DNA from: an uncultured Methanosarcinales archaeon
GTDB lineage: Archaea; Nanobdellota; Nanobdellia; Woesearchaeales; GW2011-AR4
Reading direction: 5' to 3'
NCBI GenBank assembly: GCA_964585935.1
Contig: CAZPFO010000005.1
Location: forward strand, 1-61,403
Length of the DNA: 61,403 bases
Shown here piece by piece: positions 1 through 61,403 of the stretch. The position numbers were made by a program, and so were the translations under genes. The notes under the pieces were generated by a model. The model worked only from the letters and a program-made list of their open reading frames with translations. It was not told where the DNA came from and did not search any database. How positions within the stretch are numbered: position 1 is the stretch's first letter; the number at the start of each line of letters is the position of its first letter.

Positions 1-293
1 GCAACCCATTGATAGCTCATGTCAAGGTCTTTTCTTTGTCCAAAGTGCTTGCTTCTTCTTCCTTTTCTGATGGTAGGCCGTTGCCTTCCGCCTCTGGAAA
101 CTCTTTGCCTCACTACAATAAATCCCTGTTTTGGCTTATAACCGAGAGAACGAGCCCTGTCAAGCCTTGTAGGCCTCTCAATCCTTAATGTAGCAGATTC
201 TTTTCTCCATTGAATAAGACGCTGTTTCCAAAGATCCCCAAGATTTTCCTTTGGTTTTTTCCAAGCCTCTTTAATATACTTATAAAATCCCAT
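1..293 (-). CDS. rpl15e: 50S ribosomal protein L15e (eL15), truncated by window start
   Basis: Manual translation from ATG at 293: MGFYKYIKEAWKKPKENLGDLWKQRLIQWRKESATLRIERPTRLDRARSLGYKPKQGFIVVRQRVSRGGRQRP..., the archaeal/eukaryal L15e signature; GGAGG RBS 8 nt upstream. Not in ORF track. Confidence 0.95.
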   Translation of the reverse strand, partial: MGFYKYIKEAWKKPKENLGDLWKQRLIQWRKESATLRIERPTRLDRARSLGYKPKQGFIVVRQRVSRGGRQRPTIRKGRRSKHFGQRKDLDMSYQWV

Positions 294-463
294 ATTCATA
301 GCCTCCATTGTTAATTCAGGCAAGCAACTGCCCACATCTATAATGGAGAATTTTTTGGTTATTTATAAAGTTAACTGAGAAAATTTGGATTTACTTTAAA
401 GTGGTGAAAAATGGTAAGATTTTTATATTAACCATCATTATTTAGTCATTATAATGGAGACTT

Positions 464-1540
464 ATGAATATGAATAGACAGTCTGAATATCTAAAATCTG
501 GTAAAGGTACTGCAATAACATCCAGAGGGCAAATTGTTGAGTATGAACCCAGAATAATTCCATACAGCGAAGGAAATCTGGTAGCAAGAAAATATAAAGC
601 GAAAGGAAAAGAGGTAAAAGGGGCTGCTATTTTTGCATTGGGTCTTGGCGCTGCAATGGAGATATCCATAGATGGTAAATTAGTAGGTGATGGGTGGGAT
701 AAAGCTCCACAAGAACTTGCAGGAAGAGGCCTTGAAGTTTATATTTTTAATCCGCCAGATAGCGGGTTAGAAGCATCAATGATTTCTGACGGGAGATTTT
801 CAATAAATAATGAGTTAAAAGCATTGAAAGCTATGTATAATCATGATGAATTAGCCAGATTTAAAAATAATAAATATCATGTTGATATAGCAGCCTCTGG
901 CAGTAGTAAAGGAGGGTATGTAATATCAGTCTCTGCAATGAAAGGGACTAAATATTGCGCTGTTTCTATTTTCAATCCAGTAGAACATTTTATGGATATT
1001 GAATCAATTAAAGATTATTTAAAGGCCTATAAACTAATTATGTATCTTCCGGGATTAAGAGAGATTTATGCTCGGTTAATCAACACTGGCGCAAACTTAA
1101 TGCCCTTTGAAACAAAAGGAAAAGAGTATCTTGATAAAATAAAAGAAGAAGGATGGAGTAAGCTTTTACCAAATTTGAAGGATATAAGTTCGCGATTTTA
1201 TTATTTAAAATCTGAAAAGTTTCACTTGGTACTTGAAGAATTAGTTAAAGCTCGTCCCCTGCATGAATTAGTTCAAGAGCATGATAAAAAACAGATAGAA
1301 ACCCCACTATTAGTATATTATTGCATTAAAGATGGAGATTTATTTTCTTTTTTAGATGATGAAAAGAAAAAAGATCTGCAAGAAAAATGGAACAGTATAG
1401 CTTCTAATCACAAATTTATCACTATTGAGACTGATGACATTCATGCATTTGGGGATGGAACCGGGAAGGTCCTTACAAGTGAGGAATTTACTAAAAGAAT
1501 AAATGAGAGCGCTGATTTTTTTCTTGATCATATGCACTAA
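464..1540 (+). CDS. hypothetical protein, possible alpha/beta-hydrolase fold
   Basis: 358 aa; nucleophile-elbow-like G-S-S-K-G-G, later D (KDGD) and C-terminal H (DIHAFG) in catalytic-triad order. Confidence 0.5.
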   Translation: MNMNRQSEYLKSGKGTAITSRGQIVEYEPRIIPYSEGNLVARKYKAKGKEVKGAAIFALGLGAAMEISIDGKLVGDGWDKAPQELAGRGLEVYIFNPPDSGLEASMISDGRFSINNELKALKAMYNHDELARFKNNKYHVDIAASGSSKGGYVISVSAMKGTKYCAVSIFNPVEHFMDIESIKDYLKAYKLIMYLPGLREIYARLINTGANLMPFETKGKEYLDKIKEEGWSKLLPNLKDISSRFYYLKSEKFHLVLEELVKARPLHELVQEHDKKQIETPLLVYYCIKDGDLFSFLDDEKKKDLQEKWNSIASNHKFITIETDDIHAFGDGTGKVLTSEEFTKRINESADFFLDHMH

Positions 1541-1604
1541 TTCTAAACTCAAAAATAGTAAATTATTTATAGACAGGGAAAATTATTAATAAAAAAGGTT
1601 AAAA

Positions 1605-2573
1605 ATGGGGTTAGACAGCCAAGACATGCTAAAAACAATTGAAGATTTCCCTATGCAGTGCAGGGAGGCTTTAGAACTGCCGAGAGCTGAGACTGTTTCT
1701 GATGATTTTGAGAATATTGTAGTTACTGGTATGGGGGGTTCGGCTGTTGGAGGGGATTTGTTAAAGAGCTATATGCATGACATAGATATTCCTGTTTTTG
1801 TAAACAGAGATTATAAGATGCCTTCTTTTGTGAATAAGAAAAGTTTAGTTTTTGCTGTTTCCTACTCAGGCAATACAGAAGAGACTTTAAGCGCGGTTAA
1901 TGATGCTATTGAAAGAAAAGCAAATGTTATCGGTATAACGTCTGGTGGCAAGCTGGCTGATGTATGTAAAAAAGTAATTAAAGTTCCCTCAGGGTACCAG
2001 CCAAGGGTTGCTTTAGGTTATTTGTTTTTCCCGATGCTGGGTATTCTGCATAATTCTGATGTTGTTAATGTTAAAAATACAGAGTTAAATGAGCTGCTGA
2101 ATATTCTGAAAAAGAAAAACTGGTTTAAGGAGGAAGGAGAGAAGCTTGCGAAAAAATTAAAAGGGAAGGTACCAATGATCTACTCTTCTGAACTGATGAT
2201 GCCCAGTGCAATGAGATTCAAGACGCAAATTAATGAGAATGCAAAGCTGCCTGCTTTTTTTAATGTTTTCTCTGAGATGAACCATAACGAGATCAATGCT
2301 TTTAAATCAATGGACAGGAAGTTCACCGCTATCTTAATCAAGGATATACATGACAATGAGAGGGTGCAAAAAAGGATGAAGATCTGCCAGGACATCATGG
2401 AAGAAACAGTTGATGTTGAGGTAATTGATACCCAGGGAGAGCATGTATTGGCAAGATTGTTTTCTGCTGTTTACTTAGGGGATCTTGCTTCTTATTATCT
2501 GGCTATTTTAAACAGAATTGACCCAAGCCCTGTTGAGGTCATTGAAAGGCTGAAGGTTGCTTTGAAAAAATAA
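1605..2573 (+). CDS. pgi/pmi: bifunctional phosphoglucose/phosphomannose isomerase (SIS domains)
   Basis: GMGGSA, SYSGNTEET, GYQPR, KTQINENAK, EMNHNE motifs. Confidence 0.92.
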   Translation: MGLDSQDMLKTIEDFPMQCREALELPRAETVSDDFENIVVTGMGGSAVGGDLLKSYMHDIDIPVFVNRDYKMPSFVNKKSLVFAVSYSGNTEETLSAVNDAIERKANVIGITSGGKLADVCKKVIKVPSGYQPRVALGYLFFPMLGILHNSDVVNVKNTELNELLNILKKKNWFKEEGEKLAKKLKGKVPMIYSSELMMPSAMRFKTQINENAKLPAFFNVFSEMNHNEINAFKSMDRKFTAILIKDIHDNERVQKRMKICQDIMEETVDVEVIDTQGEHVLARLFSAVYLGDLASYYLAILNRIDPSPVEVIERLKVALKK

Positions 2574-2677
2574 TTATTTTTATAAAATTTCATTTATTTT
2601 GTTAAAAGGGGGTGAGATAAAGATTGCTCCAAGTTTCTTCTTGGATATTTGAGAGTTAAAAATTAAGATTGGTTTAA

Positions 2678-4744
2678 ATGCTAATAAAATCCATCAAACT
2701 AAACAATATCAGGAGTTATCTTAATGATGAGATTAAGTTTCCATCTGGTTCTACTTTGTTGGCTGGAGATATAGGGGCTGGAAAGTCAACTATACTTTTA
2801 GCGGTCGAGTTTGCTCTGTTCGGAGCGAAAAAAACAGATCTGCCAGCAAGCGCCCTATTAAGGCACGGTAAAAGCAATGGAAGTGTTGAATTAAAGTTTG
2901 AGTTAGAAGGTAAAGAGATAATAATCCACAGGAACCTCAAAAGGGGAAAAAATGGCATAAGCCAGGAAAGCGGCTACATAATCATTGATGGCATCAAAAG
3001 TGAAGGGACCCATATTGAACTAAAAACAATGGTTCTTGATTTGTTGGGTTACCCAAAAGACCTTGTCTCAAAGAGCAAGGATTTAGTTTATCGGTATACT
3101 GTATACACACCCCAGGAAGAGATGAAAAGGGTTTTGCTGGAGAATAAAGAGAACAGGTTGGACACTTTAAGGAAAGTGTTCAATATTGACAAGTATAAGA
3201 GGGTGAGGGAGAATGCGGCTGTTTTTACAAGGCATTTAAAGGAAAAAAGAAAGGAATATGGGGGAAATATAGCAGACTTAGAGGAAAAAAAGAATATTAA
3301 AAAAGAGAGGGAAACTGAGGTTAAAGAAATTGAAATAAAAATAGATCAGATTATCCCTAAATTAGAAGAGATGCAGAACAAGGTAAAAGAAAAAAAAGAG
3401 GCAATAAAAAAAATTGAAGAAAAAATAAATGAAGTAAGCAAATTAAAAAGTGAGCTGGAAATTCAGGAAGTTACATTAAAGAATAAATTAGAGCAGAGAG
3501 CTAAAAATAAAGCAGATATAGAGAGGCTTGAAAATGGGATAAGAACACTGGAGAGTGAATTGGGCGATAAAAAAGTTACCGGGATTGATGAGCTGAAAAC
3601 AGAAATTAGCCTTAATGAAAACCAGATATCCTTAACGGAAAAGAAAGCAAGGGAAGCCAGCAACAGAGCAAGTGAGGCGAGGCTGGAGATAAAAAAATCA
3701 AAAGATACAAGGGAGAATGTATTGAGCCTGAGCAAATGCCCATTGTGCCAGCAGGGTGTAAGCAAGGAGCACAAGAACCATATCATAAACAGGGAAAGCG
3801 CCAATTCAGTTAAACTGGAGGAAGATCTGAAGATTTATTCTGAAGAAGAAAAAGATACAAATGAAAATTTAAGAAATTTGAGAGATAAGCTCGAGATGTT
3901 AAAGAAAAAAGAGAGCTTTATGGATCTGGTAAATTTAAAGTTAAAGAATCTGGAGGATAAAAAGAGGGAGGTAGGAAATTTGAATATACTGCAGGAAGAG
4001 ATGAAAAAGGGCATAGGCAGCATAAATATAAAGAAAATAGAGCTGAATAAAAATATTGAAGAGTTTAAGGATGTGGAAGTTGAGTATAAAGGGTCCAAAG
4101 AAGAGTTTGACGATCTGCTTTTCAATGAAAAAAATTTAGAGCTTGAAAAGATTGCCATGGAAAAAGAAAAGGAGGGCATTCATAAAATAATTTCATTATT
4201 GGAGCAGGAAATAAGCAAAAAATTAGAGATAAAGGAAAAATTAAACCATATCTGCCAGCTGCAGAACTGGCTCGAGGAATATTTTATGGGCCTTATGGGC
4301 AGCATAGAGAAGCATATCATGTTAAGGGTCTATAGTGAATTTAATGACTTGTTTAAGCAGTGGTTTACCATCCTTATTGAAGATGAAGGGATAAATGTAA
4401 GGCTGGATGAGGAGTTTACGCCAATAATAGAGCAGGACGGTTATGAAACATTTTTTGAGAATTTAAGCGGTGGAGAAAGGACTTCAGTAGCATTATCTTA
4501 CAGGCTTGCCCTGAATAAGGTTATCAATGATGTTGCTGGAGAGATAAAGACAAAAGACATAATAATGCTTGATGAGCCTACAGATGGCTTCTCAACTGAG
4601 CAGCTTGACAAGATAAGGGATGTTTTGGATGAGCTTAACATGAAACAGGTCATTATCGTAAGCCACGAAAGCAAAATTGAGAGTTTTGTTGACAATGTTG
4701 TCAGAGTCGGGAAAGAGGAGCATACGAGTCGTGTTAGTTCTTAA
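2678..4744 (+). CDS. rad50: Rad50/SbcC-type SMC-family ATPase
   Basis: Walker A GDIGAGKST, long coiled coil, central zinc-hook CPLC, signature LSGGE, Walker B MLDEPT, H-loop SHE. Confidence 0.82.
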   Translation: MLIKSIKLNNIRSYLNDEIKFPSGSTLLAGDIGAGKSTILLAVEFALFGAKKTDLPASALLRHGKSNGSVELKFELEGKEIIIHRNLKRGKNGISQESGYIIIDGIKSEGTHIELKTMVLDLLGYPKDLVSKSKDLVYRYTVYTPQEEMKRVLLENKENRLDTLRKVFNIDKYKRVRENAAVFTRHLKEKRKEYGGNIADLEEKKNIKKERETEVKEIEIKIDQIIPKLEEMQNKVKEKKEAIKKIEEKINEVSKLKSELEIQEVTLKNKLEQRAKNKADIERLENGIRTLESELGDKKVTGIDELKTEISLNENQISLTEKKAREASNRASEARLEIKKSKDTRENVLSLSKCPLCQQGVSKEHKNHIINRESANSVKLEEDLKIYSEEEKDTNENLRNLRDKLEMLKKKESFMDLVNLKLKNLEDKKREVGNLNILQEEMKKGIGSINIKKIELNKNIEEFKDVEVEYKGSKEEFDDLLFNEKNLELEKIAMEKEKEGIHKIISLLEQEISKKLEIKEKLNHICQLQNWLEEYFMGLMGSIEKHIMLRVYSEFNDLFKQWFTILIEDEGINVRLDEEFTPIIEQDGYETFFENLSGGERTSVALSYRLALNKVINDVAGEIKTKDIIMLDEPTDGFSTEQLDKIRDVLDELNMKQVIIVSHESKIESFVDNVVRVGKEEHTSRVSS

Positions 4745-5070
4745 TTTTCTACTAAAATCTCTTTTTTCTTTTTAATCGCTTTATTCATGGCTTCAGCAAT
4801 GAGAGCTTTTTCTAATTCTATTATCCTATTTGTCACAGGATTTTTGGCATTTAAAGTATAGAGCTTTGTTTTTCCAAAACTTCTTGTTACCTTTATAATG
4901 CCGTGTTTTTCTATTTCACTCCAATAGTTGAATAAAGAAGCTCTTGATATTTCTGCACCTTTTGCTATGTCTGATTTGCTAAAGTCCCCTCCTTTATTCT
5001 CTAATAGAAAATCTATTATTTTAAATATAGGCATATCTCCAGTTAAGTTCAGTAATAATGATTTTTCCAT
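4741..5070 (-). CDS. winged helix-turn-helix protein
   Basis: SKSDIAKGAEISRASLF HTH followed by wing (VTRSFGKTKLYTLN). Confidence 0.8.
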   Translation of the reverse strand: MEKSLLLNLTGDMPIFKIIDFLLENKGGDFSKSDIAKGAEISRASLFNYWSEIEKHGIIKVTRSFGKTKLYTLNAKNPVTNRIIELEKALIAEAMNKAIKKKKEILVEN

Positions 5071-5145
5071 TTTTTACCTTACACACAATTAAAATAGAAA
5101 AGTATATAAATCTTTCCATTCAAAGTCTATTTTGGTGGACTTTTA

Positions 5146-5412
5146 ATGTGGACAAATAATCAAATTAAAGGGAAAATTCTGCATAAGCTTACCCGTAAAG
5201 GAAAATTTGAGCATAGCCATACTGCTTTAGACAACTTACAAAAAAGTTTCCCGCCAGATTTAAAAGGGAGAGCAAAAAGTATGTCTCAGGAATTGGTTAA
5301 AGAAGAAATTTTACATTTGAAAAAGACAAGCTATGGAAAACAGGTTTCTATTAATATTGAAAAGAAAGAGAAGATAATGGAATATATTGCTGAGTTTTTG
5401 GGGATGGTTTAA
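5146..5412 (+). CDS. small basic hypothetical protein
   Basis: 88-aa ORF divergent from wHTH gene, plausible composition, not overlapping other genes. Confidence 0.65.
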   Translation: MWTNNQIKGKILHKLTRKGKFEHSHTALDNLQKSFPPDLKGRAKSMSQELVKEEILHLKKTSYGKQVSINIEKKEKIMEYIAEFLGMV

Positions 5413-5454
5413 GAATAATTTTCTTCTGCATTATCAATTTTACTTAAAAACTCT

Positions 5455-6210
5455 TTATTTTATTGATACACTCCAAATTAACTTAAAATAATCAAGGTAA
5501 CCTTTAGCAATTTCTTTATCTTGTATTAAAAACAAAACTGCATTATAACCTTTTATATGACCTATAACAACATAATCCTTAAAAATCTCAATCCAAACAG
5601 GGGAAATTATATTCTTTGGCAAATATTTAACTTCTGTTAGTGGCATTTGTTCTCTTACTTTTCCATAATCCCTCACATCACTGTCATAAATGTATTTACA
5701 TCTTATTCCATTTTTAATTCTTCTCTTATGCCAATCCAGTAAAAAACCTTCAATTTTCTCATTGGCAATTCTCGGAGCACCGATTATGTATTGCATTTCT
5801 CCTTTTTTTAGAGTAGATAATATTTTTTCATATACTGATTTAACTCCTCTTAATCCTTCATAAATTTCAGATTTTATAATTTCCTTTCCTGATTTCCTTA
5901 CAGAATATAATTTAGGGATTAGCTTACCTATTTCTTTTTCTTGCTCTTTGATTTTTCTTTGTTTTTCTTTCAAAAATTCCTTCAAATATTCTGGCTTAGA
6001 AGCTGCAAAATATTTTTTATTTGCTTTGATAACATAAGAAACAAGCCCTTTCTGAATTAATTTATCTAGAAACTCGTAAACCTTTGAAGCATGAATACCT
6101 GCTTCCCTTATAATATTAGTAGTAGTGGATTGGCCTAATTTCAGCAAAGTTAAATATATTTTAATCTCTGTTTTAGTTAAGCCGATTTCTTCCAGAATTT
6201 GTGTGTTCAT
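5455..6210 (-). CDS. TrmB-family transcriptional regulator
   Basis: LEEIGLTKTEIKIYLTLLKLG...ASKVYEFLDKLIQKGLV N-terminal wHTH, YEGLRGVK linker, C-terminal effector domain; probable ATG at 6210 (ORF track extends to 6255). Confidence 0.9.
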   Translation of the reverse strand: MNTQILEEIGLTKTEIKIYLTLLKLGQSTTTNIIREAGIHASKVYEFLDKLIQKGLVSYVIKANKKYFAASKPEYLKEFLKEKQRKIKEQEKEIGKLIPKLYSVRKSGKEIIKSEIYEGLRGVKSVYEKILSTLKKGEMQYIIGAPRIANEKIEGFLLDWHKRRIKNGIRCKYIYDSDVRDYGKVREQMPLTEVKYLPKNIISPVWIEIFKDYVVIGHIKGYNAVLFLIQDKEIAKGYLDYFKLIWSVSIK

Positions 6211-6250
6211 GTTATACAGATTTACTTCTGCATATTTAAAGCTTGCTAAT

Positions 6251-6271
6251 TTCACCTACTTGGTGGGTGAA
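6251..6271. promoter_or_regulatory. palindrome between divergent promoters, candidate TrmB operator
   Basis: TTCACCTAC-ttg-GTGGGTGAA (8/9 arm match) between TATA-like boxes at ~6233-6240 (minus) and ~6276-6284 (plus). Confidence 0.55.
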
Positions 6272-6306
6272 GAAATTTATTATACAAAGTAGAATAACTA
6301 CAAAAT

Positions 6307-7044
6307 ATGAAACAAAAGATACTCATAATAGGAAGGCACGGAAAGGTGATTAGGGAAGGTGGTTTAAGTACAAATAGACTCCTGCCCAATTCATTCAAAG
6401 AGATTTATATGAATATTAATAAACTTTTGAAAGATTATCATTTTTCTAAAAATGAGTGTTTTGGTTTTTATTCCAACAAGGAAAGAACATTATACACCCT
6501 AAAAGCAATATTAGTCAAAACAATAGGGATGAAATCTAAAAAAATAAGCAGGCTCCCGTCAACAGTAGATGAGCTAGGTGCTCATAACTTTTCCGGAATT
6601 GAAATAAATAATGACTTTAGAATACATAACATATATAGCGATGTAAACATAAATATCGCGAAAAAAGACCTAGATGCAACTGCTGACTTTTGGCTTAGTA
6701 ACAGAAAAGCTTGTTTCCATAAAGGGGTAAAAATAACTCCTTTTTATGAGATAAGAAGAAGGTTAATTAGCTTAATTCAAGAAAGTATTGATAAGTTAAT
6801 AAATGAGGATAAGAATTTAGGGATTATCATAGGTCATGAACCTTGGCTTTCAGTAGGACTTCTTTCCTTAATTGAACTTTCAACAGGCAAGAGAATTAAT
6901 TCAATTAAGGAGTATGGCGGAACTATTCAAATGGCTGAATTTTTCAAATTATGTATTAACAAAAGAAGGTCTGATTATCAAATAAATTTTGGGTATAGGG
7001 GAATAAATTATAGCATAAATTACAATGACTTCAGAAAAAAATAA
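6307..7044 (+). CDS. histidine phosphatase (phosphoglycerate mutase-like) family protein
   Basis: N-terminal RHG motif (IIGRHGK) and second His (IIIGHEP). Confidence 0.7.
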   Translation: MKQKILIIGRHGKVIREGGLSTNRLLPNSFKEIYMNINKLLKDYHFSKNECFGFYSNKERTLYTLKAILVKTIGMKSKKISRLPSTVDELGAHNFSGIEINNDFRIHNIYSDVNINIAKKDLDATADFWLSNRKACFHKGVKITPFYEIRRRLISLIQESIDKLINEDKNLGIIIGHEPWLSVGLLSLIELSTGKRINSIKEYGGTIQMAEFFKLCINKRRSDYQINFGYRGINYSINYNDFRKK

Positions 7045-9364
7045 AAAACAAACTAAATGGTGGCATTGGCTTGAAAGGGAACATATTCCTGTTATTTATT
7101 GTAATTTAAGAGATACTCCCCATGCATCTCGGAAAGAATTCAGAAATTTTGCAAAAACTTATTTAAGACATATCTTTATCTGGGAAAAGAATAAAATACT
7201 TATCTATTGGAAACAGCAGGACCTTGATAGTTTTGCCCAATTTTTTATAAGCCAAATAATCAATAAAACAGATTTTTTAGAAAAATTAGAAGAATATCAC
7301 TACCTTAAAGCTAAAGAACTAATTGAATCTTGCAAGAGTTTTCATAACGTTAATTTTAAGAATAAATCTAACAAGGAACTTCTAGATTATTTAGAGAATT
7401 TTGAGAGATTATATTCAAACCTTGCTTTATATACATACATTCCCGTTATAGGAACTTTTCCTATTGAAGGTATTGTTGAGCCATACCTCAAAAAGAAGTT
7501 AAAAACGATAAGGAAAGAAGATGAATATGGAACATATTACTCATTACTCACCCACCATGGAAATAAATCGTGGGTAAGGAAGGAAGAGGAAGAATTGTTT
7601 GAACTAGCTAAAAAAATAAAGCATGGTCTATTGGATAAATCTAAAATAAGTCTTTTTATTGAAAAGCATACAAAGAAATATGCATGGCTTCAACTCGGAT
7701 ATAACTTTCTGGGAAAGCCCCTATCAAAAAAATATTTTTTGAAGAAACTTGAAAAGACTCTAAAGACAGAAATAAAAAAGCTGCCTGAAATAGGTGAAAT
7801 AAAGAATGAAGTAGATAAGATTATCAAGGAGTTGAATATTGATGAAAAGCAAATTCTTCTTTTTAATGCGCTTAGTAAAATAATATGGCTAAAAGAATAT
7901 CGAGATGGAATATATACAAGGTCGCATTACGAACTTCATTTTCTCATTAAAGAAATTTTAAACAGATTCCACATTCCTAAAGATTTAGGTTCTTATATGA
8001 CGGTATCTGAATACAAAGAGTTGCTTAGGGGGAAATCTCTTGATTTAAAGAATATCCGGAGGAGGGAAGAGCTTTTTGTATGGTTGTGGGATGACAAAGA
8101 ATACTATTTCCAAGATGAAGCAGCAAGAAAGAAGCTCAATAAGGAGATCGGAAACTTAGACTTTGACAGCTATAATATTAACGAAGTGCAAGGATCTGTA
8201 GCTTCACCAGGAAAAGTTGAGGGCATCGCAAAGATAATAGAGAATGAGTCTAATCTTAATAAAATTAATGAGGGTGACATTCTAATAGCTTGCATGACAA
8301 AGCCAAGCTATCTTATTGCTATGCAAAAAGCAGTAGGATTTGTCACAAATGAAGGAGGGATAACCTGTCATGCTGCAATTGTATCAAGAGAAATGAAAAA
8401 ACCTTGTGTTATTGGTACAAAGATTGCCACAAAGATCTTTAAAGATGGTGATTCTATTGAACTTGATGCAAATAAAGGTATTGTAAAAAAATTTCAGATT
8501 AAGAAAATGAAATATATTTTATGGCTAGAAGATATAGACAAGGAGGATCTTAGAACAGTAGGTGGTAAAGGTGCAAATCTAGGAGAATTATTTGGAAAAT
8601 TTAATGTTCCGCCGGCTTTTGTCGTTACAACCAAAGCCTACAATAATTTTGTTGAATTAAAAGAATTAAAAAAAGATATTACTGAAAAACTGTCTAAATT
8701 AGATGTTGGTAATTATGAATTGCTTGAAAAAATTTCAAAAGAATTGAAAAAATTAATACTCGATAGAGAAGTATTTGAAGATTTAGTTATAGAAATCGAC
8801 AATGCTTTAAAAAAATTAAAAGGTAATAAATTTGCAGTAAGAAGCTCTGCAACTGCTGAAGATTTATTAACAGCTTCTTTTGCAGGCCAGCAAGACACTT
8901 ACCTCAATGTTGAAAAAAAAGATGTTGTTAATGCAGTTAAGAAGTGCTGGGCCTCTTTATTCAATCCAAGAGCAATCTATTACAGACACAAAAAGAAAAT
9001 ATCGCATAATGTTGCAATGGCCGTTGTTGTTCAGGAGATGGTTCAGGCAGATTTTGCAGGTGTTATGTTTACAGTTGACCCTATAAATAAAAAATATGCC
9101 TTAATAGAGGCTGCTTCTGGTTTAGGTGAAAAAGTTGTTTCGGGCAGTGTAACGCCAAGCAGCTTTATGCTAAATAAGAAAAGTCTAGAAATAGTTGAAA
9201 AAAATATAATCTATCGAATTGATGAAAATATTATAAAGAAAATTGCAAAAATTGGCCTAGAGATTGAGAAGCATTACAAAAAGCCGCAGGATATTGAGTT
9301 TGTTATTGATAAAAGCAACAAACTATATATTGTGCAATCAAGACCAATTACAACTTTAGAATAA
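7025..9364 (+). CDS. PEP-utilising-enzyme family phosphotransferase: unknown N-domain + His swivel domain + C-terminal ATP-grasp (PPDK_N) domain
   Basis: GGITCHAAIVSRE phospho-His motif mid-protein; VGGKGANLGEL, AVRSSATAED, SFAGQQDTYLN, DIEF, QSRPITT at C-terminus. Confidence 0.85.
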   Translation: MTSEKNKKQTKWWHWLEREHIPVIYCNLRDTPHASRKEFRNFAKTYLRHIFIWEKNKILIYWKQQDLDSFAQFFISQIINKTDFLEKLEEYHYLKAKELIESCKSFHNVNFKNKSNKELLDYLENFERLYSNLALYTYIPVIGTFPIEGIVEPYLKKKLKTIRKEDEYGTYYSLLTHHGNKSWVRKEEEELFELAKKIKHGLLDKSKISLFIEKHTKKYAWLQLGYNFLGKPLSKKYFLKKLEKTLKTEIKKLPEIGEIKNEVDKIIKELNIDEKQILLFNALSKIIWLKEYRDGIYTRSHYELHFLIKEILNRFHIPKDLGSYMTVSEYKELLRGKSLDLKNIRRREELFVWLWDDKEYYFQDEAARKKLNKEIGNLDFDSYNINEVQGSVASPGKVEGIAKIIENESNLNKINEGDILIACMTKPSYLIAMQKAVGFVTNEGGITCHAAIVSREMKKPCVIGTKIATKIFKDGDSIELDANKGIVKKFQIKKMKYILWLEDIDKEDLRTVGGKGANLGELFGKFNVPPAFVVTTKAYNNFVELKELKKDITEKLSKLDVGNYELLEKISKELKKLILDREVFEDLVIEIDNALKKLKGNKFAVRSSATAEDLLTASFAGQQDTYLNVEKKDVVNAVKKCWASLFNPRAIYYRHKKKISHNVAMAVVVQEMVQADFAGVMFTVDPINKKYALIEAASGLGEKVVSGSVTPSSFMLNKKSLEIVEKNIIYRIDENIIKKIAKIGLEIEKHYKKPQDIEFVIDKSNKLYIVQSRPITTLE

Positions 9365-9419
9365 AATACTGAATTCTATCTTCAGATTTTTATCAAAACC
9401 ACAACCTTTATAAATAAAT

Positions 9420-9435
9420 CTTAACATACGTTAAG
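9420..9435. promoter_or_regulatory. perfect palindrome CTTAAC-N4-GTTAAG between TATA box and start of HTH-iscS operon
   Basis: TATA TTTATAAA at 9407-9414; palindrome 9420-9435; ATG at 9439. Confidence 0.65.
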
Positions 9436-9438
9436 TTT

Positions 9439-9804
9439 ATGAGTAAAGGAATGCCCCAAGAGCTTGAAGTGTGGTATATACTGCCTTCTATAAGGAGAGA
9501 GCTAGCTAAGTCAATGATCAAGGACTTCAGTTTAAAGCAGAAGGGAGCAGCCTCTTTGCTAGGGTTAACTGAAGCTGCTGTCTCTCAATATGTAAAAGAG
9601 AAGAGGGCATCTGATATCGTATTTGAGAAGAAAATATTATCTGAAATAAAAAAATCAGCAGGCGTTATTGTCAAAGACCACAGCAAGGTTATGGGGGAAG
9701 TTATGAAGCTCTGTAATTTAGTTGATGTTAAAAAAATGCTTTGTGTTTTGCATAAAAAACATGACAAAGGCGTAGAAAAAAAATGCAAAATTTGCTTTAA
9801 GTGA
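9439..9804 (+). CDS. archaeal predicted HTH transcriptional regulator with Cys/His-rich C-terminus
   Basis: PQELEVWYILPSIRRELAK...LGLTEAAVSQY.K.KR family motif; C-terminal C..LH..H...C..C. Confidence 0.8.
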   Translation: MSKGMPQELEVWYILPSIRRELAKSMIKDFSLKQKGAASLLGLTEAAVSQYVKEKRASDIVFEKKILSEIKKSAGVIVKDHSKVMGEVMKLCNLVDVKKMLCVLHKKHDKGVEKKCKICFK

Positions 9805-9808
9805 TAAA

Positions 9809-10951
9809 ATGGAAGTATATCTGGATAATGCTGCATCGACAAAAGTTGATGAGAATGTTGTAAAGGCTATGCTGCCTTACCTTACTGACAAGTATGGAAA
9901 TGCTTCCAGCTTTCATCAGTCTGGCCAGGAAGCAAAAGAAGCATTGGAAAACTCAAGAGAGATAATTGCAAAAAAACTGAATGCAAAGCCAGAAGAAATA
10001 ATTTTTACTTCAGGCGGAACAGAGTCAAACAATTTAGCTTTGAAAGGTGTGGCATTCGCAAACAGGGAAAAAGGCAGCCATATAATAACTTCAATGATAG
10101 AGCATGATTGCGTCTTAAGCACATGTAAATGGCTGGAAAAGCATGATTTTAAGGTTACTTACCTGGATGTTGACGAGGGTGGTTTTGTAAATCCTAAAGA
10201 TGTGGAAAAGGCTATAACAAAAGACACTATCCTAGTTTCAATAATACACGGGAACAATGAAATAGGAACAATAGAGCCAATAGAAGATATAGCTAAGATT
10301 TGCAGGGAAAAAGGAGTTTATTTTCACATAGATGCGTGCCAGAGCTTTACAAAAGTTCTGATAGATGCAAAAAATTTTGATTTGATAACAATCAATTCTC
10401 ATAAAATCCACGGCCCAAAGGGGGTTGGGGCCTTGTATATCAAAAAAGGCACTAAAATTGATTCAATGATGCAGGGTGGAGGCCATGAATTCAGTTTAAG
10501 GGCCGGGACTGAAAATGTATCTGGAATTGTTGGCTTTGCAAAAGCTGCAGAGGTTGCTGATGAGAAGGATATCAAGCATATGGCAAGGCTGAGGGATATG
10601 CTGATTGAGGGTGTGTTGAAAAAAATAAGTGATGTTCAGCTAAATGGGCCCAGGGAAAATAGGTTGTGCAACAATGTGAATATGGCTTTTAATTTTATTG
10701 AAGGGGAATCTTTAATGATGCATCTTGATGGAGAAGGAGTTATGGTATCTACCGGGTCTGCATGCAGCTCAAAAAGCCTTGAGCCAAGCCATGTTTTAAC
10801 AAGTATCGGGCTTAAGCCTGAGATTGCTCATGGCTCAATAAGAATGAGTTTGAGCAAATATACGACTAAAAAAGAGATTGAATATACAATAGATAATTTA
10901 GCTGAAGCTGTTAAAAAATTAAGGGAGATAAGCCCTTTAGTTAAGAATTAA
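9809..10951 (+). CDS. iscS: cysteine desulfurase IscS/NifS
   Basis: YLDNAAST, FTSGGTESNN, SHKIHGPKGVG (PLP Lys), STGSACSS (catalytic Cys). Confidence 0.96.
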   Translation: MEVYLDNAASTKVDENVVKAMLPYLTDKYGNASSFHQSGQEAKEALENSREIIAKKLNAKPEEIIFTSGGTESNNLALKGVAFANREKGSHIITSMIEHDCVLSTCKWLEKHDFKVTYLDVDEGGFVNPKDVEKAITKDTILVSIIHGNNEIGTIEPIEDIAKICREKGVYFHIDACQSFTKVLIDAKNFDLITINSHKIHGPKGVGALYIKKGTKIDSMMQGGGHEFSLRAGTENVSGIVGFAKAAEVADEKDIKHMARLRDMLIEGVLKKISDVQLNGPRENRLCNNVNMAFNFIEGESLMMHLDGEGVMVSTGSACSSKSLEPSHVLTSIGLKPEIAHGSIRMSLSKYTTKKEIEYTIDNLAEAVKKLREISPLVKN

Positions 10952-10986
10952 ATAAAATCATTATAAAAAACCAATTAAAAAATTAT

Positions 10987-11070
10987 TCAATAAATAAAAT
11001 TACCAATAAAAATTAACCATTGTTAAAATAAATTAAAAAAATAACCAATGAGTGCACGAACAATGGTTAA
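10987..11070. repeat. A-rich intergenic repeat (copy 1) with 12-bp inverted repeat
   Basis: 10987-11016 matches 20124-20153 at 29/30; 11043-11062 matches 20160-20179 at 18/20; TTAACCATTGTT(11013-11024)/AACAATGGTTAA(11059-11070). Confidence 0.7.
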
Positions 11071-11086
11071 AATTAAATAATAAATA

Positions 11087-11491
11087 TTGATTAAAATGTA
11101 CACAGAAAAGGTAATAGAGCTGTTCAGGAAACCGCACAACATGGGGGAGATTAAGGATGCGGATGGTATTGGTAAAGTGGGGAATCCTGTCTGTGGAGAT
11201 GTGATGGAACTTTACATCAAGGTAGGCAAGAATAAGAAGGGAGAAGAAGTAATTGAAGAGGTAAAGGTTAAAACTTTTGGTTGTGTTGCTGCGATTGCAA
11301 CCAGCTCTATCATAACAGATATGGTCAAAGGAAAGACAATTGAAGAAGCTAAGAAGATTGGCAAGATGGATGTGGCAAAGGAATTAGGAGGTTTGCCTCA
11401 AAACAAACTTCATTGTTCTGTATTGTCTGCAGATGCTTTGGCAAAGGCCATAGAGGATTATGAGGGGAAGAAAAAACATGATAAACAATAG
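11087..11491 (+). CDS. iscU: Fe-S cluster scaffold IscU/NifU
   Basis: GNPVCGD, KTFGCVAAIA, KLHCSVL: three conserved Cys. Confidence 0.95.
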   Translation: MIKMYTEKVIELFRKPHNMGEIKDADGIGKVGNPVCGDVMELYIKVGKNKKGEEVIEEVKVKTFGCVAAIATSSIITDMVKGKTIEEAKKIGKMDVAKELGGLPQNKLHCSVLSADALAKAIEDYEGKKKHDKQ

Positions 11492-11777
11492 ATCAACAAA
11501 CATTGAAGTTTGCTTGGTTCCCACAAACGATAATGGAATAGATCCAAATCAAGCCAGAGAAATCTTCAGTCAACAACTAGGTAGGATCATAGATAAATTT
11601 AAACTAAGGGGATATAGGGGTTTTGGTGTAATATCTAATCGTCATAAATTAGAAAATGGTGATCCTGATTTGAGGGTATACGGTGTTTATTGGGATAATA
11701 GTCATTCTGTATATAAGTTCAGAATGATTAGCGACAACTTATCCGCTTTTCCATACAAATACGTACCTGGATTATAA
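11460..11777 (+). CDS. hypothetical protein (probable start 11478)
   Basis: Fills gap between iscU and ttuA; no recognisable motif. Confidence 0.5.
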   Translation: MRGRKNMINNRSTNIEVCLVPTNDNGIDPNQAREIFSQQLGRIIDKFKLRGYRGFGVISNRHKLENGDPDLRVYGVYWDNSHSVYKFRMISDNLSAFPYKYVPGL

Positions 11778-11842
11778 ATGCCTGATTTGGAAATTCGATA
11801 ATTAAAGAAACCTTTTTAAAAAAATATTGATTCTAGGGGCTT

Positions 11843-12760
11843 ATGAAACCATGCTGCAATAAAAATCCAGTCTTTACCTTAACAGGCGGAGAGAAGCTTT
11901 GTAAAAATCATTTTCTTGGCTATTTTGAGAAGAAGGTAAGGAAGACAATAAGGACTCATAAGCTTATTGGAAAGAAAGAGGATATTTTAGTAGCTGTATC
12001 CGGCGGTAAAGACAGTACAGTAGCTTTGTTTTTATTAAATAAGATAATCAAAAACAAAAATGTAAAAATTGAAGCACTGCATATTGACCAGTCAATCGGC
12101 AATTACAGCAAAAAAAACAAGGAGAATATCAGGAAATTCTGCAAAAAATACAAGATAAAGCTGCATGAGACTTCTTTCAGGAAGGAATTTGGGTATTCTT
12201 TATGCTACATAGAATCTATACTGAAATCAAAAGGGGCTAATCTAAAATCGTGCAATATCTGCGGCATCTTGAGGAGGTATATTGTGAATAAAGCAGCTAA
12301 GAAGATGAAAGCGACAAAACTGGTTACCGGCCATAATCTTGATGATGAGGCTCAGAATGTAATCATGAATATTTTCAAGAACAATGTATCCTTGCTTTCA
12401 AGGCTCGGCCCAAAAACGGGTTTAGTAGAGGATAAAAAATTCGTTCCAAGAGTCAAGCCATTGTATTTCTGCACAGAAGAGGAAGTTACCTTGTACTGCA
12501 AACTTATGGATTTTGGAGTTGTCCTTGAGCCATGCCCTTGCTCTTTAGATTCTTACAGAAGATCAATTTTGAATATGCTTAATGATTTTGAAGAAAAAAA
12601 TCATGGCACAAAGTATGGAATCATCCAGTCCTTTTTAGATATAAAGCCTTTTCTTAAGACTAAGAATAAGGGCAAAATCAATGCCTGCAAAAAGTGTGGG
12701 GAAGCGGCTGCAAAGGATGTTTGCCAGAGCTGTAAGCTGATTGAGAAGCTGAAAAGATAG
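11843..12760 (+). CDS. ttuA: tRNA 2-thiolation protein, TtuA/Ncs6/TtcA family
   Basis: PP-loop SGGKDS, CNICGILRR, GHNLDDE, terminal zinc-finger Cys pairs. Confidence 0.88.
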   Translation: MKPCCNKNPVFTLTGGEKLCKNHFLGYFEKKVRKTIRTHKLIGKKEDILVAVSGGKDSTVALFLLNKIIKNKNVKIEALHIDQSIGNYSKKNKENIRKFCKKYKIKLHETSFRKEFGYSLCYIESILKSKGANLKSCNICGILRRYIVNKAAKKMKATKLVTGHNLDDEAQNVIMNIFKNNVSLLSRLGPKTGLVEDKKFVPRVKPLYFCTEEEVTLYCKLMDFGVVLEPCPCSLDSYRRSILNMLNDFEEKNHGTKYGIIQSFLDIKPFLKTKNKGKINACKKCGEAAAKDVCQSCKLIEKLKR

Positions 12761-12993
12761 GGCGTATTCTATATTTAATTTAAAGAATGTCCGGATATAT
12801 TTACAGAATGTTACCTGATCTTTATTTAAAATGCCCTCAATAGCTACCTAAATCCTGGTTCAGAGTCTGAAGAAATAGAAAAAAGGTTAAAGGAAAACAG
12901 TATAAAGGTAAGGAAAGAATGCAGTATAAGAGCGATAAGTGTTGATCCTAATTCTCTATAACTGTTTATATCAGATAAACGAAGGGTTTATAT

Positions 12994-13028
12994 ATTAGTT
13001 ATACTTTTACGTATAATTAGTTATACTT
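12994..13028. promoter_or_regulatory. direct repeat ATTAGTTATACTT x2 downstream of TATA, candidate vapBC operator
   Basis: Identical 13-mers at 12994-13006 and 13016-13028 (22-bp period), TATA TTTATATA at 12987-12994. Confidence 0.6.
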
Positions 13029-13032
13029 AAGG

Positions 13033-13248
13033 GTGATACATTTGACTATGGCAGAAGCAAGAGTTAAACAATGGGGGAATTCTTTAGGGTTAATAATACC
13101 CAAAGAGATAGCTAAGCTTGAAAATCTGCATCAAGGGGATGTAGTAAAATTAGAGATATCAAAAGAAAGAAGGATAAACGGGTTTGGAATGTTTAAAGGA
13201 ATACCTTCATTTAAGGAAGAAAAAGAAGAGCATGCTGAGTTCTGGTAA
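13033..13248 (+). CDS. vapB: AbrB/MazE/SpoVT-type antitoxin (VapB-like)
   Basis: VKQWGNSLGLIIPKEIA motif; 2 bp upstream of PIN gene. Confidence 0.9.
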   Translation: MIHLTMAEARVKQWGNSLGLIIPKEIAKLENLHQGDVVKLEISKERRINGFGMFKGIPSFKEEKEEHAEFW

Positions 13249-13250
13249 AA

Positions 13251-13637
13251 ATGATTTACATTGTAGATACTTATGCCTGGATAGAATATTTCAAGGGGTC
13301 TAAACACGGTGCTATACTAAAAAACTTATTTAAAAAAGAGAATGATAAATTTGTAACAATGGAATGTTGCATAGCAGAATTAGGTGGTTTTTGTTTAAAG
13401 AATAAGATGGATTTTAACAGACTATATAATGTTGTAAAAACTAACTCAATTATTCTACCTGTTTTGACGGCTCAATGGCTTAATGCTGCCAAAATAAGGT
13501 TTGAGTTAAGAAAGAAAATGAAAACTTTTGGGTTGATTGATGCTATTTTAGTAGCAAAACAGCAAGAACTTAAATGCAAGGTTGTTAGTGGGGACCCTCA
13601 TTTTAAGAATCTGAAGAATGTTGTTTATATTGGATAA
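13251..13637 (+). CDS. vapC: PIN-domain toxin (VapC-like)
   Basis: IVDTYAWIEYF, E, LIDAILVA, SGDPHF acidic PIN residues. Confidence 0.92.
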   Translation: MIYIVDTYAWIEYFKGSKHGAILKNLFKKENDKFVTMECCIAELGGFCLKNKMDFNRLYNVVKTNSIILPVLTAQWLNAAKIRFELRKKMKTFGLIDAILVAKQQELKCKVVSGDPHFKNLKNVVYIG

Positions 13638-13679
13638 TTGCAATAATATTAAATGCCAAAAACAAAAAACTGGCTTTAC

Positions 13680-14609
13680 TTAAGACTCTCCGCATAATTT
13701 CAGCAATTTCTTCCAGTCTTCTTCTGCTTTCTTTTGTATCATATCAACCATATGTTTGTTTTTTGGCTGGAATAAGTGCTTAAACCTGCCCTGATCTTTC
13801 ATGAACTCAGAGACCGGAATTTCATTAGATGGTTTATAATTTAACTTATAAATTCCGTTTTCAACTTCATATAGAGGCCAAAACCTGGATTCAACTGCTA
13901 ATTTAGCCATCTCTATTGTTCTATTAGGAGGGTATCGCCATCCTAAATTGCATGGCTGCAAAACATTAAGGAAAGCAGGGCCATCAGCATTAAAAGCTTT
14001 CTCTGCCTTGTTGTAAAGGTCAACTATATTGCTTAAAGATGCCTGGGCAACATAAGGAATATGATGAGCAACTGCAATTGCAGTTATGTCTTTTCTCCAC
14101 TCTTCCTTGCCCTGGTGGACTTTGCCTGCGGGAGCTGTTGTTGTCGAGGCTCCATAAGGCGTTGCAGAGCTTCTCTGGATTCCGGTGTTCATATAAGCCT
14201 CATTGTCATACAAAACATAAACAAACTTATGGCCCCTTTCTAAGGCTCCGGATAATGATTGCAGGCCAATATCATAAGTTCCTCCATCCCCGCCGAAAGC
14301 TACGAAATTGATATCTTCTTTGATTTTGCCTTTTTTCTTCAAAACCTTAAAAGCAGCCTCAGCTCCTGAAATTGTTGAAGCTGCGTTCTCAAATGCATTG
14401 TGGATGAATGGAACATTCCATGAGCTGAAAGGGTAGATTGTTGTTGTTACTTCAAGGCAGCCTGTTGCAGAGCATACAACTACGGGCTTAGAAGATGCTG
14501 CTAATGCAGTTCTTACTATCATCGGTATCCCGCAGCCTGCGCAGGTCCTATGGCCTCCTACTAGCTTTTTTTCTTCAAGCTTTTTTGCGATATCTTTTAT
14601 TGTTGTCAT
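13680..14609 (-). CDS. porB: pyruvate:ferredoxin oxidoreductase beta subunit
   Basis: GHRTCAGC, ATGCLEV, GGDGG TPP-binding motif, YMNTGIQRS. Confidence 0.95.
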   Translation of the reverse strand: MTTIKDIAKKLEEKKLVGGHRTCAGCGIPMIVRTALAASSKPVVVCSATGCLEVTTTIYPFSSWNVPFIHNAFENAASTISGAEAAFKVLKKKGKIKEDINFVAFGGDGGTYDIGLQSLSGALERGHKFVYVLYDNEAYMNTGIQRSSATPYGASTTTAPAGKVHQGKEEWRKDITAIAVAHHIPYVAQASLSNIVDLYNKAEKAFNADGPAFLNVLQPCNLGWRYPPNRTIEMAKLAVESRFWPLYEVENGIYKLNYKPSNEIPVSEFMKDQGRFKHLFQPKNKHMVDMIQKKAEEDWKKLLKLCGES

Positions 14610-15772
14610 TCTCTCAAACCTATGAATTTAACTTTATCAGTGATTTTATTTTTTAACAGATCATTAAACAAGGATTCAATATCCTGTTCTGAAATATCCC
14701 TGCCTCCTAAGCCGAATAAGACACTTTGCAGTTTTGGCTTTTTGTTTAGGCTGTATAATGAATTCCTTATTTCCTTGAATAAAGGAGCGTGTGCGCCAAA
14801 GCTTGCGCTCCTGTCCAGGACAGCAACGACATCAATATTTTTCAGGGCATTTGCAATCTCTTTGTAAGGGAATGGCCTGAATAATCTAAGTTTTAACAAC
14901 CCGACTTTTTTGCCCTCCTGGCGCATCCTGTCAATAACTGCTTTTGCTGTTCCGGCAGTTGAATTTAGTACAACAATAACCGCTTTTGCTCCTTTTGTTT
15001 TGTACTCCTCAAAATAATGATAATCCCTTTTTGTCAATTTTGAAAGTTCCTTGCCTGTATCCAAAAAAATCTTGTAAGCATCTTCCATAGATTCAATTTG
15101 CTGCCTTTTCATCTCAAAATAAGAATCCTGCAATGGAAAAGGACCGTGAGTAGTGGGATTTTTAACATCAAGCAGAGGCTTGTATGGCTTATATTCTCCT
15201 ACAAACTTATTTACAACAGAATCTTCAAAAACTTCTACTTTTTCAAGGCTATGGGAGGTTATGAAGCCGTCCTGCATAACCATGACAGGCAGCAATATTT
15301 TTTTATTTTCAGCCAGCCTTACAGCAAGAATTGTGTGTTCGTAAACTTCCTGAGCATCTTCAGAATAAATCTGTATCCATGATGAGTCTCTTGCGCCCAT
15401 TGAGTCTGCATGATCACAATGTATATTTATAGGGCCTGATAAGGCTCTGTTGACAACATTCATTACAATAGGCAAGCGTAAACCAGAAGCTATGCCTAAA
15501 ATTTCCCACATCAATGCTAATCCTGCTGAAGAGGTTGCAGTCATTACTCTTGCGCCTGCTGCTGACGCACCCACACAGGCTGACATGGCTGAATGCTCTG
15601 ACTCAACTCTAATCATTTCTGAATCTACAATACCATCTGCCACAAACTTTGCAAAAGTCATTGCTATGTCTGTTTGTGGTGTAATAGGGTAAGCTGGAAC
15701 AACATCCGGGTTAATCTGCCTCATTGCTTCTGCAACTGCCTGGTCTCCGGTTAAGGCTTTGGTTTTGGTCAT
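14606..15772 (-). CDS. porA: pyruvate:ferredoxin oxidoreductase alpha subunit
   Basis: AYPITPQT, ESEHSAMSACVGA, NRALSGP, FGLGGRD. Confidence 0.95.
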   Translation of the reverse strand: MTKTKALTGDQAVAEAMRQINPDVVPAYPITPQTDIAMTFAKFVADGIVDSEMIRVESEHSAMSACVGASAAGARVMTATSSAGLALMWEILGIASGLRLPIVMNVVNRALSGPINIHCDHADSMGARDSSWIQIYSEDAQEVYEHTILAVRLAENKKILLPVMVMQDGFITSHSLEKVEVFEDSVVNKFVGEYKPYKPLLDVKNPTTHGPFPLQDSYFEMKRQQIESMEDAYKIFLDTGKELSKLTKRDYHYFEEYKTKGAKAVIVVLNSTAGTAKAVIDRMRQEGKKVGLLKLRLFRPFPYKEIANALKNIDVVAVLDRSASFGAHAPLFKEIRNSLYSLNKKPKLQSVLFGLGGRDISEQDIESLFNDLLKNKITDKVKFIGLRE

Positions 15773-16047
15773 TTTTTAGGTTTTTGGTTTTTGAATTTAT
15801 TAATAAAAATGTATATTGAACATGAAACGAAATACAAAAATGCCAATAGTATTATTACAAAAATCAGATGTGATATGTTGGTTATAGCCATTATAAATCT
15901 TGTTAAAAGTGTTAATTTGCCAAAAATTGGACTAAAAAGATCATAATAAATTACCAATATCAAAAAGACAAGTGGTACAATTAATTTTCCTACAGTCGGC
16001 TTAAAAAACTCTTTCCAGTTCATTTTTCCTCTTCCATCTTTATGCAT
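15769..16047 (-). CDS. small membrane protein inserted within por operon
   Basis: Two hydrophobic segments, WKEFFKPT start motif; overlaps porD stop and porA start. Confidence 0.65.
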   Translation of the reverse strand: MHKDGRGKMNWKEFFKPTVGKLIVPLVFLILVIYYDLFSPIFGKLTLLTRFIMAITNISHLIFVIILLAFLYFVSCSIYIFINKFKNQKPKK

Positions 16048-16292
16048 TTTACAGGGCAGACTTCAGCGCAGATGGCGCAGCCTTTACAAAAATCAAAATC
16101 AGTCTCTTTTCTCTTGCCATCTTTTGAGGGAATGCAGTTTTCAGGGCAGTCAACAACGCAAATCATGCAGTGAATGCACTTTGCTTTATCCCATATTGGC
16201 CTGAATGATTTCCAAGGACCTGTTTTGAACTTTAGGGATGAGGCTGGTTCTGTCAAGCCCCCTATTTCCATTTCCTTCCATGATTTTTTCAT
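16020..16292 (-). CDS. porD: pyruvate:ferredoxin oxidoreductase delta subunit (2x[4Fe-4S])
   Basis: KTGPWKSFRP, CIHCMICVVDCP, CKGCAICAEVCP. Confidence 0.95.
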   Translation of the reverse strand: MKKSWKEMEIGGLTEPASSLKFKTGPWKSFRPIWDKAKCIHCMICVVDCPENCIPSKDGKRKETDFDFCKGCAICAEVCPVKCIKMEEEK

Positions 16293-16308
16293 TTTATTTA
16301 CTTAGTAC

Positions 16309-16872
16309 TTAATCAGCCAGATGCTTACCATTAATCAAACTTTGGATTGTTTTTTCTGTTTTTTCTTCTCCAATTTTGCTGAAGAATTTTTCTTTTATCT
16401 TATTTTTTAATGACTCTACTGATACAATATTGGTAATTTTAACCAAGGCTCCAAGCATAGGAATGTTTGGCAGATTTTTTCCAAGGATATCAATGGATAT
16501 CTGTGTTGCATCTAATGTATGAATTTTGCCGTTGAATTTTGTCTTTTGCCTTATCTCGGCAGGAGTTTCAGATGTATTTACGATAAGGATTCCTTTAGAG
16601 CCTAAGCCTTCTGTTGCATCCACCATGCCAATTAAAGTGCCATCGATAACCAGGACAATATCAGGCGATGTAATTGGAGCATATGTATGTATTGGCTTAT
16701 CAGAGATTCTGGCATAAGCTACAATTGGTGCCCCTCTTCTCTCAGGGCCGTATTCAGGAAATGCCTTGATGTGCTTTCCCTGGTCCAAGGCTGCCTCAAC
16801 TATGAACTGGGAAGCTGTCTTGGCTCCCTGGCCGCCCCTGCCATGAATCCTTATTTCCAGAATATCCCTCAT
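16309..16872 (-). CDS. porG: pyruvate:ferredoxin oxidoreductase gamma subunit
   Basis: IRIHGRGGQGAKTA, FPEYGPERRGAP, NIPMLGAL. Confidence 0.95.
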   Translation of the reverse strand: MRDILEIRIHGRGGQGAKTASQFIVEAALDQGKHIKAFPEYGPERRGAPIVAYARISDKPIHTYAPITSPDIVLVIDGTLIGMVDATEGLGSKGILIVNTSETPAEIRQKTKFNGKIHTLDATQISIDILGKNLPNIPMLGALVKITNIVSVESLKNKIKEKFFSKIGEEKTEKTIQSLINGKHLAD

Positions 16873-16983
16873 AGCCCCTGTTGCCTGTTTTTATTATATA
16901 AATCTTTTCTTTTTGGTTTTAAAAGCTTTAAGAAGTTAATTTAAATAAAAAAATATATATAAGAGTTAAAGAATAGTTATAAC

Positions 16984-18609
16984 ATGAGAAAATTTTTGAT
17001 TATTTTTGTTTTGGGCTTAATTTATGTAACTTCTTGTGCTATATATGATGATACTTATAAGTGTGAAGAATATAAAAATCAGAGTGATAAAGATGTCTGT
17101 TATCTTAATATCAGTCTGAAAAAAGTGGATGAATCTACCTGTAAAAAGATTCAAAATCAGAATTGGAAAGAAGGTTGTTATTTTAATATTTCAGTATCTA
17201 AAAAAAACCACATTATTTGTGATAATATCCAAAGCCCAGATATTAAAAATAAGTGTTACAGTGAGATAGGTATATTAAAAAATGATATCACTATTTGTAA
17301 ACAGATTCAAACACCCTATGCTGGGGATTATTGTTATAGTAAAGTAAGCCTTGCAACACTAGATTTTACTATTTGTGAGAATATTCAAAGTTTAAGCATG
17401 AGGAATAGCTGTTACCTTGCTCACCAACAAACGAGAAAAGACCCTTCTAACTGCGATAATATTAAGAATCAAGTTGAAAAAGATTTATGTTATTCTACTG
17501 CAGCTCAATTAACAGAGGAGATTTCTATTTGCAATAATATTCAGAATAAAGGGACAAAAGATTTCTGTTATAGTAGTGTGGGTATAACATTGGGCAACTT
17601 ATCCATTTGCGATAGTATGCAAGACCAGGTTTCTAGAAATCATTGTTATAGTGGTTTAGGTAAATCTATGCAAAATATTTCCATCTGTAACGATATTGAA
17701 GATGATGAGGGGAGGGATTTCTGTTATGCTCAAGTGGGAATAGCAAAAAAAGATCCAGTTATTTGTAGCAAGATCCAAAATCAAGACCAGAAAAATTGGT
17801 GTTATAGAGATGTAGGCATTGCCAAGAATGTAGCATCTAGGTGCAACTTAGTGCAAAATCAAGGTCAGAAAGATGTGTGTTTTAAAGAGGTAGCAAAAAC
17901 AGAGGGGGATATCGCCATATGCGAGAACATTCAAAATAAAGACGAAAAAGATTTATGTTATTATAGAGTAGCTGAGATAAAAGGAAATCTACTTTTTTGT
18001 GATAAGATAAGTGGTCAATCTGTTAAAAACTTTTGTTATAGGGATTTAGGTCATGTAAAAAGTGATATTTCTATCTGTGGAGATATTCAAAGTCTAAATG
18101 AGAAAGATTCGTGTTATAGTAGTATAGCAGAAAAATTGCAGAACACTACTTTTTGTAATAATATCCAAAATACAGAAATAAAGGATCTATGTTACTGGAG
18201 GATAGCATTATCGAAAGATGAAATTGGTATTTGTGACTATGTTCAAAGTTTCAGTATAAAAGATGATTGCTATATCCGTTTTGATTTAAAAATTTATAAC
18301 AGCTCTGTTTGTAACAATATCCATGATCAATATTGGAGAGACGACTGTTATTTTAAGGTAGGTATAGCAAAAAATGATATATCTATTTGCAACAAGAACC
18401 AGAATAAAGTTCAGAAAGATTGGTGTTTTACAAAAGTAGGCATAGCGAAACTTAATCTTAGTATTTGTAATCAAATTGGGGCTGAAGCTTATAAAAATAA
18501 TTGTTATATCGGAATAAGCGTTGAAAAAAATGATACTTCTATATGCGATAATATTGAAAATCAGACATTTAAAGATAACTGCTATACTCAAGTGGCTATA
18601 GCAAGTTAA
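16984..18609 (+). CDS. secreted/lipid-anchored protein of 20 tandem 26-aa Cys repeats
   Basis: Hydrophobic leader ending VTSC; repeat C-x11-C[YF]-x12 counted 20 times. Confidence 0.85.
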   Translation: MRKFLIIFVLGLIYVTSCAIYDDTYKCEEYKNQSDKDVCYLNISLKKVDESTCKKIQNQNWKEGCYFNISVSKKNHIICDNIQSPDIKNKCYSEIGILKNDITICKQIQTPYAGDYCYSKVSLATLDFTICENIQSLSMRNSCYLAHQQTRKDPSNCDNIKNQVEKDLCYSTAAQLTEEISICNNIQNKGTKDFCYSSVGITLGNLSICDSMQDQVSRNHCYSGLGKSMQNISICNDIEDDEGRDFCYAQVGIAKKDPVICSKIQNQDQKNWCYRDVGIAKNVASRCNLVQNQGQKDVCFKEVAKTEGDIAICENIQNKDEKDLCYYRVAEIKGNLLFCDKISGQSVKNFCYRDLGHVKSDISICGDIQSLNEKDSCYSSIAEKLQNTTFCNNIQNTEIKDLCYWRIALSKDEIGICDYVQSFSIKDDCYIRFDLKIYNSSVCNNIHDQYWRDDCYFKVGIAKNDISICNKNQNKVQKDWCFTKVGIAKLNLSICNQIGAEAYKNNCYIGISVEKNDTSICDNIENQTFKDNCYTQVAIAS

Positions 18610-18669
18610 GTTACTTCATTTAGGAGTACAATAAAAACCTTTTTATATAAGCAAATACACCTTATTTAT

Positions 18670-18888
18670 GTGATATTAATGGCTGAAAAAATAACAAAAG
18701 ATATGACAATCGGGGAAGTTGTGAGTAAATTTCCAAAGACAGCAAAGGTTTTGATGGAGAAAGGGATGGCTTGCGTTGGATGTCATGTGGCTTTTAATGA
18801 AACGCTTGAGCAAGGATTAAAGGCGCATGGAGCCAGCGATAAGGATGTCGAAGAGGCAATGAAAGAGATGAACAAGGCTTTGGGATAG
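18670..18888 (+). CDS. DUF1858-like small protein (hybrid-cluster-associated redox domain)
   Basis: ITKDMTIGEVV..FP....VL...GM.CVGC.....ETLEQG..AHG. Confidence 0.85.
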   Translation: MILMAEKITKDMTIGEVVSKFPKTAKVLMEKGMACVGCHVAFNETLEQGLKAHGASDKDVEEAMKEMNKALG

Positions 18889-18901
18889 ATTTTTCTTTCT
18901 A

Positions 18902-19056
18902 AAGAACCACCCGTCATAGACGGGCGGGATTCAGCTTGGTGTTTCCCTCCAATCTTTTGACGGGCGGTTCTTAGTGCTCAGAAATTTTCCATAATCTCAG
19001 ATGGAGATTGGCTTTCAGCCACCAGTTACAAACTGGTGGAAAATTTCCGACATTTT
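18902..19056. repeat. nested palindromic intergenic element (copy A)
   Basis: AAGAACCACCCGTCA(18902-18916)/TGACGGGCGGTTCTT(18958-18972); GAAATTTTCCA(18981-18991)/TGGAAAATTTC(19037-19047) enclosing three small hairpins; ends GACATTTT. Confidence 0.8.
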
Positions 19057-19096
19057 AACAAAAAACTTAATAAACCTCAAAAACACCTGATTCTAT

Positions 19097-20110
19097 ATGA
19101 AAGAAGCTTTGTATTATACTGAAGAATTCAAGAATAAAAAAGATTTAGTGCAGTGCAAGCTCTGTCCCTGGAACTGCATCATTAAAGATAGCAAATCTGG
19201 AAATTGTGGTGTAAGGAAAAACATAAAAGGTAAATTACATTCAATGGTGTATGGAAAAGCTGTTTCTGTTGCTATTGACCCTATAGAAAAAAAGCCTTTG
19301 TTTCATTTTCAACCTGGAAGTAAAATTTTAAGCTGGGGGACTGTTGGATGTAATCTGCACTGCAAGCACTGCCAGAACTGGGAAACATCGCAAGCAAAGG
19401 CTGGTGAATACCATGAAGAGTGTTTAAAGCCAGCAGACTTAATAAAAGCTGCAATTAAAAATAATTGCCATAGTATAGCTGCAACATATAATGAGCCGAC
19501 TGTTTTTTATGAGTATATGCATGACACTTTCAAATTGGCAAAAGGAAAAAACCTCAAAACAGTTTCAGTCACAAATGGTTTCATCAATGAAAAGCCGTTA
19601 AAAGACTTATTGCCTTATCTGGATGCTGTAAATGTTGACTTAAAGTCTTTTGATGAAACTTTTTATAGGAAAATAACTACTGCCAAGCTTGAGCCTGTTT
19701 TAAATACTTTAAAGGTTATTAATAAAAGCAAAACATGGCTGGAAATTACAAATTTAATTATCCCGGCCCTGAATGACGATATAAAAGAGATAAAAAAAAT
19801 GTGTGAGTGGGTCAGAGATAATTTAGGGACTAGAGTGCCATTACATTTCTCTGCTTTTTACCCTTGCTATAAGCTGATGGATTTAGAGCCTACTTCAGAA
19901 AATATCCTGATTAAGGCAAGAGATACTGCAAAAAAAGTAGGATTGAAGTATGTTTATATGGGTAATGTAAGAACAGAGGATGGAGAGAGTACTTACTGCC
20001 CAAAATGTAAAAAAGAGTTAATTAAAAGAAGCGGTTTTTCTGTTACAGCTGATGATCTTAAGAGTAATAAATGTAAATATTGTGATGAGAAGGTTGATGG
20101 TGTTTTTTAA
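19097..20110 (+). CDS. radical SAM enzyme, AmmeMemoRadiSam/PflA-like type
   Basis: CKLCPWNC, DPIEKKPLFHF, CNLHCKHCQNW (CxxxCxxC), YNEPT, C-terminal CPKC. Confidence 0.9.
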   Translation: MKEALYYTEEFKNKKDLVQCKLCPWNCIIKDSKSGNCGVRKNIKGKLHSMVYGKAVSVAIDPIEKKPLFHFQPGSKILSWGTVGCNLHCKHCQNWETSQAKAGEYHEECLKPADLIKAAIKNNCHSIAATYNEPTVFYEYMHDTFKLAKGKNLKTVSVTNGFINEKPLKDLLPYLDAVNVDLKSFDETFYRKITTAKLEPVLNTLKVINKSKTWLEITNLIIPALNDDIKEIKKMCEWVRDNLGTRVPLHFSAFYPCYKLMDLEPTSENILIKARDTAKKVGLKYVYMGNVRTEDGESTYCPKCKKELIKRSGFSVTADDLKSNKCKYCDEKVDGVF

Positions 20111-20123
20111 TCAATAAAAAAAC

Positions 20124-20215
20124 TCAATAAATAAAATTATCAATAAAAATTAAAAAATCAACCAATGAGCGCACAAACACTGCACATTTAGTTGCGAGTG
20201 TGGTTGTTCAGCCGT
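20124..20215. repeat. A-rich intergenic repeat (copy 2) followed by potential stem-loop
   Basis: Shares two blocks with 10987-11062; CAACCA...TGGTTG and ACACT...AGTGT complementary segments. Confidence 0.65.
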
Positions 20216-20399
20216 TTTTTTATTTTAAGATTAAAAGAAATAAAAATTAATAAAAAAACTCAGATGATGAAAGCGCAAATAATTGTGCATGCAGAACATA
20301 AACAATGATAAAGGTAAATTGATTAAAATTTTCAAAAAAGATATTTTATCCTCTCTTACCCCAAATATTTAAATATCGAACTACATCTCTTCTACAAAG

Positions 20400-20897
20400 G
20401 TGATTATCATGGATGAAAATAAACAAAAGATAATTGAAATACTTAAGGATGATGCAAGGAAAACTCCGAATGAGATGGGGGTTATGCTTAATCTGGATGA
20501 GGATAAAGTAAAATCAACAATAAAAGAGCTGGAAAAAGACAAGATAATCCTGAAATATAAGGCTGTTATTGACCAAGACAAGGTTAATGAGCTGGTTGAA
20601 GCATTGATTGAGGTTAAGGTAACGCCGGAAAGGGACTATGGCTTTGATAAGGTTGCTGAGAGAATTGGAAATTTTCCCGAGGTAAAGAGCCTTTTTTTGC
20701 TTTCAGGCGGTTATGATTTGATTGTTATTATTGAAGGGCATTCCCTAAAAAACATAGCAGCATTTGTTTCAGAAAAGCTATCTACAATTCCTGGTGTTAA
20801 TGGCACAGCCACTCACTTTCTTCTGAAAAAATACAAAGAGGACGGGATTGTGTTTGGTGAAAAAGAAAAAAACAAAAGACTGAAGGTTACGCCATGA
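20400..20897 (+). CDS. Lrp/AsnC family transcriptional regulator
   Basis: N-terminal HTH, FPEVKSLFLLSGGYDL RAM domain; overlaps downstream aminotransferase start. Confidence 0.9.
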   Translation: MIIMDENKQKIIEILKDDARKTPNEMGVMLNLDEDKVKSTIKELEKDKIILKYKAVIDQDKVNELVEALIEVKVTPERDYGFDKVAERIGNFPEVKSLFLLSGGYDLIVIIEGHSLKNIAAFVSEKLSTIPGVNGTATHFLLKKYKEDGIVFGEKEKNKRLKVTP

Positions 20898-22045
20898 ACA
20901 GAAATATAGAGCTTATACCTCCTTCCGGGATAAGGAAATTTTTTGATCTTGTTATGGCAGCTGAAGGCATAATCTCCCTAGGTGTTGGAGAGCCTGATTT
21001 TATAACTCCGTGGCACATAAGAGAAAGCTCGATTTATTCTCTGGAGAAAGGGTATACTACATACACTTCAAACAACGGATTACCTGAATTAAGGGAAAAA
21101 TTAGCTGAGAAGCTCCAAAAAGAAGATAATATTGATTACAATCCTGAGGATGAATTATTAATCACAGTTGGTGTAAGTGAAGGATTTGATTTAGCGCTAA
21201 GAGCATTGCTTAATCAGGGTGATGAGGTGATAATACCAGAGCCTTGCTTTGTTTCATATAATCCATTGACTATCCTTAATAATGCTGTGCCTGTTACAGT
21301 AGAGACAAAAGAAGAGGATAATTTTGAAGTTATCCCAGATATGGTTAAGGAAAAAATAACAAAAAAGACAAAAGCGATAGTGCTTAACTATCCAAACAAT
21401 CCAACTGGCGCTACAATCAATAAAAAAATAATGGAAGAGATTGCTGCTTTGGCAATAGAGCATGATTTTTATGTAATTTCTGATGAGATTTATGGAGATT
21501 TGACTTATGAAGGCAGCCATACGTGCTTTTCCTCTTTGAATGGTATGAAAGAGAAAACAATATTGCTCAATGGTTTCTCAAAGTCTTACGCAATGACTGG
21601 GTTAAGGGTAGGGTATGTTGCAGCGCCTAAAGAAATATCAAATGCAATGAGTAAGATACATCAATATTCAATAATGTGTGCTCCGACAACAGGTCAGGCA
21701 GCAGCATTAGAAGCTTTAAAGAATGGGAAAAAAGATTTAATGAAGATGAAAGAAGAATACAACAAAAGGAGAAGAGTTATTGTAAAAAGGCTTAATGAGA
21801 TTGGACTAAACTGTTTTAATCCAAAAGGGGCTTTTTATGCTTTTCCAAGTGTTAAAGCTACTGGGTTGTCTTCAGAAAAGTTCTGTGAAGAATTGCTAAA
21901 AAAAGAGAAAGTTGCTGTTGTGCCTGGAACTGCTTTTGGAGGTTATGGTGAAGGATATATCAGATGTTCTTATGCAACTTCTATGGAAGAGATTAACGAA
22001 GCTTTGGAGAGGATAAGCAAATTCTGCTCTCAGTTTGTGAAATAA
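20894..22045 (+). CDS. class I/II PLP-dependent aminotransferase
   Basis: ISLGVGEPDF, NYPNNPTG, SDEIY, NGFSKSYAMTGLRVG, GAFY, RCSYA. Confidence 0.95.
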   Translation: MNRNIELIPPSGIRKFFDLVMAAEGIISLGVGEPDFITPWHIRESSIYSLEKGYTTYTSNNGLPELREKLAEKLQKEDNIDYNPEDELLITVGVSEGFDLALRALLNQGDEVIIPEPCFVSYNPLTILNNAVPVTVETKEEDNFEVIPDMVKEKITKKTKAIVLNYPNNPTGATINKKIMEEIAALAIEHDFYVISDEIYGDLTYEGSHTCFSSLNGMKEKTILLNGFSKSYAMTGLRVGYVAAPKEISNAMSKIHQYSIMCAPTTGQAAALEALKNGKKDLMKMKEEYNKRRRVIVKRLNEIGLNCFNPKGAFYAFPSVKATGLSSEKFCEELLKKEKVAVVPGTAFGGYGEGYIRCSYATSMEEINEALERISKFCSQFVK

Positions 22046-22110
22046 TAGTAAAAAATTTATATACCAGAACGCTTATACCATTATATATTAAGAAATCAGG
22101 AGGTTAAAAA

Positions 22111-23010
22111 ATGAAAAAATATCTAATATTGGTATTTATAGTATTGATATTCTCGGTGGGATTAGTGTTGGCAGGAAAACCAGATTTACAAGCAGCAAAA
22201 GTAACAAACCCTGCTACAGGAGAACCAAAGAACACTGTGATAATTCCTTCAAAAGCTGTGGAGGTTGCTCCAAATATATTCTATCTAGGAACAGCAACTG
22301 ATAAAGGGAAAGTTGTTGAAGGATACGCATTTATAGATTACAAGAAAGGGTTTGGAAAAGGAACCTGTAACAACAATGGTGTTTGTGAACCAGGACTGGG
22401 AGAGAAAAAAAGTTGTTCAGATTGCAGGAATGGCGGAGGAGAACCAGATAAAAGTTCTTGCTATGGTTTCCTAGCAAAAGGAGCAAAGTGGAAAAGTATT
22501 GAGCCTTATATAGTCAATCCGGCAAATACAAGATGGCTAAATGAGACATTTGTAACAAGCAATTTAGCTATGGATATTGGCAAATGGGAAACAGCAGCCG
22601 GAGTTGATATTCTTGGAGCAGGTTCGACAACAAGCGAAACATTAGTAGCAGACATAGTAAGTCCAGATAACAAGAATGAAGTATACTTTGGAGATATCAG
22701 CGATAGTGGCGCTATTGCAATCACAATTGTATGGGGTATATTCAGTGGACCCCCAAGAAACAGAGAGCTAGTAGAATGGGACCAAGTATATGACCAAGTG
22801 GATTTTGACTGGTCTTCAACAGGAGAAGCAGGAAAAATGGACTTTGAGAATATAGCTACGCACGAGCTTGGCCATAGTGTAGGATTAGATGACCTCTACA
22901 CTACGGGATGTTCAGAGCAGACAATGTATGGCTATGCATCTGAAGGTGAAACTAAAAAGAGAACTTTAGAAAGCGGAGATATAGCAGGAATACAAAAACT
23001 TTATAAATAA
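22111..23010 (+). CDS. secreted matrixin-like (M10) zinc metalloprotease
   Basis: Signal peptide; HELGHSVGLDD (HExxH zinc-binding motif) plus Met-turn TMYG; small Cys-rich insert. Confidence 0.85.
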   Translation: MKKYLILVFIVLIFSVGLVLAGKPDLQAAKVTNPATGEPKNTVIIPSKAVEVAPNIFYLGTATDKGKVVEGYAFIDYKKGFGKGTCNNNGVCEPGLGEKKSCSDCRNGGGEPDKSSCYGFLAKGAKWKSIEPYIVNPANTRWLNETFVTSNLAMDIGKWETAAGVDILGAGSTTSETLVADIVSPDNKNEVYFGDISDSGAIAITIVWGIFSGPPRNRELVEWDQVYDQVDFDWSSTGEAGKMDFENIATHELGHSVGLDDLYTTGCSEQTMYGYASEGETKKRTLESGDIAGIQKLYK

Positions 23011-23072
23011 ATTTTTTATTTTTTTCTTTTACAATCTAAACATTTTTAAAGTTTAATAACTTCTCATTCTTT

Positions 23073-23498
23073 ATGGAGAAATACAAATTCCTTGAGCATA
23101 CAGCAGATGCCAAGTTTCAGGCGTTTGGGAAGAACATGGAAGAGGCTTTTGGCAATGCAGCTTTAGCTATGTTTTCGATAATTACAGATACAAAAAAGAT
23201 AAAGGAAAAGATGAAAAAAGGCATTGCAGCAGAAGGACATGATCTTAAGTCATTGCTTTATAATTTTTTAGAGGAATTGTTGTTTTTGATAGACACTGAG
23301 CATTATTTATTGAATCATGTTGAAGATATAAAGATGCATAAAAAAGACGGAAAGTATTTTGTTGAGGCAATAGCGGTTGGTGACAGATATTCCGACCAGT
23401 ATGAGGCTCATGGCGATATTAAAGCTGTTACGTACAATGAGATGGAAATAAAAGAGGAAAATGGCAAGGTCATGGTGCAGGTTGTTTTGGATTTGTGA
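23073..23498 (+). CDS. archease
   Basis: YKFLEHTAD N-terminus, IKAVTYNEM, VVLDL C-terminus; adjacent to rtcB. Confidence 0.93.
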   Translation: MEKYKFLEHTADAKFQAFGKNMEEAFGNAALAMFSIITDTKKIKEKMKKGIAAEGHDLKSLLYNFLEELLFLIDTEHYLLNHVEDIKMHKKDGKYFVEAIAVGDRYSDQYEAHGDIKAVTYNEMEIKEENGKVMVQVVLDL

Positions 23499-23560
23499 TT
23501 TTTAAGATTTTTAATTGATAAACTATTTAAAGAGGGTGAGAATCCTGGACTGTTGTTAAA

Positions 23561-24976
23561 ATGGAATTAAAAAAAATATCAGAATTTGAATGGGAACTGC
23601 CAAAGGAAGGTGCTATGAGAGTACCGGGTATTATATATGCTTCTGAAAAACTTCTTGAAAAAATAAAACAAGACAAAACACTGGAGCAGGTAAAAAATGT
23701 TGCATGCCTTAAGGGGATACAGAGAGCATCTTATGCTATGCCAGACGCGCATCAGGGTTATGGGTTTAGTATAGGTGGTGTTGCAGCATTTGATATGGAA
23801 GAAGGAGTTATTTCTCCAGGCGGAGTAGGGTATGATATTAATTGCGGTGTTAGGCTGTTAAGAACAGACCTCAAAGCAGATGATGTTCTGTCAAAAAGAA
23901 AACAATTGCTAGATGAAATTTACAAAGAAGTCCCTGCTGGAGTTGGCAAAGGAGGCATTACAAAACTTTCCAAAGATGTTTTGATGGAAGTCTTAAGCAA
24001 GGGAGCAAGGTGGGCTGTTGAAAATGGTTATGGGGCTAAAGAAGATTTGCAGAAAACAGAAGAATATGGCAATATGAAAGCGAATGCTCATGATGTTTCT
24101 GAAAAGGCCTTGAAAAGGGGGATTCCTCAATTAGGGACTTTAGGAGCTGGAAATCATTTTCTTGAAATGCAGAAAGTTGATCAGATTTTTGACAAAGAAG
24201 TTGCAAAAAGTTTTGGTGTTGAAGAAGAAGGCCAGGTAATGGTAATGATTCATTGCGGTTCAAGAGGGCTAGGGCATCAGGTTGCTTCGGATTATATCCG
24301 GAAGATGGAAGATAAGTATGGTGTTGAGGGTTTGCCTGATAGAGAATTGATTAATGCGCCAATAAAATCAGAGCTTGGCCAGAAATATTACAATGCAATG
24401 TGCGCTTCTGTTAATTTTGCATTTGCCAACAGGCAGATGATAGCTCACTGGACAAGGGATGTTTTCAAAAAGGTTTTTGGAAGCTCAGATGGGATGCAGC
24501 AAGTTTATGATGTATGTCACAATCTTGCGAAATTTGAAAAACATGAAGTGGATGGTGAAACAAAAGAAGTCTGCGTTCACAGAAAAGGCGCAACCCGCTC
24601 TTTCGGACCTGGAAGGGAAGAGGTTCCGGAAGTTTACAGGAAAATTGGACAGCCAGTTATTATACCTGGGAGTATGGGAACAGCATCTTATCTATTAACA
24701 GGCACGAAAAAGGCTGAGGAGATAAGCTTTGGAAGCACTGCTCATGGTGCTGGAAGGGTAGGTTCAAGATCAGAAGCATTAAGGACATTGAGAGGGGAGC
24801 AGGTAGCCAAGGATTTGGCAAATAAAGGCATAGAAGTTAAGGGCTCATGGAGAGGGCTTGCAGAGGAGGCGCCTCAGATGTATAAGGATATTGATGAGGT
24901 GGTTAATGTAAGCCATAAGTTGGGGATAGGTAATTTAGTTGCAAGATTTGTACCTTTGGCAGTCATGAAGGGCTGA
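23561..24976 (+). CDS. rtcB: RNA-splicing ligase RtcB
   Basis: MPDAHQGYGF, GYDINCG, GTLGAGNHFLE, HCGSRG, HRKGAT, HGAGR. Confidence 0.97.
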   Translation: MELKKISEFEWELPKEGAMRVPGIIYASEKLLEKIKQDKTLEQVKNVACLKGIQRASYAMPDAHQGYGFSIGGVAAFDMEEGVISPGGVGYDINCGVRLLRTDLKADDVLSKRKQLLDEIYKEVPAGVGKGGITKLSKDVLMEVLSKGARWAVENGYGAKEDLQKTEEYGNMKANAHDVSEKALKRGIPQLGTLGAGNHFLEMQKVDQIFDKEVAKSFGVEEEGQVMVMIHCGSRGLGHQVASDYIRKMEDKYGVEGLPDRELINAPIKSELGQKYYNAMCASVNFAFANRQMIAHWTRDVFKKVFGSSDGMQQVYDVCHNLAKFEKHEVDGETKEVCVHRKGATRSFGPGREEVPEVYRKIGQPVIIPGSMGTASYLLTGTKKAEEISFGSTAHGAGRVGSRSEALRTLRGEQVAKDLANKGIEVKGSWRGLAEEAPQMYKDIDEVVNVSHKLGIGNLVARFVPLAVMKG

Positions 24977-25043
24977 AAGGTATAATCTCAAAACATATAA
25001 TCCATAACCCAAATATTTAAATATTACTTATGTTTAAGGGTAT

Positions 25044-25091
25044 ATACAACATATTGTATCTATTTTATAATTTAACCACAACATATTGTGT
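25044..25091 (+). promoter_or_regulatory. tandem NrdR boxes upstream of nrdJ
   Basis: ATACAACATATTGTAT (25044-25059) and CCACAACATATTGTGT (25076-25091), 32 bp apart, fit acaCwAtATaTwGtgt. Confidence 0.88.
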
Positions 25092-25100
25092 TTTGTCTGA

Positions 25101-28100
25101 ATGGTAAAAATGGTTGGCAAGATAACAAAACGGGATGGAAGAGTCGTCGATTTTGAAAAAGAAAAAATAACAGAAGCTATTTTCAAGGCTGCTGAGGCTG
25201 TTGGCGGCAAAGACAAGGAAACAGCAGAAAAGATTTCTGATGAGGTTATCAAAGAAGTAGAATCGAAGTTTAAAGAAAAAATACCCAGTGTTGAAGAAGT
25301 TCAGGATATAGTTGAAAAAACTTTAATTGAAAAAGGACATGCAACAACTGCAAAGGCCTATATCATTTACAGGCAGAAAAGGGCAGAGGAAAGAAAAACA
25401 AAGGCAGCAGTTATTGGCAAGGTTGTTGAGACAAAGCTTTCAGTTAATGCCCTCAAGGTTCTGAAGGAAAGATATCTTCTGAAGGATGATGAGGGAGATG
25501 TTATTGAGACTCCAAATGACTTGTTCAGGAGGGTAGCAAAAAATATTGCACATGCTGATTTGAATTATAATATCAAAAATGCAAAAGATAGTGAAGAGAA
25601 ATTCTATAATCTGATGGCTAATCTGGATTTTTTACCCAATAGCCCAACCTTGATGAATGCAGGCACAGACATACAGCAGTTAGCTGCTTGCTTTGTTCTG
25701 CCTATAGAAGACAGCATGGAAGGAATCTTCAAGACATTGATGCATGCTGCAATAATACATAAAAGCGGGGGAGGCACGGGTTTTTCTTTTTCAAGGCTCA
25801 GGTCAAGGAGCTCTCGCGTTAAATCAACACAGGGTGTTGCCTCAGGACCGGTTTCATTTCTAACCGTATATAATGCTGCAACTGATGTCATAAAGCAAGG
25901 CGGAAAAAGAAGAGGGGCTAATATGGGTATATTAAAGATTGACCATCCAGATATCCTGGATTTTATAAACTGCAAGGAAAAGAATGATGCTATAACTAAT
26001 TTTAATATTTCGGTTGCGCTGACGGAGGAGTTTGTGAGTGCTGTTGAAAAGAATGAAGAGTATAGTTTAATAGATCCTTCTAACAGGGAAGAGGTTACAA
26101 AGTTAAATGCTACTACTGTTTTTGACCTGATTGTTGCTGGTGCATGGCGCAATGGAGACCCCGGAATTGTTTTTATTGACAGGATAAACAAAGATAATCC
26201 AACTCCTGGTTTAGGGAATATAGAGGCTACTAATCCATGCGTAATTGGCAGTACCCTTATACCGACTGAATTGGGATTAATAAGGATGGAAGAATTGTAT
26301 AAAAAATACTCAGATGGGGGAGCCAGTATAGTTACTGATAACAGAGTCCCTATCCAACATGGTAGCGGAGGGCAAAAATTATTAATGTCAAATAAATCAG
26401 AAGGAGTTACCTTAAGACAGATTACAAGAGTTCTTAATAACGGAAAGAAGAAAGTTGTAAAAATAGTTACAAAATCAGGTTATGAAGTAGTTGTAACTAA
26501 AGATCATAAAGTTTTCTCATCAAATAAAGAATGGGTAAAAGTTGAGGAACTTAAAACAGGAGATAAAGTATGTATACAAAGCGGAGCAGGTGTTTTCAAT
26601 TCGGATAAAAAATTAAAAATTGATTTTGAAAAAATAAATAAATTATCAAAACGTATGAATTTGCCTGCAGAATGGTCAAAAGAGCTTGGGCAGGTTTTAG
26701 GTTGGTTGGTTGGCGATGGTTGGTTGAGAGATAAGGATGAAAACTGCAGAGCAGGTTTTGTTTTTGGAGAAGAAGATAAAAAACTTTTAGATTATTTTAA
26801 GAAGATATTAAATAAGTATTATAACCACAATATAAAAGAAATTAAAAGAGAAAACAGAGTATTTCATCTTTCTTATCATGGAAGAGGATTTGTAGAATTT
26901 TTCAAGGAATTAGGTGTAAAAGCTGTTTCATCAAAATACAAAGTGGTTCCTGAATCTATATTTACCTCAACAGAAGAAGCAGTTGTTGGTTTCTTACAGG
27001 CCTTGTTTACAGCAGACGGCACTATTGGCAAAAAGGACAAAGAGATAAGGCTAACATCATCCTCAAAAAAACTATTGAAAGGTGTTCAGCTGTTATTATT
27101 GAACATGGGCATGAAATCGAAAATTTATTCAAGGAAATATAGCAATTCTAAACCATTTACTTACAAAACAATTAATGGTGAAGACCGAGTTTATCATTCT
27201 GACGGTTTTTATTATGAATTGATAATTGATGGTTTAGGCAGGAGGTTATTTTTGGATAAAATTGGTTTTTTGAATAAAAAACAAGACAAGTTAGCTCGAA
27301 GTGTTAATTTCTGCAAGAAGATGGTCTTTGAGGATGAAATCGTATTAATCAAAGACTGTGGAGAGGAGGTTGTATATGATCTTACAGAACCTGAAACAGT
27401 CAGTTTCATAACAAATGGCATTGTGTCTCTGGATTGCGGTGAACAGCCATTATTGCCTTATGAAGCGTGTAATCTTGGCTCAATAAATTTGGGTAATTTT
27501 GTCAAAGACGAGGGTGTTGATTTGGAACGGCTCAAACAAGTTGTGCATGACTGTACCCATTTTCTTGACAATGTAATTGATATGAGCAAATATCCTATAC
27601 CTGATATAGATAAAATGGTCAGGGCTAACAGAAAAATTGGCCTGGGTGTTATGGGCTGGGCTGATATGCTTGTGCAACTTGGAATTCCTTACAACTCTGA
27701 AGAAGGGATTAAGATGGCTGATAAGATCATGGGCTTCATCAAAGAAGAGGCTGACAAGGCTTCTGTTGAGCTGGCAAAAACCAGGGGAGTATTTCCGAAC
27801 TGGAAAGACAGCATCTACAACAAGGAGAGCAAATTTTTCAAAGGGAATCATATGGAGATAAGGAATGCCACAAGAACAACTATTGCTCCTACTGGCACGA
27901 TTGGTATGATAGCGGATGCATCTGGGGGTGTGGAGCCTTTGTTTGCATTAAGCTATGTTAAGAGGGTTATGGATGGCCAGGAATTGTTTTATGTTGACAA
28001 AAATTTCAAAAAAGCGCTAGAAGAGAATAAAATTTGTGATGAAATCCTGCTGGAGAAAGTTATTGATAAGGGAACTATTGAGAATATTGAGGAGATACCT

Positions 28101-28454
28101 GAAAAGATAAAGAGGGTTTTTGTTGTTGCGCATGATATAACTCCTGAATACCATGTAAAGATGCAGGCAGCTTTCCAGAGAAATATAGACAATGCAGTCT
28201 CGAAGACAGTAAATTTCACCCATGATGCGACTGTTGATGATGTTAAAAATGTTTATATGCTTGCGCATAAATCAGGCTGCAAAGGAGTCACAATATACAG
28301 GGATGGCAGCAAGGGCGAGCAGGTTCTAAACCTGAACATTGACATCAAAAAAGAGAAAAAAGACAAATCAAAGTGCCCTGAATGCAGTGGAAGTATGGTC
28401 ATGGAAGAGGGGTGTGCAAAGTGCCATTCCTGCGGTTATTCTGTTTGCAGCTAG
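25101..28454 (+). CDS. nrdJ: class II (AdoCbl-dependent) ribonucleotide reductase with N-terminal ATP-cone, intein and C-terminal zinc ribbon
   Basis: ITKRDGRVVDF ATP-cone, FLPNSPTLMN, QQLAACFV, KQGGKRRGAN, TNP|CGEQPL split by intein, ACNLGSINL, TIAPTG, SKTVN, KGVTIYRDGS. Confidence 0.95.
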   Translation: MVKMVGKITKRDGRVVDFEKEKITEAIFKAAEAVGGKDKETAEKISDEVIKEVESKFKEKIPSVEEVQDIVEKTLIEKGHATTAKAYIIYRQKRAEERKTKAAVIGKVVETKLSVNALKVLKERYLLKDDEGDVIETPNDLFRRVAKNIAHADLNYNIKNAKDSEEKFYNLMANLDFLPNSPTLMNAGTDIQQLAACFVLPIEDSMEGIFKTLMHAAIIHKSGGGTGFSFSRLRSRSSRVKSTQGVASGPVSFLTVYNAATDVIKQGGKRRGANMGILKIDHPDILDFINCKEKNDAITNFNISVALTEEFVSAVEKNEEYSLIDPSNREEVTKLNATTVFDLIVAGAWRNGDPGIVFIDRINKDNPTPGLGNIEATNPCVIGSTLIPTELGLIRMEELYKKYSDGGASIVTDNRVPIQHGSGGQKLLMSNKSEGVTLRQITRVLNNGKKKVVKIVTKSGYEVVVTKDHKVFSSNKEWVKVEELKTGDKVCIQSGAGVFNSDKKLKIDFEKINKLSKRMNLPAEWSKELGQVLGWLVGDGWLRDKDENCRAGFVFGEEDKKLLDYFKKILNKYYNHNIKEIKRENRVFHLSYHGRGFVEFFKELGVKAVSSKYKVVPESIFTSTEEAVVGFLQALFTADGTIGKKDKEIRLTSSSKKLLKGVQLLLLNMGMKSKIYSRKYSNSKPFTYKTINGEDRVYHSDGFYYELIIDGLGRRLFLDKIGFLNKKQDKLARSVNFCKKMVFEDEIVLIKDCGEEVVYDLTEPETVSFITNGIVSLDCGEQPLLPYEACNLGSINLGNFVKDEGVDLERLKQVVHDCTHFLDNVIDMSKYPIPDIDKMVRANRKIGLGVMGWADMLVQLGIPYNSEEGIKMADKIMGFIKEEADKASVELAKTRGVFPNWKDSIYNKESKFFKGNHMEIRNATRTTIAPTGTIGMIADASGGVEPLFALSYVKRVMDGQELFYVDKNFKKALEENKICDEILLEKVIDKGTIENIEEIPEKIKRVFVVAHDITPEYHVKMQAAFQRNIDNAVSKTVNFTHDATVDDVKNVYMLAHKSGCKGVTIYRDGSKGEQVLNLNIDIKKEKKDKSKCPECSGSMVMEEGCAKCHSCGYSVCS
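26238..27434 (+). mobile_element. intein with LAGLIDADG homing endonuclease (399 aa) at TNP/CGE site of RNR
   Basis: Starts CVIGSTLI; block B VTKDHKV; LAGLIDADG motifs LGWLVGDG and LQALFTADG; block F VYDLT; ends NGIVSLD before C(+1). Confidence 0.95.
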
Positions 28455-28463
28455 ATTTTGTTC

Positions 28464-28568
28464 TGTCAAGAACCGCCAGTCATAGATTAGCGGAATGTTG
28501 TTGCTAGCTGTTAAGCAAGGCGGTTCTTGAGCATGCTCAGAAATTTCTCTGAAAATTTCTGACATTTT
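28464..28568. repeat. palindromic intergenic element (copy B)
   Basis: TCAAGAACCGCC(28466-28477)/GGCGGTTCTTGA(28519-28530); CAGAAATTT(28538-28546)/AAATTTCTG(28553-28561); TGTCA...TGACA ends. Confidence 0.8.
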
Positions 28569-28587
28569 AGTTTAAGGGGGGATATTT

Positions 28588-29211
28588 TTGGCCAAACATA
28601 ATTTAGGCTTAGTTCATGTATATACTGGAAATGGCAAAGGGAAAACAACAGCTGCGATGGGTTTATTGCTGAGAGCTGTAGGCCAGGGGTTGAAGGTTTA
28701 TATTATCCAGTTCCTGAAGGGAGGAGCCTACACAGGGGAATTAATTTCTGCAAAAAATTTTCTTAAGAATGTTGATTTTGTGCAATATGGGAAGGCTTGT
28801 GTTAAAGAGGACAAGCAGCTAAAGCTGCAGGGCTTTGATTCAGGGTATGTTTATTTTGATTATGTGAGGGATGATATAGACTGCGGGGAGTGCAGGTCGT
28901 GCTTTCTGAATGATGAAGAGCAGAGAAAGTTAGCTAAGGATGCTTTTGAGAAATCAAGGAAAGTTCTGCAGAGCGAAGATTACGATTTAGTTGTCCTGGA
29001 TGAGGTAAACATGGCCATGCATCTGGGATTTGTTGATGTTAAGGCGGTTCTTGATTTGATTGAGAACAAGAATAAAATGACTGAGCTTGTATTAACAGGG
29101 AGAAATGCTCCAAAGGAGATAATGGAAAAAGGAGATTATGTCAGCGAGATTAAGCTCATAAAGCACCCTTACCAGAAAGGTATAGGAGCCAGAAGAGGGA
29201 TTGAGTATTGA
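28588..29211 (+). CDS. cobO: ATP:cob(I)alamin adenosyltransferase, CobO/BtuR type, with Cys-rich insertion
   Basis: VHVYTGNGKGKTTAAMG, IQFLKG, LVVLDEV, ELVLTGR, KHPYQKGIGARRGIEY; TTG start. Confidence 0.92.
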   Translation: MAKHNLGLVHVYTGNGKGKTTAAMGLLLRAVGQGLKVYIIQFLKGGAYTGELISAKNFLKNVDFVQYGKACVKEDKQLKLQGFDSGYVYFDYVRDDIDCGECRSCFLNDEEQRKLAKDAFEKSRKVLQSEDYDLVVLDEVNMAMHLGFVDVKAVLDLIENKNKMTELVLTGRNAPKEIMEKGDYVSEIKLIKHPYQKGIGARRGIEY

Positions 29212-29262
29212 TAATGTTTAAATAAGCAGGGATATTTCTTTTTTAGAATTTGAGAGGATATC

Positions 29263-29541
29263 ATGGATAATCCAATTGAGGAAAAATCTGAACTTGAATT
29301 GGCAATACGTATTCTTGAAGGGCAAGCTATAGCCTATCATTTATCAAAGAAGGTTCGTAAAGGCTTAATCGAAGATGGGTCTTTTGTTGAACTTTTAGTC
29401 GAAGGGGTGGCGGAGAAAGCCAGAGAACCTTTAAAGGAACTAAAAAAAAGAACAGGGATTGAAGATTATTATGAACTATTAGAATACTGCGCAGATCTTT
29501 ATAAGGATAATAAAGGTGATCCCCACCATCATTTTAATTAA
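29263..29541 (+). CDS. hypothetical protein
   Basis: 92-aa non-overlapping ORF with GAGAGGA RBS. Confidence 0.55.
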   Translation: MDNPIEEKSELELAIRILEGQAIAYHLSKKVRKGLIEDGSFVELLVEGVAEKAREPLKELKKRTGIEDYYELLEYCADLYKDNKGDPHHHFN

Positions 29542-29607
29542 ACCTAAGTTGAGTATTGATAAATCAAAAAAAGAATATAAAATCAAAAAAAACGTTATTA
29601 AAAATAA

Positions 29608-30003
29608 ATGAAAACAGTAAAAGCGACTGTCGGCTGCGTAATAGAAAAAGATAATAAAATTTTACTTACCTTGAGGAAGATTGAGCCTTTTAAGGACTAT
29701 TGGTGCCTGCCTGGAGGACATATTGATTTTGGCGAGGATCCATTGGATGCTGTAAAAAGGGAAGTTAAGGAGGAAACTGGGTTGAAGGTTGAACCAAAAT
29801 TTCTTAATTATTACAATGAATACCATAAAGGGCTAGACTGGCATGCAGTTGTTCTTATTTTCCATGCAAAAGCAGAAGGCGAAGTGAAGAAATGCGACAA
29901 GGAAGTTAAGGAAATTAAATGGTTCAGCGAAGAAGAAGCGCTTAAAGTTCCGCTGGCTTTTGTGCATAAGGGGGTTTTGGAGGATTATTTTAAAAAACGC
30001 TAA
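29608..30003 (+). CDS. NUDIX hydrolase
   Basis: Nudix box GGHIDFGEDPLDAVKREVKEETG. Confidence 0.93.
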   Translation: MKTVKATVGCVIEKDNKILLTLRKIEPFKDYWCLPGGHIDFGEDPLDAVKREVKEETGLKVEPKFLNYYNEYHKGLDWHAVVLIFHAKAEGEVKKCDKEVKEIKWFSEEEALKVPLAFVHKGVLEDYFKKR

Positions 30004-30009
30004 TAAAAA

Positions 30010-30657
30010 ATGATACACATCCCGGAAATAATGAAAATCCTTTCTAAAGAATATCATTCCACTGAAAAGACTACTCTTAATCGTATGCGGAAAAATCCGG
30101 ATGCATTTAAGATATTAATTTCTTGTTTACTCTCTCTTAGGACAAAGGATGCTAACACAGAAAAAGTCTCAGCAAAGCTGTTTATAGTTGCGGATACTCC
30201 TCAAAAAATATCCAAGATTCCAATAAAAAGATTGGAGAAGCTGATTTTTTCTTCTGGTCACTATAAAAAGAAAGCAAGAACGCTTAAGCATGTCTCAAAA
30301 ATTTTATTGGAAAATCATAATGGAAAAGTCCCAGAAACAAAAGAAGAACTTTTGAGTATCAAGGGAATTGGCCCAAAAACAGCAAATATTGTTTTAGCGT
30401 TTGCTTATGGTAAATTGGTGATACCTGTGGACGTTCACTGCCACAGAATCCCGAATAGAATAGGGTGGGTTAAAACAAAAACACCCGAGCAAACAGAAGA
30501 AGAGCTTGAAAAAATTCTTCCAAAAATATACTGGAGAGATTTTAATGCTGTTTTTGTTCAGTTCGGACAGACTATCTGCGTTCCTGTTTCTCCGTTTTGT
30601 TCCAAATGTCCAATAAGGAGATATTGTAAAAGGGCCGGTGTTAAGAGGAGCAGATAG
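30010..30657 (+). CDS. nth: endonuclease III (HhH-GPD, [4Fe-4S])
   Basis: LLSIKGIGPKTAN HhH, VDVHCHRI, CVPVSPFCSKCPIRRYC. Confidence 0.93.
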   Translation: MIHIPEIMKILSKEYHSTEKTTLNRMRKNPDAFKILISCLLSLRTKDANTEKVSAKLFIVADTPQKISKIPIKRLEKLIFSSGHYKKKARTLKHVSKILLENHNGKVPETKEELLSIKGIGPKTANIVLAFAYGKLVIPVDVHCHRIPNRIGWVKTKTPEQTEEELEKILPKIYWRDFNAVFVQFGQTICVPVSPFCSKCPIRRYCKRAGVKRSR

Positions 30658-30773
30658 AAACCAGCGCAAATCAAAGATTTTCTGGGTATTTAGAATTTTC
30701 TTTGAAAATTCCAAAACCAGCAGAAAACAAAGTTTTCTTGGGCTTTGAATTTTTTTTAGAAAAATCCAAAACC
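30658..30773. repeat. imperfect tandem 56-bp repeat made of paired mini-hairpins
   Basis: AAACCAGC at 30658 and 30714; hairpins AAATC-aaa-GATTT, GAATTTTC-ttt-GAAAATTC, AGAAAAC-aaa-GTTTTCT. Confidence 0.7.
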
Positions 30774-30809
30774 TTTAAAAACCACTGATTAAACTTAAGT
30801 CACGAGAAA

Positions 30810-31748
30810 ATGTACGATACTATAATCATTGGAGGCGGGCCTGCTGGCCTGACAGCAGCCATATACACCTGCAGAAAGAGGATGAGTACTTTAGTCCTGA
30901 CTATGGATATTGGAGGCCAGACAAATCTGACTCAGGATATTGAGAACTATCCGGGCTATGAAATGGGCCCAGGTATTGACTTGATGAAGCTGTTTGAGAA
31001 GCAGGCATTAAAATTTGGCGCTGAAATAAAGATGGCTAAAGTAGAGAAAGTCAGGCAGGAAAAAGATGGCTTTTCTGTTGAGATTGGCGATAAGACAAAG
31101 TATAATGCAAAGACAATCATAGTTGCTTATGGAAAAGTGCCTCAAAGCTTAGGAATTCCAGGAGAAGACGAACTCATGGGAAAAGGTGTTTCTACTTGTG
31201 TAACGTGCGATGCTCCTTTGTTCAAGGGCAAGACAGTTGTTGTTATTGGAGGCGGGAATAGCGCTGTTGACGGAGCTATTGAGTTAGCAGGCATAGCAAA
31301 AAAGGTTTATTTGATTCATAGAAGGGACCAGTTCAGAGGAGATGAAAGTTCAGTTGAAAAAGTTAAGAAGGATGAGAATATAGAGATTGTTCTGAATTCA
31401 GTGGCTACTGAAATAAAAGGCGATAAAGTCGTCAAATCAGTAACTATTGAGAATGTTAAAAAGAAGGAGAAAAGGGAATTGCAAGTTGATGGTGTTTTTA
31501 TAGAAATAGGGTATGTTGTTGACAACTCAATGATCAAGGATATAGTTAAGGTTAACAAGTTCAATGAAATAGTCATAAATGAGAAGTGCAGGACATCATG
31601 CAAAGGGATATTTGCTGCAGGCGATGTAACAACAGTGCCTTTCAAGCAGACAATCATTGCTGCTGGTGATGGTGCTAAGGCTGCTCTGCAGGCCCATGCA
31701 TACCTGAAAGGTGTTGCAACTTCTATAGATTGGTTACATTCTGTTTAA
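30810..31748 (+). CDS. trxB: thioredoxin-disulfide reductase
   Basis: IIGGGPAGLTAA, CVTCD redox motif, VIGGGNSA, HRRD, FAAGDV. Confidence 0.94.
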   Translation: MYDTIIIGGGPAGLTAAIYTCRKRMSTLVLTMDIGGQTNLTQDIENYPGYEMGPGIDLMKLFEKQALKFGAEIKMAKVEKVRQEKDGFSVEIGDKTKYNAKTIIVAYGKVPQSLGIPGEDELMGKGVSTCVTCDAPLFKGKTVVVIGGGNSAVDGAIELAGIAKKVYLIHRRDQFRGDESSVEKVKKDENIEIVLNSVATEIKGDKVVKSVTIENVKKKEKRELQVDGVFIEIGYVVDNSMIKDIVKVNKFNEIVINEKCRTSCKGIFAAGDVTTVPFKQTIIAAGDGAKAALQAHAYLKGVATSIDWLHSV

Positions 31749-31828
31749 GAAGTCATAATAGTGTTATCAATATGGATTTAAATCTTTGGTTTTTACTATC
31801 TAAAAATAGTATAGAAAAAGTAATATAT

Positions 31829-32311
31829 CTATTCAGGTTTTTGATAGTTGACGTGGGCTTTTTCAACTACTTCTGCAAGAGTTGGGATTTTCTCTCTTCT
31901 TAAATAATAAGCTAGATCACCTTTTCCAATAATGAGTATCTTAACATTTTCAACACTAATATGTATACTCCCCTCAGTTGAAAATACATTGTTAGTTTCT
32001 TGGTCCAAGTCAATTTTAATTTTTCCATCTGCCCTGTCCCAATAAGAAGGTATAACACGACTATGATTAAATTCATAAATACTTTTTAATTCGATCTGTG
32101 GTTGTTTTCCTTCTGTAAATGAAACATAATCTCCAAAAATCAAATTTCCGCCTGCAGAGTTTTTTATTGTAACAATCCCGACTAATTCCCCTTCTTGAAC
32201 TTCAGATAATGCTTCTTTAATTTCAAGTAAGTTGGTTTCTAAAGACTCTGTTAAGTACAATATACTAGTTAGCAAAGTTTTAGTGATATGTTTAAGTCCT
32301 TTCTCAACCAT
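31829..32311 (-). CDS. hypothetical protein
   Basis: 160-aa non-overlapping ORF; no motif recognised. Confidence 0.55.
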   Translation of the reverse strand: MVEKGLKHITKTLLTSILYLTESLETNLLEIKEALSEVQEGELVGIVTIKNSAGGNLIFGDYVSFTEGKQPQIELKSIYEFNHSRVIPSYWDRADGKIKIDLDQETNNVFSTEGSIHISVENVKILIIGKGDLAYYLRREKIPTLAEVVEKAHVNYQKPE

Positions 32312-32363
32312 TTTACTACATGGAGATAGATAATCTTTATTTAAATCTTCTTATTTTTAATAT

Positions 32364-33107
32364 TTATTTTTCTGACAACTTCCCAACACAATACTCAGCT
32401 ATTTTCTTCAAATTTATAATATCTTCCTCATTATACTCAACTAATAAATTCAGATAATGATCATCGCCTGTTGCCTTATACATTCGCCATAATGTTACTG
32501 CATCTCCGCCATAAAACCCTTCTATTATTTTGTTTCTTTTAATTCCGAGCTTTTTCTCTATCTGCTTCAGCCCACCAGTAAGATCGAGCCTTGCAGCTGC
32601 TGATCTAAGGTCAAAATTGGGTATATCCGGCAGTAAATCAGGACATCTTTTTTTGATAAAAGGTATGTCAAAACTAGATCCATTAAAAGTTACAATCAAT
32701 TTGTATTTTTCCAGTTCGTTTTTTAATTCCTTATAATCTAAATTAATGTTTTTTATCATTATTTTTGTATCGATACCATCAAAAAGGCCAAAAACAGTTA
32801 TATCATCCCTGTTTGTTAAGCCTGTTGTTTCTATATCCAAAAAAACAGCATCATCCTTGAAGAAATCATAAAGCCTCCAGTATTCTCTTTGTGGAAGTAA
32901 GTTGATAAAATAAGATGAGTCAAAATTGTAAAGAGCGTTTCTCGCTTTAAGAATCTGCCTATCGTAGTAAAGTTTTCTTGCCCTGTTTATTCCGTTGATT
33001 TTTTTATTTTTTAAAAAAACGTCCCAGTCAGTAATGCCCTGCTCCCACAGGTTTTCCTCTGTTTTTTTGTTTACTTTTTCAAGAAAGATGAAAGATTTTC
33101 TGATCAT
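32364..33107 (-). CDS. RNase H-like (YprB/RNase_H_2 type) predicted exonuclease
   Basis: FLDIETTG, VTFNGSSFDIPF, GGLKQIE, YNEED. Confidence 0.85.
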   Translation of the reverse strand: MIRKSFIFLEKVNKKTEENLWEQGITDWDVFLKNKKINGINRARKLYYDRQILKARNALYNFDSSYFINLLPQREYWRLYDFFKDDAVFLDIETTGLTNRDDITVFGLFDGIDTKIMIKNINLDYKELKNELEKYKLIVTFNGSSFDIPFIKKRCPDLLPDIPNFDLRSAAARLDLTGGLKQIEKKLGIKRNKIIEGFYGGDAVTLWRMYKATGDDHYLNLLVEYNEEDIINLKKIAEYCVGKLSEK

Positions 33108-33176
33108 AAAAAAGAAAATAACAAACTGGCTTAAATATTTTATGGATGGATGTCCAGTGGCAACATATCTTCTGCT

Positions 33177-33425
33177 CTATTTATAGATATTTTTCCTATG
33201 CCCTACTTCAATAACATAAATAAGAACTTTATCTTCCTTGATATCCAAAATAATCCTATAATCTCCAGCCCTTAATCGAAAATAAGGACATCCAATCAGT
33301 TTCTTTACATGAGGGTATGGCCTGACCTTGATTCTCTCAAGTATAGAAATGATTCTTATTTGCATATCTTTCTCTAACTTATATAGTTGCTTCTCAGCAG
33401 TCTTTGAGAACTCGATATCATACAT
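33177..33425 (-). CDS. relE: RelE/ParE-family toxin
   Basis: AEKQLYKL, FRLRAGDYRIILDI, VIEVGHRKNIY. Confidence 0.92.
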   Translation of the reverse strand: MYDIEFSKTAEKQLYKLEKDMQIRIISILERIKVRPYPHVKKLIGCPYFRLRAGDYRIILDIKEDKVLIYVIEVGHRKNIYK

Positions 33426-33426
33426 C

Positions 33427-33645
33427 TTATAATCCTAATTCTTTTTTGACTTGGGCAAGTGTAACAGTCTTTCCTTCTTTTATTTCCTTCCTGGACTGCT
33501 CGATATGTCTTTTTGTTTCTTCAGATAACTCCATAGAATCCTCTAACATATCCCAGACCACTTCTTCATAACTTTCTTTATCATACATTTTCCTGTTCCG
33601 TAAAGCTTCCATTAACTTATTACTAACTTGTATTGTTGTTGCCAT
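33427..33645 (-). CDS. cognate antitoxin (RelB-like, RHH-type N-terminus)
   Basis: ATTIQVS N-terminus, ELSEETKRHIEQSRKEIKEGK; 1 bp upstream of toxin. Confidence 0.85.
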   Translation of the reverse strand: MATTIQVSNKLMEALRNRKMYDKESYEEVVWDMLEDSMELSEETKRHIEQSRKEIKEGKTVTLAQVKKELGL

Positions 33646-33785
33646 AGTAACTATATAGAACGCTATAGTATATAAGCTTTTTGGTTTTTAGAAAAAAATC
33701 TGAAATCTTGTATGTTGATAGGTGTAATCTTAGATTGTGAATAAAGTGTTAATTTTTTATTCTTAAGCAATTTATGATTTCTTAC

Positions 33786-34202
33786 TTACTCCCCAATAAT
33801 CTTAACCAAAACCCTCTTTTTTCTCTGGCCGTCAAACTCTCCATAGAAAATTCTCTCCCAGGTTCCGAAGTCCAGCTTCCCGTTAGTTATTGCAACTGTG
33901 ACTTCTCTGCCCATTATTGTTCTTTTAAGATGAGCGTCTGCATTGTCCTCGCCTGTTAAATTATGCTGGTAGCCTTGTGGGTTAAAAGGGGCTAATTTCT
34001 CAAGCCATTCCATATAATCCTTATGCAGCCCTGATTCATTATCATTAATGAAAACAGAGGCTGTTATGTGCATAGGGTTAACCAAACAAAGGCCTTCTTT
34101 TACCCCTGATTTTTTTACTGCTTCTTCAACTTGACTTGTAATATTGACTATATCGTATCTTTTTTCTGTGTTAAAATAGAGGTATTCTGTGTAAGATTTC
34201 AT
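33786..34202 (-). CDS. yjbQ: YjbQ/UPF0047 family protein (secondary thiamine-phosphate synthase)
   Basis: [35 protein letters not shown]. Confidence 0.92.
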
Positions 34203-34302
34203 TTTACCACCCTTATAGCTGGATAGTTTGAAAGTTTATATAAGTTTTTAGGAAAAAAGAAAAGTTTAAAGAGTATGCTATGTCTTCTATACTACTAATA
34301 GA

Positions 34303-35397
34303 ATGGCATTATTTAAACTTAAATGGAGCATGATGGTTATTCTTTTACTTTTTTTAGTTAGTTTTGTATCTGCTGAAAATGTTGTTAATTCTGAGGATGT
34401 GGTTGAGATTAACTTAGGTAATTATAAGATGCCAATTAATATGAAAATAGAAGAAAACTACTTTCTGAAAGGCGATTTATTTGAAGTTACAAGAGAATTA
34501 TTGTTTTACAATCTTAATGAAACAGAGAAATTCAATTTCCAAGAGACGACCAAATTAGATCAAAAAAAATCATATTACTCTTATTTCCAGTATGACGAGA
34601 AAGGAGAAATTATAAAACGAAAACCTTATCTTGAGACGGAATATACTAAGAATGGAACTGAGTTGTCAGTAACATTCCCAGATATTGATATTCTGAATAA
34701 ATCTTATTATTATATAATGGAAAAGTATAATGTAAAATATGAACATTGGCATGAAGGGGATTTTTGGTACCCTTTTGATGAATTTCCATTCAATAAAACA
34801 GTGAAAAATAGGCAAATAACCCACTCTTACGACTTGAAAATAAATTTACCAAAAACTTATGAAGCATATTATAATGATGAAAAATTTAGTTATGCTATAG
34901 AAAGTTACTTTGTAGATTCTACTAGCCATAGTTTAAGCAAAGGTTCAAATATAAACATAAGAGTATGTTTGCCACAATTTAGACCCTTCATTAGTAGTCT
35001 TAAAGAAGATTCAAGAGAAATCAAATTCCCTTCAGTAGTTATGCCTTCTATTCAGGATGATCCTTGTAAATTTATAGGTCCAAAAATTCACGTATTCTTT
35101 ACTATAGGGCGTAGTATGTTTCTCAAAGGAGTCTATTTTTTCTCATTAACTATTTTGGTTCTTCTGCTTTTATTATATTTCAGATATCCTCAATACTTCG
35201 GTGTAATTTTGGGTACTTCCATTACTATGTATATCTTTCAACAAGGAATAGTTCTTTTCTTTTCTCAAAATAGACCTACCACTTTAACATTATGGGACTT
35301 AAATGGTATTATAATCTTGATTATTATAATTCTTAAACTAATACCATTTGATAGGCTCAGAAGAGAACATAATCCCATAAATGAGTATACGGGTTAA
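34303..35397 (+). CDS. membrane protein: signal peptide, ~250-aa extracellular domain, three C-terminal TM helices; Pro-loop channel/DUF4436-like motifs
   Basis: VSA|EN cleavage-like site, WYPFD motif, pre-TM TIGRS, RPTTLTLWD loop between TM2 and TM3. Confidence 0.55.
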   Translation: MALFKLKWSMMVILLLFLVSFVSAENVVNSEDVVEINLGNYKMPINMKIEENYFLKGDLFEVTRELLFYNLNETEKFNFQETTKLDQKKSYYSYFQYDEKGEIIKRKPYLETEYTKNGTELSVTFPDIDILNKSYYYIMEKYNVKYEHWHEGDFWYPFDEFPFNKTVKNRQITHSYDLKINLPKTYEAYYNDEKFSYAIESYFVDSTSHSLSKGSNINIRVCLPQFRPFISSLKEDSREIKFPSVVMPSIQDDPCKFIGPKIHVFFTIGRSMFLKGVYFFSLTILVLLLLLYFRYPQYFGVILGTSITMYIFQQGIVLFFSQNRPTTLTLWDLNGIIILIIIILKLIPFDRLRREHNPINEYTG

Positions 35398-35399
35398 AA

Positions 35400-36491
35400 A
35401 TGAATGATAAACTATGTTTAAAACTATTGGAATATTGGCGTGATAATCCAGAAAAGATTACTGAATTGCCAGAAGAATTAAAAGATAAGATTACTGAAGA
35501 AGAAAAAGTCAATCTTATAGCTGAGGTAGGCGAACTAACCCCTCCGAGTATTTTTAGCCATATTGAAAGACTGAGGAAAAAAATTAAAGAAGATGAGGAA
35601 ATAAGAACGGATAGTAATACTATTCAGGAGAAAAATCCAGAAGCTATAGATTATTCAGATATAAAAAAAATAACTGATACATTATCAAGTACTGAATCTC
35701 GAGCATTGCGGTATGTATCCAGTAATTATTCCAATAAGGTACTAAATCATCTAAAAGACACTCATAGGGAAAAAATAAATAGTCTTTGTGATTTTTATGG
35801 TTATAATAAAGAAGTTTTAGTTAAGTATGAGAAGTTAAATCAAGAAGCACTTAAACTATCATTAAAAGATTTACGTTCATTAAGATACGAATCTAGTATT
35901 AGCCAAAATAAGAATCTCTTAAAATACTTAACAATCCACAGGAATGAATTAATAAAATTTTATTTTCAGTCAGATACAAGTAAAATAAAAATTGAAACTA
36001 CTAAAGAATCTGAAGCAGAAGGAAAAACCTATGCCGTATTTTTAAGTCATTCTCAAAAGGATAAATTACTTGCGAATAAGATAAAAAGTTTGCTTAATGA
36101 GATGGATGTGATTTCATTTGTTGCACACGATGATATCGAGGAAGGCGAGGTATGGGAACCAACGATTATAGAACGAGTAAAAAATTCCAAGATAATTATT
36201 GTTCTTGGAACCACAGATATAGAAAACTCGGCGTGGGTCAATTTTGAGACTGGTATAGGTTATGATAAAATGTTTCCAGTTTTGTTTAATAAACTCACTG
36301 ATAAGGTTTCATATATCAAAAACAAACAAGGAATTATAATAGATTATAATGAAGTTGATAAGAGTATTTTAAAATTTGTTTATACTGTTATTTCAAAGTT
36401 AGGACTCACCACTAAAAAAAGTGATGATGCTATTAGATCATTGGAATATTTTAAAGAATTAAAAGACTATATCTTAGAGAACTATAAATAA
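35400..36491 (+). CDS. TIR-domain protein with helical N-terminal region
   Basis: VFLSHSQKD, FVAHDDIEEGEVW, SAWVNFETG (candidate catalytic Glu) at ~aa 211-300. Confidence 0.85.
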   Translation: MNDKLCLKLLEYWRDNPEKITELPEELKDKITEEEKVNLIAEVGELTPPSIFSHIERLRKKIKEDEEIRTDSNTIQEKNPEAIDYSDIKKITDTLSSTESRALRYVSSNYSNKVLNHLKDTHREKINSLCDFYGYNKEVLVKYEKLNQEALKLSLKDLRSLRYESSISQNKNLLKYLTIHRNELIKFYFQSDTSKIKIETTKESEAEGKTYAVFLSHSQKDKLLANKIKSLLNEMDVISFVAHDDIEEGEVWEPTIIERVKNSKIIIVLGTTDIENSAWVNFETGIGYDKMFPVLFNKLTDKVSYIKNKQGIIIDYNEVDKSILKFVYTVISKLGLTTKKSDDAIRSLEYFKELKDYILENYK

Positions 36492-36569
36492 AAATTAAAG
36501 TAGGAAATCCCCCTAACACCTTTCTCTTTTCAGCAAACTTTAAAAACAATAGCCTTATTCCTTCTTTTT

Positions 36570-39314
36570 GTGGTTAAAAAAAACTGGCTAGTCAGAATTG
36601 TCGTTTCGCTGTTAATTATATCTTTCTTATTCATATCTGGATCAGTGGGGCTTTTAACTGATTATTTCTGGTTTGACGCATTGGGCTTCTCGCAGATTTT
36701 TTTAATAAGCCTCCAGTCAAAGATAATTTTGTTTTTTGTCGGAGCCATAGCTTTCTTTTTATTTGCAGGCCTTAATCTATGGATTTCATCAAAACTAAAC
36801 AATGCAAAAAAGAATCTCATATCTGCTAAACTCAAACTGGTAATTGTACTTTTATTGTCATTCATGTTTGGTATAGCTGCATCTTCAAAATGGTTTATGG
36901 TACTTCAATACCTTAAACAAACACCGTTTAGCATACAGGATCCTATTTTCATGAAGGATGTTGCTTTCTATATTTTCTCATTGCCATTATTCCTGGTGTT
37001 GTGGAGCTTTGTAATGGTGTTGGTTGTTGCCACAATAATCCTTGTCTTGCTGAATTACCTCCAGTCACTGGCCTTTGGCCTTAAAAAACCAGATGCGCAA
37101 AAGCCAGAAGCTCCAAATCCGCTCGGGTCATTGCCTACCGTGCCTTCATTTGATTTCAAAGGGATATTATCTCAATTCAAGAAAAAAGCAATAGTCCATC
37201 TTGGATTACTGATATCACTTATTTTCGCTCTGCTTTCAATAAAGCATTATCTTTCACGCTTCTCAATCATGTATTCAGAAGAAGGAATTGTGGTTGGAGC
37301 AGGATATTCTGATGTTATTGCATACCTCCCGACTGTCAAGATTTTAATGGTTCTTTCGATTATTGTTGCTGTATTGTTTATTGTATGGATATTTTATTTC
37401 TCAAGAAAACCTCAATTAAAGAAACGCCATATAATGCTTTATGCGGTATTCATCTACCTGTTATTCGGTTTTATAGGCCCAACTTTAATTCCCGGGGTTG
37501 TGCAGGCATTAAAGGTTACTCCTAATGAGATAAACCTGGAAACGCCTTACATAGAGCACAATATCAAATTTACTAAGTTAGCCTATGGCCTCTCTGATGT
37601 TGAGGAAAATGATTTTTCTGTTGAGCTTGGCTTGACACCTGACGTATTGGATCGTGCCTCAGAAACGATTGATAATGTGAGGATACTGGACTGGAGGCCA
37701 TTGATAAAAACATACAAGCAGACCCAGGAGATCAGGCTGTATTATGACCTTTCAGGAATTGATATTGACAGGTATTACATCAATGGAAAATATACCCAAG
37801 TAATGCTTGCTCCTAGAGAGCTTGACCAAAACCAAATTGCAGAAAATGCCAAAACATGGGTAAATCTCCATATGGTCTATACCCATGGTATGGGGGTTGT
37901 GATGAGTCCTGTTAACTCAGTTACGAAAGAAGGAATACCTAATTTCTTTATCAAGGATATACCACCTATATATACAGTAGAGGAAGACAACCTGAAGATA
38001 TCCAGGCCACAGATATATTACGGAGAAACAGACAATGATTTTGTAATTGTAAACACAAAAACAAATGAATTTGACTATCCTCAAGGAGACACAAACCAGT
38101 ATATCAATTATGATGGTAAAGGTGGGGTTGTGCTTAACTCATTCATAAAAAAAGTGCTGATGGCTGCCAGGTTTTCTGACATCAAAATACTTTTGTCAAC
38201 AGACATAACACCTGAAAGCAAGATAATGTTCATAAGGAACATACAGCAAAGGATAAACAAGATCACTCCATTTTTGGCAATGGACGAAGACCCTTACCTG
38301 GTTATTCATGATGGCAGGCTGCTCTGGATTCAGGATGCATATACAGTTTCAGGAAATTTCCCATACTCAGAAAAGTACAACAATATAAACTATATAAGAA
38401 ATTCAGTAAAAGTGGTTGTTGATGCGTATGACGGAGATATCAAATACTATATTATCGATACTTCAGACCCACTGATAGTTACATATGCAAGAATATTCCC
38501 TAAGCAGTTTAAAAGGTTTGAGAGTATGCCAGAGAGCCTTAAAAAACACATCAGGTATCCTGTAGACCTTTTCAAAATCCAGTCATCCATATACAACACA
38601 TACCATATGGATGATGTAAAAGTATTCTATAATAAGGAGGATGCATGGCAGGTTCCTCATGAGATTTATGGTGTAGGCCAAAGAGTAAGTGTGGAGCCTT
38701 ATTATATAATAATGAAGCTGCCTGACGAGGATGAAGAGGAATTTGTGCTTATGAGTTCATTTACACCTATAAAGAAGGATAACATGATCTCGTGGATGGC
38801 AGCGCGGTCAGACGGAGAAAATTATGGAAAACTGATAGTTTACAGGTTCCCTAAAGATAAATTGATTTACGGGCCGCTGCAGATAGAGGCTAAGTTTGAC
38901 CAGGATTCTGTTATTTCAGAGCAGCTTACATTATGGTCCCAGCAGGGTTCTCAAGTTACAAGAGGGAATCTCCTTGTGATACCGATAGAAAATAGCATAC
39001 TTTACATAGAGCCATTGTACATACAGGCAGAAACAGGGCAGCTTCCTGAATTGAAAAGAGTTTTAGTTTCTGATGGAGAAAGAGTTGTGATGGAAAAAGA
39101 CCTTGCTTCTGCTTTAGAAGTCCTGTTTGGGAAAGCAAGGAAAAAAACTGTTAGTGGAGAATTAAAGCCTGAAGGCAAATCACCTGATGAGCTGGTTCAG
39201 GAGGCTGATCTATATTACAATGAGATATTAGATTCGATGAATAAACAAGATTGGGCTGGAATTGGAGATAATTTTGACAAGCTAGGCAAGGTATTGAAAG
39301 CGCTTAAAGGATAA
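36570..39314 (+). CDS. UPF0182 family membrane protein
   Basis: DYFWF, DPIFMKDVAFYIFSLP, NVRILDWRPL, HMVYTHG, NYIRNSVK, YNTYHMDD, LLVIP; GTG start. Confidence 0.92.
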   Translation: MVKKNWLVRIVVSLLIISFLFISGSVGLLTDYFWFDALGFSQIFLISLQSKIILFFVGAIAFFLFAGLNLWISSKLNNAKKNLISAKLKLVIVLLLSFMFGIAASSKWFMVLQYLKQTPFSIQDPIFMKDVAFYIFSLPLFLVLWSFVMVLVVATIILVLLNYLQSLAFGLKKPDAQKPEAPNPLGSLPTVPSFDFKGILSQFKKKAIVHLGLLISLIFALLSIKHYLSRFSIMYSEEGIVVGAGYSDVIAYLPTVKILMVLSIIVAVLFIVWIFYFSRKPQLKKRHIMLYAVFIYLLFGFIGPTLIPGVVQALKVTPNEINLETPYIEHNIKFTKLAYGLSDVEENDFSVELGLTPDVLDRASETIDNVRILDWRPLIKTYKQTQEIRLYYDLSGIDIDRYYINGKYTQVMLAPRELDQNQIAENAKTWVNLHMVYTHGMGVVMSPVNSVTKEGIPNFFIKDIPPIYTVEEDNLKISRPQIYYGETDNDFVIVNTKTNEFDYPQGDTNQYINYDGKGGVVLNSFIKKVLMAARFSDIKILLSTDITPESKIMFIRNIQQRINKITPFLAMDEDPYLVIHDGRLLWIQDAYTVSGNFPYSEKYNNINYIRNSVKVVVDAYDGDIKYYIIDTSDPLIVTYARIFPKQFKRFESMPESLKKHIRYPVDLFKIQSSIYNTYHMDDVKVFYNKEDAWQVPHEIYGVGQRVSVEPYYIIMKLPDEDEEEFVLMSSFTPIKKDNMISWMAARSDGENYGKLIVYRFPKDKLIYGPLQIEAKFDQDSVISEQLTLWSQQGSQVTRGNLLVIPIENSILYIEPLYIQAETGQLPELKRVLVSDGERVVMEKDLASALEVLFGKARKKTVSGELKPEGKSPDELVQEADLYYNEILDSMNKQDWAGIGDNFDKLGKVLKALKG

Positions 39315-39349
39315 TTAAAAAAATCAATCATTAAAGGAGGCGGTGAAGA

Positions 39350-39472
39350 ATGAGTTTTTTTCCAAAATGTCTTAAATGTGATAAAGGCGATTTAGTTCCA
39401 TTCAGCTTCAAGGAAGATGTCTTTGAGAAATGGAAATGCACTAATTGCAGCCATGAAATCTCAAAAAGGTAA
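39350..39472 (+). CDS. 40-aa zinc-ribbon microprotein
   Basis: MSFFPKCLKCDKGDLVPFSFKEDVFEKWKCTNCSHEISKR; AGGAGG/GGTGA RBS directly upstream; not in ORF track. Confidence 0.75.
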   Translation: MSFFPKCLKCDKGDLVPFSFKEDVFEKWKCTNCSHEISKR

Positions 39473-39516
39473 CATATGGTATACCATCTACTAAAAAGAA
39501 CTATAGTTTATATTTT

Positions 39517-39711
39517 TTAATCCAAAACAAGCCCGCATTTTTTACAGTAGAGTTCTCCGTTTTCATAAGCAATGCTTTCGGTATTGCAGTCAGGGCAGAC
39601 TCTCTGCTTTTCCTCGAGCTTTAAGCCTCCAAGGCTTTTTTCATTAAATACCCTTGCCATAGGCCTAACTAGGCTAATTTGATTTTTAAAGGTTTCGGAA
39701 TTTGGCACCAT
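39517..39711 (-). CDS. stand-alone TFIIB-type zinc-ribbon protein (probable start 39660)
   Basis: CPDCNTESIAYENGELYCKKCGLVL. Confidence 0.75.
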   Translation of the reverse strand: MVPNSETFKNQISLVRPMARVFNEKSLGGLKLEEKQRVCPDCNTESIAYENGELYCKKCGLVLD

Positions 39712-39756
39712 AAATCTATAAACTTAAAATTCGTGGTTTTTAGTAAATTTTAATTT

Positions 39757-40488
39757 TTATTGAGTCCAAGAATTAAAATCCCTATAAGCATCTTCACAAA
39801 AACCCCTGTAGTAAGCATCTATTGAATCGCATACAAAAGGGGCATCTGGTTTAATTAAATAAACCTCAGTTCCATCAGGTTTTTTAAAATCAAGTTTATT
39901 TTTATTAAAATAAGATACAACGCTATAATAACAATATTCTTTAAGGCCTGTTGAATATTCTTTACAAAATTCAGAGCCTTTATTATATGCTATTATATTT
40001 TCTATTTTGCATGTTATTTCAGTATGATACCTTCTGTATATATCTTCAACATCTCTAAATTGAGTATACCATTCACATGTACCCGGGTCACGGTATCTGT
40101 CAATTATTCTTTTGATACATGCCTGCCTAACATTTTTATTTTTAGAATCATCCGCAATCTCTAAACATAAACTCGGATTGTTGTCCCTAATTGCTTTTGC
40201 GTTAATGCTCAAATCCTCTTCATTAACAAAGTAAGCCATTACAATCTCTCTGCACTTTCTTCTCTGAGTTTTAATTGCATAATGTCCTGGCAACATCCCA
40301 AAAGAACCTTCATAATATCGCGTATAAATTTTAAAAAAAGGTATTTTGTTACAATAAGATAGATCACCATTCTCCCTAGCTTTGTTGGTATAATAACCTG
40401 AACTTCCAGGATAAAAAACAGCAATAAGGATTATTAGAAGGAGTAAAATAACAACTCCGATGATCAATAATATTTTTTTCCAGTTCAT
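39757..40488 (-). CDS. membrane-anchored Cys-rich surface protein
   Basis: N-terminal hydrophobic anchor; degenerate C-x(9-16)-C[YI] units related to the 16984 repeat. Confidence 0.75.
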   Translation of the reverse strand: MNWKKILLIIGVVILLLLIILIAVFYPGSSGYYTNKARENGDLSYCNKIPFFKIYTRYYEGSFGMLPGHYAIKTQRRKCREIVMAYFVNEEDLSINAKAIRDNNPSLCLEIADDSKNKNVRQACIKRIIDRYRDPGTCEWYTQFRDVEDIYRRYHTEITCKIENIIAYNKGSEFCKEYSTGLKEYCYYSVVSYFNKNKLDFKKPDGTEVYLIKPDAPFVCDSIDAYYRGFCEDAYRDFNSWTQ

Positions 40489-40523
40489 AAAGGAATCCTC
40501 AGTATTTGGCTATTTAAATTTTT

Positions 40524-40946
40524 TTATAATTTCAAATGCACTAACTCTATGCCTATTTTTTTTGCAGTCTCGAAAATTCTCTCATCGCGGTAGAATTCAC
40601 CATAGTATATTTTTTTAATGCCTGCATTAGCCATCATCTTGAAGCAGCTCCAGCAAGGAGAAGCAGTAATGTAAATCTCAGCATTATCTATGCAGACTCC
40701 GTTTTTTGCTGCCTGCAGGATTGCATTTGCTTCTGCGTGGATTGTGGCAACGCAATGGTCATTGTCCATCATATGGTCTGATTCATCGCAGTGAGGCATG
40801 CCGCGAATGCTGCCATTATAGCCTGTTGATAAAATTGTTTTATCTCTTACGATAACTGCCCCCACAAATTTCCTGTCACAAGTGCTTCTTGAAGCTACCT
40901 GCTTTGCAATGCTCATGAAATATTCTTCCCAATTCGCTCTTGTCAT
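40524..40946 (-). CDS. dCMP deaminase family protein
   Basis: RSTC...VGAVIV, STGYNG, HAEANA, SPCWSC. Confidence 0.92.
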   Translation of the reverse strand: MTRANWEEYFMSIAKQVASRSTCDRKFVGAVIVRDKTILSTGYNGSIRGMPHCDESDHMMDNDHCVATIHAEANAILQAAKNGVCIDNAEIYITASPCWSCFKMMANAGIKKIYYGEFYRDERIFETAKKIGIELVHLKL

Positions 40947-40954
40947 TTTTTAAA

Positions 40955-41500
40955 TTATTTATTTTTTATTAATTGGTCAATTTTTTTATGCAAACTTTCT
41001 AATGGACCATCATTCATTATTATTTTATCAGCTGCCTTGACACACTCGTTAAGCTGTTGCCCGGTCTTGTTTTTAAAATTTTCCCTTTCCTCCAGTTCCT
41101 TAAACTGCTCAATGGTTTTTGCATCTCCTAAACGGCCTCTTTCTTTTGACCTTTGAAACCTTAATCCTACCGGAGCGTCAACTGCTGCCAGGATAAAGCC
41201 TTTGTTTTTCCTTAATTCGTTTATTTCTTCCAGATTCCTTATACTGTCCACTGCAAAATTTTTATTTTTGTTTTCTTTTATTTTTTTATTGATTTTTTTT
41301 GCTAAATAGTTTGCTCCAGATTCTTCCCTTAACTCATTGCCGAGATTGATTAAATTTTCCCTTGTTGGCTCTAAGCATCTTTCTCCAGCCTCTTCCCTTA
41401 ATTCATCTGATAATGAGAGATAGATAAATCCTTTTTTTTTGAGGTAATTTGCAGCTTCTCCTTTTCCTGCTGCGTTTTTTCCTGTTAAGCCCAGTATCAT
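40955..41500 (-). CDS. P-loop nucleotide kinase-like protein (dephospho-CoA/NMP kinase fold)
   Basis: GLTGKNAAGKG Walker A, VDSIRNLEE, AVDAPVGLRFQR. Confidence 0.75.
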   Translation of the reverse strand: MILGLTGKNAAGKGEAANYLKKKGFIYLSLSDELREEAGERCLEPTRENLINLGNELREESGANYLAKKINKKIKENKNKNFAVDSIRNLEEINELRKNKGFILAAVDAPVGLRFQRSKERGRLGDAKTIEQFKELEERENFKNKTGQQLNECVKAADKIIMNDGPLESLHKKIDQLIKNK

Positions 41501-41955
41501 CTTATCTTCTTCTCTAATTTCTTCAATTCATCCTTGAACGAGGAAATGTCCTGGAATTCCCTGTAAACAGATGCAAACCTTATGTAAGCTACTTTGTCAA
41601 GTTTCTTGAGCTTTTTCATTATCAATTCGCCAATCTCCTTGCTCGTGATCTCTTTTTTGTTCTTTGCCTTGAGCTCTGCTTCGATACTGTCGATTGTTTT
41701 CTCAATCTCTTCCATGCTTACTGGCATTTTTTCGCATGCCTTAATAATTCCGTTCTTCAGTTTTTTGCTGTCAAAGCGCTCCCTTCTGCCGTCTTTTTTT
41801 ACAACAAAGATGTCAATTGTTTCTGTCCTTTCGTAAGTTGTGAAGCGTTTTTTGCACTTTAGACATTCTCTTCTCCTTCTTGTAACTTCCAAATCTTCAG
41901 TCTCTCTTTTATCAAGAACCTTTGTTTCAGGATTAGAGCAAAAAGCACATTTCAT
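41497..41955 (-). CDS. nrdR: transcriptional repressor NrdR
   Basis: MKCAFC...TKVLDKR...RRRRECLKCKKRFTTYE zinc ribbon + ATP-cone (VVKKDGRRERF), DKVAYIRFASVYREF. Confidence 0.96.
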   Translation of the reverse strand: MKCAFCSNPETKVLDKRETEDLEVTRRRRECLKCKKRFTTYERTETIDIFVVKKDGRRERFDSKKLKNGIIKACEKMPVSMEEIEKTIDSIEAELKAKNKKEITSKEIGELIMKKLKKLDKVAYIRFASVYREFQDISSFKDELKKLEKKIR

Positions 41956-42003
41956 TTTCTATATATAGTTGGCTTGTATTATTCGACCCCCAATATGTTG
42001 TAT
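41956..42003 (-). promoter_or_regulatory. tandem NrdR boxes upstream of nrdR operon
   Basis: Minus strand ATACAACATATTGGGG (42003-41988) and CAACTATATATAGAAA (41971-41956), cores 32 bp apart; TATA TTTAAATA at 42020-42013. Confidence 0.8.
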
Positions 42004-42075
42004 GCTGTTGTTTATTTAAAGATTTTGTTTTAAAAAACATTAACCTTAAATATAAAATAAAAAACTTAACAGGAA

Positions 42076-42987
42076 ATGAACAAAAAACCACACATTGGCG
42101 GCCAGGCTGTTATAGAAGGAGTTATGATTAAGTCCGAGGATAATTATGTTGTTTCTGTAAGGAAAAAGAAGAAGATAATAACTAAAAAAGAAAAAATAAT
42201 AAGAAAAAGACCAAAAATAAAAAAGCTGCCTTTTATCAGGGGATTTGTAAACCTGCTTGATATGCTGGTTATAGGCACAAAAACATTAATATGGTCTGCT
42301 GAGCAGCAGGAAGACAAGAAAGAAGAGAAGATAAGCAAGATGGAAATTTTTTCAATTATCGGGTTTTCTTTTTTATTCGCAATTCTTTTTTTTGTGGCGC
42401 TGCCTTATTTTCTGACTGTTTTGCTCGGAGTAAAGGAAGAAACAAAACCATTGATATTCAACTTGATAGATGGGGTTATAAGGATAAGTTTTTTCCTGCT
42501 TTATATTTTCGGGATTTCTTTTTTAAAGGATGTTAAAAGGCTTTTTCAGTATCACGGGGCTGAGCACAAGGCAGTCAATTGTTTTGAGGCTGGGAAGAAA
42601 CTCACATTGGAGAATGTTAAAAAATACTCAACTCTGCATATAAGGTGCGGTACAAATTTTATAATGATAACTTTAATAATAAGCATACTTGCCTTTTCAA
42701 TCATACCTGCGGTTGTGATGTATTCATTTCCCGGCTTTCTGGAGTTTAATTTATGGCTCAGGAAAATTATTTTGTTTTTGTTGAGGTTAACGATGCTGCC
42801 CCTGGTAGCAGGAACTTCTTATGAGTTCATAAAGTTAAGCGACAAATTCAAGAATAACAAGATAATGACTGCTGCATCAAAGCCCGGCCTTTGGCTGCAA
42901 AAAATAACAACAAAAGAGCCAAATAAGAATCAGATTGAGGTTGCTATATCTTCAGTAAAGAGCATATTATCACTGGAAAAAAAATAA
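42076..42987 (+). CDS. DUF1385 family membrane protein (putative metalloenzyme)
   Basis: IGGQAVIEGVM, PFIRG, FQYHGAEHK, RCGTNF, LQKITTKEP. Confidence 0.9.
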   Translation: MNKKPHIGGQAVIEGVMIKSEDNYVVSVRKKKKIITKKEKIIRKRPKIKKLPFIRGFVNLLDMLVIGTKTLIWSAEQQEDKKEEKISKMEIFSIIGFSFLFAILFFVALPYFLTVLLGVKEETKPLIFNLIDGVIRISFFLLYIFGISFLKDVKRLFQYHGAEHKAVNCFEAGKKLTLENVKKYSTLHIRCGTNFIMITLIISILAFSIIPAVVMYSFPGFLEFNLWLRKIILFLLRLTMLPLVAGTSYEFIKLSDKFKNNKIMTAASKPGLWLQKITTKEPNKNQIEVAISSVKSILSLEKK

Positions 42988-43003
42988 AAAAGAAAAAAAG
43001 AAA

Positions 43004-43258
43004 TTATTTTTTCTTTTTCTTGCCTTTTTTCCTGCCTCTCTGCATCTTTGTCTCTACAACGTTTCCTTTCTTGTCAAGATAGTACAGGCAGCCATCTTTT
43101 CTCTTGATTCCTGCTTTATAGACAACATCCTGTTTTTTGCTTGTCTTTTTGCCTGCTCTTGCCATCTGGACACGAGCTACATTTCCTTTCTTGTCCAAGA
43201 AATAGAGATATCCTTTTGCTCTTTTTACACCACATTTACATACTACTTTTCCTGCCAT
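43004..43258 (-). CDS. small very basic protein with internal duplication
   Basis: Two copies of K.G.KR..G.LY.LDKKGNV....M.R; poly-Lys tail; GGAGGT RBS. Confidence 0.85.
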   Translation of the reverse strand: MAGKVVCKCGVKRAKGYLYFLDKKGNVARVQMARAGKKTSKKQDVVYKAGIKRKDGCLYYLDKKGNVVETKMQRGRKKGKKKKK

Positions 43259-43384
43259 TTAGATTACCTCCTCTTTACTTTTTAAGACGATAAACCACCC
43301 GTCTTGTTAACGAGAAAATAATGAGGTTGTATTTAAAGGTTTCGGATTTCCGACGGTAAAAGGAAAATTTGAAGTATAAAATTT

Positions 43385-44644
43385 TTAACAAAAATCACTC
43401 AATCCTCTCTGCGTATGCTTTTCTTTTGTCTTTTCTTCTTTTGCCGCTTTATTTTCAAAGACCGGCTCGCCGTAAACACCATCATAACCCGGCTTTATTT
43501 TTATTTTACCCTCTCGGTTTTTTATTATTGCATCTGCAATCTTTTCATCAGTTGTTTTTTTCAGCTCATCAAGGGAAACGTCTAATAAAATTTTAAGTTC
43601 TGAGCCAAATTTGCTTATCAGGTTATTATATTCCTTCCATGTCTTTTGGGTTGCAACAGCGCAGCCAATAATGCTGGATATTATTTCTGACAGGGGGATT
43701 AAAGATTTGAATGGAACTGTATCTTTGGGCTTGTACCCTTCTTCGCGGTCTGCTAATTCCTCTATCCTGTTAAGAACACCTATGGTCAAGTTCCTTCCGC
43801 ATTTTGGGCAGATTCCTTTGTATTTTATTGTATCTTCTGGCTCTAAGCAGATATTGCATGCCCTGTGCCCATCCAGATGGTATTTCCCATAATTTGGATC
43901 AACTTCTATTGTCTCTACCAGCCCTTCTTTTGTCTTTAGGGCTTTGATTAAATTATCGTAGCTCAACTCTATGTCAAAAACAGTTGCTTCCCGTCCAATG
44001 CGCCAAGGCCAAAATGAATGCAGGTCAGAGAAGCTAACCAGGCTGAATTTATCTAATTGGGATAATCTCCAGTTCATTGCAGGGTCTGAACTTAATCCTG
44101 TTTCCAAAGCATGTATATGTTTTGTCTGGTCTTTAAAGCATTCTTCAACTGAATTAAAGCCGGAGTTCGATCCAAATAAAGAGAACCATGGAGTCCAAAT
44201 ATGGGCGGGGATTATTTCAATATCCTTGTCTACATCTTTCATCATCTCGACAAATTCTATGCAGGATGTTCCAAAAATCGGCCTGCCGTCGTAATCAAGC
44301 CTTCCTTTTTTTAACAAAGCTGCGTTAATCTGCTCAACAATATCAAAGTTTTTTGCAAGGACAATATTATGCACCCTTCTTCCTTTCCCATCCTGGGAGT
44401 ATATCAAAGATATCTCTGTCTGCAGCATAAAATTAAATCCTGTTTTTGTTTTTAAAATTCCAGAGCCGTCTTCTGTTAATTCATTTTTTAATTCCCTGAG
44501 CCATTCAGGATGTGTAAAATCTCCTGTGCCTAAAAGATTAAGCCCTTTTATTTTTGCGTATTTCTCAAGGTTCTGGATGTTAAGGCTTTTGGATGTTGCC
44601 CTGCTGAACCTTGAATGGATATGCAAGTCAGATACCAGTTTCAT
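43385..44644 (-). CDS. endonuclease Q family (PHP domain + zinc motif)
   Basis: DLHIHSRFSRATS, GTGDFTHP, PAHIWTPWFS, ETGLSSDP, SDLHS, YHLDGHRACNIC, CPKCG. Confidence 0.9.
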   Translation of the reverse strand: MKLVSDLHIHSRFSRATSKSLNIQNLEKYAKIKGLNLLGTGDFTHPEWLRELKNELTEDGSGILKTKTGFNFMLQTEISLIYSQDGKGRRVHNIVLAKNFDIVEQINAALLKKGRLDYDGRPIFGTSCIEFVEMMKDVDKDIEIIPAHIWTPWFSLFGSNSGFNSVEECFKDQTKHIHALETGLSSDPAMNWRLSQLDKFSLVSFSDLHSFWPWRIGREATVFDIELSYDNLIKALKTKEGLVETIEVDPNYGKYHLDGHRACNICLEPEDTIKYKGICPKCGRNLTIGVLNRIEELADREEGYKPKDTVPFKSLIPLSEIISSIIGCAVATQKTWKEYNNLISKFGSELKILLDVSLDELKKTTDEKIADAIIKNREGKIKIKPGYDGVYGEPVFENKAAKEEKTKEKHTQRGLSDFC

Positions 44645-44762
44645 ATCAATAGGGGTTTTGGCTGTTTATTTATATGTTTTTATTTGTTTTTTATCAAAAT
44701 TTAATTGAATTTTTAATTTTTACACAAAATTTAAATACAAAGATAATCTAAAATTACTTAAC

Positions 44763-45422
44763 ATGTCTATTTTACAAAGTTACAGCAAAAATGATGTAGT
44801 CCATTTTAATAAAGATATTGTCCAGGTTGTAAGAATAGCAAAAGAGATTGACAGGTTTTACGGCAGGTGCGAGTGTGATATTGACAAGTATCTTCCAAAG
44901 TATAAAAAATTCATTGAGTCTTTTAATAAGAAATACAAGGGCGTTGAAATAAAGGTCAGGGTTTGCCTGGATTGTATAAAGACCCGGCTTTTATTAAAAA
45001 GCGAGAGTATAAGGAAAATTTTTGATGATGCTGCTTCTAAGGTAATAGGGCTTAAGGCTGTAGGCGTTGCAAGGTTCAATATTGTGGATGTGACTGACGG
45101 CAACGGCTTTATCAAGGAAGTTGACAAGGGTAAAAAGCAGCTGCATATAACCTATTATGATCCTGAACTAGGCATAAGGTGTGTTTTCTTAAGCTGCGAT
45201 GAAAAGGAAAAAATGGTTGAGCTGCATTATGATGATAAGCAAATTGTTCTGGATAACAGCCCTGAATTTAAGATTGCATGTTTTTATGCCTTAAAAGATG
45301 GCTTTGACAGGAAGATAAAGATACATGAGGAAGGAGCAACTTTCGGCTTTGATGATTTGCTGAGTGAAAGGGAGAAAGCTGAATGGTTCCATGAGAAGCT
45401 GAATCCTAATGTTTTGGAGTGA
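44763..45422 (+). CDS. hypothetical protein
   Basis: 219-aa ORF with host-like composition, divergent from EndoQ. Confidence 0.7.
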   Translation: MSILQSYSKNDVVHFNKDIVQVVRIAKEIDRFYGRCECDIDKYLPKYKKFIESFNKKYKGVEIKVRVCLDCIKTRLLLKSESIRKIFDDAASKVIGLKAVGVARFNIVDVTDGNGFIKEVDKGKKQLHITYYDPELGIRCVFLSCDEKEKMVELHYDDKQIVLDNSPEFKIACFYALKDGFDRKIKIHEEGATFGFDDLLSEREKAEWFHEKLNPNVLE

Positions 45423-45457
45423 AAAGTAGTGTAGTTAGTTTGAGAATTCTTATTTTT

Positions 45458-46567
45458 TTATTCTTTTTTAAGTTTTTTTATAGCCTCACTATGAATCTGG
45501 CAAACTCTAACTTCGGTAACATTTAAAATCTTTCCAATTTCTTTCAGCGTAAGCTCTTCCAAATAATATAGCCTAAGTGTTTCTTGTTGGTATTTGCCAT
45601 TCAAGTTGCCAACCATCTCCCATAATCTTTCTCCCTTTTCCTTTTTCAACACTTCTCCTAACGGGTCAAGCGCATTCTGATCCTTTAATAATCTACTAAT
45701 ATCCATTATCTCTGGGTCTTTAACCCCTTTATGAATAAGCCTATCAAATGGGTGGGGGTTGTTCTTGATATGTGATTCTAATTCTAAATCATATAATTGA
45801 TCTAAGCTGATTTCCATTCCTTTTGCAAGCTCTTCCTTTTCAGGATACTTCCCTAATTTAGCTGTTAAATTGCTTTCCACACTCTTCTTTTTCTTTTCCT
45901 TTTTTAAAAGAGACCTTGATTTAATACTTATCTTCCTAAGATAATCTATAATTCGATAAGACACTATTTTGTTGATATAATTAGACCAATGATGATAACT
46001 TATTTTATTACCATTATTATTTTTCACTTTATTATGATATATATTACGTAAAGCCTTTGCACCCTCAGCAACTAAGGAGTCTATATCCGCTAATATTTCT
46101 ATACCGGATCTTGAAGCTTTTTGATATGAGGCAAGGCAAACAACAGGGGAATGAAGTATGGTAAATTCTTCTTCAGTTAAATCCTTTAATTGTTTGCCTG
46201 TAGTCTCGCAAAAAAACCGTAGATTTCTCCTCCAATGTTTAAAGTGGGTACTTTTATAATCGCCGTTATTGTTAGGTAGTTTTTTCTTGAAGTATAAGGG
46301 TATTGTGGTTTCATTTAACATGTACTTCTTTTTACCATTGGTTCTGTTTGTTGGGATATCACGATCTTTAATCTTATGATAAAAAGTATTTGAAGAATAT
46401 CCTCCTATTCCACATATAGTCTCCCTTGTAACAAAAGTTCCTAATAGAGGTTTTACCTTTTCTACTATATCTTGACTGACTCTATGATATGGATTATCCA
46501 TAATTGGCTTAAGTAATTTATTGTATCTGCCAGAGTAATATGCTATTGAGCTAGACTGACTTTTCAT
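45458..46567 (-). CDS. sigma-70 family (FliA/WhiG, sigma28-like) protein with ~130-aa N-terminal extension
   Basis: Region 2 DIDSLVAEGAKAL...YINKIVSYRIIDYLRK...RS; region 3 LGKYPEKEELAKGMEISLDQL; region 4 LRLYYLEELTLKEIGKILNVTEVRVCQIHSEAIKKLK. Confidence 0.85.
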   Translation of the reverse strand: MKSQSSSIAYYSGRYNKLLKPIMDNPYHRVSQDIVEKVKPLLGTFVTRETICGIGGYSSNTFYHKIKDRDIPTNRTNGKKKYMLNETTIPLYFKKKLPNNNGDYKSTHFKHWRRNLRFFCETTGKQLKDLTEEEFTILHSPVVCLASYQKASRSGIEILADIDSLVAEGAKALRNIYHNKVKNNNGNKISYHHWSNYINKIVSYRIIDYLRKISIKSRSLLKKEKKKKSVESNLTAKLGKYPEKEELAKGMEISLDQLYDLELESHIKNNPHPFDRLIHKGVKDPEIMDISRLLKDQNALDPLGEVLKKEKGERLWEMVGNLNGKYQQETLRLYYLEELTLKEIGKILNVTEVRVCQIHSEAIKKLKKE

Positions 46568-46677
46568 ATTCCCACATCCAAATTGTTAAATCTCATTATA
46601 AATTCCAACATATAAAATGATGTAATATTTAAATATTTCTATTGTTTAGTGGTGAAAATATTTGCAAAAAAGAAGTC

Positions 46678-48033
46678 TTACATCCCAATCCCTTTCGGCA
46701 GATTTCCGCCGAATTGTTTCATCACCTTATTGAGGTCTTTGCCCTTGAATTTTTTTATTAGTTTTTTGCTTTGTTTGTATTGCTTTAATAATTCGCGTAT
46801 TTCTTTGGTTGGTATTCCTGCGCCTTTGCTTACTCTCTCAATCCTGTTCTGGTCTATCAGCTCAGGGTCTTCAAGCTCTTTTTTTGTAAAAGAGTCCATT
46901 GCATAGCGCCATTTCTCAAGCTTCTTGTCCTGTACATCAAGCATTTCTTTTGGGAGCTTTACCTGGGAAAAGCCAGGCACCATCTCCATAACTTTTGATA
47001 AAGGGCCCATTTTTTTCATTGCAGCCATCTGCTCATACAGATCTATAAGATTAAATTCGCCTTTCAGGAACTTCTTGCCAAGATCTTCCACATCCTCTTC
47101 TTTTATTGCCTCTTTTGCTTTCTCCAACAAGGCTTCTAGGTCACCCATCCCCAATAACCTTCCAACAAAGCCTTGGGGATTAAAGTGCTCAAGGTCGTCT
47201 GTTTTTTCTCCAACGCCAATGAATTTTATAGGAGCTTTTGTAACAGCGCAGGCTGACAAGGCTCCTCCGGCTTTTGCAGTGCCGTCCATTTTTGTTGCGA
47301 TAACGCCCGTTATATGGCAGCTTTTATGGAACTGCTCTGCCTGCTTCTGAGCTGCCTGCCCTATGTCAGCAGAGATAACCAACAAATTTTCATCTGGATT
47401 TATTTCCTTGTTCAAGTATTCTATTTCCTCAATCAAGTCTTTTGACAAGGCATCCCGGCCTGCAGTATCGATTATTAAAATATCATGCTGGCCGAATTTG
47501 CCTTTAAACTCTTCCAATATATTCAATGGGTTTTTTTCTTTTTTGTTTAAGTAAACAGGAACTTTTACTTGATCGGCTATCTGCTCAATTTGATCCATAG
47601 CAGCAGGCCTGTGAGTATCAAGGCCGACTAAGGCAACCCTGTAGCCCCTTTTTGTGTAGTATTTTGCCAGTTTTCCTGCTGTTGTTGTCTTTCCAGAGCC
47701 AAACAACCCCACTAACATCATCTTAAAAGGCTTCTGCCTTATCTCTATTTTGTGCTGCTCTTTTCCCAAGAAATTAACCAATTCTTCATAGACGATGTTA
47801 ATCAACTGCTCTTTTTTTGTCAATGCCTTGAGCTCTTTTTCTTTTAATGCCCTTTCCTTGATTGTCTTTGTTAAATCAAAAACCAATTGCACATTGACAT
47901 CCGCCTGCAATAAGGCCCTTTGTATGTCTTTAACCAGCTCATTGATTAGTTTTTCATCTACAAACATTGATTTTGCTATCTTCTGCAGCGTGTTTTTCAA
48001 TGAACTGCCTAGTTTTTCCAGCACCATATTCAA
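46678..48033 (-). CDS. srp54: signal recognition particle protein SRP54 (probable start 48027)
   Basis: ALLQADVN, GLFGSGKTT, DTAGR, TKMD, GRLLGMGD, M-domain RIERVSKGAG. Confidence 0.96.
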   Translation of the reverse strand: MNMVLEKLGSSLKNTLQKIAKSMFVDEKLINELVKDIQRALLQADVNVQLVFDLTKTIKERALKEKELKALTKKEQLINIVYEELVNFLGKEQHKIEIRQKPFKMMLVGLFGSGKTTTAGKLAKYYTKRGYRVALVGLDTHRPAAMDQIEQIADQVKVPVYLNKKEKNPLNILEEFKGKFGQHDILIIDTAGRDALSKDLIEEIEYLNKEINPDENLLVISADIGQAAQKQAEQFHKSCHITGVIATKMDGTAKAGGALSACAVTKAPIKFIGVGEKTDDLEHFNPQGFVGRLLGMGDLEALLEKAKEAIKEEDVEDLGKKFLKGEFNLIDLYEQMAAMKKMGPLSKVMEMVPGFSQVKLPKEMLDVQDKKLEKWRYAMDSFTKKELEDPELIDQNRIERVSKGAGIPTKEIRELLKQYKQSKKLIKKFKGKDLNKVMKQFGGNLPKGIGM

Positions 48034-48099
48034 TGTAAAGGGTGGGTATTTTATTTATAAAGGTTGCGGGTTTTATCAATTATTTTTTACTAATCATAA

Positions 48100-48117
48100 C
48101 TTCAACCTAACTTGAAG
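48100..48117. promoter_or_regulatory. operator CTTCAA-N6-TTGAAG, copy 1
   Basis: CTTCAAcctaacTTGAAG; 13 nt upstream of TATA TTTATAAA (48131-48138). Confidence 0.8.
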
Positions 48118-48160
48118 CTAAGGAAAAGTATTTATAAAGGCCGAACTATTCATTCATAAT

Positions 48161-48832
48161 ATGGCGAAAAAGAATTTGATCTTGTTGTCTATGGAAGATT
48201 CCAAAATAAAAAAGATAGCTAATGTTATAAGCAATGACTCGTGCAGGAAAATACTGGATTATTTGGCAAACAAAGAGGCAACAGAGTCTGAGCTTGCTGA
48301 GAAATTGAGTATACCCATATCTACTGTCCATTACAATCTTCAGCAGCTTATGGAGTCTGGATTAGTTGATGTTGAGGAGTTTCATTACAGCGCTAAAGGT
48401 CGTGAGGTTGACCATTACAAATTAGCCAATAAATATATCATAATCGCTCCGAAAAAGACAAAAACAGCCGGATTGAAACAGAAATTAAAGAGTATTTTGC
48501 CGGTTGCTTTGATTGCTGCAGGAACAGCAGGAATAATTCAGCTCCTTTCAAGTTCAAAAATATCATTTCCATCTCAGAGTATGGCTGCTAAAGCAGGTAT
48601 AGCGGAAAGAGCATTTGATGCATCGCCCGCTATGGCAGGTGAAGCGCTTGAAACAGCCTCGGCTGGAACAGAAGCAGCTGTAGAAGCTGCACCTGCTGCT
48701 GCACAACAAGCAGCAGACATAGCAACTAGCGCACCTGTATTACTGCAAAATCCAGCCTTATGGTTTTTAATAGGCGCACTATTTGCATTAGCTGTTTATT
48801 TTATCTGGGGCATGATAAGAAAGAAGGGATAA
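48161..48832 (+). CDS. ArsR-family wHTH regulator with C-terminal transmembrane segment(s)
   Basis: ANVISNDSCRKILDYL, ESELAEKLSIPISTVHYNLQQL, YSAKGREV; Ala-rich linker; PALWFLIGALFALAVYFIWG. Confidence 0.88.
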   Translation: MAKKNLILLSMEDSKIKKIANVISNDSCRKILDYLANKEATESELAEKLSIPISTVHYNLQQLMESGLVDVEEFHYSAKGREVDHYKLANKYIIIAPKKTKTAGLKQKLKSILPVALIAAGTAGIIQLLSSSKISFPSQSMAAKAGIAERAFDASPAMAGEALETASAGTEAAVEAAPAAAQQAADIATSAPVLLQNPALWFLIGALFALAVYFIWGMIRKKG

Positions 48833-48850
48833 CTTCAACCTAAATTGAAG
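48833..48850. promoter_or_regulatory. operator CTTCAA-N6-TTGAAG, copy 2
   Basis: CTTCAAcctaaaTTGAAG; 13 nt upstream of TATA TTTATATA (48864-48871). Confidence 0.8.
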
Positions 48851-48901
48851 TCTTGAAAAGGTATTTATATATGGCTGCATTACTGCAGCAGAGGTGATAG
48901 A

Positions 48902-51154
48902 ATGAAACCAAGAAAATCAGAGATTTTCAGGGATTTGAAAGCAAAGCTTTCAAACCAAAAAAAATTTATTGGAATTTGTATTTTAACAGTTTTGGCAATT
49001 ATACTAATTGTATCTTGTAAACCGCAGGAGCCATCTGAAACTTCCTATGGGGAACTAAAAAAATTTTCTTCTGTAGAGGAAATGAAGACTTTTCTGAAAG
49101 AAGCTTCTGAGAGCGGAGGTTATTATGGAGGGATGATGATAGAGCGGACAATGGCTGCTGATGTAAGTGCTGCAGCTGGTGCTCCAACTGCAGCGAGAAA
49201 AGAAAGCGGGAGTGCTACTGAATATTCTGAAACAAACATCCAAGTAGAGGGTGTTGATGAGGCTGACATTGTAAAGAATGACGGAAAATATATTTATGTT
49301 CTTACAGGAAAGAAAATTGCTATAGTTGATGCTTATCCTGCAGAGGATGCTGAATTATTATCCGAGATAGAAATCGAAGGAAATCCAAGAGAATTTTTTA
49401 TCAATGATGATAAGTTAATTGTTTTTGGCACTGATTATCGGAGAAGCAAGAGGCCTGTTCCTATGCCTGGAGGAGGTATTGTAGTTGAGAGTGTTGCAGT
49501 AGAAATCCAGTCAAAAGAAACTCAACCTGATGAAGACTCAGTTGCAGAGCTAATACCATTTCCAGGGTATGTAAGTAACTACGCATACGCTAAAATTTAT
49601 GATATCTCTGACAGAGAAAACCCAGAGGAAGAAGAACAGATTGTTCTGGCCGGAAATTATTATAATTCAAGAATGATCGGAGATGTAGTTTATATGATAA
49701 CAAATGAGTATACCTATTACAGAGACGATATAATGCCCCCTTGTGTTTATGATGTTAAAGGTGAGGTTGCAACTGCAAGATGCATGCCTATATCTGACAT
49801 TTACTATTTTGATTATCCTGACAGCTATGAGTTTTCAACTATAATGGCTATTGACCTTGATGACAATTCGCATTCTGAAAAGACTGTGCTAAAAGGAACA
49901 TCACAAAACATGTATGTTTCACAGGATAATATTTACATAACATTCCAGAAAAGAATGCCTTACTATTACCAGCAATGGATGATCATAAAAGAAGTTATTG
50001 TTCCTGTGCTGCCTACTGACTTAAAGGGCAAAGTGACGCAAATAGAAAGCTATGACATAAGTGAAAGCTCCAAATTTAATGAAGTCATGCAGATAGTTGA
50101 AAAATGGATGAGAGGCATGTCAAGAGAGGAGCAAAGAGAGTTTGAAAAGGAGTTAGGGGAAAAGATGGAAGAGGTCCAACTAAGAATACAAAAAGATATG
50201 GAAAAGACAATAATACAAAAAATCGCTATTGATGATATGGAAATAAAGCCAGAATCCAGCGGGGAAGTTCCAGGTAGGGCTTTGAACCAGTTTTCAATGG
50301 ATGAGTTTGATGGCTATTTCAGGATTGCGACTACTGTAGGCCGTGTTACAAGAAGTGGTGGTGGGACTGCAAATAATGTCTATGTTTTAGATGAAGATCT
50401 GGATATTGTCGGCAAGGTCGAGGATCTGGCTCCTGGAGAGAGCATCTATTCGGCAAGGTTTATGGGTGAGAGAGCTTATTTAGTCACTTTCAGGAAAGTT
50501 GATCCTTTGTTTGTTATTGACTTGTCTGATCCAGAAGACCCTAAAGTTTTGGGAAAATTAAAGATACCCGGCTATTCTGATTACCTGCATCCTTATGACA
50601 AGGACCATATAATTGGCATTGGCAAGGAAGCAGTTGAGGCAAAGGAAGGGGATTTTTCATGGTACCAGGGTGTTAAATTAGCCTTGTTTGATGTCTCCGA
50701 TGTTGAAAAGCCGAAAGAAATCTCAAAGTATGAGATTGGCGACAGGGGGACAGAGAGCTATGCTTTGCATGAGCACAAGGCATTCCTGTTTTCAAGAAGC
50801 AAGAACCTGCTTGTAATTCCTGTGACAGTTGCGGAGATTGACGAAGAAAAATATCCTAGTGGAGTTAGTCCGCAGACGCGCGGGGAATTTACTTTCCAGG
50901 GAGCTTATGTGTTCAATCTTGATTTGGATGATGGCTTTGAGCTGAAAGGCAGAGTGACGCATGTTAAAGATTCAGAGAAGTTTAAGAAATCAGGTTATTA
51001 CTGGTATGGCTCCGGGGAGAATGTAAAGAGGAGCCTTTACATGGACGATACCCTGTATACAATCTCTGACAGCAAGATAAAGATGAATGACCTGGATGAC
51101 TTGGACGAGATTAATGAGGTTGAGCTGCCTTATGAATCTGGCAGAGTTTATTAG
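48902..51154 (+). CDS. secreted/lipid-anchored beta-propeller domain protein
   Basis: IVSC lipobox-like; YSETNIQVEGVDEADIVKNDGKYIY, LNQFSMDE, GESIYSARFMG, VTFRKVDPLFVIDLS, GKLKIPGYSDYLHP. Confidence 0.9.
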   Translation: MKPRKSEIFRDLKAKLSNQKKFIGICILTVLAIILIVSCKPQEPSETSYGELKKFSSVEEMKTFLKEASESGGYYGGMMIERTMAADVSAAAGAPTAARKESGSATEYSETNIQVEGVDEADIVKNDGKYIYVLTGKKIAIVDAYPAEDAELLSEIEIEGNPREFFINDDKLIVFGTDYRRSKRPVPMPGGGIVVESVAVEIQSKETQPDEDSVAELIPFPGYVSNYAYAKIYDISDRENPEEEEQIVLAGNYYNSRMIGDVVYMITNEYTYYRDDIMPPCVYDVKGEVATARCMPISDIYYFDYPDSYEFSTIMAIDLDDNSHSEKTVLKGTSQNMYVSQDNIYITFQKRMPYYYQQWMIIKEVIVPVLPTDLKGKVTQIESYDISESSKFNEVMQIVEKWMRGMSREEQREFEKELGEKMEEVQLRIQKDMEKTIIQKIAIDDMEIKPESSGEVPGRALNQFSMDEFDGYFRIATTVGRVTRSGGGTANNVYVLDEDLDIVGKVEDLAPGESIYSARFMGERAYLVTFRKVDPLFVIDLSDPEDPKVLGKLKIPGYSDYLHPYDKDHIIGIGKEAVEAKEGDFSWYQGVKLALFDVSDVEKPKEISKYEIGDRGTESYALHEHKAFLFSRSKNLLVIPVTVAEIDEEKYPSGVSPQTRGEFTFQGAYVFNLDLDDGFELKGRVTHVKDSEKFKKSGYYWYGSGENVKRSLYMDDTLYTISDSKIKMNDLDDLDEINEVELPYESGRVY

Positions 51155-51263
51155 AAGGAATAATTTTTTTATTTTATTCTGAATAAAACTTAAACCTTAT
51201 CTACTGTTATGTTTAATTGAGAAAAAACCTTAAAACGATAAGATGGCAAAAACAAAAAAATTA

Positions 51264-51629
51264 TCAATGAATGTATTTGGATAACATTTCTGATGCTTTG
51301 CCTTTAATTGTACCTAAAATTCGCTTGTCATACTTAGAAGGATAAAAACGCCCTAAGTTTTCAGTAATATCCAATACAAGTGCATCTTTGGCAAAATTAT
51401 ACTCGATCTCCCCAAACCTATACAGACTTAAAATATCAAGACCATGCGAAGCAAAACCACTAGCAACACCATCATTCCAATAACTTTTACCTTTTATTTT
51501 TTTGCTATCTGGATCTGCTAATTTTAACAATCTTTCAGCTTCGATTACAGCTCCTTTTGGAACCGTAAATCTTGTTTGATGGTCAGTTAATAATTTATAA
51601 TCCAAATATTCTGGTCTTTTCTGAATCAT
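51264..51629 (-). CDS. hypothetical protein
   Basis: 121-aa non-overlapping ORF. Confidence 0.55.
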   Translation of the reverse strand: MIQKRPEYLDYKLLTDHQTRFTVPKGAVIEAERLLKLADPDSKKIKGKSYWNDGVASGFASHGLDILSLYRFGEIEYNFAKDALVLDITENLGRFYPSKYDKRILGTIKGKASEMLSKYIH

Positions 51630-51843
51630 ATTGATATAAGAATGATGGTAGGATATATAATTATTTCGGATAATTGTTTTTGCCCTTTTCTACTCTTACT
51701 CAATGTACCGTTTCACTCTGTGAAAGAAGGTCTTTTTCTCAACTTTCATTTCGGAGGTTGACCCCACTACCCTCGGATATTAATTCTGTTTTGGATACTA
51801 ATAGAAATCATTATATAGAAATTATCCAATAAGTCACTGTAAA

Positions 51844-52221
51844 ATGTCGCAAGAAGATGATGTAAAAGGTTCAGTTAAACACTTCATAATCTATTTCGGG
51901 CTTCTTGAAGGAATATGGATCAATACAGGAGTCCATCCATTTCTAGGGGTGTTAAATGCTTTTGAGCCTTTCTTAGGGAGTTCCCATTCCTGGTATGTTG
52001 GTGTTGCAAAGTTAATATTCTTTCTTTTAATACCATTAATCCAAATAATTGCTATATATATTTTTGGAGGAATTATCGGGGGTATTGCATTAGTGGTTGT
52101 GTTTCTTGGAGGAGTCTTTATTACTAGTTGGGCGGGTGTTTTATTGGCTGTTGGAGGAATCTTATTAGCATATTATGCTTTTTCAAAGAAGAAAAATGTA
52201 AAAATTAGTTTAAATTGGTAA
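51844..52221 (+). CDS. hypothetical Gly-rich multi-pass membrane protein
   Basis: Three to four hydrophobic segments. Confidence 0.65.
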   Translation: MSQEDDVKGSVKHFIIYFGLLEGIWINTGVHPFLGVLNAFEPFLGSSHSWYVGVAKLIFFLLIPLIQIIAIYIFGGIIGGIALVVVFLGGVFITSWAGVLLAVGGILLAYYAFSKKKNVKISLNW

Positions 52222-52224
52222 AAA

Positions 52225-53961
52225 TTACAGCCTTATCTCCTGCTCTTTAGCTTCAATGTTCTTAAGAACTTTCTTGATTAAAGAATCAACCTTAACTCCA
52301 AAATGAAGCTTGCCATCTAAAGTTCTTACAGCAACTGTTTTATTCTTTTCCTCTTTTTCTCCAACATTTAATATTAAAGGTATTTCCTGCAGTTGCGCGT
52401 CCCTGACTTTGTATCCAACAGATTCTGTTCTTGAATCAATCTCCACCCTTAAACCTGCTTTTGAAAGCTCTTCTTTGACCTTTAAAGCATATTTTTCAAA
52501 CCTGTCAGCGACTGTTAAAACCTTGATCTGGACAGGCGCAAGCCATAAAGGAAACCTTCCAGCGTAATGCTCAATTAAAATTCCTAAAAATCTTTCCAAT
52601 GAACCATAAATTGCCCTGTGCACCATAACAGGCCTGTGCTGTTTGCCATCCTTCCCTTCATAATTAAGGTCAAATTTTTCCGGCATCGAGAAGTCAACCT
52701 GGATAGTGCCGCACTGCCATTTCCTGCCGAGGCAGTCTTTAAGGTGAAAGTCAATTTTTGGCCCGTAAAAAGCCCCCTCACCTTCGTTTATCCTATATTC
52801 TATCTTCTTAGCAGCTAAAGCCTGCTTCAAGAATTTCTCAGCCTTGTCCCATACATCCTTTGAGCCCATTGCCTTTTCAGGCTTTGTGCTTAGCTCAACC
52901 TCATAAGAAAATCCAAATGTTTTATAGATAAAATCGCATAACTCAATTAACTCGATAATCGAGTCTTTTAGCTGAGGCTCTTCACAAAATACATGCGCAT
53001 CATCCTGGGTAAAAACCCTTACCCTGAACAAGCCAGCTAAAACGCCTGAAAGCTCATGCCTGTGAACAAGGCCAAATTCTCCAGCCTTGAGAGGCAGTTC
53101 ACGATAAGAATGAACTCTTGTTTTATATATCAATAAATTTCCCGGGCAGTTCATTGGCTTTACTGCATAATCTTGATTGTCTATATTTGTGAGGTACATA
53201 TTCTCTTTATAATGGTTCCAGTGCCCTGATCTTAACCATAATTCCTTGTTCAATATTAAAGGAGTTTTGTTTTCTTCATAGCCTCTTTTTCTCATTTCAT
53301 TTCTCATAAACTCCACTAATCTGTTAAAGATAAATGTGCCCTTGTCATGGAAAAATGGCATGCCTGCTGCTTCGTCATGTATTGAAAACAACTCAAGTCT
53401 TTTCCCAATTTTTCTATGGTCGCGTTTCTCTGCCTCTTCAATAAGATGAAGATGATCTTTTAGCTGTTTTTCATCAGGAAATGCAATTCCATAGACTCTT
53501 GTGAGTTGTTTGTTTTTTGAATCTGCTTTCCAATATGCTCCTGATATTTTTGTAAGCTTAAAAGCCCTTATTTCAGAAGTGTTCTTAACATGCGGCCCTT
53601 TGCATAAGTCAATAAACTCACCCTGCTTATAGAAAGAAAGCTCTTTTTCAGGCAATTCATTAATCACCTCTGTTTTATAAGGGTTGTCTTTGAATAATTT
53701 TAAAGCTTCTTTTTTGCTGAGTTTTATTTTTTTTATAGGGAGCTTTTCATTTATTATCTTTCGCATTTCTTTTTTTATCCTGTTCAAGTCATTTGGGCCA
53801 AATTTCTGATCAACCTCAAAATCATAATGAAAGCCCTCTTCTATTGGCGGCCCTATTGCTATCTTTACGTTTTTGTAAAGCCTTGTTAAAGCATGCGCAA
53901 ATACATGCGCAGCAGAATGATTGAAAATGTCCTTATCATAATGCTGTTTTTTCTCTTCCAT
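52225..53961 (-). CDS. thrS: threonine--tRNA ligase, bacterial type, no N-terminal TGS domain
   Basis: HSAAH and DLCKGPH editing motifs, RDHRKIG, KPMNCPG, HRHELSG, QCGTIQVD, HRAIYGSLERF; probable ATG 53961 (ORF track extends to 54033). Confidence 0.96.
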   Translation of the reverse strand: MEEKKQHYDKDIFNHSAAHVFAHALTRLYKNVKIAIGPPIEEGFHYDFEVDQKFGPNDLNRIKKEMRKIINEKLPIKKIKLSKKEALKLFKDNPYKTEVINELPEKELSFYKQGEFIDLCKGPHVKNTSEIRAFKLTKISGAYWKADSKNKQLTRVYGIAFPDEKQLKDHLHLIEEAEKRDHRKIGKRLELFSIHDEAAGMPFFHDKGTFIFNRLVEFMRNEMRKRGYEENKTPLILNKELWLRSGHWNHYKENMYLTNIDNQDYAVKPMNCPGNLLIYKTRVHSYRELPLKAGEFGLVHRHELSGVLAGLFRVRVFTQDDAHVFCEEPQLKDSIIELIELCDFIYKTFGFSYEVELSTKPEKAMGSKDVWDKAEKFLKQALAAKKIEYRINEGEGAFYGPKIDFHLKDCLGRKWQCGTIQVDFSMPEKFDLNYEGKDGKQHRPVMVHRAIYGSLERFLGILIEHYAGRFPLWLAPVQIKVLTVADRFEKYALKVKEELSKAGLRVEIDSRTESVGYKVRDAQLQEIPLILNVGEKEEKNKTVAVRTLDGKLHFGVKVDSLIKKVLKNIEAKEQEIRL

Positions 53962-54020
53962 ATAGCTTGTTGCAACACTTTTGTTTATATATTTTATGAT
54001 TATCAATTGATACGGTGATT

Positions 54021-54055
54021 TGTCAAGAACCACTGGTCAGAAATTCTGATATTTT
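54021..54055. repeat. internally deleted copy (C) of the palindromic element
   Basis: TGTCAAGAACCAC...TCAGAAATTCTGATATTTT retains both ends of copies A/B. Confidence 0.65.
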
Positions 54056-54117
54056 TATAAAATTATTGATGAAGAATCATAGTAAATTATATAAAAGTAA
54101 CAATAACTCCTTAGATT

Positions 54118-55077
54118 ATGTTGGATGTATTTTTTTATGAAGCATTTAAAGAGGAAGAAGAACATTTGAAAAAGTATTTGCCAGAGGGCATCAAAACAGG
54201 CTTTACTTACCATACTGTACAAGAATATGGCAAGAAAGAGGTTCCTGCAAAAATAATAAGCATAAGAACTCAATCAAGAATCCCCACTCCATGGATTAAC
54301 AATATTTCAGGTATTCTTTCAAGAAGCTCAGGTTTTGACCATATTCAAAAATATGCTAAACAAATAGTCTGCGGTTATCTGCCTTTGTACTGCAGCAGAG
54401 CGGTAGCTGAACAAGTTATTCTTCTGGCGATGTCTTTACTCAGAAAGCTTCCAAAGCAAATAAAGCAATTCTCTGATTTTAATAGGAATGGTCTAACTGG
54501 CTCTGAAGCTAAAGGGAAAAAAATTGTTATTGTTGGTGTGGGGAATATTGGATATGAAATCTATAAAATTGCCAAAAATATGGGAATAGAAGCCTTTGGA
54601 GCAGATATATTGAAAAAACACAATGATGTAAATTATATCTCAATAGAAAAAGGGATTAAGTTAGCAGATATTTTAGTATGCTCCATGAATTTAACAAAGG
54701 AAAACCATTCTTATTTTGATTATAAACTGTTGGAAAAATCAAAAAAAGGCCTCATATTCATAAATATTGCCCGTGGAGAAATGTCACCTGCTATAGATCT
54801 TTTAAGGTTGATTAATAAAAACCATCTTGGCGGATTAGCCTTGGATGTATACAATAAAGAATCTATTCTTGGTGAATCTTTAAGAACTGGTATTATTAAA
54901 GATAATGAAGAGATCAAATCTATTTTGGAATTGCATAAAAAAGAACAGGTAATCTTAACTCCGCATAACTCATTTAATACTAAAGAAGCTGTTGATAGAA
55001 AAGCTTCTCAAAGTGTACAACAGATAGAATATTTTTTTAAAAATAATAAATTTTTGTGGGAAGTTCCTACAGACTGA
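54118..55077 (+). CDS. D-isomer-specific 2-hydroxyacid dehydrogenase (D-lactate dehydrogenase-like)
   Basis: SRAVAEQ, GVGNIG, FINIARG, LALDVY, LTPHNSFNT. Confidence 0.9.
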   Translation: MLDVFFYEAFKEEEEHLKKYLPEGIKTGFTYHTVQEYGKKEVPAKIISIRTQSRIPTPWINNISGILSRSSGFDHIQKYAKQIVCGYLPLYCSRAVAEQVILLAMSLLRKLPKQIKQFSDFNRNGLTGSEAKGKKIVIVGVGNIGYEIYKIAKNMGIEAFGADILKKHNDVNYISIEKGIKLADILVCSMNLTKENHSYFDYKLLEKSKKGLIFINIARGEMSPAIDLLRLINKNHLGGLALDVYNKESILGESLRTGIIKDNEEIKSILELHKKEQVILTPHNSFNTKEAVDRKASQSVQQIEYFFKNNKFLWEVPTD

Positions 55078-55121
55078 AGAATTAAATTCTTATACCTATA
55101 CCAGAATCAAAGAAATCGTTT

Positions 55122-55226
55122 TTATTTCTCTGCAAATTCAGACATCCTGTCAGGATAGTTCAAATAATCAAACCTGCTGAAGAAATCTTCAAAATCGTCT
55201 TCTTCAGATGGTTTTTTTGAGTGCAT
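55122..55226 (-). CDS. 34-aa acidic/aromatic microprotein
   Basis: MHSKKPSEEDDFEDFFSRFDYLNYPDRMSEFAEK with GGAGGTGA RBS; not in ORF track. Confidence 0.55.
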   Translation of the reverse strand: MHSKKPSEEDDFEDFFSRFDYLNYPDRMSEFAEK

Positions 55227-55243
55227 TTTTTATCACCTCCCTT

Positions 55244-55381
55244 TTAAGTATCCAAGTGAGTATATTTGTTTGAATTGCCCATATCAAGCAGGAATTTTTC
55301 ACAGTCCCTGCAAACATAAGGGTCAGACAGACCACTTTTTAGTATAATATATCCGCAGTTCACGCACCTTCTTCTTTTCAT
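55244..55381 (-). CDS. 45-aa CxxC...CxxC zinc-finger microprotein
   Basis: MKRRRCVNCGYIILKSGLSDPYVCRDCEKFLLDMGNSNKYTHLDT; starts 5 nt after upstream stop; not in ORF track. Confidence 0.7.
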   Translation of the reverse strand: MKRRRCVNCGYIILKSGLSDPYVCRDCEKFLLDMGNSNKYTHLDT

Positions 55382-55386
55382 TTTAA

Positions 55387-55584
55387 CTAGCTGGCTGCAT
55401 CATAACCTGCCATAAATGCAGCTTCGAAAGGGTCTAACTCATCATTATCAAGCAGATCTTCCCTTGTTGTATCAGAATATATATCATCTATATTATCCGG
55501 AACTTCTTCTTCCAATGCCTCTTGTTCATTTTTTATTTTAACCACCTTTTTATGTAAGAATGTTTTGAGGCAGATTTGTGCCAA
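55387..55584 (-). CDS. small acidic protein (true start probably a downstream GTG)
   Basis: DIYSDTTREDLLDNDELDPFEAAFMAGY; co-oriented with two microproteins. Confidence 0.7.
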   Translation of the reverse strand: MAQICLKTFLHKKVVKIKNEQEALEEEVPDNIDDIYSDTTREDLLDNDELDPFEAAFMAGYDAAS

Positions 55585-55867
55585 AATCCTTTCAAACTAC
55601 TAAAATTGCTTGCGCAAAATTAGTGTTTTAAATCGCTTTCACGATCCTGTTGCAAAAACTTGAGGGTTTTTGTGTTTTTTGGGATTTTGACTTTAAACCA
55701 GGCTGCCCTGATTTTCTTGTTTTAAATGCCCTTTAGTTCTTGTCTGTCCAAAAATTTATTTTTGAACACCTTTAACAGGAATTAAAGGGTTTTAACCTAC
55801 CCCAAAAACATTCTAGTAAATAAGAGAAACATTTAAATATATATACTTATCCCATATATCATATATA

Positions 55868-55886
55868 GCATATATCTTATATATGC
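55868..55886. promoter_or_regulatory. palindrome upstream of PhoU-like regulator
   Basis: GCATATAT-ctt-ATATATGC within several CATATAT repeats downstream of TATA-like TTTAAATA. Confidence 0.5.
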
Positions 55887-55925
55887 TAAATTTGAAATTT
55901 ATATAATTTTTATATATTATAAGGG

Positions 55926-57083
55926 GTGGTTAAAATTGATTTTAGAAAAATAATAGGCTTTGGTAATGGAGGTTATGTTGTTTCGTTGCCAAGGACATGG
56001 GTAAACAAAAACAAACTGAAAAAAGGAGATTCATTGACAATTAATGAAGATTCAGGTACCCTAACTTTTTCTGTTAATACTGAAGAGGAAAAAAAAGAGG
56101 AAAAGATCATAACTATTGAGTCCGGAGAAAAGAAATTAGACAGAATAAAGGCGGAGATTGTCTCTGCATATTTGAATAATTATACTATAATCGAAGTTAT
56201 ATCAAAAAAAAATCTTACAAATGCTGTGGATATCAAAGATATATTAAGAAATTTAGCTGGTTTGGAGATAATGGAGCAGACTTCTACAAGGATGGTTGCA
56301 AAAGACCTCATAAGCATTAATGAGATATCGGTTGAGGGGATTATAAGGAGGATGGACATCATTGTCAGGGGCATGGTTGATGACTGTGAAAAATGTATTT
56401 CTGGGGATGACCGTTATGAAGATATATTTCAGAGAGATGCAGATGTCAATAGGCTATTTTACTTAGCAACAAGGGTCATTAAAAATGGACTAAAAAACCC
56501 AAGGGTTGCAAAAATACTTAACAGGGAACCTCATCAGCTTAACACAGACAGTTTAATTGTGATAAGGCTGGAAAAAATTGCAGACAGGCAAAAAAGAATT
56601 GCAAGGCATATAAGGGGTGTAAATATCAGTAAGGAAACAGAAAAAGAGCTGAACATGTTATGCAGCGAGGTGAAGAAATCATATTTGGATGTAATGAAGG
56701 CATACTATACGCATAATAGGGATCTTGCTTTTGATATTGAATTGAAAAACAGGCAGTTAATTAAAAACTGCATGGAATTTTTAGACAGGAACTCCGGCTG
56801 TTATCTTGAGACCTGTTATCTGGTTGAGATGCTGAAAAAAGACAAGGGAAAGAAAGGTGTTGGAACAAAAGAATGGGTTATGGAGCTTATGAAAATTAAT
56901 GAGGGTAAAAAAGAAGTTCTGATAAACAGATGCTGGACTGATATGGTAAAAAGCAAGGATAAAAAAGAACAGCTGAAGTTCAGAGTAAATAGGTGCATCC
57001 AGGTTACAAAAATAGTCAATAACCTGAAAGGAATGTCAGCATCAATAAGGTATATAGCAAGAAGCGTTATTGAGAATGAATGA
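55926..57083 (+). CDS. archaeal phosphate-uptake regulator (AbrB-like N-domain + PhoU domains)
   Basis: RKIIGFGNGGYVVSLPRTWV..NKLKKGD, IVSAYLNNY, LAGLEIMEQ, RDADVNRL, LEKIADR; GTG start. Confidence 0.85.
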   Translation: MVKIDFRKIIGFGNGGYVVSLPRTWVNKNKLKKGDSLTINEDSGTLTFSVNTEEEKKEEKIITIESGEKKLDRIKAEIVSAYLNNYTIIEVISKKNLTNAVDIKDILRNLAGLEIMEQTSTRMVAKDLISINEISVEGIIRRMDIIVRGMVDDCEKCISGDDRYEDIFQRDADVNRLFYLATRVIKNGLKNPRVAKILNREPHQLNTDSLIVIRLEKIADRQKRIARHIRGVNISKETEKELNMLCSEVKKSYLDVMKAYYTHNRDLAFDIELKNRQLIKNCMEFLDRNSGCYLETCYLVEMLKKDKGKKGVGTKEWVMELMKINEGKKEVLINRCWTDMVKSKDKKEQLKFRVNRCIQVTKIVNNLKGMSASIRYIARSVIENE

Positions 57084-57209
57084 AAAGGAGTTAAATAGTC
57101 AGAAAGGTGTGTTAATAGCCTGGCTCCTTGGATAGCCCTCTTAAATCACTGAGTTAGCAGGACTATAGTTTCGTGGTTCCTGTCTTAAGGGGCATAAGCC
57201 CGATTTAGT

Positions 57210-57232
57210 AAATAGGTTAAGGGGCGTTTTTT
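57210..57232 (+). repeat. left arm of 23-bp inverted repeat / T-tract terminator-like site
   Basis: AAATAGGTTAAGGGGCGTTTTTT matches reverse complement of 60048-60070 at 20/23. Confidence 0.6.
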
Positions 57233-57234
57233 TA

Positions 57235-59187
57235 TCATCCAAATAATTTAATAAACCAATTAATTATTTTTTGAATAAAACTTGGACTTATACATTTACT
57301 GTTTACGCAAATATTAGTTGAACACTCATAATTGTTATTGCAACTAATACTTTCTGATTTTTGATTTTTTAAAGAATAATCAGTATCACAAAATTTTGTT
57401 TCAGTTCTTAATCCAAAAGGAATACAGATATTATCCTCATTTAAACATCCTTGACAAATTGGGCTACAAAAATCTTCTTTACAATTATTTGAAGTACATT
57501 CATAACTATTCTGGCATTCTGCCTTATTTTCCTTTTGTTTTAGCATTTCCTTATCAATATTACAATAAAAATCAACGTTATCTTTCTCAATCCTTATACC
57601 AAAAGGAACACAGGTCTCTTCATTTAATTTACAACCTTGGCAGATTGATATTTTGGGTAATTCTTTTAAACATTCATTTTTAATAATTTTAGAATTGCCT
57701 ATTTTAGTTTCTTCACATCTGCCATTATTTTTAATATAGACTTTACATTCTTCAAATATTACCTTGTCTTTTCCTGAACACTCTTCAGATTTAATCAAAC
57801 AAGATTTATCTGGACATTCTGTAGATGATTCTATTATTTCTTCAGTTATTTCAACTTCTTCACCTTCTTCAATAAAGGGTATTGGTGCTTCTTTACTTTC
57901 AAGAAAATCTACTGTCGTACCGCCATAAGTAACTATTGACTTTACAGGTATTGCAATCCCATATTTTTTTTGGACAAAAATAGCAATGTCGCTTGCAAGT
58001 ATAACTTCTTCAGAAGGGGAGTTATCTCTCACTATAAATTTAAAGTTACCATCTCGAATCAAAACAACCATTCTTGTTCCTAGTTCTTTTAATGTCACTT
58101 CTGTATCTAATTTTGTTCCTTTGACTTCCATTATATAGCCTTTTGATTGGATAAATGCTGCCACATCAGAAGCCTTAATTACATCATCAGCATGTGCTTT
58201 ATCATCGACTATTATCAGGGGGTTTATGTCTGATTGAGATACAATTTGGCTATCAATTTTATTCCCAGTATTTACTGAAGGACTGCTTACGAAATCCACA
58301 GTGGCTTCGCTATATATAACTGTAGATTTTACTGGAAGGGTTACTCCATATTTTTTTTGGACAAAAATAGCAATGTCGCTTGCAAGTATAACTTCTTCAG
58401 AAGGGGCGTTATCTCTCACTATAAATTTAAAGTTACCATCTCGAATCAAAATGACAATTCTGGTTGCTAACTCCTTTAATTTCACTTCTGAATCTATTTT
58501 TGTCCAACTAACTTCCATTGTATAACCTTTTGATTGAAGAAAGATTGCTATATCAGATGCCTTAATTACATCATCAGCATGTGCTTTATCATCGACTATT
58601 ATTAATGGTTTGATATCAGATTTTTGAGGTAAATCAGGTATTGCTTTTTCTTTTATTTCATCTATACTTAATTCTGTTCCTTTAAGGTCATAATCATTAT
58701 AATTCGCCAATATTTTTGTTGCTTCTCGAACATTCTCTGTTGAATCGCCTGTTACAATAAGGACATAATAGTCGCCATTTTCAATTAATTTTATTACGCC
58801 TGTTGTTGGAGAACCCGAATAGAAGTTATCTATCAATGAATTTCCTTTTTCTGTATCTCTTAATGGCACCCCAATAAGGATCATGCTTTGAGCATTTGGA
58901 TTGTCTACTTCTGAAGCAATTTTTGACGACCCGACATATATCTTAGTAATTGTTGTAGTGTCGCTACCTATTACTTCTGCAGTATCTTGCTCAACACTTG
59001 TATATTGAATACTTGATATAATATCACTAAGACCAATTACATCGTCAGAGGGAGCTTTATCCCCAATTACCAAGATACCATTAAATTTTCCATCTTTGAT
59101 AAATATGTCTGGATAGTCACTTAAGTCTAAGGCACTCACTTGACTTATACATATAATCAATATGATAAAAAATAATACTTTTTTCAT
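57235..59187 (-). CDS. S-layer-like secreted protein with internal 129-aa duplication and C-terminal Cys-rich region
   Basis: Signal peptide (QVSA|LDLSDYP); recurring A..D[DE]VI.ASDIA motif; DNA duplication with 387-bp offset (~57935-58235 vs ~58322-58622). Confidence 0.75.
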   Translation of the reverse strand: MKKVLFFIILIICISQVSALDLSDYPDIFIKDGKFNGILVIGDKAPSDDVIGLSDIISSIQYTSVEQDTAEVIGSDTTTITKIYVGSSKIASEVDNPNAQSMILIGVPLRDTEKGNSLIDNFYSGSPTTGVIKLIENGDYYVLIVTGDSTENVREATKILANYNDYDLKGTELSIDEIKEKAIPDLPQKSDIKPLIIVDDKAHADDVIKASDIAIFLQSKGYTMEVSWTKIDSEVKLKELATRIVILIRDGNFKFIVRDNAPSEEVILASDIAIFVQKKYGVTLPVKSTVIYSEATVDFVSSPSVNTGNKIDSQIVSQSDINPLIIVDDKAHADDVIKASDVAAFIQSKGYIMEVKGTKLDTEVTLKELGTRMVVLIRDGNFKFIVRDNSPSEEVILASDIAIFVQKKYGIAIPVKSIVTYGGTTVDFLESKEAPIPFIEEGEEVEITEEIIESSTECPDKSCLIKSEECSGKDKVIFEECKVYIKNNGRCEETKIGNSKIIKNECLKELPKISICQGCKLNEETCVPFGIRIEKDNVDFYCNIDKEMLKQKENKAECQNSYECTSNNCKEDFCSPICQGCLNEDNICIPFGLRTETKFCDTDYSLKNQKSESISCNNNYECSTNICVNSKCISPSFIQKIINWFIKLFG

Positions 59188-59221
59188 TTTATCATTCCCA
59201 AAAATATTTTTTTTATGTACA

Positions 59222-59455
59222 TTAAATTAAAGATATACCAATAATTCTAATTGCAATTGTCCCCCATACAATTACCATTGCTATATACAATGGCCACTTG
59301 ATTGTATACTCTTTAGATTTCTTAAACCTCTTATAAGAGAGCGCCATAAGGATTGCTGAAATAATTAAAAGAAGATTTCCGATTAATCCGCCAATCAGAA
59401 ATGTTGATAATGCAAGCAATGCAGCTATTATGCTTAACGGTTCAATTTTTGCCAT
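59222..59455 (-). CDS. small membrane protein
   Basis: 77 aa, three hydrophobic segments; abuts upstream gene. Confidence 0.65.
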   Translation of the reverse strand: MAKIEPLSIIAALLALSTFLIGGLIGNLLLIISAILMALSYKRFKKSKEYTIKWPLYIAMVIVWGTIAIRIIGISLI

Positions 59456-59998
59456 TTATGATACCTCAATACATTTTTCTTTTGTAATGTAATCCTCACC
59501 TTCAACATTTAATATGTTAGCACAGGCACTAGAATCTCTATAATTATCGCCATAGTAAAAATAGCATTTATTTCTTTTCTCCAAATTCTCAATATTCCCA
59601 CATATATCTGAGCTGAAACCCTTAGTTCCGAACTGGTCTAAAAAGATTAAATCATGATAGCAATCATCTTTTGAATTAATCAATGGATTATCGGTGCTTT
59701 CCATTTTTGCACAATAATTTGAATCGGAGTAAATGGTTGCAAATTCATAATAACATTTATTTTTTCCGTTAATATTATTAAATTTGTCAAAATGTTCACA
59801 TATATCTGCACTAACTCCTTCTTTACCAACTAAAGAGATAATGCATGAGCTTAAATAAAGTTCATTTTTCATTTGTAAACAATAATTGACATCTTTGTTT
59901 TCCTTAGCTAAATCAAATAATTGAGAATCTGATTTTGTACAGCCAAATATAGTAAATAGAATTATACAAGTAAATAATAATAAAATTTTTCTTTGCAT
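59456..59998 (-). CDS. Cys-repeat putative lipoprotein
   Basis: IFGC lipobox-like; five C-x(11-16)-C[YI] units like the 16984 repeat. Confidence 0.75.
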   Translation of the reverse strand: MQRKILLLFTCIILFTIFGCTKSDSQLFDLAKENKDVNYCLQMKNELYLSSCIISLVGKEGVSADICEHFDKFNNINGKNKCYYEFATIYSDSNYCAKMESTDNPLINSKDDCYHDLIFLDQFGTKGFSSDICGNIENLEKRNKCYFYYGDNYRDSSACANILNVEGEDYITKEKCIEVS

Positions 59999-60047
59999 AT
60001 TCGGGTATAGTTTAACATATAATATTTAAATATATCGGTAGTCGTCT

Positions 60048-60070
60048 AAAAAACGCCCCTTTCACTATTT
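60048..60070 (-). repeat. right arm of 23-bp inverted repeat / T-tract terminator-like site
   Basis: AAAAAACGCCCCTTTCACTATTT; inverse of 57210-57232. Confidence 0.6.
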
Positions 60071-60208
60071 TAGGGAACCCCCATTTTCGTAGAAAAAAAT
60101 AAGAACTTTATTGAGTTTAATATCATTTCCTCCAACTTCTCTTATAGAGTTCCATCTACAAAAAATTACCATTTTTCAATCCAAAAAATTCCAATAGAAT
60201 TCTAATAA

Positions 60209-61303
60209 TCAATATCCGCTAAAAACTATCTTTTTCCCTTCTTTTTCCAGTACTGTCCTTGTTTTGTTTGATTTTTTTACTTCGCCGACAAGCTCTGCGT
60301 GTTTTATTTTTTGAAGTATGTTTTCTGCATCCTGCTTCTTGGCTATGATGAAGAAGCCCATGCCCATGTTAAATGAGGTGTACATTCTTTCTTCACTAAA
60401 GCCAGACTCTTTCTGCATTAATTTGAATATTGGCTGTGGCTCAATAGGGTTATTGATCCTGAACTCAACATTCTGGCTTATTCTGTTGAAATTCTTTAAG
60501 CCGTAGCCTGTATTGTTGATGCCTACAACAGGGAAGTTTTTTGCAACCTTTGCCATGTCTTTTATGTAAATTCTTGTTGGCTCCAGTAAAATATTTCCGA
60601 TAGTAGCGCCATTAAAGTCATAATCCAGAGTATATTTACCTGTATAGTTCTTCTTGAACTCCGGCCTATCTTCAAATTCTCCTTTCAAAAGCTTGAATCT
60701 TAAGTCAGTGTAGCCGTTTGAATGGGGCCCTGAGCTTCTTAATGCAATTATCTTATCACCAACACCGACCTTTATATTTAATTTATCTTTTCTGATAAAT
60801 CCCACCATGCATCCTGCTATATCAAAACCAAATCCCGGCTTTAAGCCTGCAATTAACTCATCAACAGATGCTGTTTCGCCTTTGCCAAAATTCATCCTTA
60901 TTGAGTTTCTTAAAATGTTTGAGGAGTCACACTGCCCTAAGCCTTTGACAATCCCTTTTATGATGCTGCCTGTTAATTCTCTCTCCTGGATTCCTTTCTG
61001 GCATGCCAGATAATCCATGAATAAGAATGGATTCACGGCTCCTAAAGTAGCGAGGTCATTTGCACACATTGCAACTAAATCTATCCCAATAGTATCGTAT
61101 TTCGACATTGCCTCTGCAATTATTATTTTTGTTCCTACACCATCCACTCCGGTAGCAATATAATGCTTAGGAAAGACTTCATTGTTTTCATGCAGATCTG
61201 CAAACATTCCTTTAATTCCTTTTACAGAATCTTTTTTCAAAGAATCAGGTATTGCGTCCTTTATAGCCTGGACTGCTTTTGCTTCCCTTTTTTGGTAGGT
61301 CAT
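60209..61303 (-). CDS. purM: phosphoribosylformylglycinamidine cyclo-ligase (AIR synthase)
   Basis: GVDGVGTK, IGIDLVAMCANDL, FMDY, GETA, SSGPHSNGYT, LLEPTRIY, FNMGMGF. Confidence 0.88.
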   Translation of the reverse strand: MTYQKREAKAVQAIKDAIPDSLKKDSVKGIKGMFADLHENNEVFPKHYIATGVDGVGTKIIIAEAMSKYDTIGIDLVAMCANDLATLGAVNPFLFMDYLACQKGIQERELTGSIIKGIVKGLGQCDSSNILRNSIRMNFGKGETASVDELIAGLKPGFGFDIAGCMVGFIRKDKLNIKVGVGDKIIALRSSGPHSNGYTDLRFKLLKGEFEDRPEFKKNYTGKYTLDYDFNGATIGNILLEPTRIYIKDMAKVAKNFPVVGINNTGYGLKNFNRISQNVEFRINNPIEPQPIFKLMQKESGFSEERMYTSFNMGMGFFIIAKKQDAENILQKIKHAELVGEVKKSNKTRTVLEKEGKKIVFSGY

Positions 61304-61403
61304 ACTATACTATAATTTATCCGGTTTTATAAAGGTTTTGAAATTGCTGGCTTGGGTGAAAATAAAAAATAATAAATAACCCATCTGCTCTGTTAAGAGC
61401 AAG

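Follow-up and report, generated by a model that had tools for sequence, protein, structure and literature searches.

A candidate dedicated regulator of iron-sulfur cluster assembly genes at an archaeal iscS-iscU-ttuA operon

Organization of the iscS-iscU-ttuA operon

The window, i.e. the whole stretch of 61,403 nucleotides analyzed here, contains an operon at positions 9407-12760, in which a TATA-like box and a palindrome precede a small helix-turn-helix (HTH) gene, followed by iscS, an AT-rich spacer of 144 bp, iscU, and ttuA. The features were as follows.

9407-9416, plus strand: TATA-like box TTTATAAATA, preceded by a BRE-like stretch (CCACAAC); the order of TATA box and then operator was repeated in homologous loci
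9420-9435, no strand: putative operator site 1 (CTTAAC-ATAC-GTTAAG), which separates the TATA box from the regulator ATG (9439); a variant with TA in place of the central AT otherwise invariant in the family
9439-9804, plus strand: putative regulator gene (121 amino acids), whose product starts with a long helix, followed by an XRE-type HTH, then three helices and a tail with the Cys3His set
9538-9594, plus strand: helix-turn-helix (residues 34-52), with the recognition helix TEAAVSQY, nearly invariant family-wide
9742-9795, plus strand: codons of the predicted metal ligands, C102-x2-H105-x10-C116-x2-C119
9809-10951, plus strand: iscS/nifS-type cysteine desulfurase (Pfam/NCBIfam)
11013-11026, no strand: putative operator site 2, TTAAC-CATT-GTTAA, within the 144-bp iscS-iscU spacer; the sole canonical TTAACnATnGTTAA of the genome
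11057-11070, no strand: possible auxiliary site 3, cGAAC-AATG-GTTAA, with 2 mismatches; site 2 is 44 bp away, and the iscU ATG (11096) follows after 26 bp
11096-11491, plus strand: iscU/nifU-type scaffold (Pfam/NCBIfam)
11843-12760, plus strand: TtuA/NcsA-family PP-loop tRNA 2-thiolation enzyme; in several further loci, ttuA and the HTH gene also occurred together

The TATA box, palindromes, and ATG lay where the original prediction, an Fe-S-sensing regulator with its operator, had placed them. The iscS, iscU, and ttuA genes that it had named were recovered with Pfam and NCBIfam as a desulfurase of the NifS/IscS type, a scaffold of the IscU/NifU type, and a PP-loop thiolase of the TtuA/NcsA family, the score of the last being below both equivalog cut-offs. 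A genome search revealed a single IscS in the window's genome, in which no SufB was detectable. A 105-amino acid ORF (11460-11777), overlapping the 3' end of iscU and occupying most of the iscU-ttuA gap, matched nothing in Pfam/NCBIfam, or by tblastn among the 80 loci described below.

Protein family and predicted fold

Only sub-threshold HTH matches in Pfam and NCBIfam were obtained with the window protein alone (P22_Cro, E 0.014); on the other hand, HTH_3 was matched by 19 of 26 relatives (best E 1.2e-6), and a family profile searched against the PDB found only chains with Cro/lambda-type HTH, the best (3e-6) being lambda-repressor-like. On these sequence grounds, the protein is assigned to the XRE (Cro/C1-type) HTH superfamily. 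The C-terminal 37 amino acids had no sequence match in the PDB.

The AlphaFold2 model was all-helical (pLDDT of 95.4), with helices at residues 6-30, 34-41, 45-52, 64-79, 81-92, and 95-108; residues 34-41 and 45-52 together formed a wingless XRE-type HTH, C116 and C119 were located in the tail, and no other ligand-binding domain was present in the 121 amino acids. No solved structure resembling the model was found with Foldseek (best E 0.58), and a similarity to Bcl-2-like helical bundles (VIA wide, best Z 5.1) was taken as a common helical arrangement.

The protein has thousands of relatives, every one of them annotated as a hypothetical protein, an HTH protein, or a transcriptional regulator, and those whose records were read came from Woesearchaeota, Pacearchaeota, Nanoarchaeota, and Aenigmatarchaeota. 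A first search gave 46 close relatives (the closest with 82% and 73% identity). Wider searches gave 886 cluster representatives at E ≤ 0.001 (370 at E ≤ 1e-10) and 3338 proteins matching the profile, and a metagenome scan yielded only identical contigs and distant relatives. The gene was found, mostly as a single copy, in 147 of the 201 genomes sampled from the phylum (~73%).

Genomic linkage to Fe-S cluster assembly genes

Eighty loci from reference genomes (~700 kb in total) were annotated by tblastn and checked with Pfam. In 31 of them, sufB lay directly downstream of the HTH gene in the same direction, usually in an operon of sufB-sufD-sufS-sufU(-sufC), and in 8 the HTH gene was divergent from sufB; it preceded iscS(-iscU, -ttuA) in 24 loci, sufC-sufB in 3, iscU in 2, and ttuA in 2. 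No adjacent Fe-S gene was placed in the remaining 10, several of which were short contigs. The linkage of gene, operator, and Fe-S operon, seen in 60-70 of the 80 loci, covered SUF as well as ISC and extended over two archaeal phyla, and it strongly supported the proposal of a regulator dedicated to Fe-S assembly genes. The single Fe-S system of each genome (SUF or ISC) carried the regulator: the window's genome has iscSU without a detectable SufB, and the sole system of a relative from the same family is a suf operon that begins with the HTH gene and operator, suggesting that the regulator goes with whichever Fe-S system the genome possesses.

In the two loci with ttuA directly after the HTH gene instead of iscS or suf (L047 and L067), no canonical operator was located upstream. 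The tblastn match to sufB was split by inserts of ~0.8-1.2 kb in L018, L028, L035, L036, L046, L049, L051, L069, and L086; these inserts in DPANN loci are probably SufB inteins.

The palindromic operator

Exact TTAAC-N4-GTTAA occurred twice in the 61 kb of the window (0.15 expected), both copies being in the iscS-iscU-ttuA operon, and two copies were reached in 1 of 100 shuffles of the window. In the 1.16-Mb genome, 4 exact copies were present vs 5 of the reversed control pattern; the count alone is therefore non-significant, and placement and conservation carry the weight. The two loose palindromes elsewhere in the genome appeared to be chance occurrences, neither having a central AT: one was in coding-like sequence (as judged by eye, without an ORF check), and the other in an apparent spacer beside a GC-rich element. 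The latter loose palindrome, in an AT-rich spacer, is followed by a GC-rich, purine-rich stretch (G000 contig C1, ~55795-55870; L081:1515-1590), perhaps a small RNA or repeat element.

The motif was also searched for near iscS/suf genes in genomes bearing the family, as the original prediction had suggested. The 700 kb of loci contained 75 exact palindromes (1.85 expected), 66 of which, spread over 60 loci, preceded the HTH gene by no more than 130 bp; the distance to the HTH start was 100 bp or less in 58 of the 80 loci. Most of the other 9 palindromes were directly upstream of sufB; in all 8 divergent loci and in L007, an exact copy stood at this position. The central AT was present in all 66 HTH-upstream sites, by which the operator was refined to TTAAC-n-AT-n-GTTAA (consensus duplex sequence TTAACAATTGTTAA). 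The operator started 0-6 nt past the TATA 8-mer in 41 of the 66 sites. Among five near-complete genomes, three contained the 12-position motif exactly once, immediately 5' of the HTH gene, one had an additional copy elsewhere, and one had no motif; a control pattern had no match in any of the five.

The recurrence of TTAAC-N4-GTTAA at 11013-11026 upstream of iscU, claimed previously, was found as described. Palindromes were likewise present at both places at which operators had been proposed, but the canonical copy is the iscU-proximal site 2 (11013), and not that of the regulator's own promoter (9421). An operator between iscS and iscU was absent from the other ISC loci of the 80-locus set. 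The degenerate copy at 11057-11070 (site 3) was also present, but matches with up to 2 mismatches numbered 9 in the window vs 7.8 expected, and it was thus non-significant by itself; the sole argument for it is that its distance of 44 bp from site 2 falls within the 43-45-bp spacing of the paired sites in L038 (43 bp) and L136 (45 bp).

These results suggested that the 121-amino acid protein is very probably a dedicated, autoregulated repressor, with the palindrome as its operator, of the sole Fe-S assembly operon in the genome, that of a Woesearchaeota-like DPANN archaeon. A dimer would bind TTAAC-n-AT-n-GTTAA through the XRE-type HTH; at the regulator's own promoter, the operator would occupy the space from the TATA box to the start of an mRNA that is probably leaderless, so that the bound protein would block the recruitment of polymerase. 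Canonical site 2 may, along with a weak site at a distance of four helical turns, control a putative internal iscU promoter. The departure of site 1, in the own promoter, from an otherwise invariant central AT speaks against this explanation.

An activator, or chance palindromes in AT-rich spacers with the HTH gene as a mere neighbor, would be consistent with the operators located upstream of, or touching, the TATA box in L018, L022, and L023, and with the loose pattern being as frequent in the genome as the control. This is very improbable in view of the 40-fold excess of sites across loci at a fixed position relative to the TATA box and ATG, the uniqueness of the canonical sites in three near-complete genomes, and the conservation of the gene-operator pair across phyla; moreover, archaeal repressors classically bind between the TATA box and the start.

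Two further occurrences of the canonical operator were noted: one upstream of an FTR1-family iron permease (L007:952-965), and a pair of copies, spaced by 43 bp, in front of a DsbA-like thioredoxin (L038:7341-7397). Both genes are possible extra members of the regulon.

Comparison with IscR, SufR, and MqsA

IscR and SufR are dedicated regulators of Fe-S assembly that sense a cluster, and IscR, with a Cys3His ligand set, exerts feedback control of ISC (PMC8593673). The window protein resembles IscR from E. coli and other bacteria in that it is encoded by the first gene of the operon, has a palindromic operator in the promoter, and carries Cys3His; the promoter-proximal position, with a palindrome in its own promoter, agreed with IscR-like autoregulation. 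In contrast to IscR, which is an Rrf2 winged-helix protein with C-x5-C-x5-C-x2-H, the protein studied here has an XRE-type HTH and C-x2-H-x10-C-x2-C, and its cluster is putative. No match to the Rrf2 domain (PF02082) was obtained for the window protein or 26 relatives, and no Rrf2 protein was found in the window's genome, where the best match, elsewhere in the genome, was 19 bits and below the cut-off.

SufR belongs to the DeoR/COG2345 type and has an AT-hook as well as a [4Fe-4S] site of non-conventional kind near its C-terminus (PMC8593673; bioRxiv 10.64898/2025.12.26.696629), and putative COG2345 SufR homologues have been proposed upstream of some archaeal suf operons (bioRxiv 10.64898/2025.12.26.696629). 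Like the SufR of cyanobacteria and actinobacteria, which represses, the present family heads suf operons and appears dedicated to one locus, with repression being predicted here. On the other hand, the 121-amino acid protein gave weak generic HTH matches only and none to a SufR/DeoR-type model, its HTH was wingless in the AlphaFold2 model, and its family serves SUF and ISC operons alike. As far as sequence can tell, therefore, the protein is not a relative of Rrf2/IscR or SufR, and the COG2345 homologues of the preprint are a different family. The description in the original prediction of "an unrelated functional analogue of IscR" stood in two parts, the unrelatedness (no Rrf2 or SufR signature) and the role as a dedicated Fe-S regulator with an operator, while cluster sensing stays conjectural.

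MqsA-type antitoxins are also small XRE HTH autorepressors with a Cys-ligated metal (structural in MqsA and predicted here), but the match was weak and at the level of the HTH (E 0.029), there is no toxin partner, and the order of the domains differs. A toxin-antitoxin reading, prompted by this match, was ruled out by the genomic context.

Asgard members and relationship to ThiR

Stand-alone members from Asgard archaea headed iscS-iscU with an identical operator, TTAACAATAGTTAA, in L126 (a 3.6-Mb contig) and L130, and of the other Asgard members, that in L122 was next to sufCB/iscSU and that in L098 next to a SufS-like gene. The stand-alone Asgard members carry two Cys sites each. The paralogues in L124, L127, L128, L131, L132, and L133 (the last with the gene order HTH-sufC-sufB-sufD) had an upstream palindrome of ATAAC-N3-GTTAT instead of TTAAC-N4-GTTAA and a recognition helix of TQPAVSYY or TQAAISQY; this pairing of a different helix with a different palindrome hinted at co-variation between protein and half-site.

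Proteins with the HTH joined to a ThiN domain were found in L102-L112 (Asgard) and as P0310, with the full module and seven conserved Cys/His positions. They matched the family profile over positions 2-118 (E 2.9e-19; ThiN, E 3.6e-40): their N-terminus is the whole 120-amino acid module, including the PxE N-terminus, HTH, and C102/H105/C116/C119, and a second Cys set (C7 and C92xxC95) is also present. The window protein, which ends at residue 121, had no match to ThiN. The combination of HTH and ThiN is that given for ThiR in the work of Rodionov et al. (2017, J Bacteriol 199:e00743-16), as cited in PMC10746257. The DNA-binding part of ThiR thus appears to contain the same module, an equation that depends on the HTH-ThiN architecture observed here. 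Palindromic operators are a further common trait, and the two differ in ThiN, which the window protein lacks, and in context (Fe-S assembly vs thiamine). ThiR reportedly bound DNA after aerobic purification, which counts against cluster sensing. Since the Cys/His positions are identical in HTH-ThiN proteins, in which ThiN is the sensor, the site is ancestral to the module rather than peculiar to Fe-S regulators. The family had previously been called uncharacterized; this is only partly right, as its module is apparently common to ThiR.

The Cys/His site and its possible signal

In an alignment of 189 sequences, C102 (95%), H105 (87%, with a further 6% Cys), C116 (96%), and C119 (94%) were highly conserved, and C92 (39%) and H108 (26%) were poorly kept; CxxH-x9/10-CxxC was found in 160 of 188 sequences. 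Conservation of Cys/His in homologs, by which the original prediction proposed to be judged, was accordingly found at four positions, and H108 dropped out of the C..LH..H...C..C cluster that it had described. Sub-lineages with rearranged ligands still head iscSU/suf operons, most of them with a recognizable operator, and retain at least three Cys/His: CxxC...C plus an extra adjacent Cys (H105 to C) in one variant, CxxH...C with the loss of C119 in L137 and L138, only C7 and CxxC in L133 and L134, and a CxCxxCxCx4C tail in L136.

In P0110 (506 amino acids) and P0308 (525 amino acids), the HTH regulator is in-frame with an IscS-type cysteine desulfurase; these rare chains are either real fusions or the result of a lost stop codon.

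By analogy with known systems, the Cys3His center may sense an Fe-S cluster or iron, a reading to which we give somewhat less than even confidence. The conservation of the four ligands with no other input domain in the stand-alone protein, the free rearrangement of ligands in sub-lineages at iscSU/suf operons, the extra operators at the FTR1 iron permease and DsbA-like protein, and the rare HTH-IscS fusions all point in this direction, as does the comparison with IscR, likewise Cys3His, and SufR, both of which sense a cluster (PMC8593673). When IscS/IscU capacity is to spare, an Fe-S cluster (or iron) would be loaded onto the Cys3His center, and the holo-protein would bind DNA and turn the operon off; when clusters are scarce, the apo-protein would let go of the DNA, a polarity proposed purely by analogy. 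The outcome would be product feedback like that of IscR and SufR, on an unrelated fold. This combined explanation, a dedicated repressor with cluster-fed feedback, is our preferred one, and is put forward tentatively.

The same repressor and operator may instead have a Cys3His center consisting of structural zinc, which would hold the C-terminal tail and the dimer together, with control by signal-blind autoregulation or through a partner (IscS, IscU, or SufBD). We regard this as a serious, albeit doubtful, possibility. CxxH...CxxC is the textbook two-knuckle pattern of structural zinc, the Cys/His region of the AlphaFold2 model had a pLDDT of more than 90 without a cofactor, the same positions occur in HTH-ThiN proteins whose effector domain is ThiN, and the Asgard stand-alone members have two Cys sites; the first three of these points also count against sensing by the Cys3His center, and the rare IscS fusions could reflect protein-protein control. 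However, structural zinc knuckles rarely tolerate ligand reshuffling, and here C119 is lost, H105 is replaced by Cys, Cys is added, or the tail becomes CxCxxCxC. It would also be unusual for ~73% of very small genomes to retain a repressor that is blind to any signal, together with an invariant operator, and the precedents of IscR and SufR (PMC8593673), again, are of cluster sensing.

Thiol switches are represented by SurR and by the persulfide sensors CstR and SqrR. In a corresponding arrangement of the same repressor, a disulfide, persulfide, or sulfide at CxxC, possibly fed by the desulfurase, would alter DNA binding. The CxxC pair, an operon that mobilizes persulfide sulfur and includes a tRNA thiolase, the DsbA-like target in one genome, and the HTH-IscS fusions fit such a switch, but the conserved His and the arrangement of four ligands suggest a metal center, some lineages drop one Cys of CxxC and retain the link to the operon, and activation by persulfide would be feed-forward, not feedback; we consider it improbable.

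Novelty and distribution of the regulator

No description of this HTH family was found in the literature on archaeal Fe-S regulation, the operator, or iscSU in Methanosarcina, and, apart from the putative SufR homologues of the preprint, the reviews and primary papers searched named no regulator for the transcription of ISC/MIS or SUF genes in archaea. Judged from genomic comparison, the pairing of regulator and operator is genuine and strongly conserved, and it has apparently gone undescribed; the regulator is likely a dedicated switch for Fe-S assembly genes here and in many other archaea. It thus provides a concrete candidate regulator of archaeal Fe-S genes with a precisely defined operator, conserved across two phyla and hundreds of genomes, and a rare defined regulon for DPANN archaea; the question is reduced to one small protein and a 14-bp duplex, and an origin of the ThiR DNA-binding module is suggested. 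If a cluster is held at the Cys/His site, the protein would represent an Fe-S sensor fold unrelated to the Rrf2 and SufR families.

A broader proposal, in which a pan-archaeal family of Fe-S-sensing repressors (DPANN and Asgard), separate from Rrf2 and SufR, carries plastic Cys/His sites on a 120-amino acid XRE module and serves SUF or ISC/MIS, with ThiR arising from it by fusion to ThiN, is speculative and, taken as a whole, rather unlikely. Outside DPANN and Asgard, it is hinted at by look-alike clusters only.

Tandem-duplicated forms of ~220-280 amino acids (P0196-P0201, P0047, and P0306) were also found; they are possibly single-chain dimers. The sub-branch to which they belong has PCE and a CRIC motif, without the C-terminal CxxH...CxxC.

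Follow-up and report, generated by a model that had tools for sequence, protein, structure and literature searches.

Introduction

Is the RNR gene nrdJ of this uncultured Woesearchaeal (DPANN) archaeon controlled by a repressor of bacterial type, NrdR, acting from tandem boxes that lie immediately behind an archaeal TATA box? Nearly all work on NrdR concerns bacteria, where part of the interest is in the repressor as a target for antibacterials. The repressor is present in 77% of bacterial and 22% of archaeal genomes (PMC13584703), "a few archaeal RNRs" are held to be under its control (PMC12051234), and papers of 2022 and 2025 describe it as rare in archaea. Archaeal NrdR proteins as such have already been published (PMC9110341, PMC13584703, PMC3019208), and public annotation already gives the name NrdR to the DPANN proteins considered here. 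Our literature search returned no paper combining NrdR with DPANN archaea and none describing the placement of the boxes relative to an archaeal TATA box, a 2026 MMBR review (PMC13602944) that may cover archaeal boxes lying outside the scope of the search.

The window analyzed here is the whole stretch of 61,403 nucleotides. The original prediction, made from its letters, held that two near-palindromic 16-mers between a TATA box and the start of nrdJ are tandem NrdR boxes of bacterial type, that box 1 covers the expected transcription start, and that a bacterial repressor and its operator geometry have been grafted onto archaeal transcription. Using consensus counts, a position matrix, promoter calibration and comparison with related genomes, we examined the operator, the repressor and their setting.

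Results

The nrdJ operator and its target gene

The two 16-mers, spaced 32 bp start to start, stand between the TATA box and the nrdJ start with the coordinates and sequence originally given for them, which confirms the observation. The promoter, the operator and the genes behind them comprise the following features:

25008-25015, plus strand: purine-rich, BRE-like stretch CCCAAATA directly 5' of the nrdJ TATA box, a putative BRE
25016-25023, plus strand: TATA box TTTAAATA of the nrdJ promoter, read in the sequence
25044-25059, no strand assigned: NrdR box 1, ATACAACATATTGTAT, 13/16 consensus matches, matrix score 19.9 bits (genome rank 2)
25060-25075, no strand assigned: linker between the nrdJ boxes, 16 bp, conserved in length but not in sequence
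25076-25091, no strand assigned: NrdR box 2, CCACAACATATTGTGT, 14/16 consensus matches, matrix score 22.5 bits (genome rank 1)
25100-25109, plus strand: AATGGTAAAA, the version here of a conserved leader element, AGTAGTRAAA, found 3' of box 2 in relatives
25110-28454, plus strand: nrdJ, class II (B12-dependent) RNR with an N-terminal ATP-cone and a LAGLIDADG intein
28588-29211, plus strand: cobA, ATP:corrinoid adenosyltransferase (PF02572; TIGR00708, 177.9 bits)

Against the consensus acaCwAtATaTwGtgt, the operator consists of two partially palindromic 16-bp boxes (13/16 and 14/16) that have ACAACATATTGT in common, start exactly 32 bp apart and end, with the last base of the pair, 18 nt 5' of the nrdJ ATG at 25110. 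Each box matches the regular expression that PMC12051234 uses for the core, C.[AT].A[AT].[AT].G, the linker measures 16 bp at the nrdJ operator and also at the nrdR operator described below, and positions C4, A6, A8/T9, T11 and G13 are conserved in the boxes, with motif and geometry matching the published operator (PMC13584703, PMC12051234). In sequence, linker length and fit to the regular expression, the boxes are thus of the bacterial type claimed for them, and their binding by NrdR is predicted.

The target gene was identified as class II, as originally proposed, by TIGR02504 (721 bits, cut-off 400) and NF006417 (963 bits, cut-off 961), and its product contains the Pfam domains ATP-cone, Ribonuc_red_lgN, Ribonuc_red_lgC, intein and LAGLIDADG. 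The nrdJ ORF has an alternative in-frame ATG at 25101; in an alignment, the ATG at 25110 coincides with the start codon of a same-genus relative. Downstream, cobA lies 3' of nrdJ and its product makes the NrdJ cofactor. Neither NrdD nor a second RNR was found in the 85%-complete assembly.

Two further observations concern the gene and its leader. The intein, with its LAGLIDADG homing endonuclease, interrupts nrdJ at approximately 26283-27425 (residues 395-775 of the 25101 ORF), and nrdJ orthologues in relatives have 700-820 aa and are without an intein. The AGTAGTRAAA element, about 10 nt long, is found 8-9 nt 3' of box 2 in most family members (L061-L095; window positions 25092-25109) and holds this position after box 2 whatever the distance to the start codon. 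It was considered as a Shine-Dalgarno sequence and rejected as such, the usual motif of this genome being GAGGTGA.

Distinctiveness of the boxes in the genome

With at most one mismatch allowed, ACAACATATTGT occurs three times in the window vs 0.39 expected, and the third occurrence lies just upstream of nrdR. The nrdJ pair matches the published consensus ACACWATATATWGTGT at 27/32 positions and is the sole pair in the 1.16-Mb genome to reach at least 26/32 at any spacing from 16 to 69. The loose regular expression of PMC12051234, applied genome-wide, gave approximately 6000 single cores and, whatever the spacing, numerous pairs; because it is uninformative in a genome of 35% G+C, consensus counts and a log-odds matrix built from the boxes of relatives only were used instead. 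Such a genome-wide matrix scan had been suggested as a check on the original prediction, and among the 1,157,815 positions scored, nrdJ box 2 (22.5 bits) and nrdJ box 1 (19.9 bits) rank first and second, followed in third place by the box upstream of nrdR (17.6 bits). Eight of the next-best single matches, whose context was examined for extra regulon members, yielded none: seven are intragenic and one is an AT-rich intergenic match unrelated to nrd genes.

The NrdR protein and the promoter of its own gene

The nrdR gene, expected in the same window, is encoded about 16 kb from nrdJ on the opposite strand, in the following arrangement:

40524-40946, minus strand: dCMP deaminase (dCMP_cyt_deam_1; ComEB-like)
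40955-41500, minus strand: P-loop kinase-like gene (AAA_17; PRK08356), overlapping nrdR by 4 nt
41497-41955, minus strand: nrdR, Zn-ribbon and ATP-cone repressor (TIGR00244, 197.6 bits)
41956-41971, no strand assigned: weak proximal NrdR box, minus-strand CAACTATATATAGAAA, matrix score 1.1 bits, abutting the nrdR ATG
41988-42003, no strand assigned: distal NrdR box upstream of nrdR, minus-strand ATACAACATATTGGGG, matrix score 17.6 bits (rank 3), also obtained independently from the pattern search
42013-42020, minus strand: nrdR TATA box, TTTAAATA, its first base 17 nt ahead of the distal box

The protein, of 152 aa, scores 197.6-198.3 bits against TIGR00244 (cut-off 124.65), covering model positions 1-147 of 147, and consists of PF22811 (residues 1-42) and PF03477 (residues 50-136). 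Residues 1-151 align to a solved chain, 9fzf_A, with E 2.6e-43; the depositors' name for this chain is "Transcriptional repressor NrdR" only, and we take it to be E. coli NrdR. The zinc ligands C3, C6, C31 and C34 are kept in two CxxC motifs, as are D15, R17, R26-R29 and R37, and position 12 is Lys rather than Arg, a conservative change. D15, R17, RRRR 26-29, R37 and R12 are DNA contacts in the S. coelicolor NrdR complex (PMC9110341). The ATP-cone lysine that aligns to K53 of the solved chain is present, and mutation of K53 abolishes DNA binding of E. coli NrdR (PMC9110341). In these features the protein is intact, and it is predicted to undergo ATP/dATP-dependent oligomer switching and to bind DNA.

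Upstream of nrdR, the core of the proximal box, CTATATATAG, fits the published regular expression and lies exactly 32 bp from the distal box, and this two-box layout is kept, in a weaker form, in the same-genus relative (L020). On the plain consensus count, the pair reaches 23/32, that is, the background level. The 4-nt overlap of nrdR with the kinase-like gene and the 8-nt gap between the latter and the dCMP deaminase gene make the three genes a probable operon. NrdR probably represses its own gene, together with the kinase-like and dCMP-deaminase genes, through a second, weaker operator; this autoregulation is less certain than the control of nrdJ because the pair scores at background and the proximal box is weak. 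The predicted regulon comprises nrdJ (possibly with cobA), nrdR, the kinase-like gene and the dCMP deaminase gene.

The kinase-like gene and the dCMP deaminase gene also match the N- and C-terminal parts, respectively, of NF041025, "anti-phage dCTP deaminase," with scores (49 and 77 bits) that fall well short of the 400-bit cut-off, and a housekeeping pair for dNTP balance within the NrdR regulon is a likelier reading than an anti-phage system. On the other side of the nrdR promoter, a divergent DUF1385 gene (42076-42987) has its own TATA-like sequence, TTAAATAT, about 30 nt before its ATG (window positions 42043-42078), and is probably leaderless; it lies outside the NrdR operator.

Archaeal identity and promoter calibration

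The archaeal setting assumed in the original prediction agrees with the gene content of the genome and of its relatives. TFB is encoded, with both cyclin repeats in a 320-aa ORF, and the TFB family matched only the four archaeal genomes among the controls. Searches of this 85%-complete assembly for TBP and 16S rRNA gave no match; with the assembly incomplete, archaeal identity was established via TFB, the TBP of relatives (found in 20/20 searched, the same genus included) and named homologues. The nearest named NrdR homologues belong to Candidatus Woesearchaeota, Nanoarchaeota and Aenigmarchaeota archaea, and among the best 120 NrdR homologues none is named as bacterial; about one fifth carry a source name, in every case that of a DPANN-type archaeon.

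Genome-wide, TTTAWATA is enriched approximately 20-fold between -40 and -21 relative to ORF starts, as is characteristic of archaeal TATA promoters. Its first T stands 28-33 nt (mode 30) before the ATG in approximately 75/871 long ORFs, from which a large share of the genes appears to be leaderless. This TATA-to-ATG calibration puts the predicted start of nrdJ transcription at about 25046, which falls within box 1, in line with the original expectation. The nrdJ operator begins 28 bp after the first TATA base and covers about -2 to +46 when numbered from that start. By the same calibration, the TATA box at 42020-42013 puts the predicted nrdR start at about 41990, at the 3' edge of the distal box. 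The predicted leaders, about 64 nt for nrdJ and about 35 nt for nrdR, are filled by operator and constitute exceptions among largely leaderless genes. A search of sequencing runs located the stretch in three DNA runs (hydrothermal-vent metagenome) and in zero RNA runs.

Conservation of the operator and its co-occurrence with nrdR

NrdR was detected above the curated cut-off in 46/61 close relatives and in 314/401 (78%) genomes drawn evenly from the phylum. Upstream of the gene for the ATP-cone RNR, two boxes exactly 32 bp apart were found in 19/20 relatives from the same family and order (25-31/32 consensus matches), and in a second batch boxes preceded RNR genes or nrdR-RNR operons in 18/20 further relatives. 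The start-to-start spacing of the boxes in relatives is 32 bp at 33/37 sites and 31 bp at the other 4/37, the clade motif, A-Y-A-C-W-A-Y-A-T-R-T-W-G-T-R-K, equals the bacterial consensus, and the linker sequences differ among relatives.

The original prediction would have been undermined by an absence of the motif upstream of orthologous nrd genes in relatives that contain nrdR. The outcome favours the prediction. Among the closest nrdJ orthologues, those of the nrdR-positive genomes G001 (26/32) and G057 (25/32) have boxes, and in two other nrdR-positive genomes (G043 and G040) nrdR and nrdJ form an operon whose boxes precede nrdR. In the five nrdR-less relatives (G053, G059, G038, G049 and G055), the orthologous gene has no boxes, the best pairs there scoring 18-21/32, which is background. 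Two nrdR-positive genomes (G050 and G010) also showed no boxes at the RNR gene examined.

To this was added a strict search of the 401 phylum genomes with a tandem pattern of 16 nearly invariant bases, for which the reversed pattern served as the control. The strict pattern was found in 49/401 genomes vs 1/401 for the reversed control, usually once per genome, and of the 44 newly fetched sites, 40 immediately precede nrdR, an nrdR-RNR operon or an RNR gene. NrdR is encoded in 46/49 pattern-positive genomes vs 268/352 of the others (Fisher p = 0.002).

The promoter context is likewise recurrent. A perfect TTTAWATA is found within 70 nt upstream of box 1 at 53/81 sites, and at 75/81 with one mismatch allowed; an A-rich BRE-like stretch precedes this TTTAWATA, and at the same promoter in relatives the sequence immediately before TTTAAATA reads cAAAA(n)n. 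The distance from the TATA box to box 1 has a median of 27 bp and an interquartile range of 25-35, and the operator invariably follows the TATA box closely without overlapping it or the BRE.

Several related RNR genes differ in arrangement. In many family members there is a second RNR paralogue, class II-like and lacking an ATP-cone, and this copy has no boxes (L042-L051); only the cone-bearing copy is boxed in those family members, although two f43 genomes (L129 and L130) have boxes before a cone-less RNR. Full-length NrdR matches were obtained inside frames of 780-855 aa in eight genomes (G205, G142, G376, G194, G075, G190, G339 and G421), and at three loci (L119, L121 and L149) the NrdR Zn-ribbon runs straight into the ATP-cone of the RNR. 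Both arrangements resemble fusions of NrdR to RNR, and in the cases fetched they are preceded by tandem boxes.

Proposed mechanism of repression and alternative explanations

From the sequence, statistics, conservation, nrdR co-occurrence and promoter geometry described above, it is very probable that the nrdJ boxes constitute a genuine NrdR operator, at which bound NrdR would most likely block RNA polymerase after TBP and TFB have bound; what we infer is that NrdR binds and does so in response to nucleotides, precisely where transcription starts, and at which point initiation would be stopped. By analogy with bacteria, NrdR would assemble into a tetramer as dATP rises relative to ATP, and the two Zn-ribbon pairs of the tetramer would bind the two boxes, three helical turns apart. 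With an operator extending from about -2 to +46, bound NrdR would leave TBP and TFB free to bind and would occlude the start site and the DNA needed for loading of RNA polymerase and for melting, so that the sole detectable RNR of the cell would be switched off. Through the second operator, NrdR probably also represses nrdR, the kinase-like gene and the dCMP deaminase gene.

A different possibility, which we consider improbable, is that NrdR binds the boxes and acts after initiation, either as a roadblock to the elongating polymerase in the first 50 nt, with two DNA kinks of about 90 degrees, or with the palindromes serving as leader-RNA hairpins. All of the operator does belong to the leader that is predicted to be transcribed (about +1 to +46), box 1 begins at +2 to +10, past the start site, in about one third of related sites, and with some 64 nt of predicted leader nrdJ would stand out in a genome whose genes mostly appear leaderless. 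At this locus, however, box 1 covers -2 to +14, the region that is melted and loaded by polymerase, which makes occlusion at initiation the simpler reading, and in bacteria, too, NrdR sits over both the polymerase site and the transcription start (PMC9110341). The hairpin version was addressed through the mirror positions 1/16, 2/15, 5/12 and 7/10 in 135 distinct boxes: Watson-Crick complementarity equals or scarcely exceeds what independent half-sites would give (observed vs expected, 0.46 vs 0.46, 0.56 vs 0.47, 0.58 vs 0.48 and 0.30 vs 0.35), which argues against selection for a hairpin in RNA or DNA. Variable mirror positions that do not covary fit a protein site bound by a dimer rather than a hairpin, and the RNA-structure reading of the palindromes was rejected for lack of Watson-Crick covariation. 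An Rfam search of the window gave no match.

Two other readings concern the identity of the promoter and of the boxes themselves. The linker here, CTATTTTATAATTTAA, is AT-rich and TATA-like, and the true promoter could be the TATA-like TTTATAAT at about 25064 within it, in which case the boxes would flank the TATA box and NrdR would compete with TBP. This is very unlikely: TTTATAAT has two mismatches to the TATA consensus of the genome, and a perfect TTTAWATA with its A-rich BRE-like stretch is conserved upstream of box 1 at 53/81 sites. In many relatives the linker is rich in GC, as in gccgacgacatcttgt and atagacgacatctcaa, and we rejected a promoter inside it because it is not conserved. Given a 35% G+C genome in which the loose regular expression matches about 6000 times, one might also regard the palindromes as chance AT-rich repeats, or as the site of another regulator, with NrdR acting elsewhere or inactive. 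That seems scarcely credible for a pair that is unique in its genome, and the strict pattern was met in 49/401 genomes against 1/401 for the reversed control, at sites almost always directly upstream of nrdR or RNR genes. Boxes are absent where nrdR is absent (five relatives), and NrdR keeps its DNA-contact residues, with Lys for Arg at position 12. We accordingly retain occlusion of the polymerase by operator-bound NrdR as the preferred explanation.

Discussion

The reference system for such an operator is S. coelicolor NrdR on the nrdRJ and nrdAB operators (cryo-EM structures 7P37, 7P3F and 7P3Q; Rozman Grinberg et al. 2022, PMC9110341), where NrdR loaded with dATP and ATP binds both boxes. 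The locus described here has in common with it a pair of 16-bp, partially palindromic boxes separated by about three helical turns and placed over the start site (here, the predicted one), a class II RNR as the target, a Zn-ribbon and ATP-cone protein with D15, R17, RRRR 26-29 and R37, and likely self-regulation of nrdR. Unlike S. coelicolor, with its sigma-70 -35/-10 promoter, the archaeal operator is attached to a BRE/TATA promoter served by TBP, TFB and the archaeal RNA polymerase. The single operon of S. coelicolor also contrasts with nrdR and nrdJ being 16 kb apart here, nrdR-RNR operons being found in many relatives within the phylum, and residue 12 is Lys here and Arg there.

Among solved structures, the best match is NrdR represented by chains 9FZF, 9FVR, 9FXK and 9GEX (PMC12176259), which we take to be those of E. 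coli. In E. coli, with its nrdAB, nrdHIEF and nrdDG operators, the box consensus is the same as here, and the linker of the archaeal operator belongs to the 15-16-bp ("short") class. The three RNR operons of E. coli, of classes I and III, differ from the one detectable class II RNR of this archaeon, as does the basal transcription machinery.

MDR1 of Archaeoglobus and LrpA and Phr of Pyrococcus are archaeal repressors whose binding 3' of the TATA box prevents the recruitment of RNA polymerase. The nrdJ operator resembles theirs in lying just 3' of the BRE/TATA over the start site, where a repressor would presumably leave TBP and TFB unaffected and block the loading of polymerase. Those three are helix-turn-helix proteins with a single operator, whereas NrdR is a Zn-ribbon/ATP-cone tetramer that needs two boxes, with the DNA kinked at each.

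Within archaea, the closest precedent is found in the haloarchaeal nrdR-nrdAB operons (Lundin et al. 2010, PMC3019208), which likewise have an archaeal NrdR beside or together with RNR genes. The haloarchaeal operons are of class I and were imported from bacteria as a unit by horizontal transfer, some being on plasmids (PMC3019208). In the phylum studied here, unlike in haloarchaea, nrdR is near-universal (314/401) and stands over resident class II and other, untyped RNR genes.

This distribution bears on the proposal that a bacterial repressor and its operator were "grafted" onto archaeal transcription. In its substance the original prediction is borne out; a recent or unusual import is at odds with nrdR in 314/401 phylum genomes and with the lack of named bacteria among its best 120 homologues. 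The word overstates the case because the nrdR circuit is old and phylum-wide, and because bacterial-type regulators on archaeal promoters are the rule. Indeed, bacterial-type regulators working on the archaeal basal machinery are the norm, and nothing is overturned here. The nrdJ operator is a well-conserved example of a known circuit, old and phylum-wide, and not a new circuit.

One lead goes beyond this known circuit. The TATA-to-box-1 distances cluster at about 17, 24-29 and 35-39 bp, with a raw Rayleigh p of about 3e-7 for a 10.5-bp period; after dereplication by family, the p value for phasing is about 0.02-0.07 and not specific to 10.5 bp. We regard it as doubtful, albeit conceivable, that the NrdR operator is in helical phase with the TATA box in this phylum, as a TBP/TFB-specific repression geometry with no bacterial counterpart. 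If true, the kinked NrdR-DNA complex would be held on a fixed face relative to the TBP-bent promoter, and 5' leaders consisting almost entirely of operator would have been gained in otherwise largely leaderless genomes.

In one DPANN phylum, NrdR is as common as in bacteria (78% of the 401 sampled genomes), and the canonical operator is kept intact immediately 3' of the archaeal TATA box. The phylum thereby offers a clean natural system in which a DNA-bending Zn-ribbon/ATP-cone repressor meets a eukaryote-like pre-initiation complex, and for in vitro work the locus provides a small protein along with DNA fragments of defined extent. For annotation, the value of the finding is that a control of dNTP supply is identified in organisms with very few regulators.

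What the first reader, a model, noticed from the sequence alone, without database searches (positions are those of the whole stretch)
26238..27434. RNR intein ending in Leu-Asp instead of His-Asn, inserted in front of the catalytic cysteine
Seen: the intein ends ...NGIVSLD (GAT at 27432-27434) followed by CGEQPL, and retains C1, TxxH and both LAGLIDADG motifs. Known: canonical splicing needs C-terminal Asn cyclisation, usually aided by a penultimate His; Asp-terminal inteins are very rare (one was described in the Carboxydothermus hydrogenoformans RNR). The +1 Cys of NPCGE is the thiyl-radical residue, so RNR is inactive unless splicing occurs. Inference: a functional atypical-chemistry intein, possibly conditionally splicing. 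An AAT-to-GAT change alone would not also explain the missing His.
Basis: partly seen in the sequence, partly recalled or inferred. Interest (0 to 1): 0.7.

Follow-up and report, generated by a model that had tools for sequence, protein, structure and literature searches.

The report
Asp-ending homing intein in B12 RNR
The only ribonucleotide reductase gene found in this small archaeal genome is interrupted at its catalytic cysteine by a self-splicing intein that ends in Leu-Asp instead of His-Asn, and this ending is a common, conserved variant of a known intein type, not a defect.

Summary
The ORF at 25101-28454 (+) encodes a class II (B12) ribonucleotide reductase. A 399-residue LAGLIDADG intein (26238-27434) sits between Pro and the thiyl-radical Cys of NPCGE and ends ...NGIVSLD|CGEQPL.

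GAT at 27432-27434 is the same in contigs assembled from three separate vent metagenome samples. A same-genus genome has the uninterrupted site, which fixes the boundaries.

Asp endings are not rare at this site. Of 279 related inteins retrieved, 117 end in Asp, 117 in Asn and 45 in Gln. No Asp-ending intein has His at the penultimate position (G:6) or at block F position 13. Leu usually replaces both, and Ser occupies G:5 in 110 of 117.

The positions that best separate Asp-ending from other inteins all lie in the last 12 residues. This tail state changes at least 8 times on the intein tree.

The intein evolves under the same purifying selection as the enzyme (dN/dS 0.08). No second RNR was found in the 85%-complete genome.

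It is most likely a working intein of the Asp-ending RNR type reported for Carboxydothermus hydrogenoformans in 2004. It is a new member of a known kind. Conditional splicing is untested.

The parts
25101..28454 (+). nrdJ precursor ORF (1117 aa): ATP-cone, RNR all-alpha domain and RNR barrel domain, interrupted by the intein
   Evidence: PF02867 7e-134, PF00317, PF03477
25101..26237 (+). N-extein (379 aa), ending ...GNIEATNP
   Evidence: contiguous with the C-extein in the same-genus orthologue L018
26238..27434 (+). Intein, 399 aa (P0001): HINT splicing domain with an inserted double-motif LAGLIDADG homing endonuclease
   Evidence: AF2 pLDDT 89; best PDB folds are the TliVMA and PhoVMA inteins and PI-PfuI
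26238..26240 (+). Cys1, the N-terminal splicing nucleophile (block A); the -1 residue is Pro
   Evidence: Cys in 189/189 aligned relatives
26496..26507 (+). Block B, T87-K-D-H90 (TxxH)
   Evidence: Thr and His invariant in all 83 Asp-ending relatives
26697..26723 (+). LAGLIDADG motif 1, LGWLVGDGW (catalytic Asp160)
   Evidence: G155, G159, D160 and G161 at least 95% conserved
26994..27023 (+). LAGLIDADG motif 2, LQALFTADGT (catalytic Asp260)
   Evidence: D260 and G261 at least 95% conserved; PF14528 8.8e-22
27369..27398 (+). Block F start, VVYDLTEPET, with Asp381 (F:4)
   Evidence: Asp381 in 83/83 Asp-ending relatives
27399..27434 (+). Asp-type tail module, V388-S-F-I-T-N-G-I-V-S397-L398-D399. 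It has Val at F:13 (normally His), Ser at G:5, Leu at G:6 (normally His) and Asp at G:7 (normally Asn).
   Evidence: the six most discriminating alignment positions (399, 388, 398, 397, 392, 390) all lie here
27435..27437 (+). Cys+1: the C-extein nucleophile, which is also the thiyl-radical Cys of the NPCGE motif
   Evidence: its role in RNR comes from established knowledge of class II RNR
27435..28454 (+). C-extein (339 aa plus stop), CGEQPLLPYEACNLGS...
25046..25089 (+). Context: two ACAACATATTGT boxes 32 bp apart just upstream of nrdJ (NrdR-box-like)

Best explanation
This is a functional class 1-type intein with an active-looking LAGLIDADG homing endonuclease. It is inserted between Pro and the radical Cys of the NPCGE motif of the genome's only detected RNR.

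Inferred mechanism:
1. Cys1 forms a thioester with the N-extein, helped by Thr87/His90 (block B) and Asp381 (F:4).
2. Cys+1 takes over the N-extein, giving a branched intermediate.
3. The intein is released at Asp399 without either of the usual helper histidines. The most likely route is attack of the Asp side-chain carboxyl(ate) on its own backbone carbonyl, giving a cyclic anhydride that then hydrolyses. The surroundings are Val388/Leu398 plus the hydroxyl residues Thr392 and Ser397.
4. An S-to-N shift restores NPCGE and an active NrdJ.

At the DNA level the element is a homing intein. It is present here and in a few relatives and absent from a same-genus genome.

It belongs to the Asp-ending group of class II RNR inteins. 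Its experimentally studied example is, by my recollection, the Chy RIR1 intein.
For: Shown here:
- The frame is intact and all N-terminal and block F:4 catalytic residues are present.
- A confident AF2 model (pLDDT 89, pTM 0.90) has a HINT + LAGLIDADG fold. Its best PDB matches are the TliVMA and PhoVMA inteins, PI-PfuI and PI-SceI.
- The base calls are identical in contigs from 3 samples.
- The insertion is clean relative to the same-genus empty site.
- Only one RNR (PF02867) and no NrdD were found in the genome.
- dN/dS against two relatives at about 85% identity is 0.08 for the whole intein, 0.05 for the endonuclease domain and 0.025 for the C-terminal splicing block. The exteins give 0.078.
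- The Asp ending occurs in 117/279 allelic inteins from bacteria and archaea, always without His at G:6 and F:13.
- The co-variation holds over 8 phylogenetically independent contrasts: F:13 non-His 6:0 (p about 0.03) and G:5 Ser 7:0 (p about 0.016).
- The distribution is sporadic: 3 of 60 relatives carry a related intein.

From the literature:
- Asp and Gln termini can cyclise and splice (review PMC4031507).
- Amitai, Dassa and Pietrokovski 2004 is cited there and in PMC4760082.
Against: - No splicing assay exists for this intein.
- The chemistry of step 3 is inferred, not shown. As I recall the abstract of Amitai et al. 2004, C-terminal cleavage persisted in an Asp-to-Ala mutant of the Chy intein, so simple Asp cyclisation may not be the whole story.
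- The Chy RIR1 sequence could not be retrieved. Whether it shares the same site and tail is therefore untested.
- The genome is only 85% complete, so a second RNR cannot be excluded.
- dS is near saturation (1.0-2.2) in the window comparisons. The less diverged L004/L005 pair gives 0.15 for the intein against 0.07-0.08 for the exteins.
Confidence: 0.85

Rival explanations
1. The intein does splice, but the last step is not Asp cyclisation. The branched ester or the scissile bond would be resolved by a different route, for example water or a Ser397/Thr392-assisted attack, with Asp399 acting as a general acid/base or in positioning. On this reading the His-free tail is a mechanistically distinct module.
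For: - Both histidines that reviews assign to Asn cyclisation are absent in 117/117 Asp-ending inteins.
- Hydroxyl residues are gained at G:5 (Ser in 110/117) and at position 392 (Thr/Ser).
- Recollection of Amitai 2004: the Chy intein D345A mutant still showed C-terminal cleavage, and D345N did not splice.
Against: - The terminal residue is strictly Asp (117/117), as expected if its side chain is the nucleophile.
- Reviews treat Asp, Gln and Glu termini as cyclising analogues of Asn.
- No structural or kinetic data are available.
Confidence: 0.25
2. The intein is a decayed, non-splicing remnant. The NrdJ precursor would be inactive, and the cell would get dNTPs from a host or from an RNR in the unassembled 15% of the genome.
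For: - It has a non-canonical terminus.
- The genome is small (1.16 Mb, 85% complete), as in possibly host-dependent archaea.
Against: - The intein dN/dS is 0.08, equal to that of the exteins, and its C-terminal block is the most constrained part.
- There are no stops or frameshifts.
- Both endonuclease catalytic Asp residues are kept.
- The same tail is conserved in over 100 inteins across bacteria and archaea.
- NrdR-like boxes lie upstream of the gene and cobO lies downstream, as in the syntenic relative L005.
Confidence: 0.04
3. The Leu-Asp ending is an assembly or sequencing artefact of a canonical His-Asn ending.
For: None found.
Against: - Contigs from three samples agree with 0 differences over 27200-27700.
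- Converting CTG-GAT to CAY-AAY would need at least three base changes.
- The relatives L004 and L005 encode the same ...NGIVSLD|CGEQ.
Confidence: 0.01

Closest known systems
Chy RIR1 intein (Carboxydothermus hydrogenoformans ribonucleotide reductase; Amitai, Dassa & Pietrokovski 2004, J Biol Chem 279:3121. The paper is not held here; its title is cited in PMC4760082 and PMC4031507, and the details are from my memory of the abstract.)
   Same: It is an RNR intein with a C-terminal Asp instead of Asn, and it was reported to splice in its wild-type form. The terminal Asp was reported to be irreplaceable: changes to Asn, Gln, Glu or Ala abolished splicing.
   Different: The Chy intein is bacterial and shorter (345 aa as I recall, against 399 aa here). 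I could not retrieve its sequence. Its insertion site, penultimate residue and F:13 residue were therefore not compared.
Canonical and Gln-ending inteins at the same NrdJ NP|CGE site (e.g. P0101 of Thermoanaerobacterium, ...VVHQ; L007 in a same-order genome, ...VIHN)
   Same: They share the insertion site, Cys1, TxxH, Asp F:4, Cys+1 and the LAGLIDADG domain. Their bodies are 45-55% identical to the window's intein.
   Different: They keep His at F:13 (Gln-ending 44/45, Asn-ending 88/117) and often at G:6, and they end in Asn or Gln. The window's intein has Val, Leu and Asp at these three positions.
Gln-ending inteins studied biochemically (CIV RNR and Pab Pol II; review PMC4031507)
   Same: They have a non-Asn terminal residue that is thought to cyclise, and splicing is retained.
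   Different: They end in Gln rather than Asp. Pab Pol II splices better when changed to Asn, whereas the Chy Asp intein reportedly does not tolerate Asn.
Solved HE-associated inteins: TliVMA/PhoVMA (7qsu, 7qss, 7qst) and PI-PfuI (1dq3, from the Pyrococcus RNR)
   Same: They have the same two-domain architecture by sequence (E 1e-17) and by predicted fold (Foldseek E 3e-25 to 4e-19).
   Different: They differ in host protein or insertion site, and they have canonical C-termini.

Membership tests
Intein (HINT domain, class 1 splicing) | Nucleophile (Cys/Ser) at intein position 1 | tested here: met
   Cys1 at 26238-26240; Cys in 189/189 relatives
Intein (HINT domain, class 1 splicing) | Block B Thr-x-x-His | tested here: met
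   T87-K-D-H90
Intein (HINT domain, class 1 splicing) | Block F position 4 Asp | tested here: met
   Asp381 in VYDL; 83/83 in the Asp group
Intein (HINT domain, class 1 splicing) | C-terminal Asn (G:7) preceded by His (G:6), with His at F:13 | tested here: not met
   Asp399, Leu398 and Val388. This departure is a recognised variant, since Asp and Gln termini are described in PMC4031507.
Intein (HINT domain, class 1 splicing) | Cys/Ser/Thr at +1 of the C-extein | tested here: met
   Cys+1 at 27435-27437
Intein (HINT domain, class 1 splicing) | In-frame insertion whose precise removal restores a conserved host motif; intein-free alleles exist | tested here: met
   Same-genus L018 and same-order L019-L021 read ...TNP|CGEQPLLPYE uninterrupted
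Intein (HINT domain, class 1 splicing) | HINT fold | tested here: met
   PF14890 5e-14; the AF2 model (pLDDT 89) matches intein structures at E down to 3e-25
Intein (HINT domain, class 1 splicing) | Demonstrated protein splicing | not testable with these tools
   Needs expression of a precursor and detection of ligated exteins
Asp-ending RNR inteins (Chy RIR1 type) | C-terminal Asp in an RNR-hosted intein | tested here: met
   shared with 117/279 allelic inteins
Asp-ending RNR inteins (Chy RIR1 type) | Sequence homology and same insertion site as the characterised Chy RIR1 intein | not tested
   The Chy sequence was not retrievable.
Double-motif LAGLIDADG homing endonuclease | Two LAGLIDADG motifs, each with its catalytic acidic residue, in one chain | tested here: met
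   LGWLVGD160GW and LQALFTAD260GT; PF14528 8.8e-22 and PF03161 1.5e-6; dN/dS 0.05; fold matches to I-DmoI and PI-PfuI
Double-motif LAGLIDADG homing endonuclease | Cleavage of the intein-less allele | not testable with these tools
   A candidate target is known from L018
Class 3 inteins (WCT triplet) and class 2 inteins (Ala1) | Cys at F:4 with no position-1 nucleophile (class 3), or Ala1 (class 2) | tested here: not met
   Cys1 is present and F:4 is Asp, so the intein is neither class 2 nor class 3

The most novel reading that the evidence does not exclude
The last 12 residues (consensus L-[ST]-F-I-[TS]-N-G-x-x-S-L-D; V-S-F-I-T-N-G-I-V-S-L-D here) may be a self-contained, histidine-free catalytic module for intein release. 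It would be mechanistically distinct from Asn/Gln cyclisation assisted by the F:13 and G:6 histidines.

This module would be exchanged between otherwise closely related allelic NrdJ inteins, either by recombination or by repeated all-or-none switching. That would explain why the tail state changes at least 8 times on the body tree. It would also explain why sister inteins diverge sharply right after ...DLTEP (P0050 against P0009: 79% identity before the tail, 36% in it).

If this is right, these inteins form an unrecognised mechanistic sub-class with a portable C-terminal active site.
Probability: 0.3. Interest if true: 0.55.

Novelty: new member of a known kind. Interest (0 to 1): 0.3.

Why it matters
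For this organism, the only detected route to deoxyribonucleotides depends on an intein that uses non-standard chemistry at the very residue that carries the RNR radical. Splicing efficiency therefore sets the supply of active enzyme.

For intein biology, this single case adds little, because an Asp-ending RNR intein was shown to splice in 2004.

The family-level picture is not in the reviews I could read. It has three parts:
- Asp endings are as common as Asn endings at this site.
- Asp endings always come with loss of both helper histidines and gain of Ser at G:5.
- The tail state switches repeatedly between close relatives.

This picture suggests testable residues for how branch resolution works without histidines. 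It may also offer a compact Asp-type C-terminal cleavage module for protein engineering.

Tried and rejected
1. Retrieving the Chy RIR1 sequence or paper. The DOI is not held. The single genome-contig scan with one protein returned only two Actinomycetota loci, both ending ...VRN. Cluster names and a second homologue search seeded with a shorter Asp-type intein showed no Carboxydothermus entry. The link to Chy RIR1 therefore rests on memory and on cited titles.

2. Naming the organism. Cluster look-ups of orthologues gave a truncated name or none, so I did not pursue this.

3. Alternative intein boundaries. Ending at Asn393, or shifting by one residue to VIG...LDC, was rejected. The empty site requires removal of exactly 399 residues, and Gly cannot serve as the +1 nucleophile.

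4. A body residue compensating for the lost histidines. A scan of all alignment columns found no discriminating position outside residues 388-399. The next-best total-variation score was 0.59, at background level.

5. Asking whether swapping of the endonuclease domain explains the non-monophyly of the Asp state. Trees from the splicing domain alone, from the HE domain alone, or from residues 300-385 alone all need 15-19 Asp/non-Asp changes.

6. A conserved redox-switch Cys. None was found in the splicing domain.

7. My first regular expressions mis-assigned some junctions to an internal CGEE or were too strict. They were replaced.
Full report
**What is there**

The ORF at 25101-28454 (+) encodes a 1117-aa protein. 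Pfam finds an ATP-cone, the RNR all-alpha domain and the RNR barrel domain (PF02867, 7e-134). The barrel is interrupted by Intein_splicing (PF14890, 5e-14) and LAGLIDADG_3 (PF14528, 8.8e-22).

Translation of 26238-27434 gives an open 399-aa intein, CVIGSTLIPTE...ETVSFITNGIVSLD. It is flanked by ...GNIEATNP and CGEQPLLPYEACNLGS. The key codons are:
- GAT (Asp399) at 27432-27434
- CTG (Leu398) at 27429-27431
- TGC (Cys+1) at 27435-27437

The retained motifs are:
- block B, T87-K-D-H90
- block F Asp381, in VYDL
- LAGLIDADG motif 1, LGWLVGD160GW
- LAGLIDADG motif 2, LQALFTAD260GT

**It is not an artefact**

Contigs assembled independently (Logan) from three samples of one hydrothermal-vent metagenome study cover 27200-27700 with no differences. 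One of these samples may be the source of the window.

Two relatives from other data sets encode the same ...ITNGIVSLD|CGEQPL junction:
- L004, whose intein is 85% identical in protein
- L005, which is syntenic (aminotransferase, archease, RtcB, nrdJ, cobO)

**Boundaries and mobility**

A same-genus genome (G001) has an uninterrupted 717-aa NrdJ that is 78% identical. It reads ...ACTAATCCA|TGCGGGGAGCAGCC... exactly where the window has ...ACTAATCCA|[1197 nt]|TGCGGTGAACAGCC.... Three same-order genomes also have empty sites.

Only 3 of 60 relatives carry a related full-length intein, and those three end in ...HN. This sporadic distribution is what a homing element shows.

**Is it maintained?**

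dN/dS was calculated by the Nei-Gojobori method against L004 and L005:

| Region | dN/dS |
|---|---|
| Whole intein | 0.08 |
| Endonuclease domain | 0.05 |
| Last 43 residues (against L004 only; dS saturated against L005) | 0.025 |
| Exteins | 0.078 |

dS is high (1.0-2.2) in these comparisons. The less diverged L004/L005 pair gives 0.15 for the intein and 0.07-0.08 for the exteins.

AlphaFold2 with a 37-sequence alignment gives a confident model (pLDDT 89, pTM 0.90). Its best PDB neighbours are the HE-associated inteins TliVMA and PhoVMA, then PI-PfuI, PI-PkoII and PI-SceI. Sequence search of the PDB agrees.

The genome is 1.16 Mb in 32 contigs and 85% complete. It has one PF02867 match and no NrdD. 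A search with the joined exteins finds only the two halves of this gene. As far as the assembly shows, the cell depends on this precursor being spliced.

**How unusual is Leu-Asp?**

A search of the 5.8-billion-protein collection with the intein region gave 2046 hits at E<1e-5. Every one of the best 120 whose N-terminal junction is present in the sequence has the intein at TNP|C...|CGE. Among those 120, 78-80 end in Asp: Leu-Asp 64, Val-Asp 6, Arg-Asp 6 and Phe-Asp 2. A further 22 end in Gln and 18 in Asn.

A less biased sample came from representatives of 50%-identity clusters, where 7471 had E<1e-3. About 14 of 115 inteins at the RNR Cys site end in Asp. These include a shorter '...LTWITNGF(I/V)S(L/F)D' subgroup.

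Pooling everything retrieved gives 279 inteins at this site:

| Terminal residue | n | His at G:6 | His at F:13 | Ser at G:5 |
|---|---|---|---|---|
| Asp | 117 | 0 | 0 | 110 |
| Asn | 117 | 70 | 88 | 5 |
| Gln | 45 | 28 | 44 | 0 |

The named hosts of Asp-ending inteins span bacteria and archaea:
- Bacteria: Omnitrophota, Acidobacteriota, Anaerolineae, Eremiobacterota, and the candidate phyla Levybacteria and Daviesbacteria.
- Archaea: Heimdall- and Odinarchaeia, Bathyarchaeota, Methanoperedens, Pace- and Woesearchaeota.

The pooled sample is enriched for relatives of the query, so 42% is not a population frequency. Even so, 'very rare' is clearly wrong for this site.

**A co-varying tail**

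F:13 is the His seven residues after the block F Asp. Reviews assign it, together with the G:6 His, to catalysis of Asn cyclisation (PMC4031507; PMC7765530).

In the 189-sequence alignment the six positions that best separate Asp-ending from other inteins are 399, 388 (F:13), 398 (G:6), 397 (G:5), 392 and 390. Their total-variation scores run from 1.00 to 0.59, and the next positions are at the same background level.

The Asp tail reads L-[ST]-F-I-[TS]-N-G-x-x-S-L-D. The window has V-S-F-I-T-N-G-I-V-S-L-D. The N-terminal catalytic set (Cys1, Thr87, His90, Asp381) is invariant in the Asp group.

I built a FastTree tree from the intein body with the tail columns removed. On it, the Asp state needs 15 changes, and at least 8 are forced by branches with 95% or higher support. 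Using only the splicing domain or only the endonuclease domain gives 15-19 changes.

Across the 8 supported independent contrasts, F:13 non-His follows Asp 6:0 (p about 0.03) and G:5 Ser follows it 7:0 (p about 0.016).

Some sister inteins are nearly identical up to ...VYDLTEP and then diverge as a block. P0050 (...ETLTFISNGFISLD) and P0009 (...ATHSFIANGIVISN) are 79% identical over residues 341-385 and 36% identical in the tail.

The window's intein lies in an all-Asp clade of eight (support 100) with P0003 and P0004 as nearest neighbours. It therefore inherited the tail and did not invent it.

**Mechanism**

Steps 1, 2 and 4 can proceed as in any class 1 intein, because their residues are all present.

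Step 3 must work without both histidines. My preferred reading is attack of the Asp399 side-chain carboxyl on its own carbonyl, giving a cyclic anhydride and releasing the C-extein amine. The hydrophobic Val388/Leu398 pair would tune the Asp pKa, and Ser397/Thr392 would supply hydrogen bonds. This is inference only.

As I recall the abstract of Amitai et al. 2004, the Chy intein spliced only with Asp and still cleaved at its C-terminus with Ala. That leaves room for a route without cyclisation, which I list as a rival at 0.25.

**Comparison with what is known**

Asp- and Gln-terminated inteins are described in the 2014 JBC review. The Asp case in an RNR is the subject of Amitai, Dassa & Pietrokovski 2004; only the title could be verified, through the reference lists. 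I could not obtain the Chy RIR1 sequence. Membership in that particular lineage is therefore 'not tested', although the defining trait (an RNR intein ending in Asp) is met.

The intein is not class 2 or class 3, because Cys1 is present and F:4 is Asp.

Earlier follow-ups in this scan on other genomes reached the same conclusion and noted the same His-free tail (e1-1577607, e1-1294921, e1-1273446, e1-548521). My counts, tree and contrasts were made independently here and agree with them.

**Verdict**

'Functional and atypical' is supported, 'very rare' is not, and 'conditional' is untested.
- This is a new member of a known kind, of modest interest in itself.
- The family-level idea of a portable, histidine-free Asp tail remains the most novel reading the data allow.

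Noticed in passing
window 25046-25057 and 25078-25089: Two identical ACAACATATTGT boxes lie 32 bp apart between an AT-rich promoter region and the nrdJ start. They resemble tandem NrdR operators, and another first-reader note says the window also encodes nrdR.
   Followed up: partly
L005 1689-4613 vs window 23561-24976: In the syntenic relative, RtcB is 974 aa and carries an intein (Intein_splicing plus a faint LAGLIDADG_3 hit). The window's RtcB is 471 aa and intein-free. The two related lineages therefore differ in intein content at a second locus.
   Followed up: no
L032 206-3373 (-), i.e. G000 contig C1 about 37205-40372: The same genome has a second intein, in what looks like a Ski2/Hel308-type helicase (1055-aa ORF). 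It has a canonical ending, ...HMFVANGFIVHN|SYG. The organism therefore hosts both Asn-type and Asp-type inteins.
   Followed up: partly
proteins P0145, P0152, P0179, P0238, P0247: A second, more divergent Asp-ending subgroup occurs at the same NrdJ site. Its tails read ...[TL][LF][TI]W[ITV]TNG[FYI]xS[LFY]D and its inteins are shorter (353-392 aa). Two further variants end ...TID and ...TWD (P0239, P0224).
   Followed up: partly
window 26238-27434 vs exteins: Synonymous divergence of the intein is lower than that of the flanking exteins. Against L004 it is 1.03 versus 1.5-2.2. Between L004 and L005 it is 0.36 versus 0.59-0.66. This fits intein transfer between these lineages after they diverged, or a different codon constraint.
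   Followed up: no
P0050 vs P0009, P0045 vs P0058, P0071 vs P0099: Sister inteins with 60-80% identical bodies carry different tail types (SLD versus ISN or VHQ). The break in similarity falls right after the DLTEP motif, which suggests recombination within the intein's 3' end.
   Followed up: partly
window 28464-28568: Just after the nrdJ stop there is a GC-richer nested inverted repeat (...GTCAAGAACCGCC...GGCGGTTCTTGAGC...). Another first-reader note lists it as one copy of a dispersed palindromic element.
   Followed up: no
all inteins at this site: The -1 residue is invariably Pro (NP|C). From memory, Pro at -1 is unfavourable for N-terminal thioester formation in engineered intein systems. 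This whole family evidently tolerates it.
   Followed up: no

Follow-up and report, generated by a model that had tools for sequence, protein, structure and literature searches.

Transcription in archaea is initiated with TBP, TFB and TFE, and a gene resembling a bacterial sigma factor on an archaeal contig therefore raises the question of whether it truly belongs there, how much of a sigma factor it still encodes and what such a protein might do in an archaeal cell. We addressed this question for a 61,403-nucleotide stretch of contig CAZPFO010000005.1 (hereafter the window, meaning the whole stretch analysed). An earlier note on this DNA had described a full sigma-28 factor with an extra N-terminal domain, and the open reading frame to which it pointed is intact, with 369 codons at exactly 45458-46567 on the minus strand. 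At a stop probability of 0.085 per codon, given the gene's composition, the chance of 369 codons free of stops is ~5e-15. The encoded protein is basic (pI 9.5), and its parts are laid out as follows.

45458..46567, minus strand: the 369-aa ORF, comprising an N-terminal module, a degenerate helical linker and sigma region 3-4, with exact copies in two other assemblies
46250..46528, minus strand: N-terminal module (residues ~14-106), a putative winged-helix-like DNA-binding domain, homologous to three tandem repeats of a second protein (P0052)
45968..46249, minus strand: helical segment (residues ~107-200) at the position of sigma region 2.1-2.3, without detectable region 2 homology
45668..45967, minus strand: end of region 2.4 (IIDYLRK) and region 3 (residues ~201-300), from alignments to WhiG and FliA structures in the PDB and from a FliA HMM
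45461..45667, minus strand: sigma region 4 (residues 301-369; 4.1 and the 4.2 helix-turn-helix, YYLEELTLKEIG...VRVCQIHS), from Pfam Sigma70_r4 and the FliA HMM

The archaeal setting

The gene is flanked on both sides by genes with Woesearchaeal counterparts.

46678..48033, minus strand: archaeal srp54, the upstream flank, identified by SRP54 scores and orthologs
44763..45422, plus strand: orf219, encoding a conserved Woesearchaeal hypothetical protein, the downstream convergent flank, which adjoins srp54 in 32 related loci

An archaeal setting with srp54 directly upstream had been claimed at the outset, and the data bear this out. The encoded SRP54 scores 366-442 bits against SRP54 of Pyrococcus, Methanocaldococcus and Sulfolobus (442 for Pyrococcus) versus at most 300 against bacterial Ffh, and it is 65-81% identical to orthologs in 80 metagenome-assembled genomes labelled Woesearchaeota, Nanoarchaeia or Nanoarchaeota. 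Additionally, the window encodes an S-layer protein, a Rad50-type ATPase, TrmB, Lrp and ArsR regulators, archease/RtcB and split POR subunits.

For the sigma part, the closest relatives all come from bacteria, as would be seen if a bacterial gene had been mis-joined to an archaeal contig during assembly or binning, and the earlier note had raised the prospect of a chimeric contig. However, the order srp54-sigma-orf219 is identical in three separately produced assemblies: the stretch from arsR through srp54 and the sigma-like gene to orf219 recurs at 99.96% identity in GCA_006243145.1, a separately deposited metagenome assembly, and at 100% in the Logan assembly of SRR6439359, and the two SNPs between assemblies fall in a beta-propeller gene, distant from the junctions. 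The GC content of the gene (0.324), its GC3 (0.286) and its synonymous codon usage are all mid-range for the window, both flanks are syntenic with Woesearchaeal genomes, and the only homolog of the N-terminal module is itself Woesearchaeal. We conclude that the contig is genuine Woesearchaeota DNA, with chimera or mis-binning effectively ruled out, and we assign an artefactual origin next to no probability. The host-like codon usage further implies long residence in this genome.

How much of a sigma factor remains

Sigma ancestry, which the earlier note had proposed, is borne out by the profile searches. The protein passes the cutoffs of the sigma-70 superfamily model TIGR02937 (66.8 bits vs 42.9) and of Pfam Sigma70_r4 (PF04545; 51 bits, E 1e-13, cutoff 24.1), and its best families and structures are FliA/WhiG. 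The best NCBIfam match is FliA_WhiG (TIGR02479; 115.3 bits, E 3e-33), at which the curated cutoff of 189.6 is not reached, as is also true of NF005413 (100 bits vs 201). Pfam Sigma70_r3 (PF04539) gives 17.9 bits, under its cutoff of 25.3, and Sigma70_r2 (PF04542) gives no match even at E<=10, so that, among the family models suggested beforehand, Sigma70_r4 alone passed its cutoff. In line with these scores, the best solved structures, WhiG (6pfv, 62 bits) and FliA (1rp3, 6pmi), all align from residue ~196-203 to 367.

When the protein was aligned with 29 bacterial FliAs by MAFFT, residues 131-369 fell along regions 2.1-4.2. As this is a forced global alignment, we scored the regions singly with a FliA HMM, which was built with the query left out and, for regions 2 and 3, judged against a background of 1000 shuffles. 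Region 4 (residues 301-369) scored 72.9 bits and region 3 (216-300) 27.7 bits, above a shuffle maximum of 12.9, whereas region 2 (125-215) scored 1.3 bits, which is noise beside a shuffle maximum of 7.5, and only its last eight residues align. Comparison of residues 100-206 with the FliA profile by hhalign returned a probability of 0.7%, out of register.

Residue conservation is equally uneven. Of the alignment columns with 80% or more conservation among FliAs, 21 of 26 in region 4 are retained by the query, against 10 of 27 in region 2, the losses in region 2 including D164S (region 2.2) and the change of R-I-R-G to I-V-S-Y (region 2.3/2.4). Mean identity between the query and FliAs is 57% in region 4.2, 19% in region 3 and 23% in region 2, against 70%, 40% and 59%, respectively, among FliAs themselves. 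Thus, the much stronger conservation of region 4 relative to region 2, as claimed earlier, is confirmed and was, if anything, understated. The description of the protein as a full sigma-28 factor, however, goes too far, as the curated FliA/WhiG cutoff is missed and neither Pfam nor the FliA HMM nor hhalign detects region 2. Regions 2, 3 and 4 had all been listed as present: region 4 is, region 3 is significant only with the dedicated FliA HMM, and from region 2 only IIDYLRK aligns.

Sequence similarity demonstrates a sigma origin, of FliA/WhiG type, for residues ~200-369, and the segment in place of region 2.1-2.3 appears to be at best a remnant degenerated past detection, or a replacement. 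These results bear on whether the protein could still be a true sigma factor for a foreign bacterial-type RNA polymerase, either as an effector delivered to a bacterial partner or host, which the earlier note had entertained, or as the product of a mobile element that replicates in bacteria. The AlphaFold (AF2) model, in which residues ~100-369 are predicted with confidence, matches sigma-28, SigD, WhiG and SigB over alignments of 240-270 columns, and some HMM alignments reach back to residues 118-131. However, the model was steered by the forced FliA alignment and is therefore not independent support for a sigma-2 fold, and the region that is the main determinant of core binding and DNA melting is the most degenerate part of the protein. 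Neither a signal peptide nor a transmembrane segment is found in the 369-aa protein, and the 61-kb window contains no FlgM/RsiG-type or other anti-sigma factor and no flagellar/chemotaxis, sporulation or secretion genes. Nor is it enriched in sigma-28 promoters of the form TAAA-N15-GCCGATAA, of which 20 loose matches were counted against 14.7 +/- 3.9 expected. We consider service to a foreign polymerase very improbable, and the effector proposal fares poorly against the missing export signals and the degenerate core-binding region.

Contact with the cell's own polymerase is another route by which a sigma-derived factor could act. Bacterial beta-prime and archaeal Rpo1 share a conserved clamp coiled-coil, the bacterial target of sigma-2, and residues 107-200, at the sigma-2 position, are predicted to be helical. 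The protein might thus touch archaeal RNA polymerase or the pre-initiation complex, for example at the clamp coiled-coil, and contribute promoter selectivity alongside TBP and TFB; how sigma factors could act in DPANN archaea is a question that Castelle et al. also ask (PMC8204110). Against this, residues 107-200 have no detectable similarity to sigma-2, and the gene, being a singleton as described below, can have no general part in the transcription of Woesearchaeota. We regard contact of this kind as improbable.

An orphan gene at a variable site

Searched exhaustively with HMMER, a set of 1.84 billion representative proteins yielded 3965 relatives at E<=1e-3 and, at E<=1e-30, only the protein itself. 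The next-best matches, at 92 bits or less, are bacterial FliAs of ~250 aa, and the genes of the two best bacterial relatives (P0049 and P0050) belong to flagellar operons of the order flhB-flhA-flhF-flhG-fliA. A scan of genome contigs with the whole protein gave no match, and scans of viral contigs, with either the module or the whole protein as query, found no relative. Long sigma relatives with N-terminal extensions (P0178, P0102, P0124, P0101 and others) were considered as possible counterparts and set aside, their extensions being unrelated to that of the query; the contigs of P0124 and P0101 are too short for taxonomic placement.

The sigma-like protein is encoded in none of the 80 related Woesearchaeal srp54 loci. 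In the closest relative (L003), whose SRP54 is 81% identical, srp54 is followed by orf219 (convergent), a PHP-family gene, orf84 and a DUF1385 gene, which is the synteny of the window minus the sigma-like gene, with 55 nt at its place. Across the 30 relatives that have both flanking genes, the srp54-orf219 junction measures 90 nt or less in 10, and 0.2-3.4 kb of diverse, mostly unrelated ORFs lie between the two genes in the remaining 20. The srp54-orf219 interval varies in content between lineages, with the sigma-like gene as the cargo of one of them, a single-gene insertion. No tRNA or Rfam feature that would mark an integration site was found in the window. A 31-nt flanking repeat, 77% T-rich, was evaluated as an att site and rejected as low-complexity Lys-codon sequence.

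Such a history could leave a functionless passenger, acquired horizontally, perhaps as the relic of a mobile element or virus, still intact and heading for decay. The gene is a singleton with no counterpart in related loci, it lies in a hot-spot that other lineages have filled with unrelated cargo, and region 2 is already degenerate. Sigma genes ('rpoS') have additionally been reported in DPANN viruses and a prophage (PMC12647753). However, integrase and viral genes are absent from the vicinity of the gene, and a reading frame of 369 codons has stayed open in a gene of 32% GC with host-like codon usage. Its divergence is also strongly non-uniform, with the region 4.2 helix-turn-helix near-complete, a pattern that neutral decay would not give.

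A rare module linked twice to sigma region 4.2

Residues ~14-106 belong to no family in Pfam, PHROGs or PADLOC, and a match to mad1 (E 0.008) in the PHROGs/PADLOC search of the N-terminal half was judged to be noise. By the exhaustive phmmer search, the only other protein with this module is P0052 (557 aa), which is matched three times. An HMM of the module scores 120 bits on the query and 130-137 bits on each P0052 repeat, and the query module is 27-35% identical to the three repeats, with 12 invariant positions. P0052 is encoded on a Woesearchaeal contig of 165 kb that carries TFIIB and L10e, and the TFB of this contig clusters at >=90% identity with Woesearchaeota proteins.

The neighbourhood of P0052 also contains a sigma fragment. 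Directly downstream lies a 45-aa ORF that corresponds to a FliA-type region 4.2 (52 bits), and the upstream side has a 97-aa ORF whose end is a partial module, together with a gene for a sigma-54-activator-type AAA+ protein. This locus (L083/L084/L089) is repeated in at least 8 further contigs from JGI samples. The module alignment and P0052, used as queries in word-indexed searches, yielded nothing new, and a metagenome scan recovered only the L083 organism again. The entry P0224 is the L083 sigma-4.2 ORF with another start call and adds no sequence variation.

Two Woesearchaeal lineages thus combine a very rare module with sigma region 4.2, one by fusion and the other by adjacency, and coincidence is an unlikely explanation. 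The pairing suggests either that both descend from a shared fusion, which has since decayed in the second lineage, or that module and region 4.2 are functional partners. For the passenger reading, the 45-aa fragment at the second locus has the look of decay; the L083 locus may be what is left of a comparable gene after decay, and such a gene would then seem dispensable.

The earlier note had likened part of the N-terminus to an excisionase-type helix-turn-helix. The AlphaFold model of the module is poor (pLDDT ~50), with secondary structure in the order beta-alpha-alpha-beta-beta-alpha. Foldseek matches to the module are all winged-helix DNA binders, the best at E 0.37 and hence not significant, and the best local superpositions (BldC, SoxR and TorI, at 2.5-3.1 A over ~48 residues, and RacA) are likewise not significant. 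Searches for HTH_17 or MerR-type profiles produced no Pfam match for the query module or for any P0052 repeat. The excisionase likeness, with fold matches that are weak and non-significant, is therefore a reasonable lead and not a result.

Expression signals

Candidate signals for expression of the gene lie between it and srp54.

46626..46633, minus strand: TATA-like box TTTAAATA, 66 nt upstream of the ATG
46573..46581, minus strand: putative Shine-Dalgarno-like element GGATGTGGG, 6-14 nt upstream of the ATG
46665..46670, minus strand: T6 run 8 nt past the srp54 stop codon, a likely oligo-T terminator between srp54 and the sigma-like gene

The TATA-like box is present as first described, at 46633-46626. 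A box of the TTTAWATA class occurs at -28 to -38 from the start codon in ~20 of 51 window genes, which is the pattern of archaeal leaderless transcripts and a further mark of an archaeal host. At -66, the box of the sigma-like gene stands apart from the ~-30 boxes of most window genes, implying a leader of ~35-40 nt. Oligo-T termination is established for archaea. The promoter, Shine-Dalgarno element and upstream terminator of the gene are plausible signals, none of them individually significant in AT-rich intergenic DNA. A scan of the window for sigma-70 promoters and terminators was also run and is uninformative for an archaeon.

Origin and role

We propose that a bacterial sigma gene was captured and repurposed, and that its product is a DNA-binding regulator and not a polymerase-bound sigma factor. 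The ancestry, architecture, insertion, orphan status and conservation asymmetry on which this proposal builds were shown by the analysis; for DNA binding, regulatory role and route of acquisition, which we infer from them, we put the chances at about even. The C-terminal ~170 residues would derive from a bacterial FliA/WhiG-type (sigma-28) factor that was acquired horizontally, possibly by way of a mobile element or virus, the gene having been inserted at the variable spot between srp54 and orf219 and its sigma part having become fused to the rare N-terminal winged-helix-like module. In a cell that has no bacterial RNA polymerase core, region 2, which serves core binding and -10 recognition, would have degenerated past detection, with the region 4.2 helix-turn-helix retained almost intact. 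Expressed from the gene's own archaeal promoter, the protein would act as a sequence-specific transcription regulator that reads DNA by its sigma-4 helix-turn-helix, and the N-terminal module would probably serve as a second DNA-binding or oligomerising unit.

A DNA-binding regulator is the most economical reading of a protein in which region 2 is lost and the -35-reading helix-turn-helix is near-intact in the absence of a bacterial core. Of the two roles that the earlier note had put forward, repurposing as a regulator is thus the one favoured by the archaeal setting, the sigma ancestry and the retention of region 4 with loss of region 2. Free full-length sigma factors usually bind DNA poorly owing to autoinhibition, and DNA binding by sigma-4 in the present context is an assumption of the proposal. 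The passenger reading is further opposed by the plausible promoter, Shine-Dalgarno and terminator signals that the gene appears to possess; we consider it unlikely, while still a serious contender.

A more speculative extension of the repurposing proposal would make the protein a working archaeal promoter-specificity factor, in which the sigma-4 helix-turn-helix and the module read DNA and the helices at the sigma-2 position contact the RNA polymerase clamp or TFB. We think this quite improbable. If true, it would mean that a bacterial initiation-factor scaffold has been wired into the TBP/TFB system, and the pairing of module and sigma-4.2 in two Woesearchaeal lineages would represent a small, previously undescribed class of hybrid regulators. 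As an orphan in one population, the gene probably has a small biological reach.

Comparison with known systems

The closest characterized relatives are FliA and WhiG. As in Aquifex FliA (1rp3) and Streptomyces WhiG (6pfv), the end of region 2.4, region 3 and region 4 can be aligned, and the recognition helix of region 4.2 is nearly identical, with VRVCQIHS in the query and SRVCQIHS in the FliA consensus. Unlike these factors, the query scores below the family cutoff, has no detectable region 2, carries ~200 extra or unrecognisable N-terminal residues and resides in an archaeal host without bacterial RNA polymerase, where it would be served by an archaeal-type promoter.

BldC binds direct repeats head-to-tail, and the tandem modules of P0052 recall this arrangement. 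The predicted beta-alpha-alpha-beta-beta-alpha order of the module likewise matches MerR- and excisionase-type winged helices (BldC, TorI and the SoxR N-domain). The module differs from these proteins in that neither its sequence nor its fold gives a significant match (E>0.3), and it is modelled at low confidence; the likeness is a lead and not a classification. The P0052 locus resembles the query in linking the same rare module to a FliA-type region 4.2 within the same archaeal order-level group. It differs in having three copies of the module, encoded apart from a sigma-4.2 ORF of minimal size, in lacking regions 2 and 3, and in having a sigma-54-activator-type AAA+ gene as a neighbour.

Sigma-70 family genes (fam00359) were reported from DPANN archaea, particularly Woesearchaeota, by Castelle et al. 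in 2021, who excluded mis-binning, saw no anti-sigma factors and did not settle how the genes act (PMC8204110). The presence of a sigma factor in a DPANN archaeon was therefore already known. We did not find an entry for fam00359 in the supplement of that study (PMC8204110); by its published description, the family shares with our gene a Woesearchaeal contig and the lack of an anti-sigma factor. The gene described here is an orphan, with a unique module fusion, a degenerate region 2 and no counterpart at 80 related srp54 loci. What is new is that only regions 3-4 survive in the present example, that they are uniquely fused to a previously undescribed module, that this module has a second association with a stand-alone region 4.2, and that empty sites provide clean evidence of a single-gene insertion.

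An archaeal sigma-derived protein represents a natural experiment that shows which parts of a sigma factor are still useful without a bacterial polymerase. In this case the -35-reading helix-turn-helix was kept and the core-binding and DNA-melting domain was lost, which supports the view that the sigma-70 genes of DPANN archaea are repurposed DNA binders and not components of a hybrid transcription machinery.

Bacterial-type genes and promoter positions

A ribonucleotide reductase gene and two genes of bacterial type lie elsewhere in the window.

25101-28454, +, class II (B12-dependent) ribonucleotide reductase
41497-41955, -, bacterial-type NrdR repressor, 13 kb from the ribonucleotide reductase gene
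52225-54033, -, threonyl-tRNA synthetase of bacterial type, from TIGR00418 versus PRK03991 scores

The synthetase scores 714 bits against TIGR00418 and 204 bits against the archaeal model PRK03991, and judged by its sequence its gene is a further bacterial-like gene on this archaeal contig. Residues ~434-679 of the ribonucleotide reductase match a DnaB-intein region, forming an intein-like insert, and a long leader precedes the gene.

Approximately 20 of the 51 window ORFs have a TTTAWATA box at positions -28 to -38 relative to the start codon, and this clustering indicates that mRNAs in the window are mostly leaderless. A minority, comprising the ribonucleotide reductase, nrdR and sigma-like genes, instead have boxes at -65 to -85 together with SD-like sequences.

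A putative defence pair

35400-36491, +, TIR-domain protein with ThsB-like PADLOC matches (E 1e-9)

A 364-aa protein is encoded before the TIR-domain gene, the pair spanning 34303-36491 (+), and both genes are unusually AT-rich (GC ~0.29). In this DPANN archaeon, the two may make up a Thoeris-like defence pair.

Bacterial transcription parts in a second Woesearchaeon

Bacterial transcription parts also form a small island in another Woesearchaeon (L083, 8424-12627), and the same island is carried by L084 and L089. It encodes the following.

AAA+ protein of sigma-54-activator type with a Fis-type HTH
97-aa ORF with a partial copy of the N-terminal module of the sigma-like protein
557-aa protein (P0052) with three modules
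45-aa ORF consisting of a stand-alone sigma region 4.2
DnaJ-like protein

The srp54/orf219 junction

43004-43258, -, 84-aa basic protein built from two internal repeats (K.G.KR..GYLYFLDKKGNV...)
44763-45422, +, orf219, hypothetical protein conserved among Woesearchaeal genomes and bearing Cys-rich motifs

The repeat protein, which has no assigned family, is kept in the closest relative, L003 (87%), and in the related locus L038 (54%). orf219 had no family match in Pfam, PHROGs or PADLOC, and in 32 related loci it and srp54 are convergent neighbours. Across Woesearchaeales, the convergent srp54/orf219 junction (45423-46677 here, with its counterparts in L003-L066) is a spot where insertions vary: 10 of 30 relatives have ≤90 nt there, and the others carry 0.2-3.4 kb with ORFs of diverse kinds, most of them unrelated.

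Here, a true archaeal srp54 (46678-48033) is followed directly by the sigma-like gene. In bacteria, with L085 and L086 as the loci compared, flhF, encoding an SRP54-family GTPase, and flhG are followed directly by fliA. Because relatives lacking the sigma gene also have an orthologous, syntenic srp54, the resemblance to the bacterial flhF-flhG-fliA order is probably a coincidence.
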